A stretch of DNA of 64,000 nucleotides from Candidatus Enterousia sp. GTDB taxonomy: Bacteria > Pseudomonadota > Alphaproteobacteria > Rs-D84. Numbering within the stretch: position 1 is the first letter of the stretch; every line of letters starts with the position of its first letter. The translations under genes and the position numbers were made by a program. The stretch is taken from positions 20,591-84,590 of the forward strand of contig JAZKZR010000007.1 of the NCBI GenBank assembly GCA_045612805.1. The letters run 5' to 3'. The notes under the pieces were generated by a model. It ran no database searches and was not told the DNA's origin. It saw only the letters and a program-made list of their open reading frames with translations. Below are positions 1 to 64,000 of this stretch, piece by piece.

Positions 1-496
1 GCATTACAATCAATCCAAACGGAAACAGCATTAGTAAAAACGGCACAATATAATTTTTAATCTGGTTCAATTCCACCGAATTCATCCACGCAAAATATCG
101 CGCCAACACCAACACCAGCGCCATTTTGAACGGTTCTGATGGTTGAATATGCATAAACCCAAGGTTTAACCATCGTTGCGCCCCCATACCGGTGTGCCCA
201 ACAAAGGTAACCAATATAATAAGTATTGCCGCAACCGCATAAATTCCATACGCGGATTTTATCCAAAGTTTTATATTCGTAAACGCAGCAAAGAAAAAAA
301 GCCCAAACCCAAGAATTATTTTCATCATTTGTGACAGTGCAAACGGTTTCCATGCCCCCCCACCCGCGGAATAAAGAATAAGTTCGGAAAACACCAACAC
401 CAAACACATCGGAACAAACATGGCCCACGAAAAACGACTAAGTTTTTCTGAAAAACTCATCATATTTGCATTTGAAACACGTGTTTGTCTGCTCAT
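1..496 (-). CDS. rodA: Rod shape-determining protein RodA (runs off the window start; not in ORF track)
   Basis: Manual minus-strand translation from ATG at 496 (ATGA overlap with mrdA stop) gives MSRQTRVSN...GMGAQRWLNLGFMHIQPSEPFK; GAQRW and QPSE are SEDS-family motifs; directly downstream of PBP2. Confidence 0.93.
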   Translation of the reverse strand, partial: MSRQTRVSNANMMSFSEKLSRFSWAMFVPMCLVLVFSELILYSAGGGAWKPFALSQMMKIILGFGLFFFAAFTNIKLWIKSAYGIYAVAAILIILVTFVGHTGMGAQRWLNLGFMHIQPSEPFKMALVLVLARYFAWMNSVELNQIKNYIVPFLLMLFPFGLIVM

Positions 497-2262
497 TTTT
501 TTAATAATTCCTTCATTACACTTGCAACGCTGCGTGCGGCGGAACCACTGGACCCGGAATGTTCGGTTATCACGCATACGGCGTATTTCGGGTTGTTTGT
601 TGGTGCATACCCAACGAAAAGACCATGATTACGCATATGCCATTCAAGTTGTTCATTTGTTAAAACCCCTGATGCGCGTTCGGCCTTGGAAATGCTGCGC
701 ACCTGGGATGTTCCGGTTTTTCCACCCATTTTTGCGCCGTCAACATTTATCGCACTGCCCGCCGCCGTGCCACCTGGCTTTAACACTTCTTCAAGTCCGT
801 TCAGAACATAATCAAGACTCTTTTTTTGCAAACCTAAATTTTCAAATTTTGGCTTTTTATTTGATTTTATAAACCGTGGAATAACGCGTTTGTTTGATGC
901 AACGCGCGCCATCATAACCGCCAATTGCATACAGTTTACCAATGTGAATCCTTGGCCAATACCGGAAATAACCGTGTCACCATGCACCCAATTTACACCC
1001 TTGTTTGTTTCCTTCCATTTCCTATCGGGAATAATTCCGGTCATTTGTTTAGAAATGATATCTTCGATATATTTTTCGGTCATACCCAATCGCACGGCCA
1101 TATGCTTTATCGCGTCAATTCCGATACGCAACGCCATTTGATAGAAATAAATATCGCATGAATGTTTAAGTGCACCAACAACATTGACGTGTCCGTGCCC
1201 CCGATGTTCCCAGCAATGATAACGCCGGTCGCCGTAATCCCAATATCCCGGACAAAAAACGGTTTCGTTCGGTGTTATCGCACCCGATTCCAAACCGGCA
1301 AGTGCAACAACAATTTTAAATGTTGACCCCGGGGGATAAAGTCCTTCGAAAACTTTGTTCATAAATGGTTTTGCAAAATTATTACGCAACCCCGCAATAT
1401 ATTCTTCGGCATCGTCACCCGAAAAGTTATTCGGGTCAAAACTTGGGGTGGATGCCAACGCCAATATATCACCGGTTTCAATATCCAACGCAACCCCACA
1501 CCCCGATTTATAAAGCGTAAGCGAATCATACATCGCGCGTTGTGCGGATATATCAATTGTTGTCTGAATATTTTGACCGGGTACCGGTTGTTCGAATTTT
1601 GTTTTGTCTTCGCCGGTGACACGTCCAACCGCATTTGTTATCATAACTGTTTTTCCGGGAATCCCCGCAAGGCTTTCATTGAAAACTTTTTCTAATCCCG
1701 TGATACCGTGTGTATAAAAAGGGGTGTTTGCAACGGCCTTTTCTGGTGCGCCAACATATCCAAAAATCTGTGCGCCGGCGGGTCCCAATTCATAGTGTCG
1801 CGCAAAACCGTCTTGGATGTGCAACCCAACAAGATTTTTTGCCTGAATCCCCGCAAGAACATTCCAATCTGTATTTTCACTTATCAACACGGGTTGAAAT
1901 TTTGGTTGTTTTTTTATATGTTTCCAAATGTTTTTCACACGTTTTTCTGGTAAATTTAATTCGCGCGCAACGGTATTCACCAAACCTTCTAAATCATCGG
2001 TTTCTTCGGGAATAACGTATAACCTGTAAATCGGCGCGTCGTATGATATTGGTGCGCCACTTCGCGATAAAATTTTTCCACGCTGCGGCATATTTATTTG
2101 AATCCTGGACGAATTATTTTCACTTTTTTGTTTATAATTTTTATAGTTAAAAACCTGCATCTGCAACATTCGCAAAATCAGCACAGATGTAAGAATCGCA
2201 CCACCTGTTAAAAACAATGCGCTTCGCCGGTCAAATTGTTTTGATATTTCGCTGTCAATCAT
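493..2262 (-). CDS. mrdA: Penicillin-binding protein 2 (class B transpeptidase)
   Basis: N-terminal TM, PxRGxI motif, PPGSTFK (SxxK), SCD (SxN-like), GGKTGTSQ (KTG); lies between mreD and rodA. Confidence 0.95.
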   Translation of the reverse strand: MIDSEISKQFDRRSALFLTGGAILTSVLILRMLQMQVFNYKNYKQKSENNSSRIQINMPQRGKILSRSGAPISYDAPIYRLYVIPEETDDLEGLVNTVARELNLPEKRVKNIWKHIKKQPKFQPVLISENTDWNVLAGIQAKNLVGLHIQDGFARHYELGPAGAQIFGYVGAPEKAVANTPFYTHGITGLEKVFNESLAGIPGKTVMITNAVGRVTGEDKTKFEQPVPGQNIQTTIDISAQRAMYDSLTLYKSGCGVALDIETGDILALASTPSFDPNNFSGDDAEEYIAGLRNNFAKPFMNKVFEGLYPPGSTFKIVVALAGLESGAITPNETVFCPGYWDYGDRRYHCWEHRGHGHVNVVGALKHSCDIYFYQMALRIGIDAIKHMAVRLGMTEKYIEDIISKQMTGIIPDRKWKETNKGVNWVHGDTVISGIGQGFTLVNCMQLAVMMARVASNKRVIPRFIKSNKKPKFENLGLQKKSLDYVLNGLEEVLKPGGTAAGSAINVDGAKMGGKTGTSQVRSISKAERASGVLTNEQLEWHMRNHGLFVGYAPTNNPKYAVCVITEHSGSSGSAARSVASVMKELLKK

Positions 2263-2710
2263 TTTGCACCGCCTGAATAGTCACAATTGTTGGAATATAT
2301 AACACACTTGTAATTGCAAACATAATAACCAAATGTAATAAATTTATAAAACCTATGTTTTGCAAAAATATAAATAAGATAATAATTCCCAAAAATGTCA
2401 TAAACGCGTATACGCCGGATTTCTTGGTATGCGTCAAATCAATGGCCGTTTGTAGATTCATAATCATATAACACAGGCAATAATATATCGTCCACATAAA
2501 ATCACTTCCGAACTTATAATCCAACAAAAAACACATAACCAAGGCGAACGGCGCAAAATAACGCACCGGTTTTATAAAAGAGCAATAAAAAATCGGTATA
2601 ATACAAAGCAGCCCCGCCGGATTCACCCACGGACAAGACAACCGCCACAACACAATCGTCAGCAAGAACGGAAAAGCAATTTGTAAATATCTTATAATTT
2701 TTTGCTTCAT
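2255..2710 (-). CDS. mreD: MreD-like membrane protein
   Basis: Multi-TM hydrophobic ORF between mreC and mrdA; start MKQKII at 2710 overlaps the mreC stop (ATGA). Call rests mainly on synteny. Confidence 0.7.
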   Translation of the reverse strand: MKQKIIRYLQIAFPFLLTIVLWRLSCPWVNPAGLLCIIPIFYCSFIKPVRYFAPFALVMCFLLDYKFGSDFMWTIYYCLCYMIMNLQTAIDLTHTKKSGVYAFMTFLGIIILFIFLQNIGFINLLHLVIMFAITSVLYIPTIVTIQAVQND

Positions 2711-3531
2711 TGGTAATCGCCATTTTCCCCGGTAAACTTTAACACAATCACACGCGACACATTCCAAGGCAACGCAACATCAACCTCTGATTCATTTTTC
2801 ATTTCGCCAACATATATTTCTGGGGGTAAAACACCACTTATATTACTGGTCAACAATTTGATGCCCTTTGCGCCTTTGAAACCATGGTCACTAAAAAAAC
2901 CAACCGTCGGTACTGATGACCCGTCCCCGCGCAGGAATCCATGAACTTCGGACCCGGCGATACGAACCGCGATATTTGTTGATGAATCAATCAGTGACCG
3001 CACACGCGCAAAATGCATTCCTGAATCGATAACTGTGCCAACCATTTTATTATCAAAAGAAATAACCACCATACCCGGTTCAACACCATCGGCCGCGCCC
3101 CGATTTATCATAAACGTTTCATGATGTGCCGCGGAATTATCATACATAACATCGGCGATTACGGTTTCATAGTCCGTATTTCTCGCCAGCCCCAATTCGC
3201 GAATAAGTTTTTTGTTTTCAAGAATCGCCACATCGCAATCTGTTTGTTTCGCCAATGCCACGGCAAGTTTTGCACGCAATTCTTCGTTCTCTTCTTCCAA
3301 TACTGAAACGCGATGAATTCGTTTTACTATTTTACCGCCCGCCCGAAAAGGCCAACTTATTGCGTCACCAATCGCATGAAAAACCGGGAAAATGGTATGC
3401 GCGACACCATTTGCAAACTGAAAATTCGGTCTTGCGACAATAATATATATGGCAATCGCCGGAACCAAACACCCGAACCCGATGGCCTTTATAATTGTGC
3501 GCAACCTGGAAGATACTTTCTTGGAACTCAT
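2707..3531 (-). CDS. mreC: Rod shape-determining protein MreC
   Basis: N-terminal TM, coiled coil (LEEENEELRAKL), INRGAADGVEPGMVV and GVLPPEIYVG motifs. Confidence 0.9.
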   Translation of the reverse strand: MSSKKVSSRLRTIIKAIGFGCLVPAIAIYIIVARPNFQFANGVAHTIFPVFHAIGDAISWPFRAGGKIVKRIHRVSVLEEENEELRAKLAVALAKQTDCDVAILENKKLIRELGLARNTDYETVIADVMYDNSAAHHETFMINRGAADGVEPGMVVISFDNKMVGTVIDSGMHFARVRSLIDSSTNIAVRIAGSEVHGFLRGDGSSVPTVGFFSDHGFKGAKGIKLLTSNISGVLPPEIYVGEMKNESEVDVALPWNVSRVIVLKFTGENGDYQ

Positions 3532-3670
3532 TTCGGGGCAAGTTTAAACAGAAAAAAATTATTATTCAATAAAAACTTGATTTTTGCAGAAATTGTGTCA
3601 TAATTCCACGGCAAACGGTCCGAAATGGCAAAGGCATTGCCATAAGGATATATAAACAAAAGAGGTAAAA

Positions 3671-3874
3671 ATGCCAAAATTAAAAACAAAGTCATACTTG
3701 AAAAAGCGTGCAAGAATGACCGCGACCGGTAAAATCAACGTTCGCCGGAACGCCCACAAGAAACTTTTGCGTAAAAAATCTGCGCGTGCAAATAACGCCG
3801 GGTCAAAACCGCAATATCTGAACGAAAACATGGTGGCTCAGGCTAAAATCCTGGCGCCGTATGGTTTGAAATAA
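3671..3874 (+). CDS. rpmI: 50S ribosomal protein L35
   Basis: MPKLKTKS..KKR.R.TATGK; RBS GAGG; precedes rplT. Confidence 0.97.
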   Translation: MPKLKTKSYLKKRARMTATGKINVRRNAHKKLLRKKSARANNAGSKPQYLNENMVAQAKILAPYGLK

Positions 3875-3889
3875 AATAAGGGGGCGAAA

Positions 3890-4255
3890 ATGGCAAGGGT
3901 AAAACGTGGAACAACGGTTCGTCAAAAACACAATAAAATTCTTGACCGTGCCAAGGGATTTCTTGGCCGGCACAGCAGCACATACCGTGCCGCGCGTGAA
4001 AAATCAGAAAAGGCGGGTCAGTATGCATACCGCGACCGTCGCACCAAAAAGCGCGATTTTCGGTCACTGTGGATTGTTCGTATCAATGCGGCGGTGCGTC
4101 CGTCTGGAATTACATATAGCCAGTTTATGAACGGCCTGCACAAGGCGGGAATTGAACTTGACCGCAAGGTTTTGGCGGAAATGGCGTATATGGGTGATGC
4201 GAATTTCGCAAAACTGATTGAAACCGCAAAACGATTTATTGCCGGGGATAAATAA
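3890..4255 (+). CDS. rplT: 50S ribosomal protein L20
   Basis: [37 protein letters not shown]. Confidence 0.98.
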
Positions 4256-4291
4256 AAAACCCTTGGCGGCGAATTGTTTTTATTCTAAGAT

Positions 4292-4320
4292 TATGGGGCC
4301 GCAACCGCGACCCCATATTT
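4292..4320 (+). terminator. Hairpin between rplT and pheS (terminator or pheS leader structure)
   Basis: TATGGGG-c-CGC-aacc-GCG-a-CCCCATA followed by TTT; a possible promoter TTGGCG-17-TAAGAT lies just upstream. Confidence 0.45.
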
Positions 4321-4337
4321 ATTAAAAGGTAAATATC

Positions 4338-5288
4338 ATGCTAAAAGAACAAATTAAAAATACCAAAACATTAAATGAATTACAGGAACTGTATGCGTCC
4401 GTGTTTGGTAAAAATGGCACAATGACCGCAAAATTGCGCGAAATGAAGAATTTGGATAATGATGCGCGGGCGGAATTAAACCGTGAAAATACCGAATTGC
4501 GTGAATTGTTCAAATCGCGTCAGACGGAAATCGAAACGGCGGAATTAAACGCCGCACTTGCCACACAAAAACTTGATGTGACATTGGACGCGGAACCGGA
4601 AAACCGCGGAACAATTCACCCATTGACCAAGGCATTATCGGAAATATCCGAAATTTTGGAATCTTTTGGTTATACGCGTCATACGGGCCCGGAAATCGAA
4701 GACGATTGGCATAATTTTACCGCGCTAAACACACCCGAATATCACCCCGCCCGTGATATGCAGGATACATTTTTCTTGAACAATGGCAACGTTATGCGCA
4801 CCCAAACATCGGCAATTCAAATTCGTGCGATGGAATCCGAAGGCGTGCCGATTAAAATGTTCGCGACCGGTTCAACATATCGCAAAGAAATGGACGCGAC
4901 CCACGGCCCAATGTTTGGTCAAATCGAAGGACTTTATATAGATAAAAATGTCACACTTTCCGATTTAATCGGTGATATCCGCGCGTTTTTTAAGCGTTTC
5001 TTTGGACTTAGTAATGTTGAATTACGTATTCGGCCATCGTATTTTCCTTTCACCGACCCCAGTATAGAGGTTGATATGAAATGGAACGGCGACCGTTGGT
5101 TGGAAATGATGGGCGCGGGTATGGTTCATCCAAATGTTTTGCGTAATTGTGGCATCGACCCCGATAAGTATCAAGGATTTGCATTTGGTTTTGGTCTTGA
5201 CCGACTTGCGATGTTGAAATATAACCTGCCGGATTTGCGCGATTTGTATGGCAATGATGTTCGTTGGCTAAAAACATGTGGTTTTTAA
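4338..5288 (+). CDS. pheS: Phenylalanine--tRNA ligase alpha subunit
   Basis: HPARDMQDTF, RTQTSAIQIR, FGQIEGL, RPSYFPFTDPS, GFAFGFGLDRLAML. Confidence 0.98.
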   Translation: MLKEQIKNTKTLNELQELYASVFGKNGTMTAKLREMKNLDNDARAELNRENTELRELFKSRQTEIETAELNAALATQKLDVTLDAEPENRGTIHPLTKALSEISEILESFGYTRHTGPEIEDDWHNFTALNTPEYHPARDMQDTFFLNNGNVMRTQTSAIQIRAMESEGVPIKMFATGSTYRKEMDATHGPMFGQIEGLYIDKNVTLSDLIGDIRAFFKRFFGLSNVELRIRPSYFPFTDPSIEVDMKWNGDRWLEMMGAGMVHPNVLRNCGIDPDKYQGFAFGFGLDRLAMLKYNLPDLRDLYGNDVRWLKTCGF

Positions 5289-5304
5289 TAAAAAGGTGTG
5301 AAAA

Positions 5305-7611
5305 ATGAAATGGACTTTTGATTGGTTAAAAGAATACCTAAATACAAATTTATCCGCCACGGAAATCGCGGACAAACTGACACACATCGGGCTAGAGGTT
5401 GAAGATTTATCCGCCCCCCTGCCCCCGATTGCGGCGCGTGTTGTGGAATGCAAACCACATGAAAACAGCGACCATTTGCATGTTCTTATGGTTGATGACG
5501 GCGGCAATGATTTGCGCCAGGTTGTCTGTGGCGCGCCAAATGTGCGTGTTGGTATGATATCCGCACTTGCACGGCCGGGTTGTGTAATCCAAGGCCACGA
5601 AATCCAAAGCGGTAAATTGCGCGGTGTTGTGTCCGACGGCATGATGTGCAGTGGCCGCGAACTTGGCATAAACGATGACCACAGTGGTATTATCGAATTG
5701 CCGGATGATACAAAAATCGGTACACCTGTTGTCGATTGCCCAACGGTCTTTGACGCGGGTATAACACCGAACCGTCCCGATTATTTGGCGGTGCGCGGTG
5801 TTGCGCGTGACCTGTCCGCGGCGGGCGCGGGCGAATATATCGAACCGCATGACGACGGGTTCGCGGTGTCCGGCAAGGCACGCGGTGTAAACCTAAAAAC
5901 CGATAAATGTCGCGCATATAAACTTGCAGAAATTCATAATATAAAAATGTCACCCAGTTCGGCAAAGATTGCGTCGCGCCTGCGTGCAATTGGGATAAAC
6001 CCAAAGAACGCGCCGATCGATGCAACAAACTATATTTGCTATGACATGGCGCAACCAATGCATTGTTTTGATGCGGATGAAATTGTTGGTAATATCACGG
6101 TGCGCATGGCAACGGATGGCGAAGAATTTACAGATTTATTCGGAACAAAACACGAATTAAAAAATACCGATATTGTTGTTGCCGATGACGCGGGGGTCCT
6201 TGCACTGGCCGGTGTTGTTGGTGGCGCACGCGGTTGTACATCTGATAAAACAAAAAATATAATTTTGGAAAGTGCGTACTTTGACCCGGTGTGTATCCGT
6301 AAAACATCAAAGCGGCTGTCGATGTCAACCGACGCATCGTATCGTTATGAACGTGGCATTGACCCAACAATAACCGGTCCGGCACTAATGTCCGCCGTAA
6401 AGATAATTACGGATGTATGCGGTGGCGATATTGTCGGTTTTTCCGCCGCCGGAACGGACACACCAACAAACCCCGAAATTGAATTTTTGCCCGAAACATT
6501 TGTTCAAAAAACCGGGATTGAAATGTCCGCTGATGAAATGAAAGATATTTTAACAAAACTTGGCTATACGGGAAATTTTGCCGGAAAGAAATGGAAAGTG
6601 ACCGCGCCCAATTCGCGCACGGATGTTAAAATTCCGGAAACAATAGTCGCAGATTTAATTCGTATTTATGGATACGATAAAATTGCACAAAACGACACGC
6701 ACACCACGGGTGACGCGGTGCGTGGCGATAATTTTGAATTGCACACAAAGCAAAAACTTGCCGCACGTGGGTTGAATGAATGCCGTTCGTATGGTTTTGG
6801 TAATTCGCGTGTTGAAAAGATTTTATCCAACAAACCGTCTGTATGCGTTGCAAATCCTATTATTGCGGACTTTGATACGGCGCGGAATTCGTTGCTTGGA
6901 ATTTTATTGAACGCGGTTTTGGAAAATGAAAAACGCGGATATCCTGATTTGAATCTGTTTGAAATGGGAACGGTTTTCGACGGCGATATGCCGGGCGAAC
7001 AACATACCGAAATTTGTATTGTTCGCACCGGCGCAACATCGCCAAAACATTGGCAAAAACGTAATCGCGCCGTTGATATATACGATGTCAAGGCCGACAT
7101 TGTTTCGCTGTTAAACGGTCAAAACTTTACGATAGATACCGAAAATCTACCGCTTTGGGCGCACCCATATCGTTATGGTCGAATAATGCAGGGTAAAAAG
7201 GTTTTGGCGGAATTCGGCGAATTGCATCCGTCGGTTGCGCGCGCGTTAAAGATAAAAACAAATGTTGTTATCGGTATTATCGGCGATATAGAAAACCTGC
7301 CGCGTCGGGTTTTGCCACATGGGCCAATTGTTATGGGCGATTTTCAACCAATAACGCGTGACTTTGCGTTTGTTGTGCCATCTGATTTTCCGGCTGACCG
7401 GTTGGTTGCGGCGGCACGATATGCAACAAACCCGATATCAAGTGCGGTTGTGTTTGATTCGTTTGAAATGCCGGATGGTAAAAAGTCCGTTGCTTTCACA
7501 ATTACATTTACACCGCGCGAAAAAATGTCGGAATCTGATTTGGCCGGGTTGCATGCCGATATAATTGCGGCGGTTGAAAAGAAATGTCCCGCCCATGTGC
7601 GTGATAAATAA
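5305..7611 (+). CDS. pheT: Phenylalanine--tRNA ligase beta subunit
   Basis: VVCGAPNV, GMMCSGRELG, ITPNRPDYL, DASYRYERGID, TRDFAFVV. Confidence 0.97.
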   Translation: MKWTFDWLKEYLNTNLSATEIADKLTHIGLEVEDLSAPLPPIAARVVECKPHENSDHLHVLMVDDGGNDLRQVVCGAPNVRVGMISALARPGCVIQGHEIQSGKLRGVVSDGMMCSGRELGINDDHSGIIELPDDTKIGTPVVDCPTVFDAGITPNRPDYLAVRGVARDLSAAGAGEYIEPHDDGFAVSGKARGVNLKTDKCRAYKLAEIHNIKMSPSSAKIASRLRAIGINPKNAPIDATNYICYDMAQPMHCFDADEIVGNITVRMATDGEEFTDLFGTKHELKNTDIVVADDAGVLALAGVVGGARGCTSDKTKNIILESAYFDPVCIRKTSKRLSMSTDASYRYERGIDPTITGPALMSAVKIITDVCGGDIVGFSAAGTDTPTNPEIEFLPETFVQKTGIEMSADEMKDILTKLGYTGNFAGKKWKVTAPNSRTDVKIPETIVADLIRIYGYDKIAQNDTHTTGDAVRGDNFELHTKQKLAARGLNECRSYGFGNSRVEKILSNKPSVCVANPIIADFDTARNSLLGILLNAVLENEKRGYPDLNLFEMGTVFDGDMPGEQHTEICIVRTGATSPKHWQKRNRAVDIYDVKADIVSLLNGQNFTIDTENLPLWAHPYRYGRIMQGKKVLAEFGELHPSVARALKIKTNVVIGIIGDIENLPRRVLPHGPIVMGDFQPITRDFAFVVPSDFPADRLVAAARYATNPISSAVVFDSFEMPDGKKSVAFTITFTPREKMSESDLAGLHADIIAAVEKKCPAHVRDK

Positions 7612-7641
7612 TACCGGTGTTTTTGAACATTTTCATCATTT

Positions 7642-7664
7642 AGGCCGGCATCGCCGGCTTTTTT
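7642..7664 (+). terminator. Intrinsic terminator after pheT
   Basis: GCCGGC-atc-GCCGGC followed by TTTTTT. Confidence 0.7.
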
Positions 7665-7761
7665 GTAAAAAAATTGTAAAAAAGCCGGGAAACATACCCG
7701 CAAAAAATTGTTTAAAAAAAATTAGAAACCGGTTATACTAATACCAAACAAAGGGGGAAAC

Positions 7762-8226
7762 ATGATAGCAATCTTGGTCGAATCCAAAAATGGGTATATG
7801 GCAAAAGGTCCAAACGATAATATGTCGTGGGCACCGGTGCTGGATAAACAGATATTCCGACTGCTTACAACCACCAATAAGGTGTGTATATGTTCAAAAC
7901 ATACTTATACTCTGTTGCCACAAAAGATGTTGTCTGACCCCGCACGAGAGTTTATTGTGGCAGAAAAAGTTGGCAGTAAATCATTGCCAGCGTTGAACAT
8001 CGTACATCCAAACGCACACTTAATTGGTGGCCCAGAATTCTTGAAGTCGGCTTATAATTTGTCCGTGATTGATACGATTATAATTAGCACAACTAAAACC
8101 CCGATTGAACCGAATGAACGGTATAAAAATCCGTTTAATGGGAATTTACCCAATCCAATTACGACAATAAATTTTGGTGAATTGACGGTTAAAATGTATA
8201 AAACCCAACATGGGAAAGAAAAATAA
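7762..8226 (+). CDS. Divergent dihydrofolate reductase-like protein
   Basis: MIAILVESKNGYMAKG..DNMSW....DKQIFRLLT matches the DHFR N-terminus including the acidic substrate-binding Asp; LIGGPEF matches the IGG loop; GRKT is replaced by SKHT. Confidence 0.7.
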   Translation: MIAILVESKNGYMAKGPNDNMSWAPVLDKQIFRLLTTTNKVCICSKHTYTLLPQKMLSDPAREFIVAEKVGSKSLPALNIVHPNAHLIGGPEFLKSAYNLSVIDTIIISTTKTPIEPNERYKNPFNGNLPNPITTINFGELTVKMYKTQHGKEK

Positions 8227-8282
8227 ACACGGAAAACACTTGAAAATCAAAATATTGTCATGTAAAGTATGTGTCACGGAAC

Positions 8283-8358
8283 GCCGGTGTAGCTCAGTTG
8301 GTAGAGCATCTCATTCGTAATGAGGGGGTCGTAAGTTCGAGTCTTATCACCGGCACCA
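8283..8358 (+). tRNA. tRNA-Thr(CGT)
   Basis: GCCGGTG acceptor stem, D arm AGCTCAGTTGGTAGAGC, anticodon loop TT-CGT-AA, T loop GTTCGAG, encoded ACCA. Confidence 0.97.
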
Positions 8359-8360
8359 CC

Positions 8361-8404
8361 AAAAATTGTTATCGCGCACAATAAAGTGCGCGATTAAAAT
8401 TTTT
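8361..8404 (+). terminator. tRNA-Thr terminator hairpin
   Basis: ATCGCGCAC-aataaa-GTGCGCGAT with A-rich and T-rich flanks. Confidence 0.7.
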
Positions 8405-8410
8405 GAGTGC

Positions 8411-8470
8411 CTCGCCGTAGCATTGGTCGCAACCAAAGAAAAAAACTTCACACTTATCGGCGAAGGCGGG
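8411..8470. repeat. Palindromic repeat copy A, interrupted by a 34 nt insert
   Basis: CTCGCCGTAGCATTGG (8411-8426) and CGAAGGCGGG (8461-8470) rejoin into a palindrome like the copies at 20697 and 54091. Confidence 0.6.
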
Positions 8471-8504
8471 CTGTAGCAAATTGTTACCGCGCACAAAACA
8501 TTAA

Positions 8505-9113
8505 TTACCTAAGTTTTGTTTTCATCAATTCATACTGTCCATGTGCAATTTCCGCCAAATAATCCGAAAGTTCCGGTGAAATTTTGCAAATTGGTTTCTG
8601 TGTGCCGTCCGGCATTTTTTTTGAAATATACCCATTCCCGCGCATACCACCGCACCACTTTGTTCCGGCGGGCGAAAATTGAATAACAGTGTCACCAAAT
8701 TCACACGATGCCGGCGCCAGCGGTTGATGTTCTGTTTTTTCAAAATAAGAAACGGTAAGCACAGGGGCAAACTCTAACTTTGCAACAATGTCGCCAATTT
8801 GTTTTTTATCTATTTCGGGTTGCACATTAATGGGCATGGTATATGAATTGTCATATTTTTGTTTGCGCCATTCGTTGTATGTCCAGGCCCGATTAAAAAA
8901 ATAATCAGGCAACACATGCACTTTGTTTTTCATAAAAACATTGGTATGTTTTCTTATGCGTTTGCCAAGTTCAAGTGGTTCGTCTATTTTTCGTGGGTCG
9001 GCAATTTCGCATCGTACTTTTTGTAATGCATAGACGGGCGCCCAAATCGCAACGAACGGCTTTAACAACCGACCCATAAAATACGCAAGATTTTCAATTT
9101 TTTCATCTTTCAT
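8505..9113 (-). CDS. Hypothetical protein (ORFan-like, about 202 aa)
   Basis: Start MKDEKIENL at 9113 with AAGGA RBS; the longer ORF-track start overlaps ileS and its leader and is rejected. Confidence 0.75.
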   Translation of the reverse strand: MKDEKIENLAYFMGRLLKPFVAIWAPVYALQKVRCEIADPRKIDEPLELGKRIRKHTNVFMKNKVHVLPDYFFNRAWTYNEWRKQKYDNSYTMPINVQPEIDKKQIGDIVAKLEFAPVLTVSYFEKTEHQPLAPASCEFGDTVIQFSPAGTKWCGGMRGNGYISKKMPDGTQKPICKISPELSDYLAEIAHGQYELMKTKLR

Positions 9114-9168
9114 GCTGAAATCCTTTTTTGTTGATTTTATATTAAATATACGGTTTGTCAAAAAATAC

Positions 9169-9197
9169 TTGAAATATTGTATTTTGTATAATAAACT
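9169..9197 (+). promoter_or_regulatory. Candidate sigma70 promoter of the ileS leader
   Basis: TTGAAA (9169-9174), 17 nt spacer, TAAACT (9192-9197); predicted start near 9204-9205, at the leader ATG. Confidence 0.55.
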
Positions 9198-9204
9198 ACT
9201 GCGC

Positions 9205-9240
9205 ATGATGAACAAAAAAACAATCATTATTATAAGATAA
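9205..9240 (+). CDS. Ile-rich attenuator leader peptide MMNKKTIIIIR
   Basis: ATG ATG AAC AAA AAA ACA ATC ATT ATT ATA AGA TAA; four tandem Ile codons about 85 nt upstream of the ileS start. Confidence 0.85.
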   Translation: MMNKKTIIIIR

Positions 9241-9291
9241 TCTGGCCTTGCGCTTTGGCGATGGCCCGGGCGCAGATGCGCCCGTTTTTTT
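9241..9291 (+). promoter_or_regulatory. ileS attenuator (antiterminator plus terminator)
   Basis: Terminator CGGGCGC-agat-GCGCCCG-T7 (9267-9291); TTGCGCTT (9248-9255) can pair with GGGCGCAG (9268-9275), the terminator 5' arm. Confidence 0.82.
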
Positions 9292-9319
9292 ATGATAATT
9301 GCAAATAATGGAGTAAAAA

Positions 9320-12300
9320 ATGGCATATCCGAAGACCGAACCAAAGGCCGATTTTCCGAAACTGGAACATGAAATAATAGAGTTTTGGCGCGGGGACGAT
9401 ACCTTCCACAAAAGTTTGAACAAAACGAAACTTGGGCATCCGTTCACATTTTACGATGGGCCACCGTTTGGAAATGGATTGCCACATTGGGGGCACCTTG
9501 GTGTGTCGGCGGTCAAAGATATGGTTGCGCGCTTTCAAACTATGCACGGTCGGTACGTTGACCGGGTTCTTGGGTGGGATTGTCATGGCCTGCCGGCGGA
9601 GGCATCTGTTGAAAAAAAACAAGGCCGCACCGCCAAGGATATTGTTGGTTCTGACGGTATGGCGCATTTCTGTGATTTATGCCGTTCCGATGTAACAACA
9701 TATACCAACGAATGGTTGCGTTTCATTGAACGCGTTGGTCGTTGGGTTGATGGTGGCGATGAATATGGTTATCGCACAATGGATAAAAACTATATGGAAT
9801 CTGTGATTTGGGCATTAAAACAAATGTATGAACGTGGGTTGCTCTATAAAGATTTCAAAGTGAACCCGTTTGATTGGAAATTGGGAACGGTGCTTTCTAA
9901 TTCCGAAGCGTCAAGCGAATATCAAGACATCGTTGATGATACTGTGACGGTTTGGTTTGAACTCTCAAACGGCGACCGTGCGATTGCGTGGACAACAACA
10001 CCGTGGACACTGCCGGCGAATTCGGCGTTGGCGGTAAATAACAATATGAAATATGTTCGTATGCGTCACGATGACGGCCATGTTTATGTTCTGGCGGAAT
10101 CGCGACTTTCGGCATATGACAAGATTTTTGCAAACTCCGAAAACCTGGGGACGGTTATGGGGGCCGACTTGGTCGGTTTGCATTATAAACCGATTTTCCC
10201 ATATTATACCGATTTGGCAAAGGATGGTCACGGGCTATATACGGTGATTTCCGGCGACTACGTGTCGGACAGTGACGGAACCGGCATCGTTCATATCGCG
10301 CCGGCGTATGGTGAAGACGACTATATCGTGGCCAAGGCGATTGACCCGCAATTCCCGGTTATATTAAATGTTGACGATTACGGCAACTTTGATAACACGG
10401 TCACCGAATGGGCGGGCGAAAACATATTTGTTGCCAATCCAAAGATTATTGATTGGTTGCGGGCAAATGGAATCTTGGTCAAAAAAGACCAGCACCGGCA
10501 CAGTTATCCGTTCGGCCCACGCAGCAAGGAAAAACTTATCTATCGTGCGACCGATGCTTGGTATATCGATGTTCCGAAAATTCGCGAATGCCTTGTTGAA
10601 ATAACCAAAAACGACACAACATGGACATCGGCGGGCAATCGGTTCTTGTCCTGGATTGAAAATGTGCGCCCGTGGGGAATTTCGCGCAACCGTTTCTGGG
10701 GGGTGCCATTACCGATTTGGGAACGGAACGGCGAATATAAAATCTTTGGTTCAATCGCGGAACTCGAAGAATTCTTTGGTGTAAAGATTGACGATTTACA
10801 TCGTCCGACATTGGATGCACTAACGCGTGACGGTTGGAAACGCATACCCGATGTTTTGGATTGTTGGTTTGAATCGGGTTCAATGCCGTTTGCGGCCCTG
10901 CACTATCCGTTTGAAAACAAAGATACATTTGAAAAAACTTTTCCGGCGGATTATATCATCGAAGGTCAAGACCAAACACGTGGATGGTTTTATTCTCTAA
11001 TGGTAATAGCGGTCGCGCTGTTTGATAAACCGGCGTTCCGTGTTGTTTCGGCAAATGGTATGGTTGTTGATGAAAACAAAAGAAAGTTTTCAAAATCGCT
11101 TCATAACTTTGTTGACCCATCGGAACAACTTGAAACATATGGTGCGGATGCGGTTAGACTTTATATTTTAGGCAGTAATTTTATGAAGGCCGAACCTGTT
11201 CCCGTTGATAAAGAAGGCAAGGTTTTTGCCGAACCGATAAAGACGATTTTAACTCCGCTTTGGAACGCATATCATTTCTTTACATTATATGCGAATGCTG
11301 GAAACATAACGGCACACGATGTATCGGGGACAAATGCACGAAATGTTTTGGATAAATATATTTTGTCGGAAACAGGCGTTTTGGTTGATACGGTTGGCAA
11401 TGCACTAAACGAATATAAACCGGACACGGCGGTCAAAGAATTTGTGCGATTCCTGGATATCCTGAACAATTGGTATATCCGTCGTTCGCGCACGCGTTTT
11501 TGGGACGAAGATACAACCGCGTTTAATACGCTCTATACGGTGCTTTGTACCGTATGCCGCTGTTTGGCACCGCTTGCGCCGTTTGTGTCCGAATACATCT
11601 ATAAAAATTTAACGGGTGCGGAATCGGTGCATTTGACTGATTGGCCGGTGGCAAACGCGGTTGATATGAAAATCGTCGACGATATGCGCCGTGTCCAAGA
11701 AATCGTGTCTGTTGGAAAGCAATTGCGTGAACAATACAAATTGCGTAATCGTTTGCCACTGAACAAATTGACGGTTGCGGGTGGCACACCTATGACAGAA
11801 TACACGAATATCATCCGTGATGAATTAAATGTGAAATCTGTTGAATGGGTCGATAACACGGCAAAGGTCGCGGACAGTTTCATATATTTAATCACACCGA
11901 AAATCGGTGCGCGTTTGGGCGGTGCGTTGCGTGAAATTGCACCGGCCGTGAAACGGGGTGACTACGAATTGTCGGGCGATAAGTTGGTTGTCGGCGATTA
12001 TACACTGAACGCGGATGAATTCGAAAACCGTCTGAATATCCGCGATGGTGTGACGGGTATGCCGTTGCCGGATAATACCGCGGTTGTCATTTTGGACGCT
12101 GAATTAAATTCCGAATTGATTGCCGAAGGTTTGGCGAACGACGCGTTACGCTTTATCCAAGATACGCGCAAAGCGTTGGGTTTGGATGTGTCCGACCGAA
12201 TAAATCTTACCTATACGGCGGATTTGGCGTTGTCCGGCGCGTTGGAACAGCATAAAAAGATGATAATGTCGAACGCGCTTGTCCGTGAAATGTCGCCGGG

Positions 12301-12364
12301 TTCGGCCGAACACTTTACGGAAATCGAAGGGTATAACTTTGGAATCTCTATACAAAAGGCTTAA
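9320..12364 (+). CDS. ileS: Isoleucine--tRNA ligase, type 2 (long, archaeal/eukaryote-like form)
   Basis: FYDGPPFGNGLPHWGH, GWDCHGLP, AWTTTPWTLPAN, GTGIVHIAPAYGEDD, WGISRNRFWG, DCWFESGSMP, KFSKS, NWYIRRSR; no C-terminal zinc finger. Confidence 0.97.
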   Translation: MAYPKTEPKADFPKLEHEIIEFWRGDDTFHKSLNKTKLGHPFTFYDGPPFGNGLPHWGHLGVSAVKDMVARFQTMHGRYVDRVLGWDCHGLPAEASVEKKQGRTAKDIVGSDGMAHFCDLCRSDVTTYTNEWLRFIERVGRWVDGGDEYGYRTMDKNYMESVIWALKQMYERGLLYKDFKVNPFDWKLGTVLSNSEASSEYQDIVDDTVTVWFELSNGDRAIAWTTTPWTLPANSALAVNNNMKYVRMRHDDGHVYVLAESRLSAYDKIFANSENLGTVMGADLVGLHYKPIFPYYTDLAKDGHGLYTVISGDYVSDSDGTGIVHIAPAYGEDDYIVAKAIDPQFPVILNVDDYGNFDNTVTEWAGENIFVANPKIIDWLRANGILVKKDQHRHSYPFGPRSKEKLIYRATDAWYIDVPKIRECLVEITKNDTTWTSAGNRFLSWIENVRPWGISRNRFWGVPLPIWERNGEYKIFGSIAELEEFFGVKIDDLHRPTLDALTRDGWKRIPDVLDCWFESGSMPFAALHYPFENKDTFEKTFPADYIIEGQDQTRGWFYSLMVIAVALFDKPAFRVVSANGMVVDENKRKFSKSLHNFVDPSEQLETYGADAVRLYILGSNFMKAEPVPVDKEGKVFAEPIKTILTPLWNAYHFFTLYANAGNITAHDVSGTNARNVLDKYILSETGVLVDTVGNALNEYKPDTAVKEFVRFLDILNNWYIRRSRTRFWDEDTTAFNTLYTVLCTVCRCLAPLAPFVSEYIYKNLTGAESVHLTDWPVANAVDMKIVDDMRRVQEIVSVGKQLREQYKLRNRLPLNKLTVAGGTPMTEYTNIIRDELNVKSVEWVDNTAKVADSFIYLITPKIGARLGGALREIAPAVKRGDYELSGDKLVVGDYTLNADEFENRLNIRDGVTGMPLPDNTAVVILDAELNSELIAEGLANDALRFIQDTRKALGLDVSDRINLTYTADLALSGALEQHKKMIMSNALVREMSPGSAEHFTEIEGYNFGISIQKA

Positions 12365-12367
12365 AAA

Positions 12368-12829
12368 ATGAAAGAAAATAAATTTTTGTTTTATGGTTGT
12401 GTTGTTATAACATTTCTGTGTGCAATGTGGTTGTGTTTTCGTATGCCGGTTGACCTAGAAATTTCTTATGATGTCGAACCGGTGGAATTTTACGAATCAA
12501 ACGAATCAAATGAACGGGTGGATTCGGAAGATTTCTTTATCGATGTCCAATCTGATGATAATGTGACCGAAGAAAAGAAAAACGATGATAAAGAAATCGC
12601 ACACGGCAATTTTACTGGATGTTCTTCGCGTTTCAAATCAAAAATTTGGGCGCGCGATTTGGACGACGGGCAATCGGTTGACCGGTATTGGGGTACAAAC
12701 GAAATAATATGCGTGTGCGAAACTGGCGGCGAAAGATTCGAAAAAAAGATGGTGTATGAATATTCGTCCGCACCGGATGCAACCGAAACAAATTGCAATA
12801 AAAAATGTGCGGAAATCTGCGCCGAATAA
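12368..12829 (+). CDS. Hypothetical membrane-anchored protein with Cys-rich C-terminal domain
   Basis: N-terminal hydrophobic anchor, acidic linker, six Cys in the last 70 aa; tightly packed between ileS and nth. Confidence 0.7.
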   Translation: MKENKFLFYGCVVITFLCAMWLCFRMPVDLEISYDVEPVEFYESNESNERVDSEDFFIDVQSDDNVTEEKKNDDKEIAHGNFTGCSSRFKSKIWARDLDDGQSVDRYWGTNEIICVCETGGERFEKKMVYEYSSAPDATETNCNKKCAEICAE

Positions 12830-12830
12830 A

Positions 12831-13481
12831 ATGATAACACCGCGGGATTTTTTCGAAATTGTTCCAAAAAATCTGAATATGGAAATTCGTTCGGAATTGT
12901 ATTCGGTAAACGAATTTACATTTGCGGTTGCCGTAATTTTGTCGGCCCAGGCAACCGATAAAAAGGTGAACGAGGTCACACCCGCCCTATTCCGCGTGGC
13001 CCCAACACCGCAAAAAATGTTGGAATTGGGAATTGACGGTTTGAAAAAACATATCCGGGTTATTTCATTTTTTAATAACAAGGCAAAAAATATCATCGCA
13101 TTGGCCGAACGATTAAAAGAAATTCCAACGAACAAAGATAATTTTGTTTTTCCACAGAAATATCACGACCGTGCGGAACTTATAAAATTGCCAGGCATCG
13201 GGCAAAAAACCGCAAATGTTATCACAAATGTTTTATGGAATGCGCCAAATATCGGGGTTGATACGCATGTTTTCCGCCTTTCACACCGTTATGGTTGGGT
13301 GCCGAATTCTGCAAACACACCCGAAAAGGTTGAAGTTGAATTATTAAAGAAAATTCCAAAAAAATATCACGCGATAACCAATCATGTGATGGTACTGTTT
13401 GGGCGATATACCTGCACCGCCCTGCGCCCGAAATGTGCAACCTGTCCCCTTGCAAAAATCTGCGATTGTAAATTATTTTAA
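12831..13481 (+). CDS. nth: Endonuclease III
   Basis: AVILSAQATDKKVN, HhH LPGIGQKTANV, VDTHVFR, Fe-S motif C-x6-C-x2-C-x5-C. Confidence 0.96.
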   Translation: MITPRDFFEIVPKNLNMEIRSELYSVNEFTFAVAVILSAQATDKKVNEVTPALFRVAPTPQKMLELGIDGLKKHIRVISFFNNKAKNIIALAERLKEIPTNKDNFVFPQKYHDRAELIKLPGIGQKTANVITNVLWNAPNIGVDTHVFRLSHRYGWVPNSANTPEKVEVELLKKIPKKYHAITNHVMVLFGRYTCTALRPKCATCPLAKICDCKLF

Positions 13482-15113
13482 TTTACGAAGAACCACCATA
13501 ATTCCGGCAGGGGTCATACCGGGGATTTTTTGTAATTCTGCGATATTTGCCGGGCGAACGCGTTTCAATTTTTCGCAAAGTTCGCGGGTCAGCCCTGGCA
13601 TATTATCATAGTCAAAATCCGTCGGAATTTTTATTTCTTTGTCGCGCCGATACGATTCTATTTCCCGGTTGTTTCGCATAATATACCCGGCATAGAATTT
13701 ATCATTTTCGGAAATTTTCCCGGCTTTTTTATTCATTTTGTTCAAAAAAGCCGGCAATTCGATTAAACCCAAATCAACCCCAATTTGCCCAATTCGCGCA
13801 ATCGCATTATCCGCACGCAGGTTCAATCGATATTCCGCCCGTGATGTGAACATACGATACGGTTCGTCCACCCCCAGTGTTGTTATGTCGTCAATCATCA
13901 CGCCAATCATAGAATTTGTTCGGTCTAAATCCAATGTTGGCGCGGATAACGCAAACGCGGCGGCATTTGCGCCCGCAACCAAACCTTGGGCGGCGGCTTC
14001 TTCATACCCGGATGTGCCGTTTATTTGCCCGGCAAAGAAAAGCCCATCCCGTCCGCGCGCCATCAAATGTTTATCAATCGCGCGCGCATCAATCGCATCA
14101 TATTCAATCGCGTATCCATATCGTGCAAAGCGTGCATTTTCCAAACCCGGAATTGTGCGAATCCATTGGTCTTGGATATCGGCACCAAAACTTGTTGAAA
14201 TACCGTTCGGGTAAATTAAATCACTGGAAAGCCCTTCGGGTTCCAAGAAAACATGATGTGTTTCGTGGTCGGGAAAACGCATAACCTTGTCTTCGATTGA
14301 TGGGCAATACCGCGGGCCTATTCCGGTTATGTCGCCGTTATACATCGGCGCGTTTTTTATGTTTTGCCGAATAATTTCGTGTGTTTCGCCTGTGGTATGT
14401 GTGATATAGCATACCGCGTGATTGTTGTCCACATCGCACCCATCGGAAAACCAATCGTGTGGAGTGTCCGGCAATTGTTCTTCGCATACCGAAAAATCAA
14501 TAGAATCACGATAAATTCGTGCCGGCGTTCCGGTTTTTAGTCGAATTATATCAAACCCAAAATCGCGCAATACGCCGGAAATCACCGTATCGGGCGATTG
14601 GTGTTCGCCATTGTCCATAATTCGTCCGGACGGAATTTTTTCGCCGCCCATTGTGACAATCCCATGCAAAAAAGTCCCGGTTGTGAATACGACGGATTTC
14701 GCCGTATAGGCGCCGTTTATAATTTTGTTTTCTAAATCAATTGATTCAACTTTTTCAAATTGCACGGTTAAATTTTTTTGATTCTGTAAAATTTTCATAA
14801 CCGCGTTATGATAAAGTTCACGGTCAATCTGGGCGCGTAATGCCTGTGTCGCCGGGCCATGCGACGCATTAAGGGTTCGAAAATGAATTCCCGCCATATC
14901 TGCGGCGCGCGGCATAACACCACCAAGCGCGTCCATTTCCGCAACCATTTGCGATTTACCCGGCCCACCAATCGACGGGTTGCAAGACATCGCCCCCAAA
15001 TCAGATTCGCGCATTGTAATCAGCAGTGTCCTTGCACCGCGCCGCGCCGCGGCCGCCGCTGCTTCGGTTCCGGCGTGTCCACCACCAATAACAATGACAT
15101 CAAAATTTTGCAT
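13473..15113 (-). CDS. mnmG: tRNA uridine-5-carboxymethylaminomethyl synthesis enzyme MnmG (GidA)
   Basis: VIGGGHAGTEAA, MSCNPSIGG, RLKTGTPAR, GPRYCPSIEDK, AGQINGTSGYEEAAAQG, EPYRMFTSRAEYRL. Confidence 0.97.
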   Translation of the reverse strand: MQNFDVIVIGGGHAGTEAAAAAARRGARTLLITMRESDLGAMSCNPSIGGPGKSQMVAEMDALGGVMPRAADMAGIHFRTLNASHGPATQALRAQIDRELYHNAVMKILQNQKNLTVQFEKVESIDLENKIINGAYTAKSVVFTTGTFLHGIVTMGGEKIPSGRIMDNGEHQSPDTVISGVLRDFGFDIIRLKTGTPARIYRDSIDFSVCEEQLPDTPHDWFSDGCDVDNNHAVCYITHTTGETHEIIRQNIKNAPMYNGDITGIGPRYCPSIEDKVMRFPDHETHHVFLEPEGLSSDLIYPNGISTSFGADIQDQWIRTIPGLENARFARYGYAIEYDAIDARAIDKHLMARGRDGLFFAGQINGTSGYEEAAAQGLVAGANAAAFALSAPTLDLDRTNSMIGVMIDDITTLGVDEPYRMFTSRAEYRLNLRADNAIARIGQIGVDLGLIELPAFLNKMNKKAGKISENDKFYAGYIMRNNREIESYRRDKEIKIPTDFDYDNMPGLTRELCEKLKRVRPANIAELQKIPGMTPAGIMVVLRKLK

Positions 15114-15853
15114 TAAAACCGCCCAAGCCCGCCGTTTATATGTAATACTTGGCCATTGATATACGACGCTTCATCGGATGCCAAGAACACGCACGCATTT
15201 GCAATATCGTCCGGTTCGCCAAAACGCCCCGCCGGAATTTGCGCCAAATAATTCTTTTTTAATTCTTCGGATAAAACATCGGTCATTGGTGTTTTGATAA
15301 ATCCCGGCGCAATCGCGTTTGCGGTAATTCCGCGCGATGCAACTTCGGCCGCAATCGATTTTGTCATCGCAATCATGCCACCCTTGGATGCCGCATAGTT
15401 CGCCTGGCCCGCGCCACCGATAACACCGATAATTGACGCCATATTTATAATACGACCAAACCGTTGCTTCATCATCGGCATAATCGCCGCACGACACATT
15501 TTGAAACAAGACCGCAAATTCGTGTTTATAACATTATCAAACTGTTCGTCCGTCATACGCATAAGTAATGTATCCGCCGTGATTCCCGCGTTGTTGATAA
15601 GTATATCCACACGACCGCATTTTTCGATTGCGTCCATAACCAATTCAACCGCCGCGCCTTCGGCCGATAAATCCGCCGGAATTTTTACATAAGAATCATC
15701 GAATTCCGAATTTAGTTTTGCCGTGTTACGACCCGACACAACAACGGTCGCGCCGGCCTCTTTCATTTTGCGGGCAATCGCCCCGCCAATCCCACCGGTT
15801 GCGCCGGTTATTAAAACAACTTTATTTGTTAAATTGAACATTTTATCCCCCAT
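15113..15853 (-). CDS. fabG: 3-oxoacyl-ACP reductase FabG
   Basis: ITGATGGIG, NNAGIT, YAASK (YxxxK), IAPGFIKTPMT; near fabD. Confidence 0.95.
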   Translation of the reverse strand: MGDKMFNLTNKVVLITGATGGIGGAIARKMKEAGATVVVSGRNTAKLNSEFDDSYVKIPADLSAEGAAVELVMDAIEKCGRVDILINNAGITADTLLMRMTDEQFDNVINTNLRSCFKMCRAAIMPMMKQRFGRIINMASIIGVIGGAGQANYAASKGGMIAMTKSIAAEVASRGITANAIAPGFIKTPMTDVLSEELKKNYLAQIPAGRFGEPDDIANACVFLASDEASYINGQVLHINGGLGRF

Positions 15854-15875
15854 TTTTACCCTTGGTTACATCCTT

Positions 15876-16196
15876 TTAGTTAACCCGGTTTCTTTTTCTG
15901 CATTTTGAAAAATAGCGGGCAACGATATTGTTTATTGTTTTTGTTTGATTACTTGTTTGTTTCGGAATTTTTAATTGCACACCGCTGAAAGTCAACATTG
16001 CGTCCCGATTATATGTTGTAGATTGATTTAAAACATACTCTACCACATAGTGTATTGATATTCCTGGCGCTGCCTCAAATGCTAGGGTTTTTGAACACCA
16101 CTTACCATAGCAAACTATTGTATCGTTTTCATCACAATAAGCGGTCCATTTGTTGCTTGATGATGTTGAGAAGTCCCCATATATTAAACGTGGCAT
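15876..16196 (-). CDS. Hypothetical protein (106 aa) between fabD and fabG
   Basis: Start MPRLIYGD at 16196, 2 nt after the fabD stop; AT-rich; the ORF-track extension overlaps fabD. Confidence 0.7.
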   Translation of the reverse strand: MPRLIYGDFSTSSSNKWTAYCDENDTIVCYGKWCSKTLAFEAAPGISIHYVVEYVLNQSTTYNRDAMLTFSGVQLKIPKQTSNQTKTINNIVARYFSKCRKRNRVN

Positions 16197-16198
16197 AT

Positions 16199-17074
16199 TT
16201 ATACCTCTAACTTTTTGCCTTCCATTTCCGGACAGATGCGTTTGGTAAGGCCGGTCAGCACCGCGCCCGGGCCAACTTCGATTGTTTCCGTAATACCCAA
16301 ATCGTGCATGGCCAATACACTTTCGCGCCAACGAACGCCGTGCGTGATTTGATAGACCAAGGCATCGCGAATTTCGTCCGGTTCATTTATTGGCGTGCAT
16401 GTTTTATTCGAAATTAATGCCGCCACCGGTTTTTTTATTTCCGTACTCGCAAGTGCCGCACGCATTTCATCCGCCGCGGGTGATTGAATCCGACAATGCA
16501 CCGGCACCGACAGCGCAAGCGGCATCGCACGCTTTGCACCGGCGGTGCGCGCATCTTCCAATGTTTTTTCGACAATTTCTCTGCTACCTGAAATCACAAC
16601 CTGGCCCGGGGAATTATCGTTCGCAACATCGCAATCGTTTTTTGCACAAATGTCACGAACAACGTCAATATCAAGTCCCAAAATAACGGCGGTCATTCCC
16701 CGCCCCACCGGCACCGCGCGTTGCATCGCATCCCCGCGCAGGCGCAAAAGTTTTGCCGTGTCGGCCAATGACAACGCGCCCGCCGCACAAAGTGCGGTAT
16801 ATTCGCCCAACGAATGCCCCGCAACATATTGCGTAAGGGGTATATCCGCCGCACGCAACATTGCAATAGATGTGGCCATAATTGCCGGTTGCACATTGGT
16901 GGTCAATGTTAAATCCTCCATCGGGCCATTGAAAATAATATCGGACAGTTTTTGGTTTAACGCATCGTCAACTTCGTCAAAAACCGCACGCGCCGCCGCG
17001 TTATTTTCATACAGTTCGCGCCCCATACCAACACTTTGCGAACCTTGGCCCGGAAAAACAAGTATCGATGACAT
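16199..17074 (-). CDS. fabD: Malonyl-CoA:ACP transacylase FabD
   Basis: FPGQGSQ, GHSLGEY (GxSxG), ANDNSPGQVVISG, EVGPGAVLTGL. Confidence 0.96.
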   Translation of the reverse strand: MSSILVFPGQGSQSVGMGRELYENNAAARAVFDEVDDALNQKLSDIIFNGPMEDLTLTTNVQPAIMATSIAMLRAADIPLTQYVAGHSLGEYTALCAAGALSLADTAKLLRLRGDAMQRAVPVGRGMTAVILGLDIDVVRDICAKNDCDVANDNSPGQVVISGSREIVEKTLEDARTAGAKRAMPLALSVPVHCRIQSPAADEMRAALASTEIKKPVAALISNKTCTPINEPDEIRDALVYQITHGVRWRESVLAMHDLGITETIEVGPGAVLTGLTKRICPEMEGKKLEV

Positions 17075-17169
17075 ATCGTCACTCCTTTTTTCTGTGATTA
17101 TAGCAAGTAAATTTATGTATGCAAATTAAATAAAAAATGTTATAATTACGCAAAACAAAGGAGTAAAAA

Positions 17170-17319
17170 ATGGCACATAAAAGGTCACCAGGATTATTTT
17201 TTGAAAGCGACCGCTCGCAGGCTAGAATACTTGACCCTAAAAAAAACTATAGAGAAGGTGTAAAAAAAGTCGAACAAAAGAAAGTAAAAATTATAAAAAA
17301 ACAAGAAAAAACCCGATAA
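17170..17319 (+). CDS. Small basic protein, 49 aa (not in ORF track)
   Basis: AAGGAG RBS then MAHKRSPGLFFESDRSQARILDPKKNYREGVKKVEQKKVKIIKKQEKTR; fills the gap between fabD and queH. Confidence 0.6.
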   Translation: MAHKRSPGLFFESDRSQARILDPKKNYREGVKKVEQKKVKIIKKQEKTR

Positions 17320-17330
17320 AATTACTATTT

Positions 17331-17861
17331 TTATATTTTTCGAATACTAAATTCGCAACCGCAATAATTTTGACGGTAAAAGTCGGATTCGCGGTTGATT
17401 TTTTGCCGCAATTTTTCGTCCCATTTAATTGGCAAATATGTAATCTCGTCCAGTGTTGATTCTGCGGCGGTGTCAACCTGTGCTTGGTCTTTGTGGCGCG
17501 ACACACCAAACACAGACGCCACCGCATTATATCCGTTTTCGCGTGCAAACTTTTTCGCGGATTCAAAACGATAGGCAAAACAAACACTGCACCGTGCGCC
17601 GCGCTCTGGTTCGGCCTCTAACCCGCGGACCGCCGCACGCCACGCATCATGGTCGTATTCGCCAATCGCATATTTCACACCCAATTTTTCACAGTATTTA
17701 ACTTGCTCGTTCATGCGTTTTGTGTATTCGCTTTCGGGATAAATGTTTGGATTAAAAAACAGAACAACAAAATCATCCACGCCCGCAATTTCACCAGATG
17801 CCAATTGCTTTATCGCGCCCGCGCTGCACGGCGCACAACAAGACACAAGAACAAGTTTCAT
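17331..17861 (-). CDS. queH: Epoxyqueuosine reductase QueH (DUF208)
   Basis: CCAPCS, FFNPNIYP.SEY, RC..CF..R, YRQNYCGC. Confidence 0.9.
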   Translation of the reverse strand: MKLVLVSCCAPCSAGAIKQLASGEIAGVDDFVVLFFNPNIYPESEYTKRMNEQVKYCEKLGVKYAIGEYDHDAWRAAVRGLEAEPERGARCSVCFAYRFESAKKFARENGYNAVASVFGVSRHKDQAQVDTAAESTLDEITYLPIKWDEKLRQKINRESDFYRQNYCGCEFSIRKI

Positions 17862-17867
17862 TTGTTT

Positions 17868-18344
17868 TTATCGTACGTTTTCTGTTTTCTTATTGAACAA
17901 TTCAACCAAACCGACCGGCGGTGTACCTGTTTTAACCGGCCAAATTTGATTCAATGTTTTTCTTTCTACAAAAGTATCTGCATCAGTTAAATAATGCCAA
18001 CGAACAAAACAATGCCCGGGAACACCATCCAACATAACTGGTTTATTTTCTGTTTTTTTCAAATCAAAATTAAATGTCTTTTTATATTGGTCTTTCAAAA
18101 AGGCATCAATATCGTTCGGATAAATCAATTTATCGCCAACCAAAATTTTATATTTATCTGTCACCTTTTTATCAATAACGCGTTCTATTACAATTGTATA
18201 TGGTATATTCATATGTAAAGGATATTTGCGCGTATATTCCGCCAAATCTTCAATTGAATAAATTTGTTTAACCGGACCGTTATGACACTGTGTGCATGGC
18301 CCAGTAAGACGCAAATCAAAACTAACAACTTGTTCCAAATTCAT
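17868..18344 (-). CDS. Hypothetical protein, paralogue of the 18345..18944 ORF
   Basis: AT-rich ORF ending LNQIWPVKTGTPPVGLVELFNKKTENVR. Confidence 0.8.
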   Translation of the reverse strand: MNLEQVVSFDLRLTGPCTQCHNGPVKQIYSIEDLAEYTRKYPLHMNIPYTIVIERVIDKKVTDKYKILVGDKLIYPNDIDAFLKDQYKKTFNFDLKKTENKPVMLDGVPGHCFVRWHYLTDADTFVERKTLNQIWPVKTGTPPVGLVELFNKKTENVR

Positions 18345-27283: not shown

Positions 27284-27401
27284 GGTATATAACCTCTGTG
27301 TCAGGATTAGTATCATATAAATCAAGCTTTTTTGCAATATGTTTTTGCAAAAAAAAACAGTTCTAATAATGAACTAACAATAAATAAGTAAAGGGTTTCA
27401 C

Positions 27402-27584
27402 ATGCAAACAAAAAGTAATCTGAGCTATAGAAGAAAAGATAACAATATTGTAGTAACAACAGATACTGGCAAAAGTCAAATCTTTCCAAATGCGAAAGGA
27501 GCGTATCATGCCGGCGATGAAGTGGTCGTTCATACCGCACTTGGCACTGTGCGGGTTGATAAATTCGGAAACAGAAAATACTAA
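27402..27584 (+). CDS. Small hypothetical protein (60 aa)
   Basis: AAAGGG RBS; fills the gap between the autotransporter and integrase genes. Confidence 0.5.
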   Translation: MQTKSNLSYRRKDNNIVVTTDTGKSQIFPNAKGAYHAGDEVVVHTALGTVRVDKFGNRKY

Positions 27585-27620
27585 GATTCCCAAATTTATC
27601 ATGTCGCAACCTTAGTGTAA

Positions 27621-29297
27621 TCAATCAATTTTTATGTGCGGTTTATATTTTCCTCGTTTATTATCGATGTGTTCTGGATTGATATAAAGATCTGGAATCA
27701 CCTTCTTCCAATAATTCAAATGAAGGATTTCTTCCGGGTATACAATTTTATCAACCTGGGCTTTTATCTCTTCTGTGTTGTATTTGAGATAGTGTTTGTC
27801 TCGCATGCTTTTTCCTTCCCAACCAATAATATCATCAATGAGAGAGTCGTCTATGTTTAGTTGTTTTTTTGTGCGTTTACTCACAGTGTCACGAAAAGAA
27901 TGATATGTGTACATGCAACCATCTTTTGTTACAATTCCTAATTTTTTACGTATAAACCGCAACCACGGAGCCATAAATTTTTTAGCAGGATCGCCCTTCA
28001 ATCCTGCCGCACGCTCAAAGATAAAATCTGTATCAGTTGCACCAATTTTTTTCTGACGTGCTTTGATCATGTCTACAAATCCAAAATCTAATAATTGTTG
28101 TGCTATTGGTAGTTTACGTTCACTTGCTTTGCTTTTTCTGTTTTTCTTATCATGATTCTCACGAAACCATATACATTGAATTTTGTCTTGTTCAACAATA
28201 TCGCCAAACTGTAATGTTATTCCAAAATTTGTTCTACTACCAGAAAACAAAGCCAGCAAACAGGCTAAAAATTGATCAGGATTCTTTTTGAAAAAATCGT
28301 GTTTCGGATCAAATATTTGTGCCAGTTGTGTATCATCAAAAACACCGTATACGTTCTTTTCGCCAGCAGGTGTTTCTGGTAACCTTTCGGTATAATAAAG
28401 TAAAGCATCTTCCATATAAAAATCGGGTTCTTTTTTATGAGCCTGTTTTATCACTTTGCGTAATACATCCATGGTTTTGTTTTTTGAATCGTTATTCAGA
28501 TCTGTTCTGCTTTTTAGCTCTTCAACGATTTTTGCTACAACTTTTCTATCGTTCATTTTTGAATAGTCATCATCCAAAGATAAATTTACCGGTTTCAATA
28601 AATTTGTTAGTGTTTTTGGAAAACGTTGTTGTGTGGTCTTACTATTGCGTGCTAATGATTCTGTCAAAATTTCTCGTATAGTATTCTTCGGCACTTGGGT
28701 AAAGTACTGCGGCACATAGTGATTGTTGATTGTCGACCCTACATTACTGTTTACCATTTGATCCCATGTTATTTGTCTTGGGATAAATAGTGTTTCGCAA
28801 TCGGCAAATCTTTTTTTGATGTCAGGATTTTTCTTTGCCCTAATATGATGGATTAGTATATAAAGTTTATTACGTTCTAGTTCCGCAGCTTTGCGTGCGG
28901 CATAACGTTCTGTCACTGCGGCATAACTGTCCGTTTTGCTTAGTATCATAATCTCTTCGCATTTGAAGTACCTATCGATGACTTCAATGTCTGATAAATT
29001 CTTGTATTCGTCTTCTATAATATTTGCACGATCTTCATCTGTTTGTGCAAGTTGTTTCAAATACAGATCTGTACTAATTGGATTTGTGATATCTAATTCA
29101 ACGCCATTGATACGCATATCATATTCCTTTTTCGCTAATGCCAACCTTTGAATAGCCAGGCTCAAATCACTTGTTCCCAAGCTCTTTTTTATAGAACCGA
29201 TCTTACCATCACTTTTCAAAAAAGAAATGCGAAAGTAATAAATTTTATTCCGCAAAACCAGATTTTTTATATTTACACGTCTCACTTTCGGTACCAC
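27621..29297 (-). CDS. Tyrosine recombinase/integrase with DUF6538-like N-terminal domain
   Basis: N-terminus LVLRNKIYYFR...KKSLGTSDL; catalytic set SGSR (R), KSKAS (K), YHSFR (HxxR), IIGW (H/W), KHY (Y); adjacent to the tRNA att site; GTG start. Confidence 0.92.
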   Translation of the reverse strand: MVPKVRRVNIKNLVLRNKIYYFRISFLKSDGKIGSIKKSLGTSDLSLAIQRLALAKKEYDMRINGVELDITNPISTDLYLKQLAQTDEDRANIIEDEYKNLSDIEVIDRYFKCEEIMILSKTDSYAAVTERYAARKAAELERNKLYILIHHIRAKKNPDIKKRFADCETLFIPRQITWDQMVNSNVGSTINNHYVPQYFTQVPKNTIREILTESLARNSKTTQQRFPKTLTNLLKPVNLSLDDDYSKMNDRKVVAKIVEELKSRTDLNNDSKNKTMDVLRKVIKQAHKKEPDFYMEDALLYYTERLPETPAGEKNVYGVFDDTQLAQIFDPKHDFFKKNPDQFLACLLALFSGSRTNFGITLQFGDIVEQDKIQCIWFRENHDKKNRKSKASERKLPIAQQLLDFGFVDMIKARQKKIGATDTDFIFERAAGLKGDPAKKFMAPWLRFIRKKLGIVTKDGCMYTYHSFRDTVSKRTKKQLNIDDSLIDDIIGWEGKSMRDKHYLKYNTEEIKAQVDKIVYPEEILHLNYWKKVIPDLYINPEHIDNKRGKYKPHIKID

Positions 29298-29401
29298 CTG
29301 ACTATTGTAGAGTTATTCTTTGGTTACGAAAACTCCAAGGTGGCGGAAATCCGGAAAAATCCAAATTTCGTAGTTCTGTACCATAATGAAACTATAAAAA
29401 C

Positions 29402-29430
29402 AAAAATCCCGGCTAACCGGGAAAAATTCA
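29402..29430 (-). terminator. Terminator downstream of tRNA-Val(GAC), inside the island end
   Basis: Minus strand CCCGG-ttag-CCGGG followed by ATTTTTG. Confidence 0.7.
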
Positions 29431-29507
29431 TGGTGGGTGGTATTGGACTCGAACCAACGACCTTTACGATGTCAACGTAACGCTCTAACCAACTGAGCTA
29501 ACCACCC
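29431..29507 (-). tRNA. tRNA-Val(GAC)
   Basis: GGGTGGT acceptor stem, anticodon arm TTACG-TTGACAT-CGTAA, T loop GTTCGAG, encoded ACCA. Confidence 0.97.
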
Positions 29508-29550
29508 AAACAGAACGCATTATAACAAAGAAAATCCCGATTGCAAGAAT

Positions 29551-29778
29551 TTAGTGTTCGGTATCGCTTTGCGGGAAAGTATCAACCGTTCCGGCCAATT
29601 CTTTTTCGATATCTATTCCCATTTTTTCAAATTCGTCTTCCATTTTCGACAGAACCAATTTTAACAGCAAATACATTTCACCAATTGTCATGGGATTTTG
29701 TGGTTGCTCGTAATATCGATACAGTGTTTTTATAACCGTTTGTGGTATTGGATTATTTGTGATTACCCGACTAAACAT
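29551..29778 (-). CDS. Small acidic hypothetical protein (75 aa)
   Basis: AAGGA RBS, helical composition, between mreB and tRNA-Val. Confidence 0.6.
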   Translation of the reverse strand: MFSRVITNNPIPQTVIKTLYRYYEQPQNPMTIGEMYLLLKLVLSKMEDEFEKMGIDIEKELAGTVDTFPQSDTEH

Positions 29779-29896
29779 TATTTTTTCCTTTGTTAAAAAT
29801 CATTTACAAAATCACAAAAGGTTCCATTGCAAACACCATTATACTAAACCGCCCAAAGTATTACAATGAAAAATCAAAAAATACCATAGGAAAGAA

Positions 29897-31527
<1,631 letters not shown>

Positions 31528-31544
<17 letters not shown>

Positions 31545-31764
31545 AATTCCGGCCTATGTGGGGCTGGGGCTAATCTGGGTTTACCAACATTTTATATCGC
31601 CGGCGTTCGGCGGTCGCGCGGTTTGTCGATTTACCCCGACATGCAGTGAATATACAAAAACGGCGATTTTGCGATATGGACTTATTCGTGGCACATATAT
31701 GGGAATACGCCGAATTTTGCGCTGTCGCCCGGGCGGGGGCTTTGGTTTTGACCCCGTGCCTTGA
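31528..31764 (+). CDS. yidD: Membrane protein insertion efficiency factor YidD
   Basis: [32 protein letters not shown]. Confidence 0.95.
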
Positions 31765-31828
31765 CAATTGGGGTATTAAAGATTAAAATCTGTGTGACAT
31801 AAAAGAATTTATAAAAAAGGATAAAGAA

Positions 31829-32269
31829 ATGTCATTTCGTTCAACTGTGGAATCCATGTCAAAGATTATGGACGATATGGGAATCACTGAACTTGATTTG
31901 GAACGCCAGTTTTTGTTTGGCGTGTATCGTAAACATATTCATCTTTCAAAGCAATCGGGTATCACAATGCCGACATTACCGGTGTCCGAAAACGCGAAAC
32001 ATACAAACAGTGAACCGGCCGATGCGACCACATCGGGTTATGCCCTAAAATCGCCAATGGTTGGTGTTGCGTACCTTGCCCCGGAACCGGGTGCAAAGCC
32101 GTTTACCAAGGTTGGCGCATCGATAAAGGCCGGTGATACCGTGATTTTAGTAGAGGCGATGAAGACCTTTAACCCAATCAAATCTGACAAAGATGGTGTC
32201 GTCAAAGAAATTTTGGTGACAGACGGCCAGGCGGTAGAATTTGACCAACCATTGATAATTATTGAATAA
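31829..32269 (+). CDS. accB: Biotin carboxyl carrier protein
   Basis: KSPMVGVAY, EAMKTFN biotinylation motif, VEFDQPL. Confidence 0.95.
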   Translation: MSFRSTVESMSKIMDDMGITELDLERQFLFGVYRKHIHLSKQSGITMPTLPVSENAKHTNSEPADATTSGYALKSPMVGVAYLAPEPGAKPFTKVGASIKAGDTVILVEAMKTFNPIKSDKDGVVKEILVTDGQAVEFDQPLIIIE

Positions 32270-32277
32270 GAAAAACT

Positions 32278-33636
32278 ATGCCAAAAATAAAGAAAGTTTT
32301 AATTGCCAATCGTGGCGAAATTGCGTTGCGAATAATTCGCGCGTGCCGTGATATGGGTATTCGAACGGTTGCGGTATATTCCACCGTTGACCGTGATGCG
32401 ATGCATGTGCAATTGGCGGATGAATCGGTGTGCATTGGGCCCGGGCCATCCAAAGAATCATATCTTAATGAATCTGCGATATTGACGGCGGCGTTGCTTA
32501 CCAATGCGGATGCAATTCATCCCGGTTACGGGTTTTTATCTGAACGCGCGGACTTTGTGCAAAAGGTTGAACAACATGGTTTAATCTGGATTGGGCCGGA
32601 CGCGGCGATGATAAATAAAATGGGCGACAAAGTGAACGCAAAAAAGACCGCGATTGAATGCGGATTGCCGGTTGTGCCGGGGTCTGATGGGGCGGTCGAT
32701 ACGGTCGAAGACGCACTAAAATGGGCAAAAAAAATCGGATATCCGGTTATGTTAAAGGCGGCGGCCGGTGGTGGTGGTCGTGGAATGCGTCCCGTTATGT
32801 CTGCGGACGAAATGGGCGAAGCGTTTGAAATTACCAAGAACGAGGCGCGCAGTGGTTTTGGTGACGACACGCTTTATATGGAAAAATTATTGTTGCACCC
32901 GCGGCATATTGAATTTCAGGTCTTGGGTGACAAACACGGCAATGTTGTTATATTTGGCGAACGCGATTGTTCGTTGCAACGCAAAAATCAAAAACTTATG
33001 GAGGAATGCCCCGCCGCCGCCCTTACACAAAAACAGCGCGACGATATGATTGAAATTTGCAAAACGGCGGCCAAGAAAATGGGCTATACCAACGCCGGCA
33101 CATTTGAATTTATGTACGAAGATGGCAAGTTTTATTTTCTTGAAATGAACACGCGGCTTCAGGTTGAACACCCCGTGACCGAAATGGTTTATGGTGTTGA
33201 TTTGGTTCGCGAACAAATTCGCGTTGCGGCGGGCGAAAAATTGGGGTATACCCAGGCAAATGTTATTCCGCATGGTCATGCGATTGAATTTCGAATCAAT
33301 GCCGAAGACCCGGAAACTTTTGTGCCCTGCCCCGGTAAAATCACACTTTACGCACCGTCGGGCGGACTTGGCGTGCGCGTGGACAGTGCGGTTTACACCG
33401 GATACACAATTCCACCAACATACGATTCCATGATTGCAAAGTTGATTGTTCATGCGCAAACGCGGTCTGCGTGTATTATGCGTGCGGAACGTGCACTGGA
33501 CGAATTTGTTATCGAAGGTGTGAAAACAACAATCCCCCTACAGAAAAAATTGCTAAACAACCGCGATGTCCGGACACTAAATTTTGATAATCATTGGTTG
33601 GAAGCATATTTGAAAAAAGAAAATAAAAAGAAGTAA
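32278..33636 (+). CDS. accC: Biotin carboxylase
   Basis: ANRGEIALR, HPGYGFLSE, GGGGRGMR, ERDCSLQRKNQK, EMNTRLQVEHPVTE, YDSMIAKL. Confidence 0.97.
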   Translation: MPKIKKVLIANRGEIALRIIRACRDMGIRTVAVYSTVDRDAMHVQLADESVCIGPGPSKESYLNESAILTAALLTNADAIHPGYGFLSERADFVQKVEQHGLIWIGPDAAMINKMGDKVNAKKTAIECGLPVVPGSDGAVDTVEDALKWAKKIGYPVMLKAAAGGGGRGMRPVMSADEMGEAFEITKNEARSGFGDDTLYMEKLLLHPRHIEFQVLGDKHGNVVIFGERDCSLQRKNQKLMEECPAAALTQKQRDDMIEICKTAAKKMGYTNAGTFEFMYEDGKFYFLEMNTRLQVEHPVTEMVYGVDLVREQIRVAAGEKLGYTQANVIPHGHAIEFRINAEDPETFVPCPGKITLYAPSGGLGVRVDSAVYTGYTIPPTYDSMIAKLIVHAQTRSACIMRAERALDEFVIEGVKTTIPLQKKLLNNRDVRTLNFDNHWLEAYLKKENKKK

Positions 33637-33643
33637 GTTGTAC

Positions 33644-34108
33644 TTACTTCTTCCTCTTCCTAAATTCGTCCAATGACACAACGCGGCCGTCGTCCGGAAT
33701 TGTGTCACCGGTGCCGTCTAATGGCAATTCAATATCGTTATCCGGTGCGTTGCGTTCGGGGCCTTTGTGGAAAGATAACATAAAATCAACCGATGGATCT
33801 TTGAATTCAACCAATGCCGAAAATGGAACGCGAATAAAGAACGGTCGGCCATCAAATGTCAATTGAACCCCGAATTCTTTGTCCGACACATGCAGGTTAT
33901 TATACGAATACTGTAATACAATCGTCATAATGTCTGGATATCGTATACGCAGGAAGTCCGGCAACACAACCCCCGCATCATGCGTGCGAAATGTTATAAA
34001 AAAATGCATCCCGTCCCCAAGGCCGTTTATCTGTGCATGAATCAATGCTTCGCGCACAACGGATTTTAACGCGTTATCTAACAATGATTGATAATCAATT
34101 CGTGCCAT
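33644..34108 (-). CDS. sspB: ClpXP adaptor SspB, alphaproteobacterial type
   Basis: IDYQ.L...AL..VVR, HFFITFRT..GV.LP..L..RYP..MTIVLQ, C-terminal VVSLDEFRKRK. Confidence 0.88.
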   Translation of the reverse strand: MARIDYQSLLDNALKSVVREALIHAQINGLGDGMHFFITFRTHDAGVVLPDFLRIRYPDIMTIVLQYSYNNLHVSDKEFGVQLTFDGRPFFIRVPFSALVEFKDPSVDFMLSFHKGPERNAPDNDIELPLDGTGDTIPDDGRVVSLDEFRKRKK

Positions 34109-35194
34109 TTATTCTTCCCCTTGTCCACCGATTATAGGACTTACTTTATCCCTTGTGCAAGTGACAAATGTTGCGTCCGAAATATCGGCAAAATTATCCG
34201 CGTCTATGCCGGTTGCCCAAACCTGGGCCGATGCATCGCGCAGTTCGTCAAATAATTTTTTGCGTGCGTTTTTATCCAAATGCGCAACCGCTTCGTCAAG
34301 CAAGATTATCGGATTTGCACCTGTCTTGGTATGAACAAGTTTCGCATGCGCCAATATCATTTTTAATAACAATGTTTTTTGCTGGCCGGTGCTGGTAAGG
34401 TTCGCGGGCAAATTTAATTCGCGGTTGAATACTCCAAAGTCCGATTTGTTTACACCGTCCAAAATCATTTTATCGTTTACCAATTCGCGATTGTTTCTAA
34501 GATAATCTAAATACTTTCTTTCGGCCGCCCCCGCGCCGGATTCCATAATCATCGATTCAACCAACCCATCAACCGAAACGGCGGCATCGGTTAAAAAGAA
34601 ATTTATTTCGCCGGCGTATTGAATGCGTGCGGCGGCAATCGCAACCGCGGTCGCGGCAATTTGCGCGTCCAATGCATCAACCCATTTTGCATTTGCGCCC
34701 GCCTTTAATGCACCCGCCCTTTCGGACAGCAATTTCGCATGTCGCGCCACGCGCCCGCCGTGCGCGGAATCAAAACTTGCGACCAACCTATCAAAAAACG
34801 CCCGTCTATCGGACGCGGCATCAATAAAGATTCTGTCTTCGCGTGGGGTTATCCAAACAATGCGTGTGTGTGATGCCAAATCGGACAGTGTTGCCGCATC
34901 GCCGTCAACCCGCGCATGCCGGTTTGAATCACCGTTGTTAAAATAGACACAAATTTCCGTATCATCACAAAGTTCCGCAATTACCGAAAAACCACCATCG
35001 CCATCGAAACGCGCAATATCTGTCATTGGTGCACCACGCATACCGCGGTCGCCGGACAGCATGGATACGGCCTCTATGATTGCGGTCTTGCCGGTTCCGT
35101 TTGCGCCGGTAATGATAATGTTCCTGTGCCCACCCGTCGCAAAACGGCACGAAGTATGATTTCGAAAATTGGTCAACGCAAGGTTTTTTATCAT
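34109..35194 (-). CDS. recF: DNA replication and repair protein RecF
   Basis: LTNFRNH, Walker A GANGTGKT, RRAFFDRLV, STGQQKTLL, LLDEAVAHLD. Confidence 0.92.
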   Translation of the reverse strand: MIKNLALTNFRNHTSCRFATGGHRNIIITGANGTGKTAIIEAVSMLSGDRGMRGAPMTDIARFDGDGGFSVIAELCDDTEICVYFNNGDSNRHARVDGDAATLSDLASHTRIVWITPREDRIFIDAASDRRAFFDRLVASFDSAHGGRVARHAKLLSERAGALKAGANAKWVDALDAQIAATAVAIAAARIQYAGEINFFLTDAAVSVDGLVESMIMESGAGAAERKYLDYLRNNRELVNDKMILDGVNKSDFGVFNRELNLPANLTSTGQQKTLLLKMILAHAKLVHTKTGANPIILLDEAVAHLDKNARKKLFDELRDASAQVWATGIDADNFADISDATFVTCTRDKVSPIIGGQGEE

Positions 35195-35304
35195 ATTTTT
35201 ATCAATAATTTATTGATTCAGATTAAAAACTTTTATGATGTTTTGCAAGTATAAAAAATCCCGGAAAACAAAGAAAAAAAGCGACATTGTCGCCCTTTGA
35301 AAAT

Positions 35305-35378
35305 TGGAGGCTTGGGTCGGAATCGAACCGGCATACAAGGATTTGCAGTCCTCTGCATAACCACTCTGCCACCAAGCC
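35305..35378 (-). tRNA. tRNA-Cys(GCA)
   Basis: GGCTTGG acceptor stem, anticodon arm GAGGA-CTGCAAA-TCCTT, U73 discriminator, encoded CCA. Confidence 0.97.
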
Positions 35379-35464
35379 ATGCATAGCCATTTTATCCTAG
35401 CAAAATAAATTTATTTTTCAACATAAAAAATATATAATGAAAACACCAAAAGGTCAAGTGGGAA

Positions 35465-36790
35465 ATGAATTTTACAAAACTTTCTTTACTGCTGGTTTTT
35501 ATTCCTATATTCGCGCATGGCGGGAACGATGATTGTGTGTCGCGAAAAACTGTGCCGGACAAAGTGTTGGATTTGTCTATGGTTGTTGAACTTGGGCTTT
35601 GTCGTAATCCGGAAACCATGTCGGCGTATTATGCGATGGAATCGGCGCGGTATAATAAAAACGCAGGGTACGCAAGTTATTTGCCGGCGGTAAATGGAAG
35701 TGCCGATATAAACAAAAACTATCAAAATCATGATTGGCAAGATTGGCAATATGGCGCATCAATTTCCGCATCGTATTTGATATTTGACTTTGGCAAAAGG
35801 TTGTCGGATTTGAACCAATTGTCGTCCACATGGCGCGCGATGGGTTTTGATTATGACGACCGTGTGCAAAACTATGTATACGGCGTAATTGGTGCATATT
35901 ACGCGTTGCTAAATGCGGACGCGGATGTTGAAAGCGCAAAATCACTTCGCGCCGTTGCCCAGGTTGCACTCGATACAGCAAACAAAAAATATAAGGCCGG
36001 CGTTGTCGCGCGCGCCGATGTATTAAAGGCGGAAACCGCAATGGCAAGTCGCAATCTGGATTTGGAACGTGCAAAAAATAATCGCGCGGTGGCCAAAGGC
36101 GTGCTGCTTACGAAACTTTCTTTTCCGGCGGACGGCGAAATTACAATTGCGGATATGTCGGGCGATTTTGGGCGTGTGCGCGAAAATCGTGGCATTGATG
36201 AACTTATTGCGATTGCGCGTGAAAAGCGCCCTGACCTGCTGCGTGCGGCGGCAAACAAAGACGCCGCGTGGCATCGCCGCAATTCAATGTTCCTAAAAAA
36301 TTTACCAAGTATAAGTGCGACCGGAACACTTTCGTGGCGCGACAACAATCGGGATTATATTTATGACGACAATGCACACACCGGCGGCAGTATTGGTATC
36401 CGTGCATCCATGCCGATATTCGCCGGATTCGCAAATATGTATGGCGTAAAAAGTGCAACGGCATCATATGATGCGGCAACGGAAAATCTGCGCACAACGA
36501 AAGATAATGCAACGCTTGATGTATTCACGGCATATCAAAATTATAAAACCGCCCAGACCGTTTTATCACAAACAGAAACATTACTAAAATCCGCAACGGA
36601 ATCAGAACGCGTGACCGCTGGCATGTATCGGGTTGGACGCGCAACAATGCTTGATTGGCAAACGGCGCAATCGGAACTTGTGTCCGCGCAAAAGCAAAAC
36701 AACGCGGCGAAATATGATTTGTTTGTAAAGCGTGCGGCGGTGGCACTTGCCATTGGCGACATAAAATCGGAAATAGAAAAGGAACAATAA
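35465..36790 (+). CDS. TolC-family outer membrane efflux channel
   Basis: Signal peptide, two helical repeats, YLIFDFG and MPIFAGF beta motifs; first gene of an MFP/ABC operon. Confidence 0.88.
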   Translation: MNFTKLSLLLVFIPIFAHGGNDDCVSRKTVPDKVLDLSMVVELGLCRNPETMSAYYAMESARYNKNAGYASYLPAVNGSADINKNYQNHDWQDWQYGASISASYLIFDFGKRLSDLNQLSSTWRAMGFDYDDRVQNYVYGVIGAYYALLNADADVESAKSLRAVAQVALDTANKKYKAGVVARADVLKAETAMASRNLDLERAKNNRAVAKGVLLTKLSFPADGEITIADMSGDFGRVRENRGIDELIAIAREKRPDLLRAAANKDAAWHRRNSMFLKNLPSISATGTLSWRDNNRDYIYDDNAHTGGSIGIRASMPIFAGFANMYGVKSATASYDAATENLRTTKDNATLDVFTAYQNYKTAQTVLSQTETLLKSATESERVTAGMYRVGRATMLDWQTAQSELVSAQKQNNAAKYDLFVKRAAVALAIGDIKSEIEKEQ

Positions 36791-37974
36791 TGGCGAAAGA
36801 AAAAAGGCGGTCTTTTATTCGTCGATTTTTTGGTTGGATTTGGCGACACAAATGGTGGGCGCTTGCGGTCGTCATAATTTTATTGATTGGCGGCACATGG
36901 TGGATTATCGCGTCAATTGGTGACAGGGTTGAATATGTGACCGTTGGTGTCACGCGTGGTGATATAAAACATGTTGTGACCGCAACCGGCGAAATAAACC
37001 CGGTAAATACCGTAAGTGTTGGTTCCCAAGTTTCCGGCACAATTGAAAACATCTATGTTGATTATAATTCGCGCGTGACCAAGGGGCAATTATTGCTTGA
37101 AATCGAACCGTCTGTATTACAGGCGACCGTTGATGAATCGCTTGCCGCATTGGAATCGGCGAAATCGCAATTAAACCTTGCGAAAAATGATTATGAACGA
37201 AATAAAACACTGTATGATTCCGGATATATTGCGCGCGCGGAAATGGAACAATCGCAAACCAATTATGAACAGGCCGCACAAAGTGTAAAGCGTATGGAAT
37301 CGCAATATGAACGCGCGGTGACGAACCTTTCGTATGCAACAATAACTTCGCCGGTCGATGGCACGGTTATTTCGCGCAAGGTTGATAAAGGTCAAACGGT
37401 TGCGGCATCTTTTCAAACGCCCGACCTGTTCGAAATTGCCGAAGATTTATCGAAAATGCAAATCGAAACCGCCGTATCAGAGGCCGATATTGGCGTAATC
37501 AAAGAAGGTCAAAACGTCACCTTTACCGTTGACGCATACCCACGAAAAACATTTAACGGTATTGTGAAACAGGTTCGCCTTTCGCCGACAACAACATCAA
37601 ATGTCGTGGTATATACCGTCGTGATTGATGTGGATAATTCTGATTTGAACCTTATGCCCGGTATGACCGCGTTTGTGACGATAATGATAGATTCGGCGGC
37701 CGATGTTTGGAAAACACAAAATGCGGCGTTTCTTGTTCGTAATTTCAAAAATATCATCGTGGACGCGCCGGACAATGTAAATCCAAACGAATATATTGCG
37801 GTCCTGCGCGATGATAAACCGGTGTTTATTAAATACACCAAGGGTTTAATAACCGCAACCGAAACACAAATTGTGTCCGATGAATTAAAGGCGGATGACC
37901 GCATAATCGTTGGACGCGTGGGTCAATCAACAAGTTCCGCCGCAACCGCTGCGCGCCGGCGCGGACCGTTCTAA
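36790..37974 (+). CDS. MacA-like membrane fusion protein
   Basis: N-terminal TM, VGSQVSG.I...VDYNS.V.KGQLL, ITSPVDGTV, GQTVAASFQTP. Confidence 0.92.
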   Translation: MAKEKRRSFIRRFFGWIWRHKWWALAVVIILLIGGTWWIIASIGDRVEYVTVGVTRGDIKHVVTATGEINPVNTVSVGSQVSGTIENIYVDYNSRVTKGQLLLEIEPSVLQATVDESLAALESAKSQLNLAKNDYERNKTLYDSGYIARAEMEQSQTNYEQAAQSVKRMESQYERAVTNLSYATITSPVDGTVISRKVDKGQTVAASFQTPDLFEIAEDLSKMQIETAVSEADIGVIKEGQNVTFTVDAYPRKTFNGIVKQVRLSPTTTSNVVVYTVVIDVDNSDLNLMPGMTAFVTIMIDSAADVWKTQNAAFLVRNFKNIIVDAPDNVNPNEYIAVLRDDKPVFIKYTKGLITATETQIVSDELKADDRIIVGRVGQSTSSAATAARRRGPF

Positions 37975-37979
37975 GGCAA

Positions 37980-38720
37980 ATGAAAAAGACACAAAACATA
38001 ATTTCGATGAATAAAATTTGCAAAAGTTTTCCGTTGGAAATCGGTGGTGTGCAACAGGTTTTGTTTGATGTGACATTTGATATTTCCGCCGGTGAATTTG
38101 TTGCAATTATGGGGCCATCGGGTTCCGGAAAATCAACATGTATGAATATCATCGGTGCGCTGGATACGCCAACATCCGGCGTATACGAATTGTATGGAAA
38201 AAATATAACGAATATGACACCCGATGATTTGGCGGTTGTTCGTAACGAATATATCGGTTTTGTTTTTCAAAATTTTAACCTGCTTTCAAAGCGAAATGTT
38301 TTGGACAATGTTATGTTGCCCCTAATGTATCGTGGTATGTCCCCGGACGAACGAATTCGCCGTTCGCGTGAAATGTTGCGGCGCGTGGGACTTGAAAATT
38401 TTGAAACATATTTACCAACGCAACTTTCGGGTGGTATGAAGCAACGCGTTGCAATCGCGCGGGCGCTTGCGGGTGACCCGAAACTAATTTTGGCGGACGA
38501 ACCGACGGGTGCACTGGATTCAAAAATGGGAAATGAAATCTTAAAATTTTTCAAAGAACTGAACAATGATTTGGGAATCACAATAATTATGATAACGCAC
38601 GAATTTGACACCGCGCAATATGCAAACCGACTTATCCACATTTATGACGGGCGAATAAATTATGACGGCGCGGTCCCGAAAACCGAAGATGCACTAAACC
38701 GAAAAACGCACAGGAAATAA
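37980..38720 (+). CDS. ABC transporter ATP-binding subunit (MacB/LolD-like)
   Basis: GPSGSGKST, LSGGMKQRVAIARAL, ILADEPTGALD. Confidence 0.95.
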   Translation: MKKTQNIISMNKICKSFPLEIGGVQQVLFDVTFDISAGEFVAIMGPSGSGKSTCMNIIGALDTPTSGVYELYGKNITNMTPDDLAVVRNEYIGFVFQNFNLLSKRNVLDNVMLPLMYRGMSPDERIRRSREMLRRVGLENFETYLPTQLSGGMKQRVAIARALAGDPKLILADEPTGALDSKMGNEILKFFKELNNDLGITIIMITHEFDTAQYANRLIHIYDGRINYDGAVPKTEDALNRKTHRK

Positions 38721-38721
38721 T

Positions 38722-39939
38722 ATGACATTTAACGACATAATAAAAGAATCTTGGCTTTCAATAAGTGCGAATAAAATTCGTTCTTTCCTGACCGTGCTTG
38801 GCATAATCATTGGTGTGTTGGCGGTCGTGATAATGGTTGCGGTCGGCGAAACGGTGCAAACAGAAATCACCGACCAATTTTCATCACTTGGCACAAACAC
38901 AATCGTTATCCGTGCAGGCGCGGCGCGCATAGGCGGCGTGCGAACCGGAAACCGCCAAACACTTACCACCGATGACGCCGCAATAATTGCAAAATTGCCC
39001 GATGTCGCGGCAATTACACCCGTTCAGGCATCCGGCGCCCAGGTTGTATATGGAAACAAAAATTGGGCAACATCAATGATTGGGGTCTATCCTGATTACA
39101 CAACCGTGCAAAGTGTTGATATTGAATACGGCGCGTTTTTTGATGATGCGGCCGTTCGCAATGCATCAACATACGCGGTGATTGGACCGAAAACGGCGAC
39201 GGAACTTGGTATGGATAAAAACCCTGTTGGCGAAGTAATTCGTATTCAAAACGTTCCTTTTGTTATTGTTGGTGTTGCCAAAGAACGCGGCGATACGGCG
39301 ATGGGTTCCCAAGACGATATGGTTATGATACCAATTACAACATTAAAAAAACGTTTGCAAGGCAGCCCTTTTCCGAACTCTGTTAGTATGATTGCGCTTA
39401 AACTTTTCCAAGATGCGGATAATTCCGTTGTGATTGACCAGGTTTCCGCCCTGCTCCGCGACCGGCACCGATTAAAAGACGGCGATGAAGATGATTTTAT
39501 GATTATGGATATGCGACAAATAATGGAAACGATGACAACGGTGACGGGCTATTTGAAATTGCTGTTGATTGCGATTGCGGCGGTGTCGTTGTTGGTTGGT
39601 GCAATTGGAATTATGAATATGATGCTGGTATCGGTTGCGGAACGCACGCGCGAAATCGGAATCCGCAAGGCCATCGGCGCACGCGAACGTCACATAATAA
39701 CGCAATTTTTGGCGGAATCGATAATGATATCGTTCATCGGTTCAATGATTGGTCTTGTCCTTGGGGTCGGCCTTGCCCAAGGTGTTGGGCGATTTATCCT
39801 TGGGTATAATGTTCCGTTTAGTTTATGGCCTGTTGCGCTTTCGATAACCGTTGCGGTCGTTGTCGGCCTTGCATCCGGCGTTGTTCCGGCAATAAAGGCC
39901 GCAAAACTAAATCCAATCGACAGTTTGCGATATGAATAA
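38722..39939 (+). CDS. MacB-type ABC permease
   Basis: RSFLTVLGIIIGV, GAIGIMNMMLVSVAERTREIGIRKAIGA, AAKLNPIDSLRYE. Confidence 0.95.
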   Translation: MTFNDIIKESWLSISANKIRSFLTVLGIIIGVLAVVIMVAVGETVQTEITDQFSSLGTNTIVIRAGAARIGGVRTGNRQTLTTDDAAIIAKLPDVAAITPVQASGAQVVYGNKNWATSMIGVYPDYTTVQSVDIEYGAFFDDAAVRNASTYAVIGPKTATELGMDKNPVGEVIRIQNVPFVIVGVAKERGDTAMGSQDDMVMIPITTLKKRLQGSPFPNSVSMIALKLFQDADNSVVIDQVSALLRDRHRLKDGDEDDFMIMDMRQIMETMTTVTGYLKLLLIAIAAVSLLVGAIGIMNMMLVSVAERTREIGIRKAIGARERHIITQFLAESIMISFIGSMIGLVLGVGLAQGVGRFILGYNVPFSLWPVALSITVAVVVGLASGVVPAIKAAKLNPIDSLRYE

Positions 39940-39940
39940 T

Positions 39941-40807
39941 TTATTTAGAAAGTTTTTCATACATGTTCGATAAAAACGGAACATTTACACGTGCTTTACC
40001 TGCTTTTTTGACAAGTGCGCTAAGTGCCGACAAACCTTCGACCGTGCCGACCGGTTTTTCACCTTTTGCTATCGCGACACCGGCGGAAAAATTACGACTG
40101 GTGGTTGATGTTGCTGTCAAAATTAAATCCCCAATACCACACAAATCAGAAAACGTTTCCAATTTTGCGCCCATTTTAAGGCCGATTTTTATAACCTCTT
40201 TCCATGCGGTGGTCATATAAAACGCGGATTCATTTTCACCTTTGCGTTTTACGCTGTAATATCCATTTATAACCGCCACCGCGTTTTTGCCGACACCACA
40301 TATCTCCGTTCCGATTACATCGCGTGTTGGGCTGATATACATTTTGTGAAATATCTTTAATCCAATACTTTGAATTTCTTTACCCCCCGCAAGCGTTGAA
40401 CCCGTTGGAACACCGCGTGCAACCTCGGCCGCGAATTGTGGACCAGAAAGCACACCGATATTCTTTTTTGCGGGTTTAATCGTTTCGCTTAAAACCTCTG
40501 TCATAAATTTACCGGTTTTGGGTTCTGCGCCTTTGGTGCAAATTATAATTGGTTGTTTGTTATAATGGCACCCTGCCCTGGCCATTGTTTCACGGAAAAA
40601 TGCCGCCGGTGTCACCGCAATCCATGCGTCGCAAGATTTTAATTCTGTCAAATCCTGCGTTATTTTTACATGGTTTGGTAATTTTGTGCCATCAAAATGC
40701 GCGTATTCACCGTCAAAAGACCATAAAATTACACTTGATTCCCCACGTGCAATAACGTGTGCGATGGCACTTCCCCATGCGCCTGCGCCAATAATACCAA
40801 CAATCAT
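39941..40807 (-). CDS. gpsA: NAD(P)H-dependent glycerol-3-phosphate dehydrogenase
   Basis: IIGAGAWGSA, LSGPQFAAEV, GVGKN, GIGDLILTATSTTSRN, VEG. Confidence 0.92.
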   Translation of the reverse strand: MIVGIIGAGAWGSAIAHVIARGESSVILWSFDGEYAHFDGTKLPNHVKITQDLTELKSCDAWIAVTPAAFFRETMARAGCHYNKQPIIICTKGAEPKTGKFMTEVLSETIKPAKKNIGVLSGPQFAAEVARGVPTGSTLAGGKEIQSIGLKIFHKMYISPTRDVIGTEICGVGKNAVAVINGYYSVKRKGENESAFYMTTAWKEVIKIGLKMGAKLETFSDLCGIGDLILTATSTTSRNFSAGVAIAKGEKPVGTVEGLSALSALVKKAGKARVNVPFLSNMYEKLSK

Positions 40808-42414
40808 TTTATTTTCCTTATTTTTTTCTTTATGTTTGGAACAATAACCAATCCGTCTTCGGCAAGTTCGATTGCGCGATTATACGCATCGCGTGCCAAA
40901 TCGTTTTTCCCCGTTGCAATATACGCGTCACCCAAATGTTCAAATAACGCCGAACAAGTATCCGCCGCGCCACCAATTTTTTCAAGTATTTCAAGTGCCG
41001 CACCGCTGCCTTCACGTACACCAACAACCACCGCAACCGTATCCCACGCAACCACATCCATCGGGTCGCGCTTTACCATCGCCATTGCATAGTTATATGC
41101 GTTTTCAATTTCACGATTTTGTGCCGCCCAAATTCGCGCCTGAATCATTAAAATTTCCGGGTCGATAATTTGCATTTTTGAAACTTCGTGAATATCAGAT
41201 TGCGCGCGTTCCAAATCGCCAAACATCATATACACAAACGCGCGCCGTTTTAGCAAATATGCCCGCCCCGAATCAGAAAGTTTTTCATTATCCAATGTCC
41301 GATTTATGGCGCGCAGCGCGGACGATTTGTCCCCTGCCCTAATATATTCCGCGACAATTTTGTTTAACGCGGGAATAAATAATTGGTGCGCGCTTAAAAT
41401 CTTTTTAATCTCATCAACCGAATTCACGGTTTGCATTTGTGCGAACAAGTAAAACGGACTGTCTATCGATATAGAATCAAAATAACGCGCATAATTCCCG
41501 TGTGTGTTCACGAAAAACTGTCCGGTGTAGTAGTTTATCATATCTTGAAAGAATTGCGTTTCTGGACCGATTATTTGCGCAAAACGCAACATCAATACCG
41601 AAAGGTCCGAATAAAGCATAATTTGCGTATGTGAAACATTTTGAACGACATTAAATGCCAATTCATTTTTTATGCCTGCAAAATTTTCTTTCCAATCCGG
41701 AATATCTTCATAATATGACAAAAACATACCGCCCGGCGTTGATGAAAAAGTTTTTCGCAACATTTCGGCATTTTCGTCCATGTCATGCGCCTGATAGAAC
41801 GACATAACGTAAATATAATCGTTCATATTCATGAACCCCGTTGGTACATTTGCGAACGCGCCGGCGGCCTTTTCAAAATCGCCCGATTCGGCATAGATTT
41901 GTCCGCGCACAAACATTTTCCACGCGGGATTTGATTCGGATTTTTCAATAAATTTTAATACTTCGTCCGTATGCCCCGCGCCGACGCCGGACCAAACACG
42001 AAAAGGTGTGTATACGGCGGATTTGTTCGTATAGAACCGTTTATACATATCGGCCCAACGGTCGTTTTTTGCCAAATACGCATCGTACATTATTTGTGAT
42101 GATATTTCTTTTTTGTCGGCAAATTTTTCTATGTTCGTTGGGATTTTTCCGGATAAAAATTCAACCAGTGCGCGTGTTTCTTGGGCGACATCATATTCAA
42201 CATCGGCGAATTCGGCAAGGAATTCGTTCGCACTGTTAAAATCATTTGCATAAATCGCATGCTGGGCCGCCAAAAAAGCGCCGTATTTTGTCGGTTGCAA
42301 TTCATCCGATTCCACAAAATCGCCGGTTGAAATCATACGCGAAGACGCGACATAGGCCAAAACGCCAACCGCCACGAATAAACCAATAAAAAATATCGTT
42401 TTTAATTTTGCCAT
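40804..42414 (-). CDS. Tetratricopeptide repeat protein with N-terminal anchor
   Basis: Start MAKLKTIFF at 42414 (the ORF-track extension overlaps rsmG); helical repeats, EHLGDAY...AREAY-type TPR end. Confidence 0.75.
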   Translation of the reverse strand: MAKLKTIFFIGLFVAVGVLAYVASSRMISTGDFVESDELQPTKYGAFLAAQHAIYANDFNSANEFLAEFADVEYDVAQETRALVEFLSGKIPTNIEKFADKKEISSQIMYDAYLAKNDRWADMYKRFYTNKSAVYTPFRVWSGVGAGHTDEVLKFIEKSESNPAWKMFVRGQIYAESGDFEKAAGAFANVPTGFMNMNDYIYVMSFYQAHDMDENAEMLRKTFSSTPGGMFLSYYEDIPDWKENFAGIKNELAFNVVQNVSHTQIMLYSDLSVLMLRFAQIIGPETQFFQDMINYYTGQFFVNTHGNYARYFDSISIDSPFYLFAQMQTVNSVDEIKKILSAHQLFIPALNKIVAEYIRAGDKSSALRAINRTLDNEKLSDSGRAYLLKRRAFVYMMFGDLERAQSDIHEVSKMQIIDPEILMIQARIWAAQNREIENAYNYAMAMVKRDPMDVVAWDTVAVVVGVREGSGAALEILEKIGGAADTCSALFEHLGDAYIATGKNDLARDAYNRAIELAEDGLVIVPNIKKKIRKIK

Positions 42415-42440
42415 TTGTAAAATTATGCTACAATAATAAT

Positions 42441-43013
42441 ATGAATAGTAAAGAAAAATTTGCACTTTATGCGGAAATTTTACGCGATTGGAATTCGCGT
42501 ATGAATCTTGTGGCGCGCGGCACCTTGGGTGACCTTGAAAACCGGCACTTTGCCGATTCAGCGCAATTGGCGGATGTTTTACCGGCGGGCGTAAATGTAA
42601 TTGATTTTGGTTCGGGTGCGGGTTTCCCCGGCGTTGTTTTGGCGATTTTGGGGTGGCGCGTGACGTGTATCGAATCGATTGGCAAAAAAGTTGCTTTTCT
42701 AAATGAATTAAAATCAAAACTTGAACTTGATAATTTAACAATTTATCACGGACGCGTCGAAAACTTTTTCCCGGCTTTTTTGAATAAAAACAACAAAAAA
42801 ACCGGGAATTTTGTTATAACCGCACGCGCGTTTGCACCACTGGTTAAAATTATGGATTACGTTCGTGGGGTAAATTGCCGGCTTTTTTTACTAAAAGGCC
42901 GGGAAATTGAACGCGAAATTGCCGATGCAAAAAAGAAATATCGGTTTGATTACGATTTAATACCGTCCAAGACCGGTGACGGGTTTATAATAATTGTGCG
43001 ATTCGGTCGGTAA
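42441..43013 (+). CDS. rsmG: 16S rRNA m7G527 methyltransferase RsmG (GidB)
   Basis: WNSRMNLVA, RHFADS, DFGSGAGFPG, ESIGKKVAFL, TARAFAPL. Confidence 0.94.
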   Translation: MNSKEKFALYAEILRDWNSRMNLVARGTLGDLENRHFADSAQLADVLPAGVNVIDFGSGAGFPGVVLAILGWRVTCIESIGKKVAFLNELKSKLELDNLTIYHGRVENFFPAFLNKNNKKTGNFVITARAFAPLVKIMDYVRGVNCRLFLLKGREIEREIADAKKKYRFDYDLIPSKTGDGFIIIVRFGR

Positions 43014-43027
43014 TTTCATGTGAAATA
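43012..43027. promoter_or_regulatory. Candidate parS site
   Basis: AATTTCATGTGAAATA, 12/16 match to TGTTTCACGTGAAACA with perfect inverted arms ATTTCA/TGAAAT, just upstream of parA. Confidence 0.45.
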
Positions 43028-43134
43028 AAAAATATCTTGTTGATTTTATTATGTTTTTTAATTTGATCTTTTATTTCTTGACCGTGTCAAATTTCGCGTA
43101 TATACTCTAAAACAATAAAAGGAAGGTGTGGAAA

Positions 43135-43908
43135 ATGACGGAAATTATCGCGTTTGCAAATCAAAAGGGTGGTGTTGGAAAAACAACGACCGCAATAAAC
43201 CTTGGGGCGTCGCTGGCCGCAATTAAAAAGCGTGTTTTGCTTATTGATTTGGATTCCCAGGGTAATGCCGGGACGGGACTTGGATTTGTTCGTTCTTCAC
43301 ATTCACAAAGCGTTTATGATGTGATTATGGGGGTATCCGGTGCGGCGGAAAACATACTTTCGACCGCGGTTCCGGGTATGCATATTTTGCCATCGACCCA
43401 GGCACTTGCCGGGGCCGAAGTTGAATTGTTGGATATGGAAAACAAGGAATATCGCCTGCGCGATGCGTTGCGGCCGATAATGGAACATTATGATTATATC
43501 TTGCTGGATTGTCCGCCGAATTTGGGTTATGTCACATTAAATGCGTTGACGACCGCAAATCATGTGATTATACCGCTGCAATGCGAATTTTTCGCGCTGG
43601 AGGGGGTTTTGCACCTTATAAATACAATCAAAGGCATTCAGCAAAAATGGAATCCAAATTTGGATGTTTTGGGCGTTTTGCTAACTATGTACGACCGGCG
43701 GTATGGTATGACACGTGATGTCGAAGATAACGTTCGTGAAACCTTTGGCGATTTGGTGTTCAAAACGGTTGTTCCGCGCAATGTCCGTGTGGCCGAGGCG
43801 CCAAGTCACGGCAAACCGGCGTTGTTTTATGACTTTAATTCCAACGGTGCCCAGGCGTATTTGCGCTTTGCGACCGAGGTTATTCAAAAAATAGAAAAGG
43901 GGGAATAA
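43135..43908 (+). CDS. parA: Chromosome partitioning ATPase ParA
   Basis: NQKGGVGKTTT, DLDSQGNA, DCPPNLG, PLQCEFFALEG, PRNVRVAEAPSHG. Confidence 0.97.
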   Translation: MTEIIAFANQKGGVGKTTTAINLGASLAAIKKRVLLIDLDSQGNAGTGLGFVRSSHSQSVYDVIMGVSGAAENILSTAVPGMHILPSTQALAGAEVELLDMENKEYRLRDALRPIMEHYDYILLDCPPNLGYVTLNALTTANHVIIPLQCEFFALEGVLHLINTIKGIQQKWNPNLDVLGVLLTMYDRRYGMTRDVEDNVRETFGDLVFKTVVPRNVRVAEAPSHGKPALFYDFNSNGAQAYLRFATEVIQKIEKGE

Positions 43909-43909
43909 A

Positions 43910-44794
43910 ATGGGAAAATTTGGCCTGGGACGGACACTAACAGATTTACAGAACGAAATGGGCGCGGCGCCCGAAGTATCGATTTTAAGTGGCACGGAAC
44001 GCGTTGTTGTGCGGCAAATTCCAATTGCACAAATCGGCGTGAATCCCGATCAACCACGTAAAACCTTTACAGCCGAAGATTTGGCGGATTTGTCCGCATC
44101 TATAAAGGAAAAGGGCGTATTACAACCAATTTTGTTGCGTTCGGTAAAAAATCGGCCGTATATGTATGAAATTGTGGCGGGCGAACGGCGCTATCGTGCA
44201 AGTAAAATGGCGGGACTTTCCGAAATTCCGGCGTTGGTAAAGAACTTGGCGGACAATAACGCAATGGAAATCGCACTGATTGAAAATGTGCAACGCGAAA
44301 ACCTGAATCCGATAGAGGAGGCCGCGGCTTACGTAAACCTGATGAATAAATGCGAATACAGTATGGCGGATGTGTCGCATTTGATTGGAAAATCCGAAAG
44401 TTATATACGAAACCTGGTGCGCCTTAACGGATTGCCGGCATCGGTCAAAAAAATGGTAGAGCAGGGCGCGCTTTCCGCATCGCATGCGCGCGCAATCACC
44501 GTTGCCGAAGACCCCGAAAAGGTCGCGCGCGAAATCATCGAACAAAAATTATCGGTTGCGGATACCGAAAAACGTATGAAAAATGTGACGCGTTCCGGCA
44601 AAAACCGCAAATTTACAAACAAAACTATGGACACCAAAACCGTCAAAGAACTGACGCAAAGGGCAGGGCGTGCATTATCCGCCACGGTTAAAATCACCGA
44701 ACGTCGTGGCGGTGCGGGTGTGATAACAATTTCCTTTGGCACGCGCACACAGTTGAACGAAATCATAGATAAAATTGCCGGCCGAAACGCATAA
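43910..44794 (+). CDS. parB: Chromosome partitioning protein ParB
   Basis: NPDQPRK.F, GVLQPI, VAGERRYRA, ALIENVQRENLNPIEEA. Confidence 0.96.
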   Translation: MGKFGLGRTLTDLQNEMGAAPEVSILSGTERVVVRQIPIAQIGVNPDQPRKTFTAEDLADLSASIKEKGVLQPILLRSVKNRPYMYEIVAGERRYRASKMAGLSEIPALVKNLADNNAMEIALIENVQRENLNPIEEAAAYVNLMNKCEYSMADVSHLIGKSESYIRNLVRLNGLPASVKKMVEQGALSASHARAITVAEDPEKVAREIIEQKLSVADTEKRMKNVTRSGKNRKFTNKTMDTKTVKELTQRAGRALSATVKITERRGGAGVITISFGTRTQLNEIIDKIAGRNA

Positions 44795-44847
44795 AAATAT
44801 CAAAAAAGCCGGGAAGTTGACAAAAGTGGTCGGTGTTAGTGGATAGT

Positions 44848-44906
44848 AAAAAAAACACCGGCAAACTGCCGGTGCAAAAAAAAAACGCCCAAACGGGCGT
44901 TTTTAT
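44848..44906. terminator. Two hairpins between convergent parB and pal
   Basis: CACCGGCA/TGCCGGTG and AAAACGCCC-aaac-GGGCGTTTT with A/T tracts. Confidence 0.65.
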
Positions 44907-45322
44907 TATTTAACGGTCGTTGTGGCGTTACGGTTAAATTTCCAAACCTTTTCGCCAGTTCCCTTGACCAACGGGCGTTCTTTACCATAAGAAATGGTAG
45001 AGATACGTTTCGCACTAACGCCTTCGTTAACAATAACCTGTTTCGCGGCATTTGCACGACGTGCACCCAGTGCCAAGTTGTATTCCGTTGAACCGCGTTC
45101 GTCGCAGTTACCGGCAATTTGAACCTTTACATCATCGTGTGATTTAAGGTATGCCGCCTGACCAAGCAAGTTATCATGCGCCGCATCGGAAATTTCCGAA
45201 GAATTAAACGCGAAGAAAACACGTTGGTTTTCGATTGATTCCGGTTCAACAACGGTTGAACCACCGCACGCCGCCAGCAAGCCAGCCGCGCCCGCCAATA
45301 AAGCAAAGTTTTTTATTTTCAT
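44906..45322 (-). CDS. pal: Peptidoglycan-associated lipoprotein Pal
   Basis: Lipobox LAAC, GNCDERGSTEYNLALGARRA, ISYGKERP. Confidence 0.93.
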   Translation of the reverse strand: MKIKNFALLAGAAGLLAACGGSTVVEPESIENQRVFFAFNSSEISDAAHDNLLGQAAYLKSHDDVKVQIAGNCDERGSTEYNLALGARRANAAKQVIVNEGVSAKRISTISYGKERPLVKGTGEKVWKFNRNATTTVK

Positions 45323-45406
45323 GAAAATACTCCCTTGAGTTTATGTTGCTCATGGTATAGTGTATACTAAAATTTATATAAAATCAAGCCAAAAGGAATA
45401 TTTTCG

Positions 45407-46147
45407 ATGAATAATGATTTTTTGCGGGATTTAGTGATGGCGGGTGTGAAATGGGAACTTTCCGATGAAACGGTTGGGTTTGTTGTGGAATCTGCACCGG
45501 CGGTGCCGCGTGTGCGCACGATTTCGAACAATGTTGTGCCGCCTATATCGCCGGTGTCCACGGTATCGGTTGAAACGGCGCGCGCAATGGCGGAAAGGCC
45601 GACCACAACCGCCGTCCTTTGCCGTATGATTGATGAATTCAATCACCCACTGCGCGCGGGTGTGTCAAATGTTGTTGTGCCACATATCGCACCGAATCCG
45701 AACGGTGTCTTGGTGATTACCGATATCCCGTCCAGTGAAGATGACGCCACGGGGCAAATCCTTTCGGGGCCGGCGGGTGATTTGTTCGACAAAATGATTG
45801 GCGCGATTGGTATGTCGCGCGAAAGCGTTTCGATTTCGCCGATTCTGTTTTGGCGCACGCCGGGCGGCCGGACACCGTCGCGGTTGGAAATGGATTTGGC
45901 GCGCCCATTCATAGATCGTTTGATTGAACTTACCGAACCAAAAATAATTATAACACTTGGGACACTTGCGGCGGCGGAAATCGCGAACATAGATTTAATG
46001 CGGAATCACGGCGCGGAAACGGCGGGGCCGGGCGGGGCGCGCGTGTTTTCGATTTATCACCCAAATTATCTGATACTTAAAACCGCCGCAAAACAAGATG
46101 TGTGGACGGTGTTGCAAAATGTGCAAAAATTGTTGAAAACTCTGTAA
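45407..46147 (+). CDS. Uracil-DNA glycosylase family 4-like protein with degenerate motifs
   Basis: GQILSGPAGDLFDKMI, FWRTPGGRTP, IITLG, YHP; GEAPG is replaced by TDIPS and the Fe-S cysteines are missing. Confidence 0.75.
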   Translation: MNNDFLRDLVMAGVKWELSDETVGFVVESAPAVPRVRTISNNVVPPISPVSTVSVETARAMAERPTTTAVLCRMIDEFNHPLRAGVSNVVVPHIAPNPNGVLVITDIPSSEDDATGQILSGPAGDLFDKMIGAIGMSRESVSISPILFWRTPGGRTPSRLEMDLARPFIDRLIELTEPKIIITLGTLAAAEIANIDLMRNHGAETAGPGGARVFSIYHPNYLILKTAAKQDVWTVLQNVQKLLKTL

Positions 46148-46190
46148 AATCGTGTATAATTCGCGCATAACAGTTTAAAAGGAGCATACA

Positions 46191-46745
46191 ATTAAACCGC
46201 AAAATAATCGTGATAAACGTGACATGGGGCCACGCACAAATAATCGGATAACCGCAAAATCTGTTCAGGTTATCGGTGCCGATGGGCAAAATATGGGCGT
46301 TATGCCAACCGCGGATGCGTTGCAAATGGCAATGGATGCCGGAATGGATTTGGTGGAATTAAATGGCGCATCTGTGCCGCCGGTCGTAAAAATAATGGAC
46401 TTTGGCAAATACAAATATGAACAGAAAAAACGCGCGTCCGAGGCCAAGAAAAAACAAAAAATCACCGAAATGAAAGAGGTTTGGATAAAACCTTTTATCG
46501 AAGAAAACGATTTACAAATCAAATTGCGCAAGGTTTTTGAATTCTTGGACGGTGGTGACAAGGTTAAAATATCCGTCATGACCAAGGGCAATCGGCGTGT
46601 ATTGGCGATTGGGCGTGATTCTGTGCCGGCGTTGTTTGAACATGTGGTAGAATTGATTGGCGACCGTGGAACATTGGAAAGTCGTTCCAAACCGGACGAA
46701 CGAACAAAATCAATTGTTATCGCCCCGGCAAAACCCACGAAGTAA
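46191..46745 (+). CDS. infC: Translation initiation factor IF-3, probable AUU start
   Basis: GGAG RBS (46181-46184) then in-frame ATT at 46191; DLVE...PPVVKIMDFGKYKYEQKK, GDKVKI. Confidence 0.93.
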   Translation: MKPQNNRDKRDMGPRTNNRITAKSVQVIGADGQNMGVMPTADALQMAMDAGMDLVELNGASVPPVVKIMDFGKYKYEQKKRASEAKKKQKITEMKEVWIKPFIEENDLQIKLRKVFEFLDGGDKVKISVMTKGNRRVLAIGRDSVPALFEHVVELIGDRGTLESRSKPDERTKSIVIAPAKPTK

Positions 46746-46756
46746 AGGAACATATT

Positions 46757-47128
46757 ATGACCAAGGAAAATATTGAAAAATATTACCAAACACCAGGAGG
46801 CCTGGCGGTAAAAAAATTTATAGAAAAAGAACGACAAGAAGCGGTTGTTTATAGTGTGACAAACCGCGGCGATAAAAGAATTGTCTGCTGTCATAGCCCG
46901 GTATGGCAGGATATAGAAATTATTCTTGATTCGCCAAGGGCCGAAGAGGTTCAACGCGGTGATATTTTGTTGGTTTCTAAATCTGGCGACCATTACTATA
47001 TTGTTAACAACAACACTGCGGAACAAATAAAACAAAACGGCAGAAAAAAGATATTAAAAGATTTTGATGAAAGCCAGCAACAAATGATAGCTCTTATCAC
47101 ATATTTCAATAAGAATATTGCGAAGTAA
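46757..47128 (+). CDS. Hypothetical protein (ORFan-like, 123 aa)
   Basis: AAGGA RBS, AT-rich codons, followed by a terminator. Confidence 0.75.
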   Translation: MTKENIEKYYQTPGGLAVKKFIEKERQEAVVYSVTNRGDKRIVCCHSPVWQDIEIILDSPRAEEVQRGDILLVSKSGDHYYIVNNNTAEQIKQNGRKKILKDFDESQQQMIALITYFNKNIAK

Positions 47129-47157
47129 AAAAATCTGCCAGACGGCAGATTTTTTTA
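47128..47157 (+). terminator. Terminator after the infC operon
   Basis: AAAATCTGCC-aga-CGGCAGATTTTTTT. Confidence 0.75.
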
Positions 47158-47214
47158 GTGGAATGTTGAATTTTTATTTTGTATCTTTCACTTATCTAAC
47201 AAAGGGTTTATAAG

Positions 47215-47418
47215 ATGGATACGGATAAATTGACATTTGAAGATGCGTACAAACAACTGACAGAATTGGTCAAAAAAATGGAATCGGGCGAAATGCCACT
47301 TGCGGATTCGGTCGCCGCATACGAACAGGGTATAAAGTTAAAGGCCTATTGTGAACAGTTATTGAAAGAGGCCGAATTAAAAATCGAAACACTTAAAATT
47401 ACAAGCCCGAACGAATAA
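47215..47418 (+). CDS. xseB: Exodeoxyribonuclease VII small subunit
   Basis: TFEDAYKQL..LV..MESG..PL..SV..YEQG..L...C...L..AE. Confidence 0.93.
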   Translation: MDTDKLTFEDAYKQLTELVKKMESGEMPLADSVAAYEQGIKLKAYCEQLLKEAELKIETLKITSPNE

Positions 47419-47429
47419 CGGATTTGGCG

Positions 47430-49940
47430 ATGGCCGACAAAAGTAAACTAACCCCCGTAATGCAACAATATGTGGATTTTAAGTCCGAAAATCCCGATGC
47501 GTTGCTTATGTTCCGGCTTGGCGATTTTTATGAATCTTTTTTCGAAGATGCGAAAACAATAAGTGCGAAATTGGGTTTGGTTCTCACATCGCGCGGAACG
47601 GACGGCGACGGTGCGGATATTCCAATGTGCGGTATTCCATGGCATGCGGCGGAAAGTTATTTTGGGCGCCTTGTGCGGATGGGGTATAAACTTGCGCTGG
47701 TTGAACAAATGGAAACCCCGGCCCAGGCCAAAGAACGCGGACACAAATTTATCGAACGCAAAATCACACGCGTTTTAACGCCGGGAACACTTACCGATGA
47801 AAATTTGTTGTCGCCGAAAAGTGCGAATTTCCTGGTGGCGATTGTGCGTGTGGCGCATGAAAGTTTTGACTTTGCGGGGTGCGATATTTCAACGGGTGAA
47901 TTCTTTGTTGGTCGCACGGATGATGTTATCGATGACTTGGTTCGAATATCGCCGGCGGAAATTATTTATCCGGCATCGGACGCGGAATATGAAACGGTTT
48001 TGCATATTCGTGATATGTTCAAATCAACGCCAGTGTTCGATAAAATTTATCGCCGCGGGGATATAGATACGATTATCGGCGCGGTCTTTTCGGGCGCGCG
48101 CGCCGAAGAAACAAAAGAAAATGTTGCAATTGGATTGTTGGCCGCGTATTTGTTTAATACGCAACGTGGTGCGGCGCTGACTTTCCGTGCGCTGTATAAA
48201 TTTAATGCCGGCGCGCAACTTTTGGTTGATTCCGCAACATGGAAAAGTTTAGAAATTGATTCCGCCATAAACGATGGTGGGCGTTGTTTGTTGGATGTAT
48301 TGGACAATACGAAAACCGCGGCGGGCGGGCGAAAATTGCGCGCATATTTGCGTAATCTTTCGGCGGACGCGGTGGAAATAAAAAACCGCCAGAATCACAT
48401 AGAACACATGGTTTTGAATTCTGATTGTCGCGCGATGGTGGGCGATGCATTGGCGCGGGTGCCGGATGTTGGGCGTGCATTGTCGCGGTTGTTGGCGGGG
48501 CGCGGCACGCCGCGTGATATGCGACATGTATGCGATTTTTTGATTGAAATTCCGAACCTTAAAATGATTGGAACGCGGCTTAGTGCCGGTCTTGCCGCAC
48601 GCACAGAAACCATATGTGCGCATGATGAATTGGCGATAAAATTGCGGTCGGCATTGGTTGATGATTTGCCAACGTTTTTCCGTGACGGTGGTGTGATTCG
48701 TGACGGGTTTGATATGGCACTTGATAATATGCGGCGCCTGTCGCACGGGGCCCAGGAAACAATCGCCGCAATGCAGGCGGAATATGCCACGCAAACGGGC
48801 ATAAACACACTGAAAATAAAATTCAACAATGTTATCGGGTATTTCATAGAGGTTCCCGCCGCCAAGGCAACGCCACTGATGCAACCGGAATCTGGGTTTA
48901 TACATCGGCAAACATTGGTTGGTAATGTGCGGTTCACGACATCGCGCCTTGTGGAATTGGATAACGATATTCGTTCCGCAACGGACAAGGCCGCGGCCAT
49001 AGAATCAGATTTAATCGAAAAACTTATTACGGAAATACGCGCCGTTGCCGATGATATCTTGGCGGCGGCGGATGTGTTTGCGGATTTGGATGTATGGTGC
49101 ACATTGGCGAATTGTGCAACCGAATGGGAATGGTCGCGTCCGGAAATTACGAACGGAAATGAATTTGAAATCGTTGGTGGTCGCCACCCGGTGATTGAAA
49201 GCGCGCTGCGTGAACACGGAAATAATTTTGTTAAAAACGATTGCAATTTGAATGAACAATCGGTTGCGTTGCTCACCGGTCCGAATATGGCGGGAAAGTC
49301 CACGTATTTGCGCCAAAACGCGTTGTTGGTGGTGCTGGCGCACATGGGGTCGTTTGTGCCGGCGACGCGTGCAAAAATCGGTATTTGTGACCAGTTATTT
49401 AGTCGCGTTGGCGCTTCGGATAACCTGGCCGCGGGGCAATCGACATTTATGGTTGAAATGGGCGAAACCGCGAACATTTTGCGCCGTGCAACACCGCGTT
49501 CGTTTATAATTTTTGATGAAATTGGCCGTGGTACCGCAACATACGACGGCATGGCCATTGCCCAGGCGGTTCTTGAATACCTAAATACATTGGGCGCGCG
49601 AACATTATTTGCGACACATTATCATGAATTGACGGCGCGCGTCGCGGCAAACGGTGGCGAATTGCAAAATGTGTCGTGTTTAACGATTGATGTTCGTGAG
49701 CATAATAATGAAATCATCTTTATGCACCGCATTGTTCCCGGCGTGGCAAGTCGTTCGTACGGTATCCATGTTGCGAAAATGGCGGGTATGCCGGAATCGG
49801 TCGTTGCGCGCGCGGAAAGTGTGTTGTCGGCCTTAGAGCAGGGCACCCCCCAGCAATCGCATGTTGCACCGACAAGGTCGAAATCGTCCGTGCCGATGGC
49901 ACATTCGCCGGAAAAGCCGCAGTTATCATTGTTTGAATAA
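47430..49940 (+). CDS. mutS: DNA mismatch repair protein MutS
   Basis: TPVMQQY, FRLGDFYE.F, PMCGIP.HA, TGPNMAGKSTYLRQ, STFMVEM, DEIGRGT, FATHYHEL, SYGIHVA. Confidence 0.98.
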   Translation: MADKSKLTPVMQQYVDFKSENPDALLMFRLGDFYESFFEDAKTISAKLGLVLTSRGTDGDGADIPMCGIPWHAAESYFGRLVRMGYKLALVEQMETPAQAKERGHKFIERKITRVLTPGTLTDENLLSPKSANFLVAIVRVAHESFDFAGCDISTGEFFVGRTDDVIDDLVRISPAEIIYPASDAEYETVLHIRDMFKSTPVFDKIYRRGDIDTIIGAVFSGARAEETKENVAIGLLAAYLFNTQRGAALTFRALYKFNAGAQLLVDSATWKSLEIDSAINDGGRCLLDVLDNTKTAAGGRKLRAYLRNLSADAVEIKNRQNHIEHMVLNSDCRAMVGDALARVPDVGRALSRLLAGRGTPRDMRHVCDFLIEIPNLKMIGTRLSAGLAARTETICAHDELAIKLRSALVDDLPTFFRDGGVIRDGFDMALDNMRRLSHGAQETIAAMQAEYATQTGINTLKIKFNNVIGYFIEVPAAKATPLMQPESGFIHRQTLVGNVRFTTSRLVELDNDIRSATDKAAAIESDLIEKLITEIRAVADDILAAADVFADLDVWCTLANCATEWEWSRPEITNGNEFEIVGGRHPVIESALREHGNNFVKNDCNLNEQSVALLTGPNMAGKSTYLRQNALLVVLAHMGSFVPATRAKIGICDQLFSRVGASDNLAAGQSTFMVEMGETANILRRATPRSFIIFDEIGRGTATYDGMAIAQAVLEYLNTLGARTLFATHYHELTARVAANGGELQNVSCLTIDVREHNNEIIFMHRIVPGVASRSYGIHVAKMAGMPESVVARAESVLSALEQGTPQQSHVAPTRSKSSVPMAHSPEKPQLSLFE

Positions 49941-49950
49941 AGGGTCAAAT

Positions 49951-50820
49951 ATGGACGGCTTTATAATCTTGGACAAACCATCAGGCATGTTTTCAAAGAC
50001 CGCCGCCGCCCGCGCCACAAAAATTTTCGGCACAAAAAAGAACGGCCATATTGGCACATTGGACCCAATGGCGTCGGGCGTATTGCCGGTGGCAATTGGA
50101 AACGCCACGAAAATGATTCCTTTTATCGAAGAATTCTGTGACCGAACCAAGGAATATCTGTTTACTGTGCAATTTGGGTTTGAAACGGATACATTGGATA
50201 TAACCGGCGCCGAAACAAACCGCACCGATATTGTTCCTGATGAATCCGCCGTTCGCGCCACATTGCATAAATTTATCGGTCACATAAAACAAATTCCACC
50301 CATATACAGTGCGGTCCACATTTCGGGCGTGCGTGCATACGAATTGGCGCGTGCGGGTAAAAAACCCGAAATTCCCGCGCGTGATGTGGACATATATGAA
50401 TTAGAATTGACGGGTATTGACGGCAAAAATTGGAATTTTCGTATGCGTTGCGCCCCCGGCACATATGTGCGCAGTGTTGCGCGCGACATCGCCCGCGCGT
50501 GCGGAACGGTTGCAACGGTCACCATGATTCGCCGCACCCGGACCAGTGGTTGGACAATAAAAAACGCGGTGACACTTGATTTCTTGGAAAATTTGTTTAA
50601 TAATGGCGGGGACACGGGTAAATACCTGATGCCGGTGGATTCGGGACTGGGGGACATTCCGGTTTTGAATCTGAATGATAAAACTTGTCGTTTATATAAA
50701 AATGGCGGGTTTATCGATATGGTGGTCGCAAACGGAACATATCGTGTGTATTCTGGTGAAAAATTCGTTGGAATTGGCACGGTTGAATCGAACGTGTTGC
50801 GCCCAAAACGAACAATTTAA
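49951..50820 (+). CDS. truB: tRNA pseudouridine(55) synthase TruB
   Basis: GHIGTLDPMASGVL, PPIYSA, GTYVRS..RD; start MDGFII at 49951. Confidence 0.96.
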   Translation: MDGFIILDKPSGMFSKTAAARATKIFGTKKNGHIGTLDPMASGVLPVAIGNATKMIPFIEEFCDRTKEYLFTVQFGFETDTLDITGAETNRTDIVPDESAVRATLHKFIGHIKQIPPIYSAVHISGVRAYELARAGKKPEIPARDVDIYELELTGIDGKNWNFRMRCAPGTYVRSVARDIARACGTVATVTMIRRTRTSGWTIKNAVTLDFLENLFNNGGDTGKYLMPVDSGLGDIPVLNLNDKTCRLYKNGGFIDMVVANGTYRVYSGEKFVGIGTVESNVLRPKRTI

Positions 50821-50837
50821 GATAAAGGAAAAAAACA

Positions 50838-51110
50838 ATGTCCATAACAAAGACAAAAAAAACAGAAATCATAAACGCATTTAAAACCAGTGACAAGGAT
50901 AACGGTGGTTCCGTGGAATCTCAGGTTGCGGTTTTAACCGAACGCATTCGCAACTTGACGGAACATATGAAAAATAACCACAAAGACGAACACTCTAAAC
51001 GTGGTTTGTTGTTGATGGTGAATCGTCGCAAGAAATTACTTGCATACATCAAAAAACGCAATCCTGAAAAATACGAAGAACTTATTAAAAAATTGGGTCT
51101 GCGTAAATAA
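50838..51110 (+). CDS. rpsO: 30S ribosomal protein S15
   Basis: [21 protein letters not shown]...HKD.HS.RGLL.MV..R..LL.Y. Confidence 0.97.
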
Positions 51111-51113
51111 GAA

Positions 51114-51143
51114 ATTCGGTCGGCATTCGCCGACCGTTTTTCA
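51114..51143 (+). terminator. rpsO terminator
   Basis: CGGTCGGC-attc-GCCGACCG-TTTTT. Confidence 0.8.
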
Positions 51144-51160
51144 ATCTGTGTATAATTTAT

Positions 51161-51265
51161 TTGCAAAAGAATAAAAATATCGTATAATCCCACGCGGCGA
51201 AGAAAGAATTGTTCATTCTTGCATTTTGCACCCGGAATGCAAAAACGAATAATTTTTCTTCGCGG
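51161..51265 (+). promoter_or_regulatory. pnp promoter and long 5' leader hairpin
   Basis: TTGCAA-16-TATAAT (51161-51188); arms CGAAGAAA..AATTGTTC..TTGCATT and AATGCAA..GAATAATT..TTTCTTCG. Confidence 0.6.
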
Positions 51266-51300
51266 AATAAAAAATAAACTGATAAATATGGAGAAAAATT

Positions 51301-53472
51301 ATGTCAGAAAAAAAGTTAAACAACCCGGTTGTGGTTGAAATACCGTATGGTGATGAAACATTAAAATTGGAAACGGGCCGCTTGGCCAAACAGGCAACCG
51401 GCGCGGTTTTGGCAACGATGGGCGAAACAATGGTCTTGGCCACCGTGTGCGCGGAAAAGACCGCCGTCGAAGGTCAGGATTTTTTCCCACTTACCGTTGA
51501 TTACCAGGAAAAATTTGCGTCCGCCGGTCGTATTCCGGGGTCGCGTGACCGCCGTGAAGGCAAGGCCAGCATGGGCGAAACATTGATTGCGCGTCTTATT
51601 GACCGCCCAATTCGTCCATTGTTCCCGGAAACATTTAAGAACAAGGTTCAAGTCGTAGCCCAGGTTTTTTCATACGACCGTAAAAATCAACCTGATATTT
51701 TGGCAATGATTGCGTCCAGTGCGGCGTTGGCGTTGTCTGGGGTGCCGTTTGCGGGTCCAATTGGTGCGGCGCGTGTCGGATATAAAAATGGTAAATACAT
51801 TTTGAATCCGTCCGCCAAAGAAGTTGAAGATTCCGAAATGGATTTGGTTGTTGCGGCGACCAAGGATGGCGTGTTGATGGTTGAATCTGAAATCGGCGAA
51901 TTGGACGAGGCAACAACCCTTGGCGCCGTGAAATTCGGGTTTGACGCACAACAAACGGTTATCAAGGCAATCAACGATTTAACCGCCAAGGCCGGCAAAG
52001 ACCGTTGGGCAATTCCGGAAAAAACACCGGAATATGTCGAAATGGAAAAACGTTTCGAACAATTCGCGCCGGAAATCGAAAAGGCATTGGGAATTAAGGA
52101 AAAATTGGTTCGTCTTGAAACACTGGGCGATATCCATGCGGCGGCGAAAGCACTAATTCCGGAAATGTTCCCCGATACGGTGGTTGCAACATTGACATTG
52201 GAATCGTTCGCGGACGAAATTGTTGAAAACATTACCGCGCGCATTATGCGTTCGAATATCTTGGCGGGTCGGCCGCGTATCGATGGCCGCGACACGAAAA
52301 CCGTTCGTCCGATTGAAATCGAATTGGGTGTGTTGCCACGCGCACATGGTTCCGCATTGTTCACGCGTGGCGAAACCCAGGCGTTGGTGTCATTGACACT
52401 TGGCGGTGGCAAGGACGCATTACCACTTGAAACATTGGACGGTGATGCGGAACGCGAATTTATATTGAATTACAATTTTCCGGGATTTTCGGTTGGCGAA
52501 GCCAAAGGGTTGCGCGCGCCGGGTCGTCGTGAAATTGGTCATGGAAACCTTGCGTGGCGCGCGGTTCATCCAATGGTGCCGTCACGCAAAGAATTTGACT
52601 ATGTAATTCGTATTTGTTCCGATATTTTGGAATCGAACGGTTCGTCATCTATGGCGACAACATGTGGTGCGACACTTGCCATGATGGACGGCGGTGTTCC
52701 GATGAAACGCCCGGTCGCTGGTATCGCAATGGGACTTATTAAGGAAGGTGACGATTACGCAATCTTGACCGATATCTTGGGTGACGAAGACCACCTTGGC
52801 GATATGGATTTCAAGGTGACCGGAACCGACCGCGGTGTCACGGCGTTGCAAATGGATATCAAGATTACATCTATCACTTTTGAAATTATGGAACGCGCAC
52901 TGGCCCAGGCAAAGGACGGCCGTATGCACATACTTGGTAAAATTACGGACGCAATCAACAAGCCGCGCGACCATGTGTCACAGTATGCACCGCAACTTTA
53001 CACGATAAAGATAAATCCGGACAAGATTCGCGATGTTATCGGCAAGGGCGGCGTTGTGATTCAGGCGATTACACGTGATACAAACACAACGATTGATTTG
53101 GAAGACGATGGCACGGTCAAGATTCTTGCGGTGACAAAAGAAGATGCGAATGCCGCGATTGCTAAGATAAAAGAAATCGTTGCCGAACCGGAAGAGGGCG
53201 TTATTTACCACGGCACGGTCACCGGTGTCAAAGATTTTGGTATCTTTGTCCGTATCCTAAGCGGATTTGAAGCGATGGTTCATATTTCTGAAATCACCGG
53301 CAAGCATCTGAAAAAAATCGAAGATGCGAACCTTAAAGAAGGTGACGAGGTTTATGTGAAATATACCGGTATCGATAAACGCGGTAAAACACGGTTTTCA
53401 ATGGTTGGAATCGACCAAAAAACCGGGAAAGAGGTTGAAGAAACCAAAGAAGAACCAAAAGAAGAAAAATAA
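51301..53472 (+). CDS. pnp: Polyribonucleotide nucleotidyltransferase (PNPase)
   Basis: FFPLTVDYQEK, RRE, HGSALFTRGETQ, RREIGHG, ESNGSSSMA, GDMDFKVTGT, KH and S1 domains. Confidence 0.98.
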   Translation: MSEKKLNNPVVVEIPYGDETLKLETGRLAKQATGAVLATMGETMVLATVCAEKTAVEGQDFFPLTVDYQEKFASAGRIPGSRDRREGKASMGETLIARLIDRPIRPLFPETFKNKVQVVAQVFSYDRKNQPDILAMIASSAALALSGVPFAGPIGAARVGYKNGKYILNPSAKEVEDSEMDLVVAATKDGVLMVESEIGELDEATTLGAVKFGFDAQQTVIKAINDLTAKAGKDRWAIPEKTPEYVEMEKRFEQFAPEIEKALGIKEKLVRLETLGDIHAAAKALIPEMFPDTVVATLTLESFADEIVENITARIMRSNILAGRPRIDGRDTKTVRPIEIELGVLPRAHGSALFTRGETQALVSLTLGGGKDALPLETLDGDAEREFILNYNFPGFSVGEAKGLRAPGRREIGHGNLAWRAVHPMVPSRKEFDYVIRICSDILESNGSSSMATTCGATLAMMDGGVPMKRPVAGIAMGLIKEGDDYAILTDILGDEDHLGDMDFKVTGTDRGVTALQMDIKITSITFEIMERALAQAKDGRMHILGKITDAINKPRDHVSQYAPQLYTIKINPDKIRDVIGKGGVVIQAITRDTNTTIDLEDDGTVKILAVTKEDANAAIAKIKEIVAEPEEGVIYHGTVTGVKDFGIFVRILSGFEAMVHISEITGKHLKKIEDANLKEGDEVYVKYTGIDKRGKTRFSMVGIDQKTGKEVEETKEEPKEEK

Positions 53473-53499
53473 AAATTCCGGTCACACGACCGGAATTTT
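53473..53499 (+). terminator. pnp terminator
   Basis: AAATTCCGGTC-acac-GACCGGAATTTT. Confidence 0.8.
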
Positions 53500-53523
53500 A
53501 TCCCAATTAAGTAAGGAAATAAA

Positions 53524-53829
53524 ATGGATATGGAATCTTTGATGACCCAGGCGGGCGAATTACAGGCCAAAGTTGCCGCCGCCCAGGAAAAGTTGGGTGG
53601 TATGCATGTCAAGGGTCTTGCCGCCGGTGGCGCGTGCATTGTTGATATGTCGGGGAAATACGATATAAATTCAGTAACGATAAATCCGGCCTTGCTGGCC
53701 CAGGGCGCACCGGCGGTGGAAAACGCCGTTTTGTCGGCGATGCGCGACGCGAAACAAAAAGCGGATACATTGATTGACGATGTTATGTCGGACGCCACGG
53801 CGGGCATGCCGATGCCGAATATGGGCTAG
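53524..53829 (+). CDS. YbaB/EbfC nucleoid-associated protein
   Basis: LM.QA..LQ.K....QE.L, G.A.GG...V...G, I.P.LL pattern; near dnaX. Confidence 0.85.
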   Translation: MDMESLMTQAGELQAKVAAAQEKLGGMHVKGLAAGGACIVDMSGKYDINSVTINPALLAQGAPAVENAVLSAMRDAKQKADTLIDDVMSDATAGMPMPNMG

Positions 53830-53877
53830 TTTTTCACTGGACAATCATAAAAATATAAAATATGATTGCAAAAGTTC

Positions 53878-53954
53878 GGATGTTTAGCTCAGTTGGCTAG
53901 AGCATCTGCTTTACACGCAGAGGGTCAGGGGTTCGAGTCCCTTAACATCCACCA
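53878..53954 (+). tRNA. tRNA-Val(TAC)
   Basis: GGATGTT acceptor stem, anticodon arm TCTGC-TTTACAC-GCAGA, T loop GTTCGAG, encoded ACCA. Confidence 0.97.
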
Positions 53955-53964
53955 CAACAATTTG

Positions 53965-54180
53965 TTAACCTGCGCCATAAAAGCGCAGGTTTAAAAATTG
54001 TTAGTGCCGCGGCGGAGTGCGCAAAGCGCACGAAGACGGGCCGGATTCCAAATAATCGGCTTGGCCTACAGATACCATACCGACGCCTGTGTTACGAAGC
54101 TTTAGCGAAGTGGCAAAGGCGGACTCGAACATATTTAACCTGCGCCATAAAAGCGCACGGATAATCACTAACACTAACAC
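53965..54180. repeat. Repeat cassette: 23 bp direct repeats enclosing two palindromes
   Basis: TTAACCTGCGCCATAAAAGCGCA at 53965-53987 and 54135-54157; palindromes at 54007-54039 and 54091-54114; CACTAA tandem at 54166-54180. Confidence 0.75.
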
Positions 54181-54228
54181 TTGAATTTTTATAAACATTT
54201 GCTATTCTTTGCGCAAAGGAAAGACGTC

Positions 54229-55755
54229 ATGGATACCAGTTATACAGTTCTTGCGCGAAAATACCGCAGTCAAGATTTTGAATCTCTTATCGGCCAAGAT
54301 GTTTTGGTTAAAACACTAACGACCGCAATCAAAACGGGGCGCATCGCGCATGCGTATATTTTTACCGGGATTCGCGGAACGGGCAAAACCAGTACCGCGC
54401 GTATTTTGGCCAAGGCGTTAAATTGCCTGTCGTCCGATGGTCCAACGGCAACGCCGTGCGGAAAATGTGAAAATTGTCGCGCAATTGCCGCGGGGCAACA
54501 TATTGATGTTTTGGAAATCGACGCGGCGTCGCACACCGGCGTTGATAATATGCGCGAAATTTTGGATGCCGCACAGTATCGTCCCACAAACGGCCGCTAC
54601 AAGGTTTATATCATCGACGAAGTTCATATGTTGTCGTCCAGTGCGTTTAACGCATTGCTTAAAACACTAGAAGAACCGCCGGCGCATGTTATATTTATTT
54701 TGGCAACGACCGAAATACGCAAGGTCCCCGTCACGATTCTTTCACGGTGCCAACGGTTTGATTTGGTGCGTGTTCCGGTTGATACACTTAAAAAACATTT
54801 TGCGTGGATTGCGGAACAAGAACATGTCGAACTTAGTGACGCGGCAAATGAATTACTTGCGCGGGCGGCGGATGGTTCGGTACGTGATGGGCTTTCGTTG
54901 CTTGACCAGGCGATTGCCCAAACCGGCGGAAACGTCGATGAAAAATCAGTAATGGATATGTTAAAGCGCGCGGACCGCGGCGTTGTTGTTGACTTTATGC
55001 AGACGATTTTATCCGGGAATGTTTCGGCGGCACTTGCCAAAACAGACGAAATTTATACCAATGGCGCGGATTTAACAATGCTGATGACCGATATGATGGA
55101 ATGGGTTCATTGGGCAACGCGTATGCACCCCGTTCTGCGCGCCGGCGACAGCAATCATGTCCCATATACCGCCGACCAACGCGAACGCATAAATGAAATA
55201 AACAAACATGTATCGTTGAACACACTTTCCCGTATTTGGCAGGTTTTGGTTGCATCCGTTCCCGAAATGGCGGCGGCAACGAATCAAAAACAATGTTTTG
55301 ATATGTTGGTGATTCGCTTAATGCATATTGCGGATATGCCGTCGTTGCCAGATATTTTGAAAAACGAAAGAACGGAAACCCCGCGTCCCGCGCCGGTCGT
55401 TTCAACGCCAAAGAAATTGGAAATTCGTTCGGCGTCTGAATTGGCGGACGCACTGGAAAATGCGCGTGAAATGTTGCTTTATTCATACTTTACGAAAAAT
55501 ATAGAGGTTTCTGATTTTTCCGGCACACACATATCGTATTTTGACCGTGCGAACGATGCGGATTTTCAACCGAAACTGGTGCGATGGCTAAATGACAAGA
55601 CGGGCGAAAATTGGGTTATTGAACGGATTGAAAAATCGGAACAAAATCAAACTGTTGGTGAACAAGAATTGGCGGCGGCGGAATCTGACCCAATGGTTGC
55701 GGATGCAATGTCGCTGTTTGATGGCGCGGAAATTGTCGGTATATCAAAACAGTAA
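54229..55755 (+). CDS. dnaX: DNA polymerase III subunit gamma/tau
   Basis: VLARKYR, GIRGTGKTSTAR, Zn motif C...PCGKCENC, EIDAAS, IIDEVHMLS, LLKTLEEPP, SRCQRF. Confidence 0.97.
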   Translation: MDTSYTVLARKYRSQDFESLIGQDVLVKTLTTAIKTGRIAHAYIFTGIRGTGKTSTARILAKALNCLSSDGPTATPCGKCENCRAIAAGQHIDVLEIDAASHTGVDNMREILDAAQYRPTNGRYKVYIIDEVHMLSSSAFNALLKTLEEPPAHVIFILATTEIRKVPVTILSRCQRFDLVRVPVDTLKKHFAWIAEQEHVELSDAANELLARAADGSVRDGLSLLDQAIAQTGGNVDEKSVMDMLKRADRGVVVDFMQTILSGNVSAALAKTDEIYTNGADLTMLMTDMMEWVHWATRMHPVLRAGDSNHVPYTADQRERINEINKHVSLNTLSRIWQVLVASVPEMAAATNQKQCFDMLVIRLMHIADMPSLPDILKNERTETPRPAPVVSTPKKLEIRSASELADALENAREMLLYSYFTKNIEVSDFSGTHISYFDRANDADFQPKLVRWLNDKTGENWVIERIEKSEQNQTVGEQELAAAESDPMVADAMSLFDGAEIVGISKQ

Positions 55756-55780
55756 ACAAGAAAGCAAAAAAGGGGGGAAA

Positions 55781-56236
55781 ATGAAAAACGAATCGGGGCG
55801 TTCACTTATTGAAATTATTGGTGTGTTGGCGGTGACCGCGGTTATGACGGCGGGCGCGGTTGCGATTTATAATTCTGTGCGCCGGAACCAACAAAATACT
55901 ATCGCCGCCGCGACATTACGTGAAGTGGCCAAAGATATAAATATGCTTATGGGTATGCGCAGTGATTATACCGGGATATCGGTTGATTATTTGGTAAAGG
56001 CCGGTGCGCTACAAAAACCGGATGCACCGATTGGCAAATCGTGGGATATCAGTGTTGGAATCGACCGAACAACATTTGTAATAAACCTTTATGGCCTTTC
56101 GCGCGCGGAATGTGAATTCTTTGGCGCGGCGATACCGACATGGGCAACGGAATTTTACATAAACGGATATCGTGCCGAAGAAATTGTAAATTGTTTTTCG
56201 GGAAATGAAAATAATTTATCATTCACAGGAATGTAA
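55781..56236 (+). CDS. Type IV pilin-like protein
   Basis: Class III signal MKNESG|RSLIEIIGVLAVTAVM with Glu at +5; two C-terminal Cys; GGGG RBS; start at 55781. Confidence 0.8.
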   Translation: MKNESGRSLIEIIGVLAVTAVMTAGAVAIYNSVRRNQQNTIAAATLREVAKDINMLMGMRSDYTGISVDYLVKAGALQKPDAPIGKSWDISVGIDRTTFVINLYGLSRAECEFFGAAIPTWATEFYINGYRAEEIVNCFSGNENNLSFTGM

Positions 56237-56237
56237 T

Positions 56238-56915
56238 ATGCAAAAGTTTTGTACCGCAATTTTATCGTTCATTTTGATTGCGGGGTGCGCCGTGTATAAA
56301 AGCCCTGACCGCGCGTCGTGGGGCAATTATTTGCGTGGCGCAAGTTTTACCGATATGACCGAAAGTGCGCGCACCGCCAAGAAACCTATTTACCAAGGTG
56401 CGGGCGGAAAAACGGTGGCGGAAGTTGTCGCGCAATCGGCGGAAATGGAATATGGCGATAAAACACAAAACGAATCGGCGATGTGTGTTGGTTATATGTC
56501 GGAATTGGAAACCGCGCTTTATGACGCGTTGCGTCGCCCGGGATTATCGGTTCAACGCGCCGGTACGGATGTTCTTGTTATTTTGGTGCGTGATGCGATT
56601 ATGGAATTAAATGCGCCGGAAATATCGGCGGATGGTGATGATAATTTATCAACGATTGCGCGAATACTAAAAAAATACGACGCAACATTTATTGAAATTG
56701 CGGGCTATACTGATTCGATGCGCGACACAAATGCGGCGCGTGCGTTTTCTTTGGATATGGCGGAACGCGTTGGTGTTTTCCTCGCCCAACACGGAATAAA
56801 AACATCGCGTATGTTTATTGTCGGGCGCGGTGCGGCGCGCCCAATTGCGGCCCAAGATGAGTGGGGGCGGCTTGCCAATCGTCGCGTGGAATTAAGAATC
56901 TCTCCCGTTCGATAA
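56238..56915 (+). CDS. OmpA-family lipoprotein
   Basis: Lipobox IAGC, IAGYTDS, GRGAARPIA, ANRRVELRI. Confidence 0.85.
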   Translation: MQKFCTAILSFILIAGCAVYKSPDRASWGNYLRGASFTDMTESARTAKKPIYQGAGGKTVAEVVAQSAEMEYGDKTQNESAMCVGYMSELETALYDALRRPGLSVQRAGTDVLVILVRDAIMELNAPEISADGDDNLSTIARILKKYDATFIEIAGYTDSMRDTNAARAFSLDMAERVGVFLAQHGIKTSRMFIVGRGAARPIAAQDEWGRLANRRVELRISPVR

Positions 56916-56993
56916 AAAATAAAAAAATTATCTTTTATTTTTTATTTTTTGTTGTTATAGTCACACCGTCAACAGAACAAAAGGAAGGCAAAA

Positions 56994-57656
56994 ATGAATA
57001 AAACAGGAACCCAGGCCGGGGCATCGGCAAAATATGTTAAATTTGGTATCGTGGCGGTCATTGTAATCGCGGTTGCGGTTATTGGATTGTTCGCGGTAAA
57101 ATCTTTTTCAGGTAAAACGGTCAGTGCGGAATCCGCAATTGACGGCATATCGAGTGAGGCCGTATCTGGTGGCGACCTGCGTATGGCGGTGATTCGTATG
57201 GATGCAATTCAATCGGATGCCAAAGCATTGCAAGACCTGCGTAAACAACGCGAATCGTATGAAGAAAAATTGCGTAGTGAACTTGAAAAAGAACAGAAAG
57301 AATTAGAAAAAGAAAAAGAAGAAATTGAAAAATCCCAAGATGTCCTTTCCCAGGAAGCATTGCAACGTCGCGTTGTTGAATACCAAGGCAAAGTCACAAA
57401 ATTGCAACGTGATTTGACCGAACGTGCACAATCGGTTGACGCCGCGTTCCAAAAGGCGTTGGTTGAAATCCAAGAAAAACACCTTGACCCGATTATCGAA
57501 GCGATAATTGCGAAAAAGAATTTGTCTTTGGTGATTGATGGTCGTTTTGCGCGGACGGGTGCAAATGTTGAAAACCTTGATATCACGGCGGATGTTATCA
57601 ATGCGTTGGATAAAAAGGTTTCGACCGTTAAAATGGACACACCGAAAGGGTTTTAA
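56994..57656 (+). CDS. OmpH/Skp family chaperone-like protein
   Basis: MAVIRMD, long coiled coil, ..AKKNLSLVID..., DITADVINALD; upstream of lpxD. Confidence 0.85.
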   Translation: MNKTGTQAGASAKYVKFGIVAVIVIAVAVIGLFAVKSFSGKTVSAESAIDGISSEAVSGGDLRMAVIRMDAIQSDAKALQDLRKQRESYEEKLRSELEKEQKELEKEKEEIEKSQDVLSQEALQRRVVEYQGKVTKLQRDLTERAQSVDAAFQKALVEIQEKHLDPIIEAIIAKKNLSLVIDGRFARTGANVENLDITADVINALDKKVSTVKMDTPKGF

Positions 57657-57673
57657 TGGTTAATGTTAGTGCT

Positions 57674-57731
57674 AGTGGTTAGTGAACCGGCGATATCATC
57701 GCCGGTTTTTTCATATTGTTCACTAACCACT
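57674..57731 (+). terminator. Nested inverted repeat containing the skp terminator
   Basis: Outer AGTGGTTAGTGAAC (57674-57687) / GTTCACTAACCACT (57718-57731); inner ACCGGCGAT/ATCGCCGGT followed by a T tract. Confidence 0.7.
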
Positions 57732-57780
57732 TATATCTAATTTCCCTTTTCTTTTTTAAATTTTTTATTATAATGCGGGC

Positions 57781-58824
57781 ATGTTGAAAAAAATTAGATC
57801 TTTGATTGGGCCACGCGCGACCAAGATAACGGCCGGCGAATTGGCGAAAATGTTTGATTTGGAACTGCGCGGGAATCCTGACGCCGTCATATCGGGTGTT
57901 GCACCAATTGCGGATGCGCGCGCGGGTCAGATTGCGTTTTATTCGACCGAACAAAACAGCAACGCTTTCAAAATTTTACCTATATCCGTGTTGGAAAATA
58001 CGCGCGCAAGTGTAATTTTATTACAACCGGAAATGGCATCGCATGCGCCAAATGGTGCGACACTTTTGGTATGCGCTCATCCGCGCGGCGAAATCGTAAA
58101 GATTCTTGGGGTGGTGTATCGCGAACCGCCACGGCGCGGTGTGTCGTCTGATGCGGTTATTGAACGCGGCGTGTTTTTCCGCAATCGGCGCAGTGTTTAT
58201 GTCGGGCAATTTGCAACAATTGAACGCGGCACGGTAATTGAACCGGATGTGAAAATTTATCCAAATGTTTATATCGGGCGCAATGTGACAATCGGGCGCG
58301 GCACGGTTATCCATTCGGGTGCGCATATTGAAAACGCGACAATCGGTGCGGATTGCGTAATCCACAACGGCGCATCAATTGGCAAGGACGGGTTCGGATA
58401 TACCCGCCAAGACGGCCACAATGTCTTTATTCCGCACGTCGGCCGCGTGGTTATCGGTGACCGCGTGTCAATCGGTGCAAATACCTGTGTTGACCGTGGC
58501 GCACTTACCGATACAATGATTGGTGACGGAACGAAAATCGATAACCTTTGCCAAATTGCGCATGGCGTGGTTATTGGGCGCGAATGCTTTTTGGCGGGCG
58601 GCGTTGGAATCGCCGGCGGCGTAAAGGTTGGCGACCGCGTATTGCTTGCGGGGCATGTCGGTATCGCGAACGGGGTCAAAATTGGTAACGATGCCGAAGT
58701 TGGCGCGAACAGTGGCGTTTTCCGCGATATTCCCGACGGCGGGCGCCACATGGGATACCCGGCGATGCCGGGAACGGAATTCTTGCGCCACTATGCGTGG
58801 GTAAAAAAACATTTGAACGATTAA
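57781..58824 (+). CDS. lpxD: UDP-3-O-acyl-glucosamine N-acyltransferase LpxD-like
   Basis: Hexapeptide repeats, [38 protein letters not shown]. Confidence 0.92.
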
Positions 58825-58840
58825 ATCAAAAGGGAACAAA

Positions 58841-59281
58841 ATGGTTGATGCAACGGGTATAGAACGCGTAATTCCGCACCGCGGACATATGCGCCTGGTC
58901 GATGAAATTCGCGAATTCACGGATAAAACCGCGACGGGCATAAAGTATGTCCGTGACGACGAATTTTGGTGCGCGGGACATTTCCCGGCGAAATCAATCA
59001 TGCCCGGCGTTTTGATAGTAGAGGCATTGGCGCAAACCGCATGCTTTACGATACTGAACGCAATCGGCAATAACGGCGGTAAAGCGCTCGGCTATTTCGT
59101 CACAATCGAAAATGCAAAATTTACACAAATGGTCACCCCGGGCGACATATTGGAATTAAAGATAGAAGAAGTTGGCGCGAAAATGAAACTGCATAAATTC
59201 GTTGGAAACGCGTTTGTAGATGGCAAACGTGTTGCAACCGCAACCTTTTCCGCCATGCTGGACAACGATCCAAAGTTTTAA
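58841..59281 (+). CDS. fabZ: 3-hydroxyacyl-ACP dehydratase FabZ
   Basis: IPHR, LVD, GHFP...MPGVLIVEALAQ, V.PGD.L. Confidence 0.95.
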   Translation: MVDATGIERVIPHRGHMRLVDEIREFTDKTATGIKYVRDDEFWCAGHFPAKSIMPGVLIVEALAQTACFTILNAIGNNGGKALGYFVTIENAKFTQMVTPGDILELKIEEVGAKMKLHKFVGNAFVDGKRVATATFSAMLDNDPKF

Positions 59282-59760
59282 ATTTCCACGCCAAAGAAAA
59301 ATTTTGCGGCTTCGCCAATAAGGAATGCACTGACGGTCACAACCCCACAGATGGTTAGCATTTCAAAAAATCGTGGCCAAAAATCTTCGTGGCACAGGCG
59401 CGATTTTACATAGTTAAAGAAAAATATAACCGATATCGCGACAACATATGTCATGCCCAATGCCAAAAAAGGATTCACAATAAATATAAACGGCACCAGC
59501 AACATTCCGGCGGTGAACACATACGCCGCACCGGTTGCCAAACCTTGCCATATTGCAAAGTCCGTGTCCCCATTTGTGCGCGCCGCCAAATATTCTGATG
59601 CCGCCATGGAAAGTCCCGCCGCAACCGATGCGATAACGCCCGTCAAAACCACCACCGAATGTTCGGCGGATGCAAACACCAATCCCGTAATCAGCCCCAG
59701 CGTCGAAACCAACGCATCATGCATACCCAAAATAATTGAACGCCAAAAATAGTTTTTCAT
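59278..59760 (-). CDS. VIT1/CCC1-family Fe/Mn transporter
   Basis: ILGMHDALVSTLG, VAAGLSMAASEYL. Confidence 0.88.
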   Translation of the reverse strand: MKNYFWRSIILGMHDALVSTLGLITGLVFASAEHSVVVLTGVIASVAAGLSMAASEYLAARTNGDTDFAIWQGLATGAAYVFTAGMLLVPFIFIVNPFLALGMTYVVAISVIFFFNYVKSRLCHEDFWPRFFEMLTICGVVTVSAFLIGEAAKFFFGVEI

Positions 59761-59770
59761 ATAAAAATAA

Positions 59771-59790
59771 TACCCCGGTTACCCGGGGTA
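59771..59790. terminator. Hairpin between lpoB and the VIT1 gene
   Basis: TACCCCGG-ttac-CCGGGGTA. Confidence 0.6.
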
Positions 59791-59814
59791 AATACACAAG
59801 AACAAATTCCGAAT

Positions 59815-60432
59815 TTACCATGTTGGCGCATGGTCGCCTTCTTTGACAATTGGGCGTTCGTCTTCCCACACGGAAAGTCCGGTTTTGATATCGGTAAGTG
59901 TCATCTGTAAATAGTATTCTACACGCGAATCAACCGATGAAAACCACCCCGATTGCAATTTCATATTGCGTTGAATCATTTTCCCCGAAAGTGACATATT
60001 CGGCGCAACCAATGTTCCCTTGCTTACAATTGTTGACCCATCATATTCATCATCGTCGCGTGCCGCACGCACCGCATAGGTCGATGTATCTTCGAACGGG
60101 GCGTTATTTTCAAATGCGGTTGAAACCGCCGCCCGACCGGAATTGATAAGTGTCATACGAATTTTTTTAACCAAAATATCCGTGTCAAACCGTTGCATGG
60201 TGTCGTTCTTGATTTCGCCGATTCCAATAACCGGATTTTTTATGCGCGCGAACACATTACTTGCCAACATAGATTTAGTCATCGCTTCGGCCGTTTCGGT
60301 CCAATCGCGATATTCCAATTCCATCACATGCTGCATATCGGCAACTTCCTTTTCATCGTTCAAATCAACAACGCGCACTTCGCCACATCCAACCAGCGCA
60401 GCACAGAGCGCAATCGGTAACAGTTTTTTCAT
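59815..60432 (-). CDS. lpoB: Penicillin-binding protein activator LpoB-like lipoprotein
   Basis: Lipobox LVGC, I.N.T...FDT..L..KI...L.NSG, LSGK, YYLQMTLTDIKTGL.VW.DE..I.K. Confidence 0.8.
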   Translation of the reverse strand: MKKLLPIALCAALVGCGEVRVVDLNDEKEVADMQHVMELEYRDWTETAEAMTKSMLASNVFARIKNPVIGIGEIKNDTMQRFDTDILVKKIRMTLINSGRAAVSTAFENNAPFEDTSTYAVRAARDDDEYDGSTIVSKGTLVAPNMSLSGKMIQRNMKLQSGWFSSVDSRVEYYLQMTLTDIKTGLSVWEDERPIVKEGDHAPTW

Positions 60433-60451
60433 ATTTTCCCCCTTTGGTTTT

Positions 60452-61669
60452 TTATTTTGTTTTCATTATTTTTATATCTTGTCGACCGTCCGCCAAACGG
60501 ACATAGACCAAATAATTTCCATCGCGCGGCACATCAACCCTTGCCACAACATTACCATGCGACCGCAATTCAATCAAGCCATTATTCGTCGCACGCAATA
60601 CCGATATGGTTTTCGGCAGTGTCGCCCATGTTCGCACTTCGGCATTCGTGGTTGCTTCGGAATAAATCAAGGATAACAGCCCAAGCAACGGTGCCGCATC
60701 CGAATTCGAATTATACATCGTTGTTTGCAACGCCGTTCGCCCCGCCGCGGATGTGAACGCACGCAAAACTTCGTTCGTGTGATATTCGTTGTATTCCGTC
60801 ATGAACATTGCATCAACATTTGCGATTTGTTCCGCGCCATCAATTTTGGTTGTGTTGTCCAATAAAATCGGTTGCGATGTTGCAATCGTCACCCACGACA
60901 GCCCGTTTGACATCAACAGTGGCAAACTAAGGCGGTGTTCGGTTAGTTTCGGCGCAAACCCATCTTCGATAAAAACCCAAACCGTGTTTTTTGGTTTTTG
61001 CTTTGCGCGTGCAAGGTTCAAATCATCAACAACAAAATCATTTTCTGGCGCCATGCCATGCGCGCGTTCCAAATATGTTGTTGCATCATTAAAATCGCCC
61101 GCGGTCAAAAAATAAATGCCAGATAAATACATCAGCGCCGGATTCATAATATCACGATATGCGGTCCACTGTTCGATTTTATCGGCAATTTCCGTGTGCT
61201 TTGCGATTTCGTCCCGCGTTGATTCAATCAGTTTTTTATACGCGACCGACATATCTTGTTGTCGCGCATACGATTGGTTGATAATCACGCGCGCATCGTT
61301 CCATCGACCGTCCGCAATCGCCGCCCACAATTGATAGTAAGAAACAAACAGCGTGTCCATCATAAACGGCCGATAATCATTTGCGTTTGCGCCAAATGCA
61401 AAGTTCGCCGCTTCGCGCCAAAAATCGCCAGATGTGACATCTTTGTTTTTCTGGTTAAATTTTTCATACATCGCATCCGCGCCGGCAATATCGCCATCAT
61501 GAAACTTTTTATCGGCACCAATCAGTAAATCAAGATTTCCATCGCCGTCGGCGTGCGTGGCGGCGGTGGTCATATAATTCCCACGCACCAAATCAAGCCG
61601 CGATTCCACCGCCATACTGCACGCGGCAAGCAAAACACCGACCAATAAAAAGCGTAAAATTTTTAACAT
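60452..61669 (-). CDS. COG3014-like helical lipoprotein
   Basis: Lipobox LAAC, helical N-terminal half, VWVFIEDGFAP, RTWATLP; this family commonly neighbours lpoB. Confidence 0.65.
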   Translation of the reverse strand: MLKILRFLLVGVLLAACSMAVESRLDLVRGNYMTTAATHADGDGNLDLLIGADKKFHDGDIAGADAMYEKFNQKNKDVTSGDFWREAANFAFGANANDYRPFMMDTLFVSYYQLWAAIADGRWNDARVIINQSYARQQDMSVAYKKLIESTRDEIAKHTEIADKIEQWTAYRDIMNPALMYLSGIYFLTAGDFNDATTYLERAHGMAPENDFVVDDLNLARAKQKPKNTVWVFIEDGFAPKLTEHRLSLPLLMSNGLSWVTIATSQPILLDNTTKIDGAEQIANVDAMFMTEYNEYHTNEVLRAFTSAAGRTALQTTMYNSNSDAAPLLGLLSLIYSEATTNAEVRTWATLPKTISVLRATNNGLIELRSHGNVVARVDVPRDGNYLVYVRLADGRQDIKIMKTK

Positions 61670-61675
61670 GTGACG

Positions 61676-63922
61676 TCATTTTACCACAGGCGACAATTCT
61701 TTCAATTCATTTGTTTGCGGATTGTAATAGCGCGGATTTCCATTATATTCCAAAATCGCATGATGCATAGGAATCAAAAATTCCGGCAACGGCGACGACC
61801 GTCCCATTTTTTGGTAAGCAGACATAACAGGGTCGCTAAATGACATACGCAATTCGGCCTTTATTGGTCGATGATACCAACCTTCATATATAACAAGCGC
61901 TTCACCAGGTTTGCCGTTCACTGTTGTTTTTAACTTCATAATATCCATTTCGCTAAATAGTGGTTCTGTTTTCGGAACTTCTGTTTCTTTGCCGTCGGGA
62001 CCTTTTTCCTTTTTCATTGTTATTTTTGTTCCCATCATTTTTGAAAAACGTTCCGCGGTTTCGGGGTCATTTTGTCGCAAAACAACCTTTGCCGCGGTTG
62101 TTGATATAATTGTCGCGGCGGCATCCGGACCGTACTTTTCCTGAATCTGATGTAAATCTTGACCTATAAACATGTATGATATCTGTTGACCACGACCAAC
62201 ATCGGGCCCTTGGATAACCGCCTGCATCTTTTGCATTTTCGGCATTTCATCAAGCAAGAATAACACCGGATACGGCCCCATTTTTTCACCACTGCGTCCG
62301 ACATGTTCCGGCGGATTGGCAAGCAAGAAATTCGACATAGTTTCGATAAACATTGCGGTAATCGGGTTTAATGCCTTGGCATCAACCATATTGATGGACA
62401 GGTAAACCGTAACTGGCTTCATTTTACCATCGCGTGGGTCAATCATACCACGCATATCGGCAAAGTGAAAATCTGAATGACTGGTGCGATTACGAACGGC
62501 GGCATTGCGGAATATGGCAAGTCCGGTAAGTATCGTTGAAAGAATTGACCCGCGTTCGGTCGCCGGCGTATTTGCAAGTTTCGTAAGTTCCGCAACCGCA
62601 CGATTTGAATACGCAAATGTGCGACATTCGGCAACCGCACTTTCCAACCAATCTTTCATTGGGTCCGCCATCATAACGGTTTGGTCACCTTGCTTTTGGC
62701 GTTCCGCTAAATTCGCGGCGACGGCAATTTGCGCCTCGGTAATCCAATCCAGCATCATGGAAAACGATGCTTCTTTGCCAAGCCACATTTGCGGTATATT
62801 CGCCCACGAACCAATATGAACATAATTCATTGCGTTTAATTCGCCGTTTTTAATAAGTCCCATTGCGGCAAAGGCATTTGGGTCATTTACCATTGAAAAA
62901 TAATAATCGGATAAAACGGCGGCATCTTCGGCATCAAATGTTCCGGATTGCAACCGGCCATAAAAATAATCGTCCGCCTTGGCGCGTTCAATTTTTGAAA
63001 CAATGAATTGAATAAACCCGGCAAGCCCCGCACGCCCTGATTGTGTCCAGTGTGGGTCGGCACTGCTGCCCGTGGCATCGGGAACAAGCACATCGCAGAT
63101 ATAGTCCACATACAATTCGCGCTGTTCAATACTGAACGGTATATGCCCCGGTGAAAGCGGATTCCATGACGGATAATAAATACCTTTTTCGGGTTCGTCT
63201 TGGCCACCCCAATCCATAATAAACACCGGGCCAACTTTTTCGGCACGATAACCACTGGATATACCGTCCAATTCTGGCTTTGGGTCGTTTATAATCATTG
63301 AAACATTTTTACATTCGAAGATTGTCGGTAGCACAATTCCGTATGTTTTACCAGTCCCTGGGGGGGCCAAACATAATGCTGACAACGGCTTTGGTAACAT
63401 CAATGGTTTCTTTTTGAAATACCCAAGTACCATCATAAATCCGTCGAACAGCCCCATTGCCTTTACGTCCGCTTCGTTCGCTTCACGCGAAGATTTTTTA
63501 TCAAATTTATCTTTGCCGTGCGGGTTAAATTCGCCCTTTAATGTATCATCGACCAACAGGTAATACGCCAACACCGGAATCAGTGGCACAACACACGCAA
63601 AATCAGGGTGCATCAAACAGCGCAAAACCCAATACGGAATTTCCGCGATGACCGACAGACCCGCGCTTTGAACCATATTGATTAAATAGATTTTCATCCA
63701 ATTTGCGGTTGCCGGTGACCATCCATATCGCCACAAATGTTCGAACAAAAACGAAAAGCAAAACACCAACGCGCATATCAACCACACGCCAACCGACCAA
63801 CGCAGCGCCCAAAAAACCTGGGCCATGGGGGTTTGTTCGTGTTCTTTATACGCAGATGATTTGAATATATTCAAACCCTTGCTGTCTTTGCCCGCAGATA
63901 AAATCTTGAACTTTTGAACCAT
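61676..63922 (-). CDS. VirD4/TraG-family type IV coupling protein
   Basis: Two N-terminal TM segments, Walker A APPGTGKT, IINDPKPEL, SWNPL, DPHWTQSGR, Walker B LFLLDEM, GQDLHQIQEKYG, ETAERFSKMMG. Confidence 0.9.
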   Translation of the reverse strand: MVQKFKILSAGKDSKGLNIFKSSAYKEHEQTPMAQVFWALRWSVGVWLICALVFCFSFLFEHLWRYGWSPATANWMKIYLINMVQSAGLSVIAEIPYWVLRCLMHPDFACVVPLIPVLAYYLLVDDTLKGEFNPHGKDKFDKKSSREANEADVKAMGLFDGFMMVLGYFKKKPLMLPKPLSALCLAPPGTGKTYGIVLPTIFECKNVSMIINDPKPELDGISSGYRAEKVGPVFIMDWGGQDEPEKGIYYPSWNPLSPGHIPFSIEQRELYVDYICDVLVPDATGSSADPHWTQSGRAGLAGFIQFIVSKIERAKADDYFYGRLQSGTFDAEDAAVLSDYYFSMVNDPNAFAAMGLIKNGELNAMNYVHIGSWANIPQMWLGKEASFSMMLDWITEAQIAVAANLAERQKQGDQTVMMADPMKDWLESAVAECRTFAYSNRAVAELTKLANTPATERGSILSTILTGLAIFRNAAVRNRTSHSDFHFADMRGMIDPRDGKMKPVTVYLSINMVDAKALNPITAMFIETMSNFLLANPPEHVGRSGEKMGPYPVLFLLDEMPKMQKMQAVIQGPDVGRGQQISYMFIGQDLHQIQEKYGPDAAATIISTTAAKVVLRQNDPETAERFSKMMGTKITMKKEKGPDGKETEVPKTEPLFSEMDIMKLKTTVNGKPGEALVIYEGWYHRPIKAELRMSFSDPVMSAYQKMGRSSPLPEFLIPMHHAILEYNGNPRYYNPQTNELKELSPVVK

Positions 63923-64000
63923 CGTGCTATGATTATATCAGAAAAAACAAAAACAATAAAGCATGGAAACAAAAATTATATGAAAAACATTCCGCGCATT

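Follow-up and report, generated by a model that had tools for sequence, protein, structure and literature searches.

The region immediately upstream of ileS in the window (the whole 64,000-nucleotide stretch of DNA that was analyzed) probably functions as a ribosome-mediated leader-peptide transcription attenuator, which would raise ileS transcription when the charging of tRNA-Ile is low. Judged from sequence features and their conservation, the element is an amino-acid-sensing switch of a conventional kind whose target gene is unusual. About 87 nt separate the predicted transcription start from the end of the U-tract, and all the features described below lie on the plus strand. Its leader ORF is the sole short ORF on either strand of the 64-kb window that has a run of at least three identical residues and, no more than 90 nt further on, a G+C hairpin and a T-run.

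The gene that would be regulated, ileS (9320-12364), encodes a type-2 isoleucyl-tRNA synthetase (IleRS) of 1014 aa, which matches TIGR00392 with 746 bits (cutoff 621) as well as PF00133, PF08264 and DUF5915. Direct reading of the sequence gives ileS its own Shine-Dalgarno sequence, GGAG at 9310-9313, 6 nt 5' of the ATG. The enzyme belongs to the MupA/MupB-like class of IleRS, which is usually poorly inhibited by mupirocin. The first-pass annotation had suggested that ribosome stalling in the leader would also sense IleRS inhibition, for example by mupirocin, and this suggestion has limited force for an enzyme of this class.

The leader ORF at 9205-9240 encodes MMNKKTIIIIR and reads ATG ATG AAC AAA AAA ACA ATC ATT ATT ATA AGA TAA; an alternative start at 9208 would give MNKKTIIIIR. 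The putative regulatory run of four Ile codons (9223-9234) uses all three Ile triplets, exactly as first described. To find related leaders, we scanned 80 genome loci for Ile-rich short ORFs and searched metagenomes with a structure-only DNA pattern that held no Ile information. Together with the window, 26 loci share the whole arrangement upstream of ileS, the other 25 carrying homologous uORFs of 10-11 codons. The carriers are related gut, rumen and termite-associated uncultured alphaproteobacterial sequences, and their IleRS proteins are 44-87% identical to that of the window for the genome-collection loci where the comparison was made. IleRS genes of this clade number several thousand. The structure-only pattern returned 120 metagenome matches, 12 of which have an Ile run just upstream, and all of these 12 have ileS downstream. 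The other 108 lack an Ile run and lie nearly all on high-G+C contigs. Among the scanned genome loci, this kind of leader is missing from high-G+C alphaproteobacteria (L021, L024, L026 and L038) and from other groups, and Ile-rich ORFs found at three further loci (L019, L049 and L079) were rejected because they fall within the 3'-terminal part of a protein gene upstream. Aligning the ileS upstream regions of relatives, a check proposed in the first-pass annotation, thus gave a strongly positive outcome for the Ile run, the terminator and the antiterminator segment.

The conserved part of the uORF is its Ile run and the position of that run. All 26 uORFs have the form M-x4-I(3-5)-x-TAA, with three to five in-frame Ile codons, and exactly one sense codon separates the run from the TAA in every case. 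The 106 Ile codons of the family are all AUH, with T (54), A (37) or C (15) and never G as the third base. Residues 2-5 of the leader peptide vary freely. Since Ile identity is kept while the third base varies and residues 2-5 are free, this pattern indicates that selection acts on the identity of the Ile codons rather than on the peptide or on AU-richness. Such selection is consistent with translation of the leader ORF, which we infer. AUA is kept alongside AUU and AUC in the Ile runs, and the switch would therefore read both tRNA-Ile isoacceptors.

The uORF is probably translated as a leaderless message. A promoter scan found a sigma-70-like promoter at 9169-9197, with a -35 box TTGAAA (9169-9174), a 17-nt spacer and a -10 box TAAACT (9192-9197). 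The -10 box ends 7 nt before the ATG at 9205, and the predicted transcription start falls at about 9204-9205. Equivalent promoters are present in 21 of the 26 family members, where the -10 box ends 6-10 nt 5' of the leader ATG (exactly 7 nt in 15 of them). No GGAG-like Shine-Dalgarno sequence occurs within 16 nt 5' of the window's leader ATG, and only one of the 26 loci has a Shine-Dalgarno-like sequence ahead of the uORF. The kept spacing, together with the missing Shine-Dalgarno sequence, points to a leaderless uORF with a predicted start site and lends weight to the same proposal in the first-pass annotation. Leaderless initiation is not universal in the family, since four members lack a promoter of their own and instead follow a tRNA-Thr gene whose end lies 8-11 nt upstream of the leader ATG.

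Beyond the uORF, the leader RNA can adopt two mutually exclusive sets of hairpins. The hairpin P1 (9244-9266) pairs an arm at 9244-9251 with 9258-9266 around the loop GCUUUG, has an energy of -12.2 kcal/mol and is present in minimum free energy (MFE) folds. It is likely an anti-antiterminator and may also act as a pause hairpin for RNA polymerase. P1 lies directly 5' of the intrinsic terminator (9267-9291), in which CGGGCGC (9267-9273) and GCGCCCG (9278-9284) form seven G-C pairs closed by the loop AGAT and followed by a U-tract at 9285-9291. The terminator has an energy of -14.4 kcal/mol, ends 29 nt 5' of the ileS ATG and is kept in every member of the family. No terminator-like site within 8000-13500 ranks higher, in agreement with the 7-bp GC terminator and run of seven Ts first described at this position. 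The antiterminator hairpin (9248-9275) pairs 9248-9259 with 9264-9275 through 11 pairs and one U.C mismatch (-17.3 kcal/mol), with GCGCUU opposite GGGCGC as its core. It thereby shares sequence with P1 and takes up the terminator 5' arm together with two bases of the terminator loop. The segment 9248-9255 (UUGCGCUU) had been proposed to sequester the terminator 5' arm; it does pair with 9268-9275, but the predicted antiterminator is larger and extends over 12 positions. P1, which had been missed, shares bases with the antiterminator and is mutually exclusive with it, as is the terminator, and completes a trp-like 1:2 / 2:3 / 3:4 scheme.

We folded 22 leaders of the family. Cut before the 3' arm of the terminator, 20 of the 22 have the antiterminator as their MFE structure, and P1 plus the terminator is the MFE structure in 17 of the 22 at full length. 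The stability of the whole-region fold is unremarkable (z = -1.64). An anticodon-like GAU is present in the antiterminator loop of the window only; since this triplet is not conserved in the family, tRNA mimicry was dropped.

Pairing in both P1 and the antiterminator is conserved in the alignment, with weak covariation. For the antiterminator, 87.9% of the alignment cells pair, compared with 30-58% when the partner strand is slid, and for P1 the corresponding values are 80% and 27-49%. When the P1 arms are swapped between loci, the energy changes from -11.15 kcal/mol for native combinations to -10.16 +/- 0.35 kcal/mol, and only 14 of 5000 permutations match the native value. Swapping the outer antiterminator partners made no difference (1452 of 5000), and neither did a swap of those bases in the terminator loop by which the antiterminator is lengthened. 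The covariation that the first-pass annotation expected in the helices is weak because the core is invariant: six core antiterminator pairs do not change, the terminator stem never varies, and compensatory change is almost absent. The covariation score of the antiterminator is reached by 19 of 500 column shuffles, its counts of compensatory changes are indistinguishable from those of shuffles, and the column-based counts for P1 barely exceed them.

We then placed the ribosome on the leader. Counted from the U of UAA, the P1 5' arm occupies +3 to +13, the antiterminator arm of the window starts after 10 nt, and the invariant GCGC starts after 11-13 nt across the 26 loci. The Ile codons lie upstream of P1, not inside it, and a ribosome on Ile1 to Ile3 leaves P1 intact. 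The antiterminator loses stability, going from about -17 kcal/mol to about -6 kcal/mol, as the 5' mask moves from +11 to +14, which is where a ribosome that holds the stop codon in its A site should have its leading edge. In an equilibrium model of full-length leaders, the mean probability of the antiterminator is 0.36-0.39 with the mask edge at +8 to +10 and 0.17 at +2 or less; the hairpin collapses only once the edge has reached +12 to +14 or lies further downstream. No more than the outer 2-4 antiterminator pairs are covered by a ribosome at the stop codon. The first-pass proposal that the antiterminator arm is covered once the ribosome has reached the stop is thus only marginally true, as the arm lies at the very edge of the terminating footprint. 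As modeled, the geometry is not as sharp as that of the trp leader and leaves the direction of the switch ambiguous. Since masking at the stop codon is marginal, the direction that we infer rests on physiology, not on geometry.

We propose the following mechanistic model for the control of ileS. Transcription would begin with the A of the leader ATG or with a base beside it, so that translation of the 11 codons takes place on a leaderless mRNA. The nascent RNA could then fold in one of two ways. P1 (9244-9266) and the terminator (9267-9291) would end transcription 29 nt before ileS, whereas the top of the P1 5' arm, the P1 loop and the terminator 5' arm could instead form the antiterminator. 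When charged tRNA-Ile is plentiful, the ribosome would pass the four Ile codons to the UAA and its leading edge would reach the invariant GCGC; after its release P1 could re-form. Either way the terminator would form and ileS expression would be low. When charged tRNA-Ile is scarce, through Ile limitation or too little IleRS activity, the ribosome would linger on the last Ile codons and open only the base of P1, leaving the antiterminator strand wholly free. The antiterminator would then form ahead of the synthesis of the terminator 3' arm, and RNA polymerase would read into ileS. With AUA and AUU/AUC codons both kept, a shortage of either isoacceptor could trigger the switch.

One possible alternative is that the same parts work in the opposite sense. 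A ribosome on the UAA would melt P1 and free the antiterminator core, giving read-through, and a stall on the Ile codons would leave P1 intact and lead to termination, so that ileS is on only while Ile-tRNA supports translation. The positions allow this reading, with the P1 5' arm (+3 to +13) inside the footprint of the terminating ribosome and the antiterminator core starting at +11 to +13. The antiterminator is most probable when the mask edge is short and of the helicase type (+8), and less so at +2 or less, as for stalls on Ile1 to Ile3. Under the nuclease or toeprint footprint (+12 to +13), however, a ribosome at the stop codon makes the antiterminator collapse. The Ile run is also anchored one codon from the stop in all 26 loci, a placement of no consequence unless it counts where the stalled ribosome stands relative to P1. 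Moreover, shutting off ileS at low Ile-tRNA would be self-defeating and contrary to every characterized synthetase control that we know of (pheST attenuation, T-boxes and thrS), all of which raise the enzyme when charging falls. We therefore regard the opposite sense as improbable; if it were true, ileS transcription would be a feed-forward read-out of the Ile-tRNA supply or of the capacity for leaderless translation.

Two further explanations dispense with Ile codons as sensors. The element could be a non-specific translation-dependent control, acting as a sensor of growth rate or coupling or as a fixed partial terminator, in which the AUH codons serve only to keep an A/U-rich, unstructured 5' end that favors leaderless initiation. 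The N-terminal codons are indeed A-rich as well (AAC AAA AAA ACA), and leaderless mRNAs favor unstructured 5' regions (PMC4117421). Yet AU-richness would also admit AAU, UAU, UUA or AAA, whereas 106 of 106 codons are in-frame AUH and none is AUG, and the cognate synthetase is the regulated gene in 26 of 26 loci, which leaves this explanation very improbable. The RNA could otherwise sense a ligand directly, through T-box-like binding of tRNA-Ile or thrS-operator-like binding of IleRS, with the small ORF being incidental. Sensing of tRNA-Ile at the RNA level is common at this gene, as 15 actinobacterial loci with orthologous type-2 ileS have the T-box core GGTGGTACCGCG 60-220 nt upstream (PMC1262725). 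The T-box core GGTGGNACCRCG, present upstream of these orthologues, is absent from the ileS leader here. The element is only about 87 nt long with no conserved anticodon-like loop, and an untranslated RNA would not need to keep the frame, the identity of the Ile codons or the position of the stop. A permissive Rfam scan of 8500-10000 (E-values up to 10) returned only the chance matches SNORA13, AgvB and TeloSII_ncR30, of which AgvB scored 17.6 bits against a threshold of 56. Without an Rfam match or a core motif, this region does not qualify as a T-box riboswitch, a class marked by a stem I that bears a specifier codon and by a conserved T-box sequence pairing with the acceptor end of the tRNA. 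Direct sensing in any form is extremely improbable. At gathering thresholds, Rfam found four tRNAs in the whole window and no amino-acid leader family (Thr, Leu, His, Trp, Phe and similar). The same kind of scan found no T-box at 16 type-2 ileS loci from other phyla; a simple regular expression then found the core in the 15 actinobacterial loci, so the Rfam negative there reflects a problem of sensitivity and not a true absence.

The attenuator that we favor has relatives in function. Classical attenuation is textbook knowledge for amino-acid biosynthesis operons and rarely documented for synthetase genes, for which pheST is the standard case and the known RNA control of ileS is the T-box. Attenuation of aminoacyl-tRNA synthetase operons is reportedly treated by Lopatovskaya et al. 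2010 (Mol Biol 44:128). E. coli pheST has a short leader peptide rich in cognate codons (pheM), followed by alternative hairpins and an intrinsic terminator, and resembles the ileS element in all these respects as well as in being a synthetase operon. It differs in being gammaproteobacterial, in using Phe codons and in having a 14-codon leader with a conventional 5' UTR. For Proteobacteria, synthetase attenuation has been exemplified by pheST (PMC1262725). It has no sequence or Rfam relationship to the ileS element.

Another likeness is to Sinorhizobium meliloti trpL, an alphaproteobacterial leader with a very short peptide (14 aa), tandem regulatory codons near the stop and three hairpins, the last of them a terminator; its RNA, rnTrpL, is known for functions as a trans-acting sRNA and through its peptide. 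The trpL uORF is leaderless, the mRNA beginning with the trpL AUG (PMC10117765, PMC6614838), as is predicted here. In contrast to the ileS element, trpL uses Trp codons and controls the biosynthetic trpE(G) rather than a synthetase gene, and only in the ileS element are the regulatory codons noted to lie wholly upstream of hairpin 1. In mycobacteria, leaderless polycysteine short ORFs are described as amino-acid-responsive attenuators of downstream genes (bioRxiv 10.1101/834739). They share with the ileS leader a run of one codon type and the leaderless start that is predicted for it, and differ in being actinobacterial, with Cys codons and other targets; we do not assume an intrinsic-terminator switch for them.

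The first-pass annotation knew of no experimentally demonstrated Ile-codon attenuator on ileS, and our literature search likewise found no description of one, but there is a partial precedent. Caulobacter crescentus CCNA_03934, a small CDS detected by ribosome profiling and used only as a negative control, was named 'ileS leader CDS' (PMC4117421). Compared by name alone, it is likewise a small CDS at ileS in an alphaproteobacterium; the Caulobacter ileS is of another type and context, being 2,910 nt long and followed by a lipoprotein signal peptidase gene. In Actinobacteria, a T-box leader RNA 5' of type-2 ileS senses the charging of tRNA-Ile (PMC1262725). Unlike the ileS attenuator proposed here, it binds the tRNA directly without translation of a leader, is longer, and acts on translation initiation, not termination.

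An ileS attenuator changes no principle of gene regulation. The family escapes annotation at present, as no Rfam model matches it, and it could join the annotation resources. At about 87 nt and probably leaderless, the element would offer a compact system in which to test how RNA polymerase and a 70S-initiated ribosome can be synchronized. Both tRNA-Ile isoacceptors may be read, including the lysidine-dependent decoder of AUA. Together, these results suggest that type-2 ileS genes have two independent leader solutions for sensing the charging of tRNA-Ile, a T-box in Actinobacteria and, probably, an Ile-codon attenuator in this alphaproteobacterial clade.

The Ile-codon element before ileS is real and strongly conserved and, judging from its sequence, almost certainly regulatory. 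In the window, ileS is a 1014-aa ORF (9320-12364, +) preceded by a Shine-Dalgarno GGAG at 9310-9313 (+), and its product is identified as isoleucyl-tRNA synthetase (IleRS) by TIGR00392 at 746 bits (cutoff 621). The enzyme is of the type-2, MupA/MupB-like class and carries a C-terminal DUF5915 domain. Since the upstream gene at 8505-9116 runs on the opposite strand, ileS needs a promoter inside the 203-nt intergenic region. The first-pass annotation placed a short leader ORF and a terminator there, and direct reading of 9205-9291 (+) confirms both. The leader occupies 9205-9240 (ATG ATG AAC AAA AAA ACA ATC ATT ATT ATA AGA TAA, MMNKKTIIIIR*), the terminator stem pairs CGGGCGC (9267-9273) with GCGCCCG (9278-9284) across an AGAT loop, and seven T follow directly at 9285-9291. 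A scan of 8000-13500 returned 9267-9291 as the best terminator-like site, and on both strands of the 64-kb window 9205-9240 is the only short ORF that combines a homopolymer run of at least three residues with a G+C hairpin and T-run downstream.

The nearest relatives of this IleRS in the genome collection come from uncultured rumen and gut Alphaproteobacteria. Among the twelve loci examined there, nine (L001-L006, L008, L046 and, at 44% IleRS identity to the window, the more distant L010) have an M-x4-IIII-x-TAA uORF ~105-115 nt ahead of the ileS start, after which come an almost unchanged G+C-rich segment and a T-run. The uORF is absent from L007, L009 and L011, and ileS in L007 and L011 lies directly 3' of another gene. 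Metagenome contigs were scanned with the RNA-only pattern GCGCTT-N8-16-GGGCGC-N3-7-GCGCC-N3-TTT. Twelve of the 120 matches have at least three AUH codons just upstream, all in low-G+C contigs, and every one of them has an in-frame uORF closed by TAA, with an IleRS N-terminus downstream; the other 108 have no Ile run upstream and lie nearly all in high-G+C contigs. Relatives of the L010 enzyme contributed four divergent members, L201 (MNNKNIIIIE), L202 (MTNRTIIIIN), L203 (MFNTAIIIIQ) and L206 (MNNKSIIIIE), and five others have no leader. In L207, a 57-codon fragment (762-935) encoding the N-terminus of a window/L007-type IleRS (MAYPKTDSRANFPELEK...) ends in a stop just upstream of a complete L010-type ileS without the Ile leader, and looks like a remnant of ileS replacement.

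Alignment of the upstream regions, which the first-pass annotation had proposed as a check, finds the Ile run kept in all 26 members of the family, the window included. Each has three to five Ile codons, one sense codon and then TAA, while residues 2-5 of the peptide vary freely. The third base of the 106 Ile codons is T (54), A (37) or C (15) and never G; AUA opens the run in 23 of 26 members, with AUU or AUC next, and an invariant GCGC starts 11-13 nt past the U of UAA. This pattern indicates selection for Ile codons that are translated and keep a constant distance to the RNA structure, and we infer that the leader is translated. Selection on the leader peptide or on base composition does not account for the pattern, with its free residues 2-5 and its AUH-only run.

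Three alternative hairpins are predicted between the leader and ileS, all on the plus strand: P1 (9244-9251 with 9258-9266, -12.2 kcal/mol), the antiterminator (9248-9259 with 9264-9275, -17.3 kcal/mol; 11 pairs and one U.C mismatch) and the terminator (-14.4 kcal/mol). The segment 9248-9255, earlier proposed to sequester the 5' arm of the terminator, does have this pairing capacity, but the pairing extends further than proposed. The antiterminator overlaps bases of both other hairpins, and P1 and the terminator can coexist; the modelled arrangement is the 1:2/2:3/3:4 layout of classical attenuators. With leaders cut before the terminator 3' arm, 20 of 22 members have the antiterminator as their MFE structure; with full leaders, 17 of 22 have P1 plus terminator.

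Antiterminator pairing is found in 87.9% of alignment cells versus 30-58% with the partner strand slid, and P1 pairing in 80% versus 27-49% in slid controls. Native P1 arms fold at -11.15 kcal/mol versus -10.16 +/- 0.35 after swapping between members, a value matched in 14 of 5000 permutations (uncorrected for phylogeny). Covariation in both helices, suggested earlier as a test, is weak: the six antiterminator core pairs are invariant and a single flanking pair alternates (U-A 9, C-G 4, U-G 4). The evolutionary support is mainly conserved pairing potential. Having to pair with two partners would keep a segment as invariant as GCGCUU and GGGCGC are; this is an argument from design rather than proof by covariation. 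When 9200-9325 is folded, the MFE structure also pairs the Ile-codon run (9226-9237) with 9288-9299, an A/U stretch just past the U-tract, thereby enclosing P1 and the terminator; this may be chance, both strands being solely A and U. Several relatives have similar TTATAATAA stretches 3' of the terminator.

A promoter scan places TTGAAA-17-TAAACT at 9169-9197 (+), its -10 box ending 7 nt before ATG-9205, and no Shine-Dalgarno-like sequence lies within 16 nt ahead of this ATG. Sigma-70-like promoters recur in 21 of 26 members, mostly as TGGAAA or TTGAAA followed after 17 nt by TAnnnT; between the end of their -10 box and the leader ATG lie 6-10 nt (exactly 7 nt in 15). A Shine-Dalgarno-like sequence precedes the leader in only one of the 26, and the Ile run begins at codon 6 in most. 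Taken together, these features point to a probable leaderless uORF, in support of the earlier proposal from the predicted start. Four members (L004, L005, L046, L099) have no such promoter; tRNA-Thr(CGU) ends 8-11 nt before the ATG, counted from its CCA, and therefore the leaderless mode is not obligatory. Because no promoter lies between CCA and ATG, this implies a putative tRNA-leader co-transcript, in which the attenuator terminator would also end the tRNA transcript.

The same tRNA precedes the Ile leader in the window (8283-8358, +) and in six relatives (L003-L006, L046, L099). In the window an unassigned 203-aa minus-strand ORF (8505-9116), with a strong divergent promoter at 9161-9134, sits between tRNA and leader. 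Just past the tRNA, a perfect 9-bp palindromic hairpin at 8371-8394 (ATCGCGCAC...GTGCGCGAT) with T-runs on both strands looks like a bidirectional terminator between the tRNA and this convergent ORF. Further upstream, a 154-aa ORF (7762-8226, +) matches a PHROG dihydrofolate reductase family (E = 3e-19), with no Pfam match at the default threshold. A 153-aa ORF (12368-12829, +), without a match in Pfam, NCBIfam or PHROG, begins 4 nt past the ileS stop and overlaps the 5' end of an HhH-GPD (endonuclease III-like) ORF (12756-13481, +). In L203, L206 and L207 the HhH-GPD gene directly follows ileS, which casts doubt on either the HhH-GPD start or the 153-aa ORF as a putative gene.

The ribosome was mimicked by masking the leader RNA from its 5' side, with the mask edge counted in nt past the U of UAA. 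In leaders cut before the terminator 3' arm, the antiterminator dominates until about +12 and collapses from +12 to +15 (-17.3 to -11.8, -9.8 and -6.0 kcal/mol). In full leaders at equilibrium, its mean probability is 0.17 at +2 or less, peaks at 0.36-0.39 at +8 to +10 and is 0 at +13 or more. A ribosome is customarily assumed to mask ~10 nt past the codon being read, its leading edge ~12 nt after the first A-site base. With this footprint, a ribosome reading the final Ile codon (edge +6) would open the base of P1 and leave the antiterminator free, and one on UAA (edge +12) would trim the antiterminator and give the terminator a toehold. This corresponds to the classical attenuation logic of the first-pass annotation, but a shorter 'helicase' footprint would invert it: P1 would then be lost to a ribosome at the stop codon, and the antiterminator left intact. 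We favour the classical direction, because all synthetase controls known to us raise the enzyme as charging falls and because the Ile run sits one codon short of the stop in 26/26 members, a fixed distance that would matter only if a stalled ribosome must reach P1. The added remark that stalling would sense IleRS inhibition by mupirocin is weak, because type-2 enzymes such as the window's are generally poorly sensitive to mupirocin.

No Rfam family matches the element, which also lacks the T-box core motif and is not a T-box. That core (GGTGGTACCGCG) does lie 60-220 nt before orthologous type-2 ileS in 15 actinobacterial loci (L014, L015, L028, L029, L033, L034, L039, L041, L045, L048, L051, L052, L060, L063 and L065), as first described in PMC1262725. 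A gathering-threshold Rfam scan given five of these fifteen loci found no T-box in any of the five; these short actinobacterial T-boxes escape the default search. In function the ileS element comes closest to the attenuator of pheST and to that of S. meliloti trpL, the latter a documented leaderless precedent (PMC10117765). Leaderless translation is common in Caulobacter, whose annotation includes a translated 'ileS leader CDS' (PMC4117421); Caulobacter ileS differs from the window's in type and context. None of the literature searched, whose scope left out the survey of synthetase-operon attenuation by Lopatovskaya et al. 2010, describes an attenuator of ileS based on Ile codons. Together, our results suggest that the element is a leader-peptide transcription attenuator, an already known type of control, made distinctive by the gene it would control (a type-2 ileS), by how small it is and by a start that is probably leaderless.
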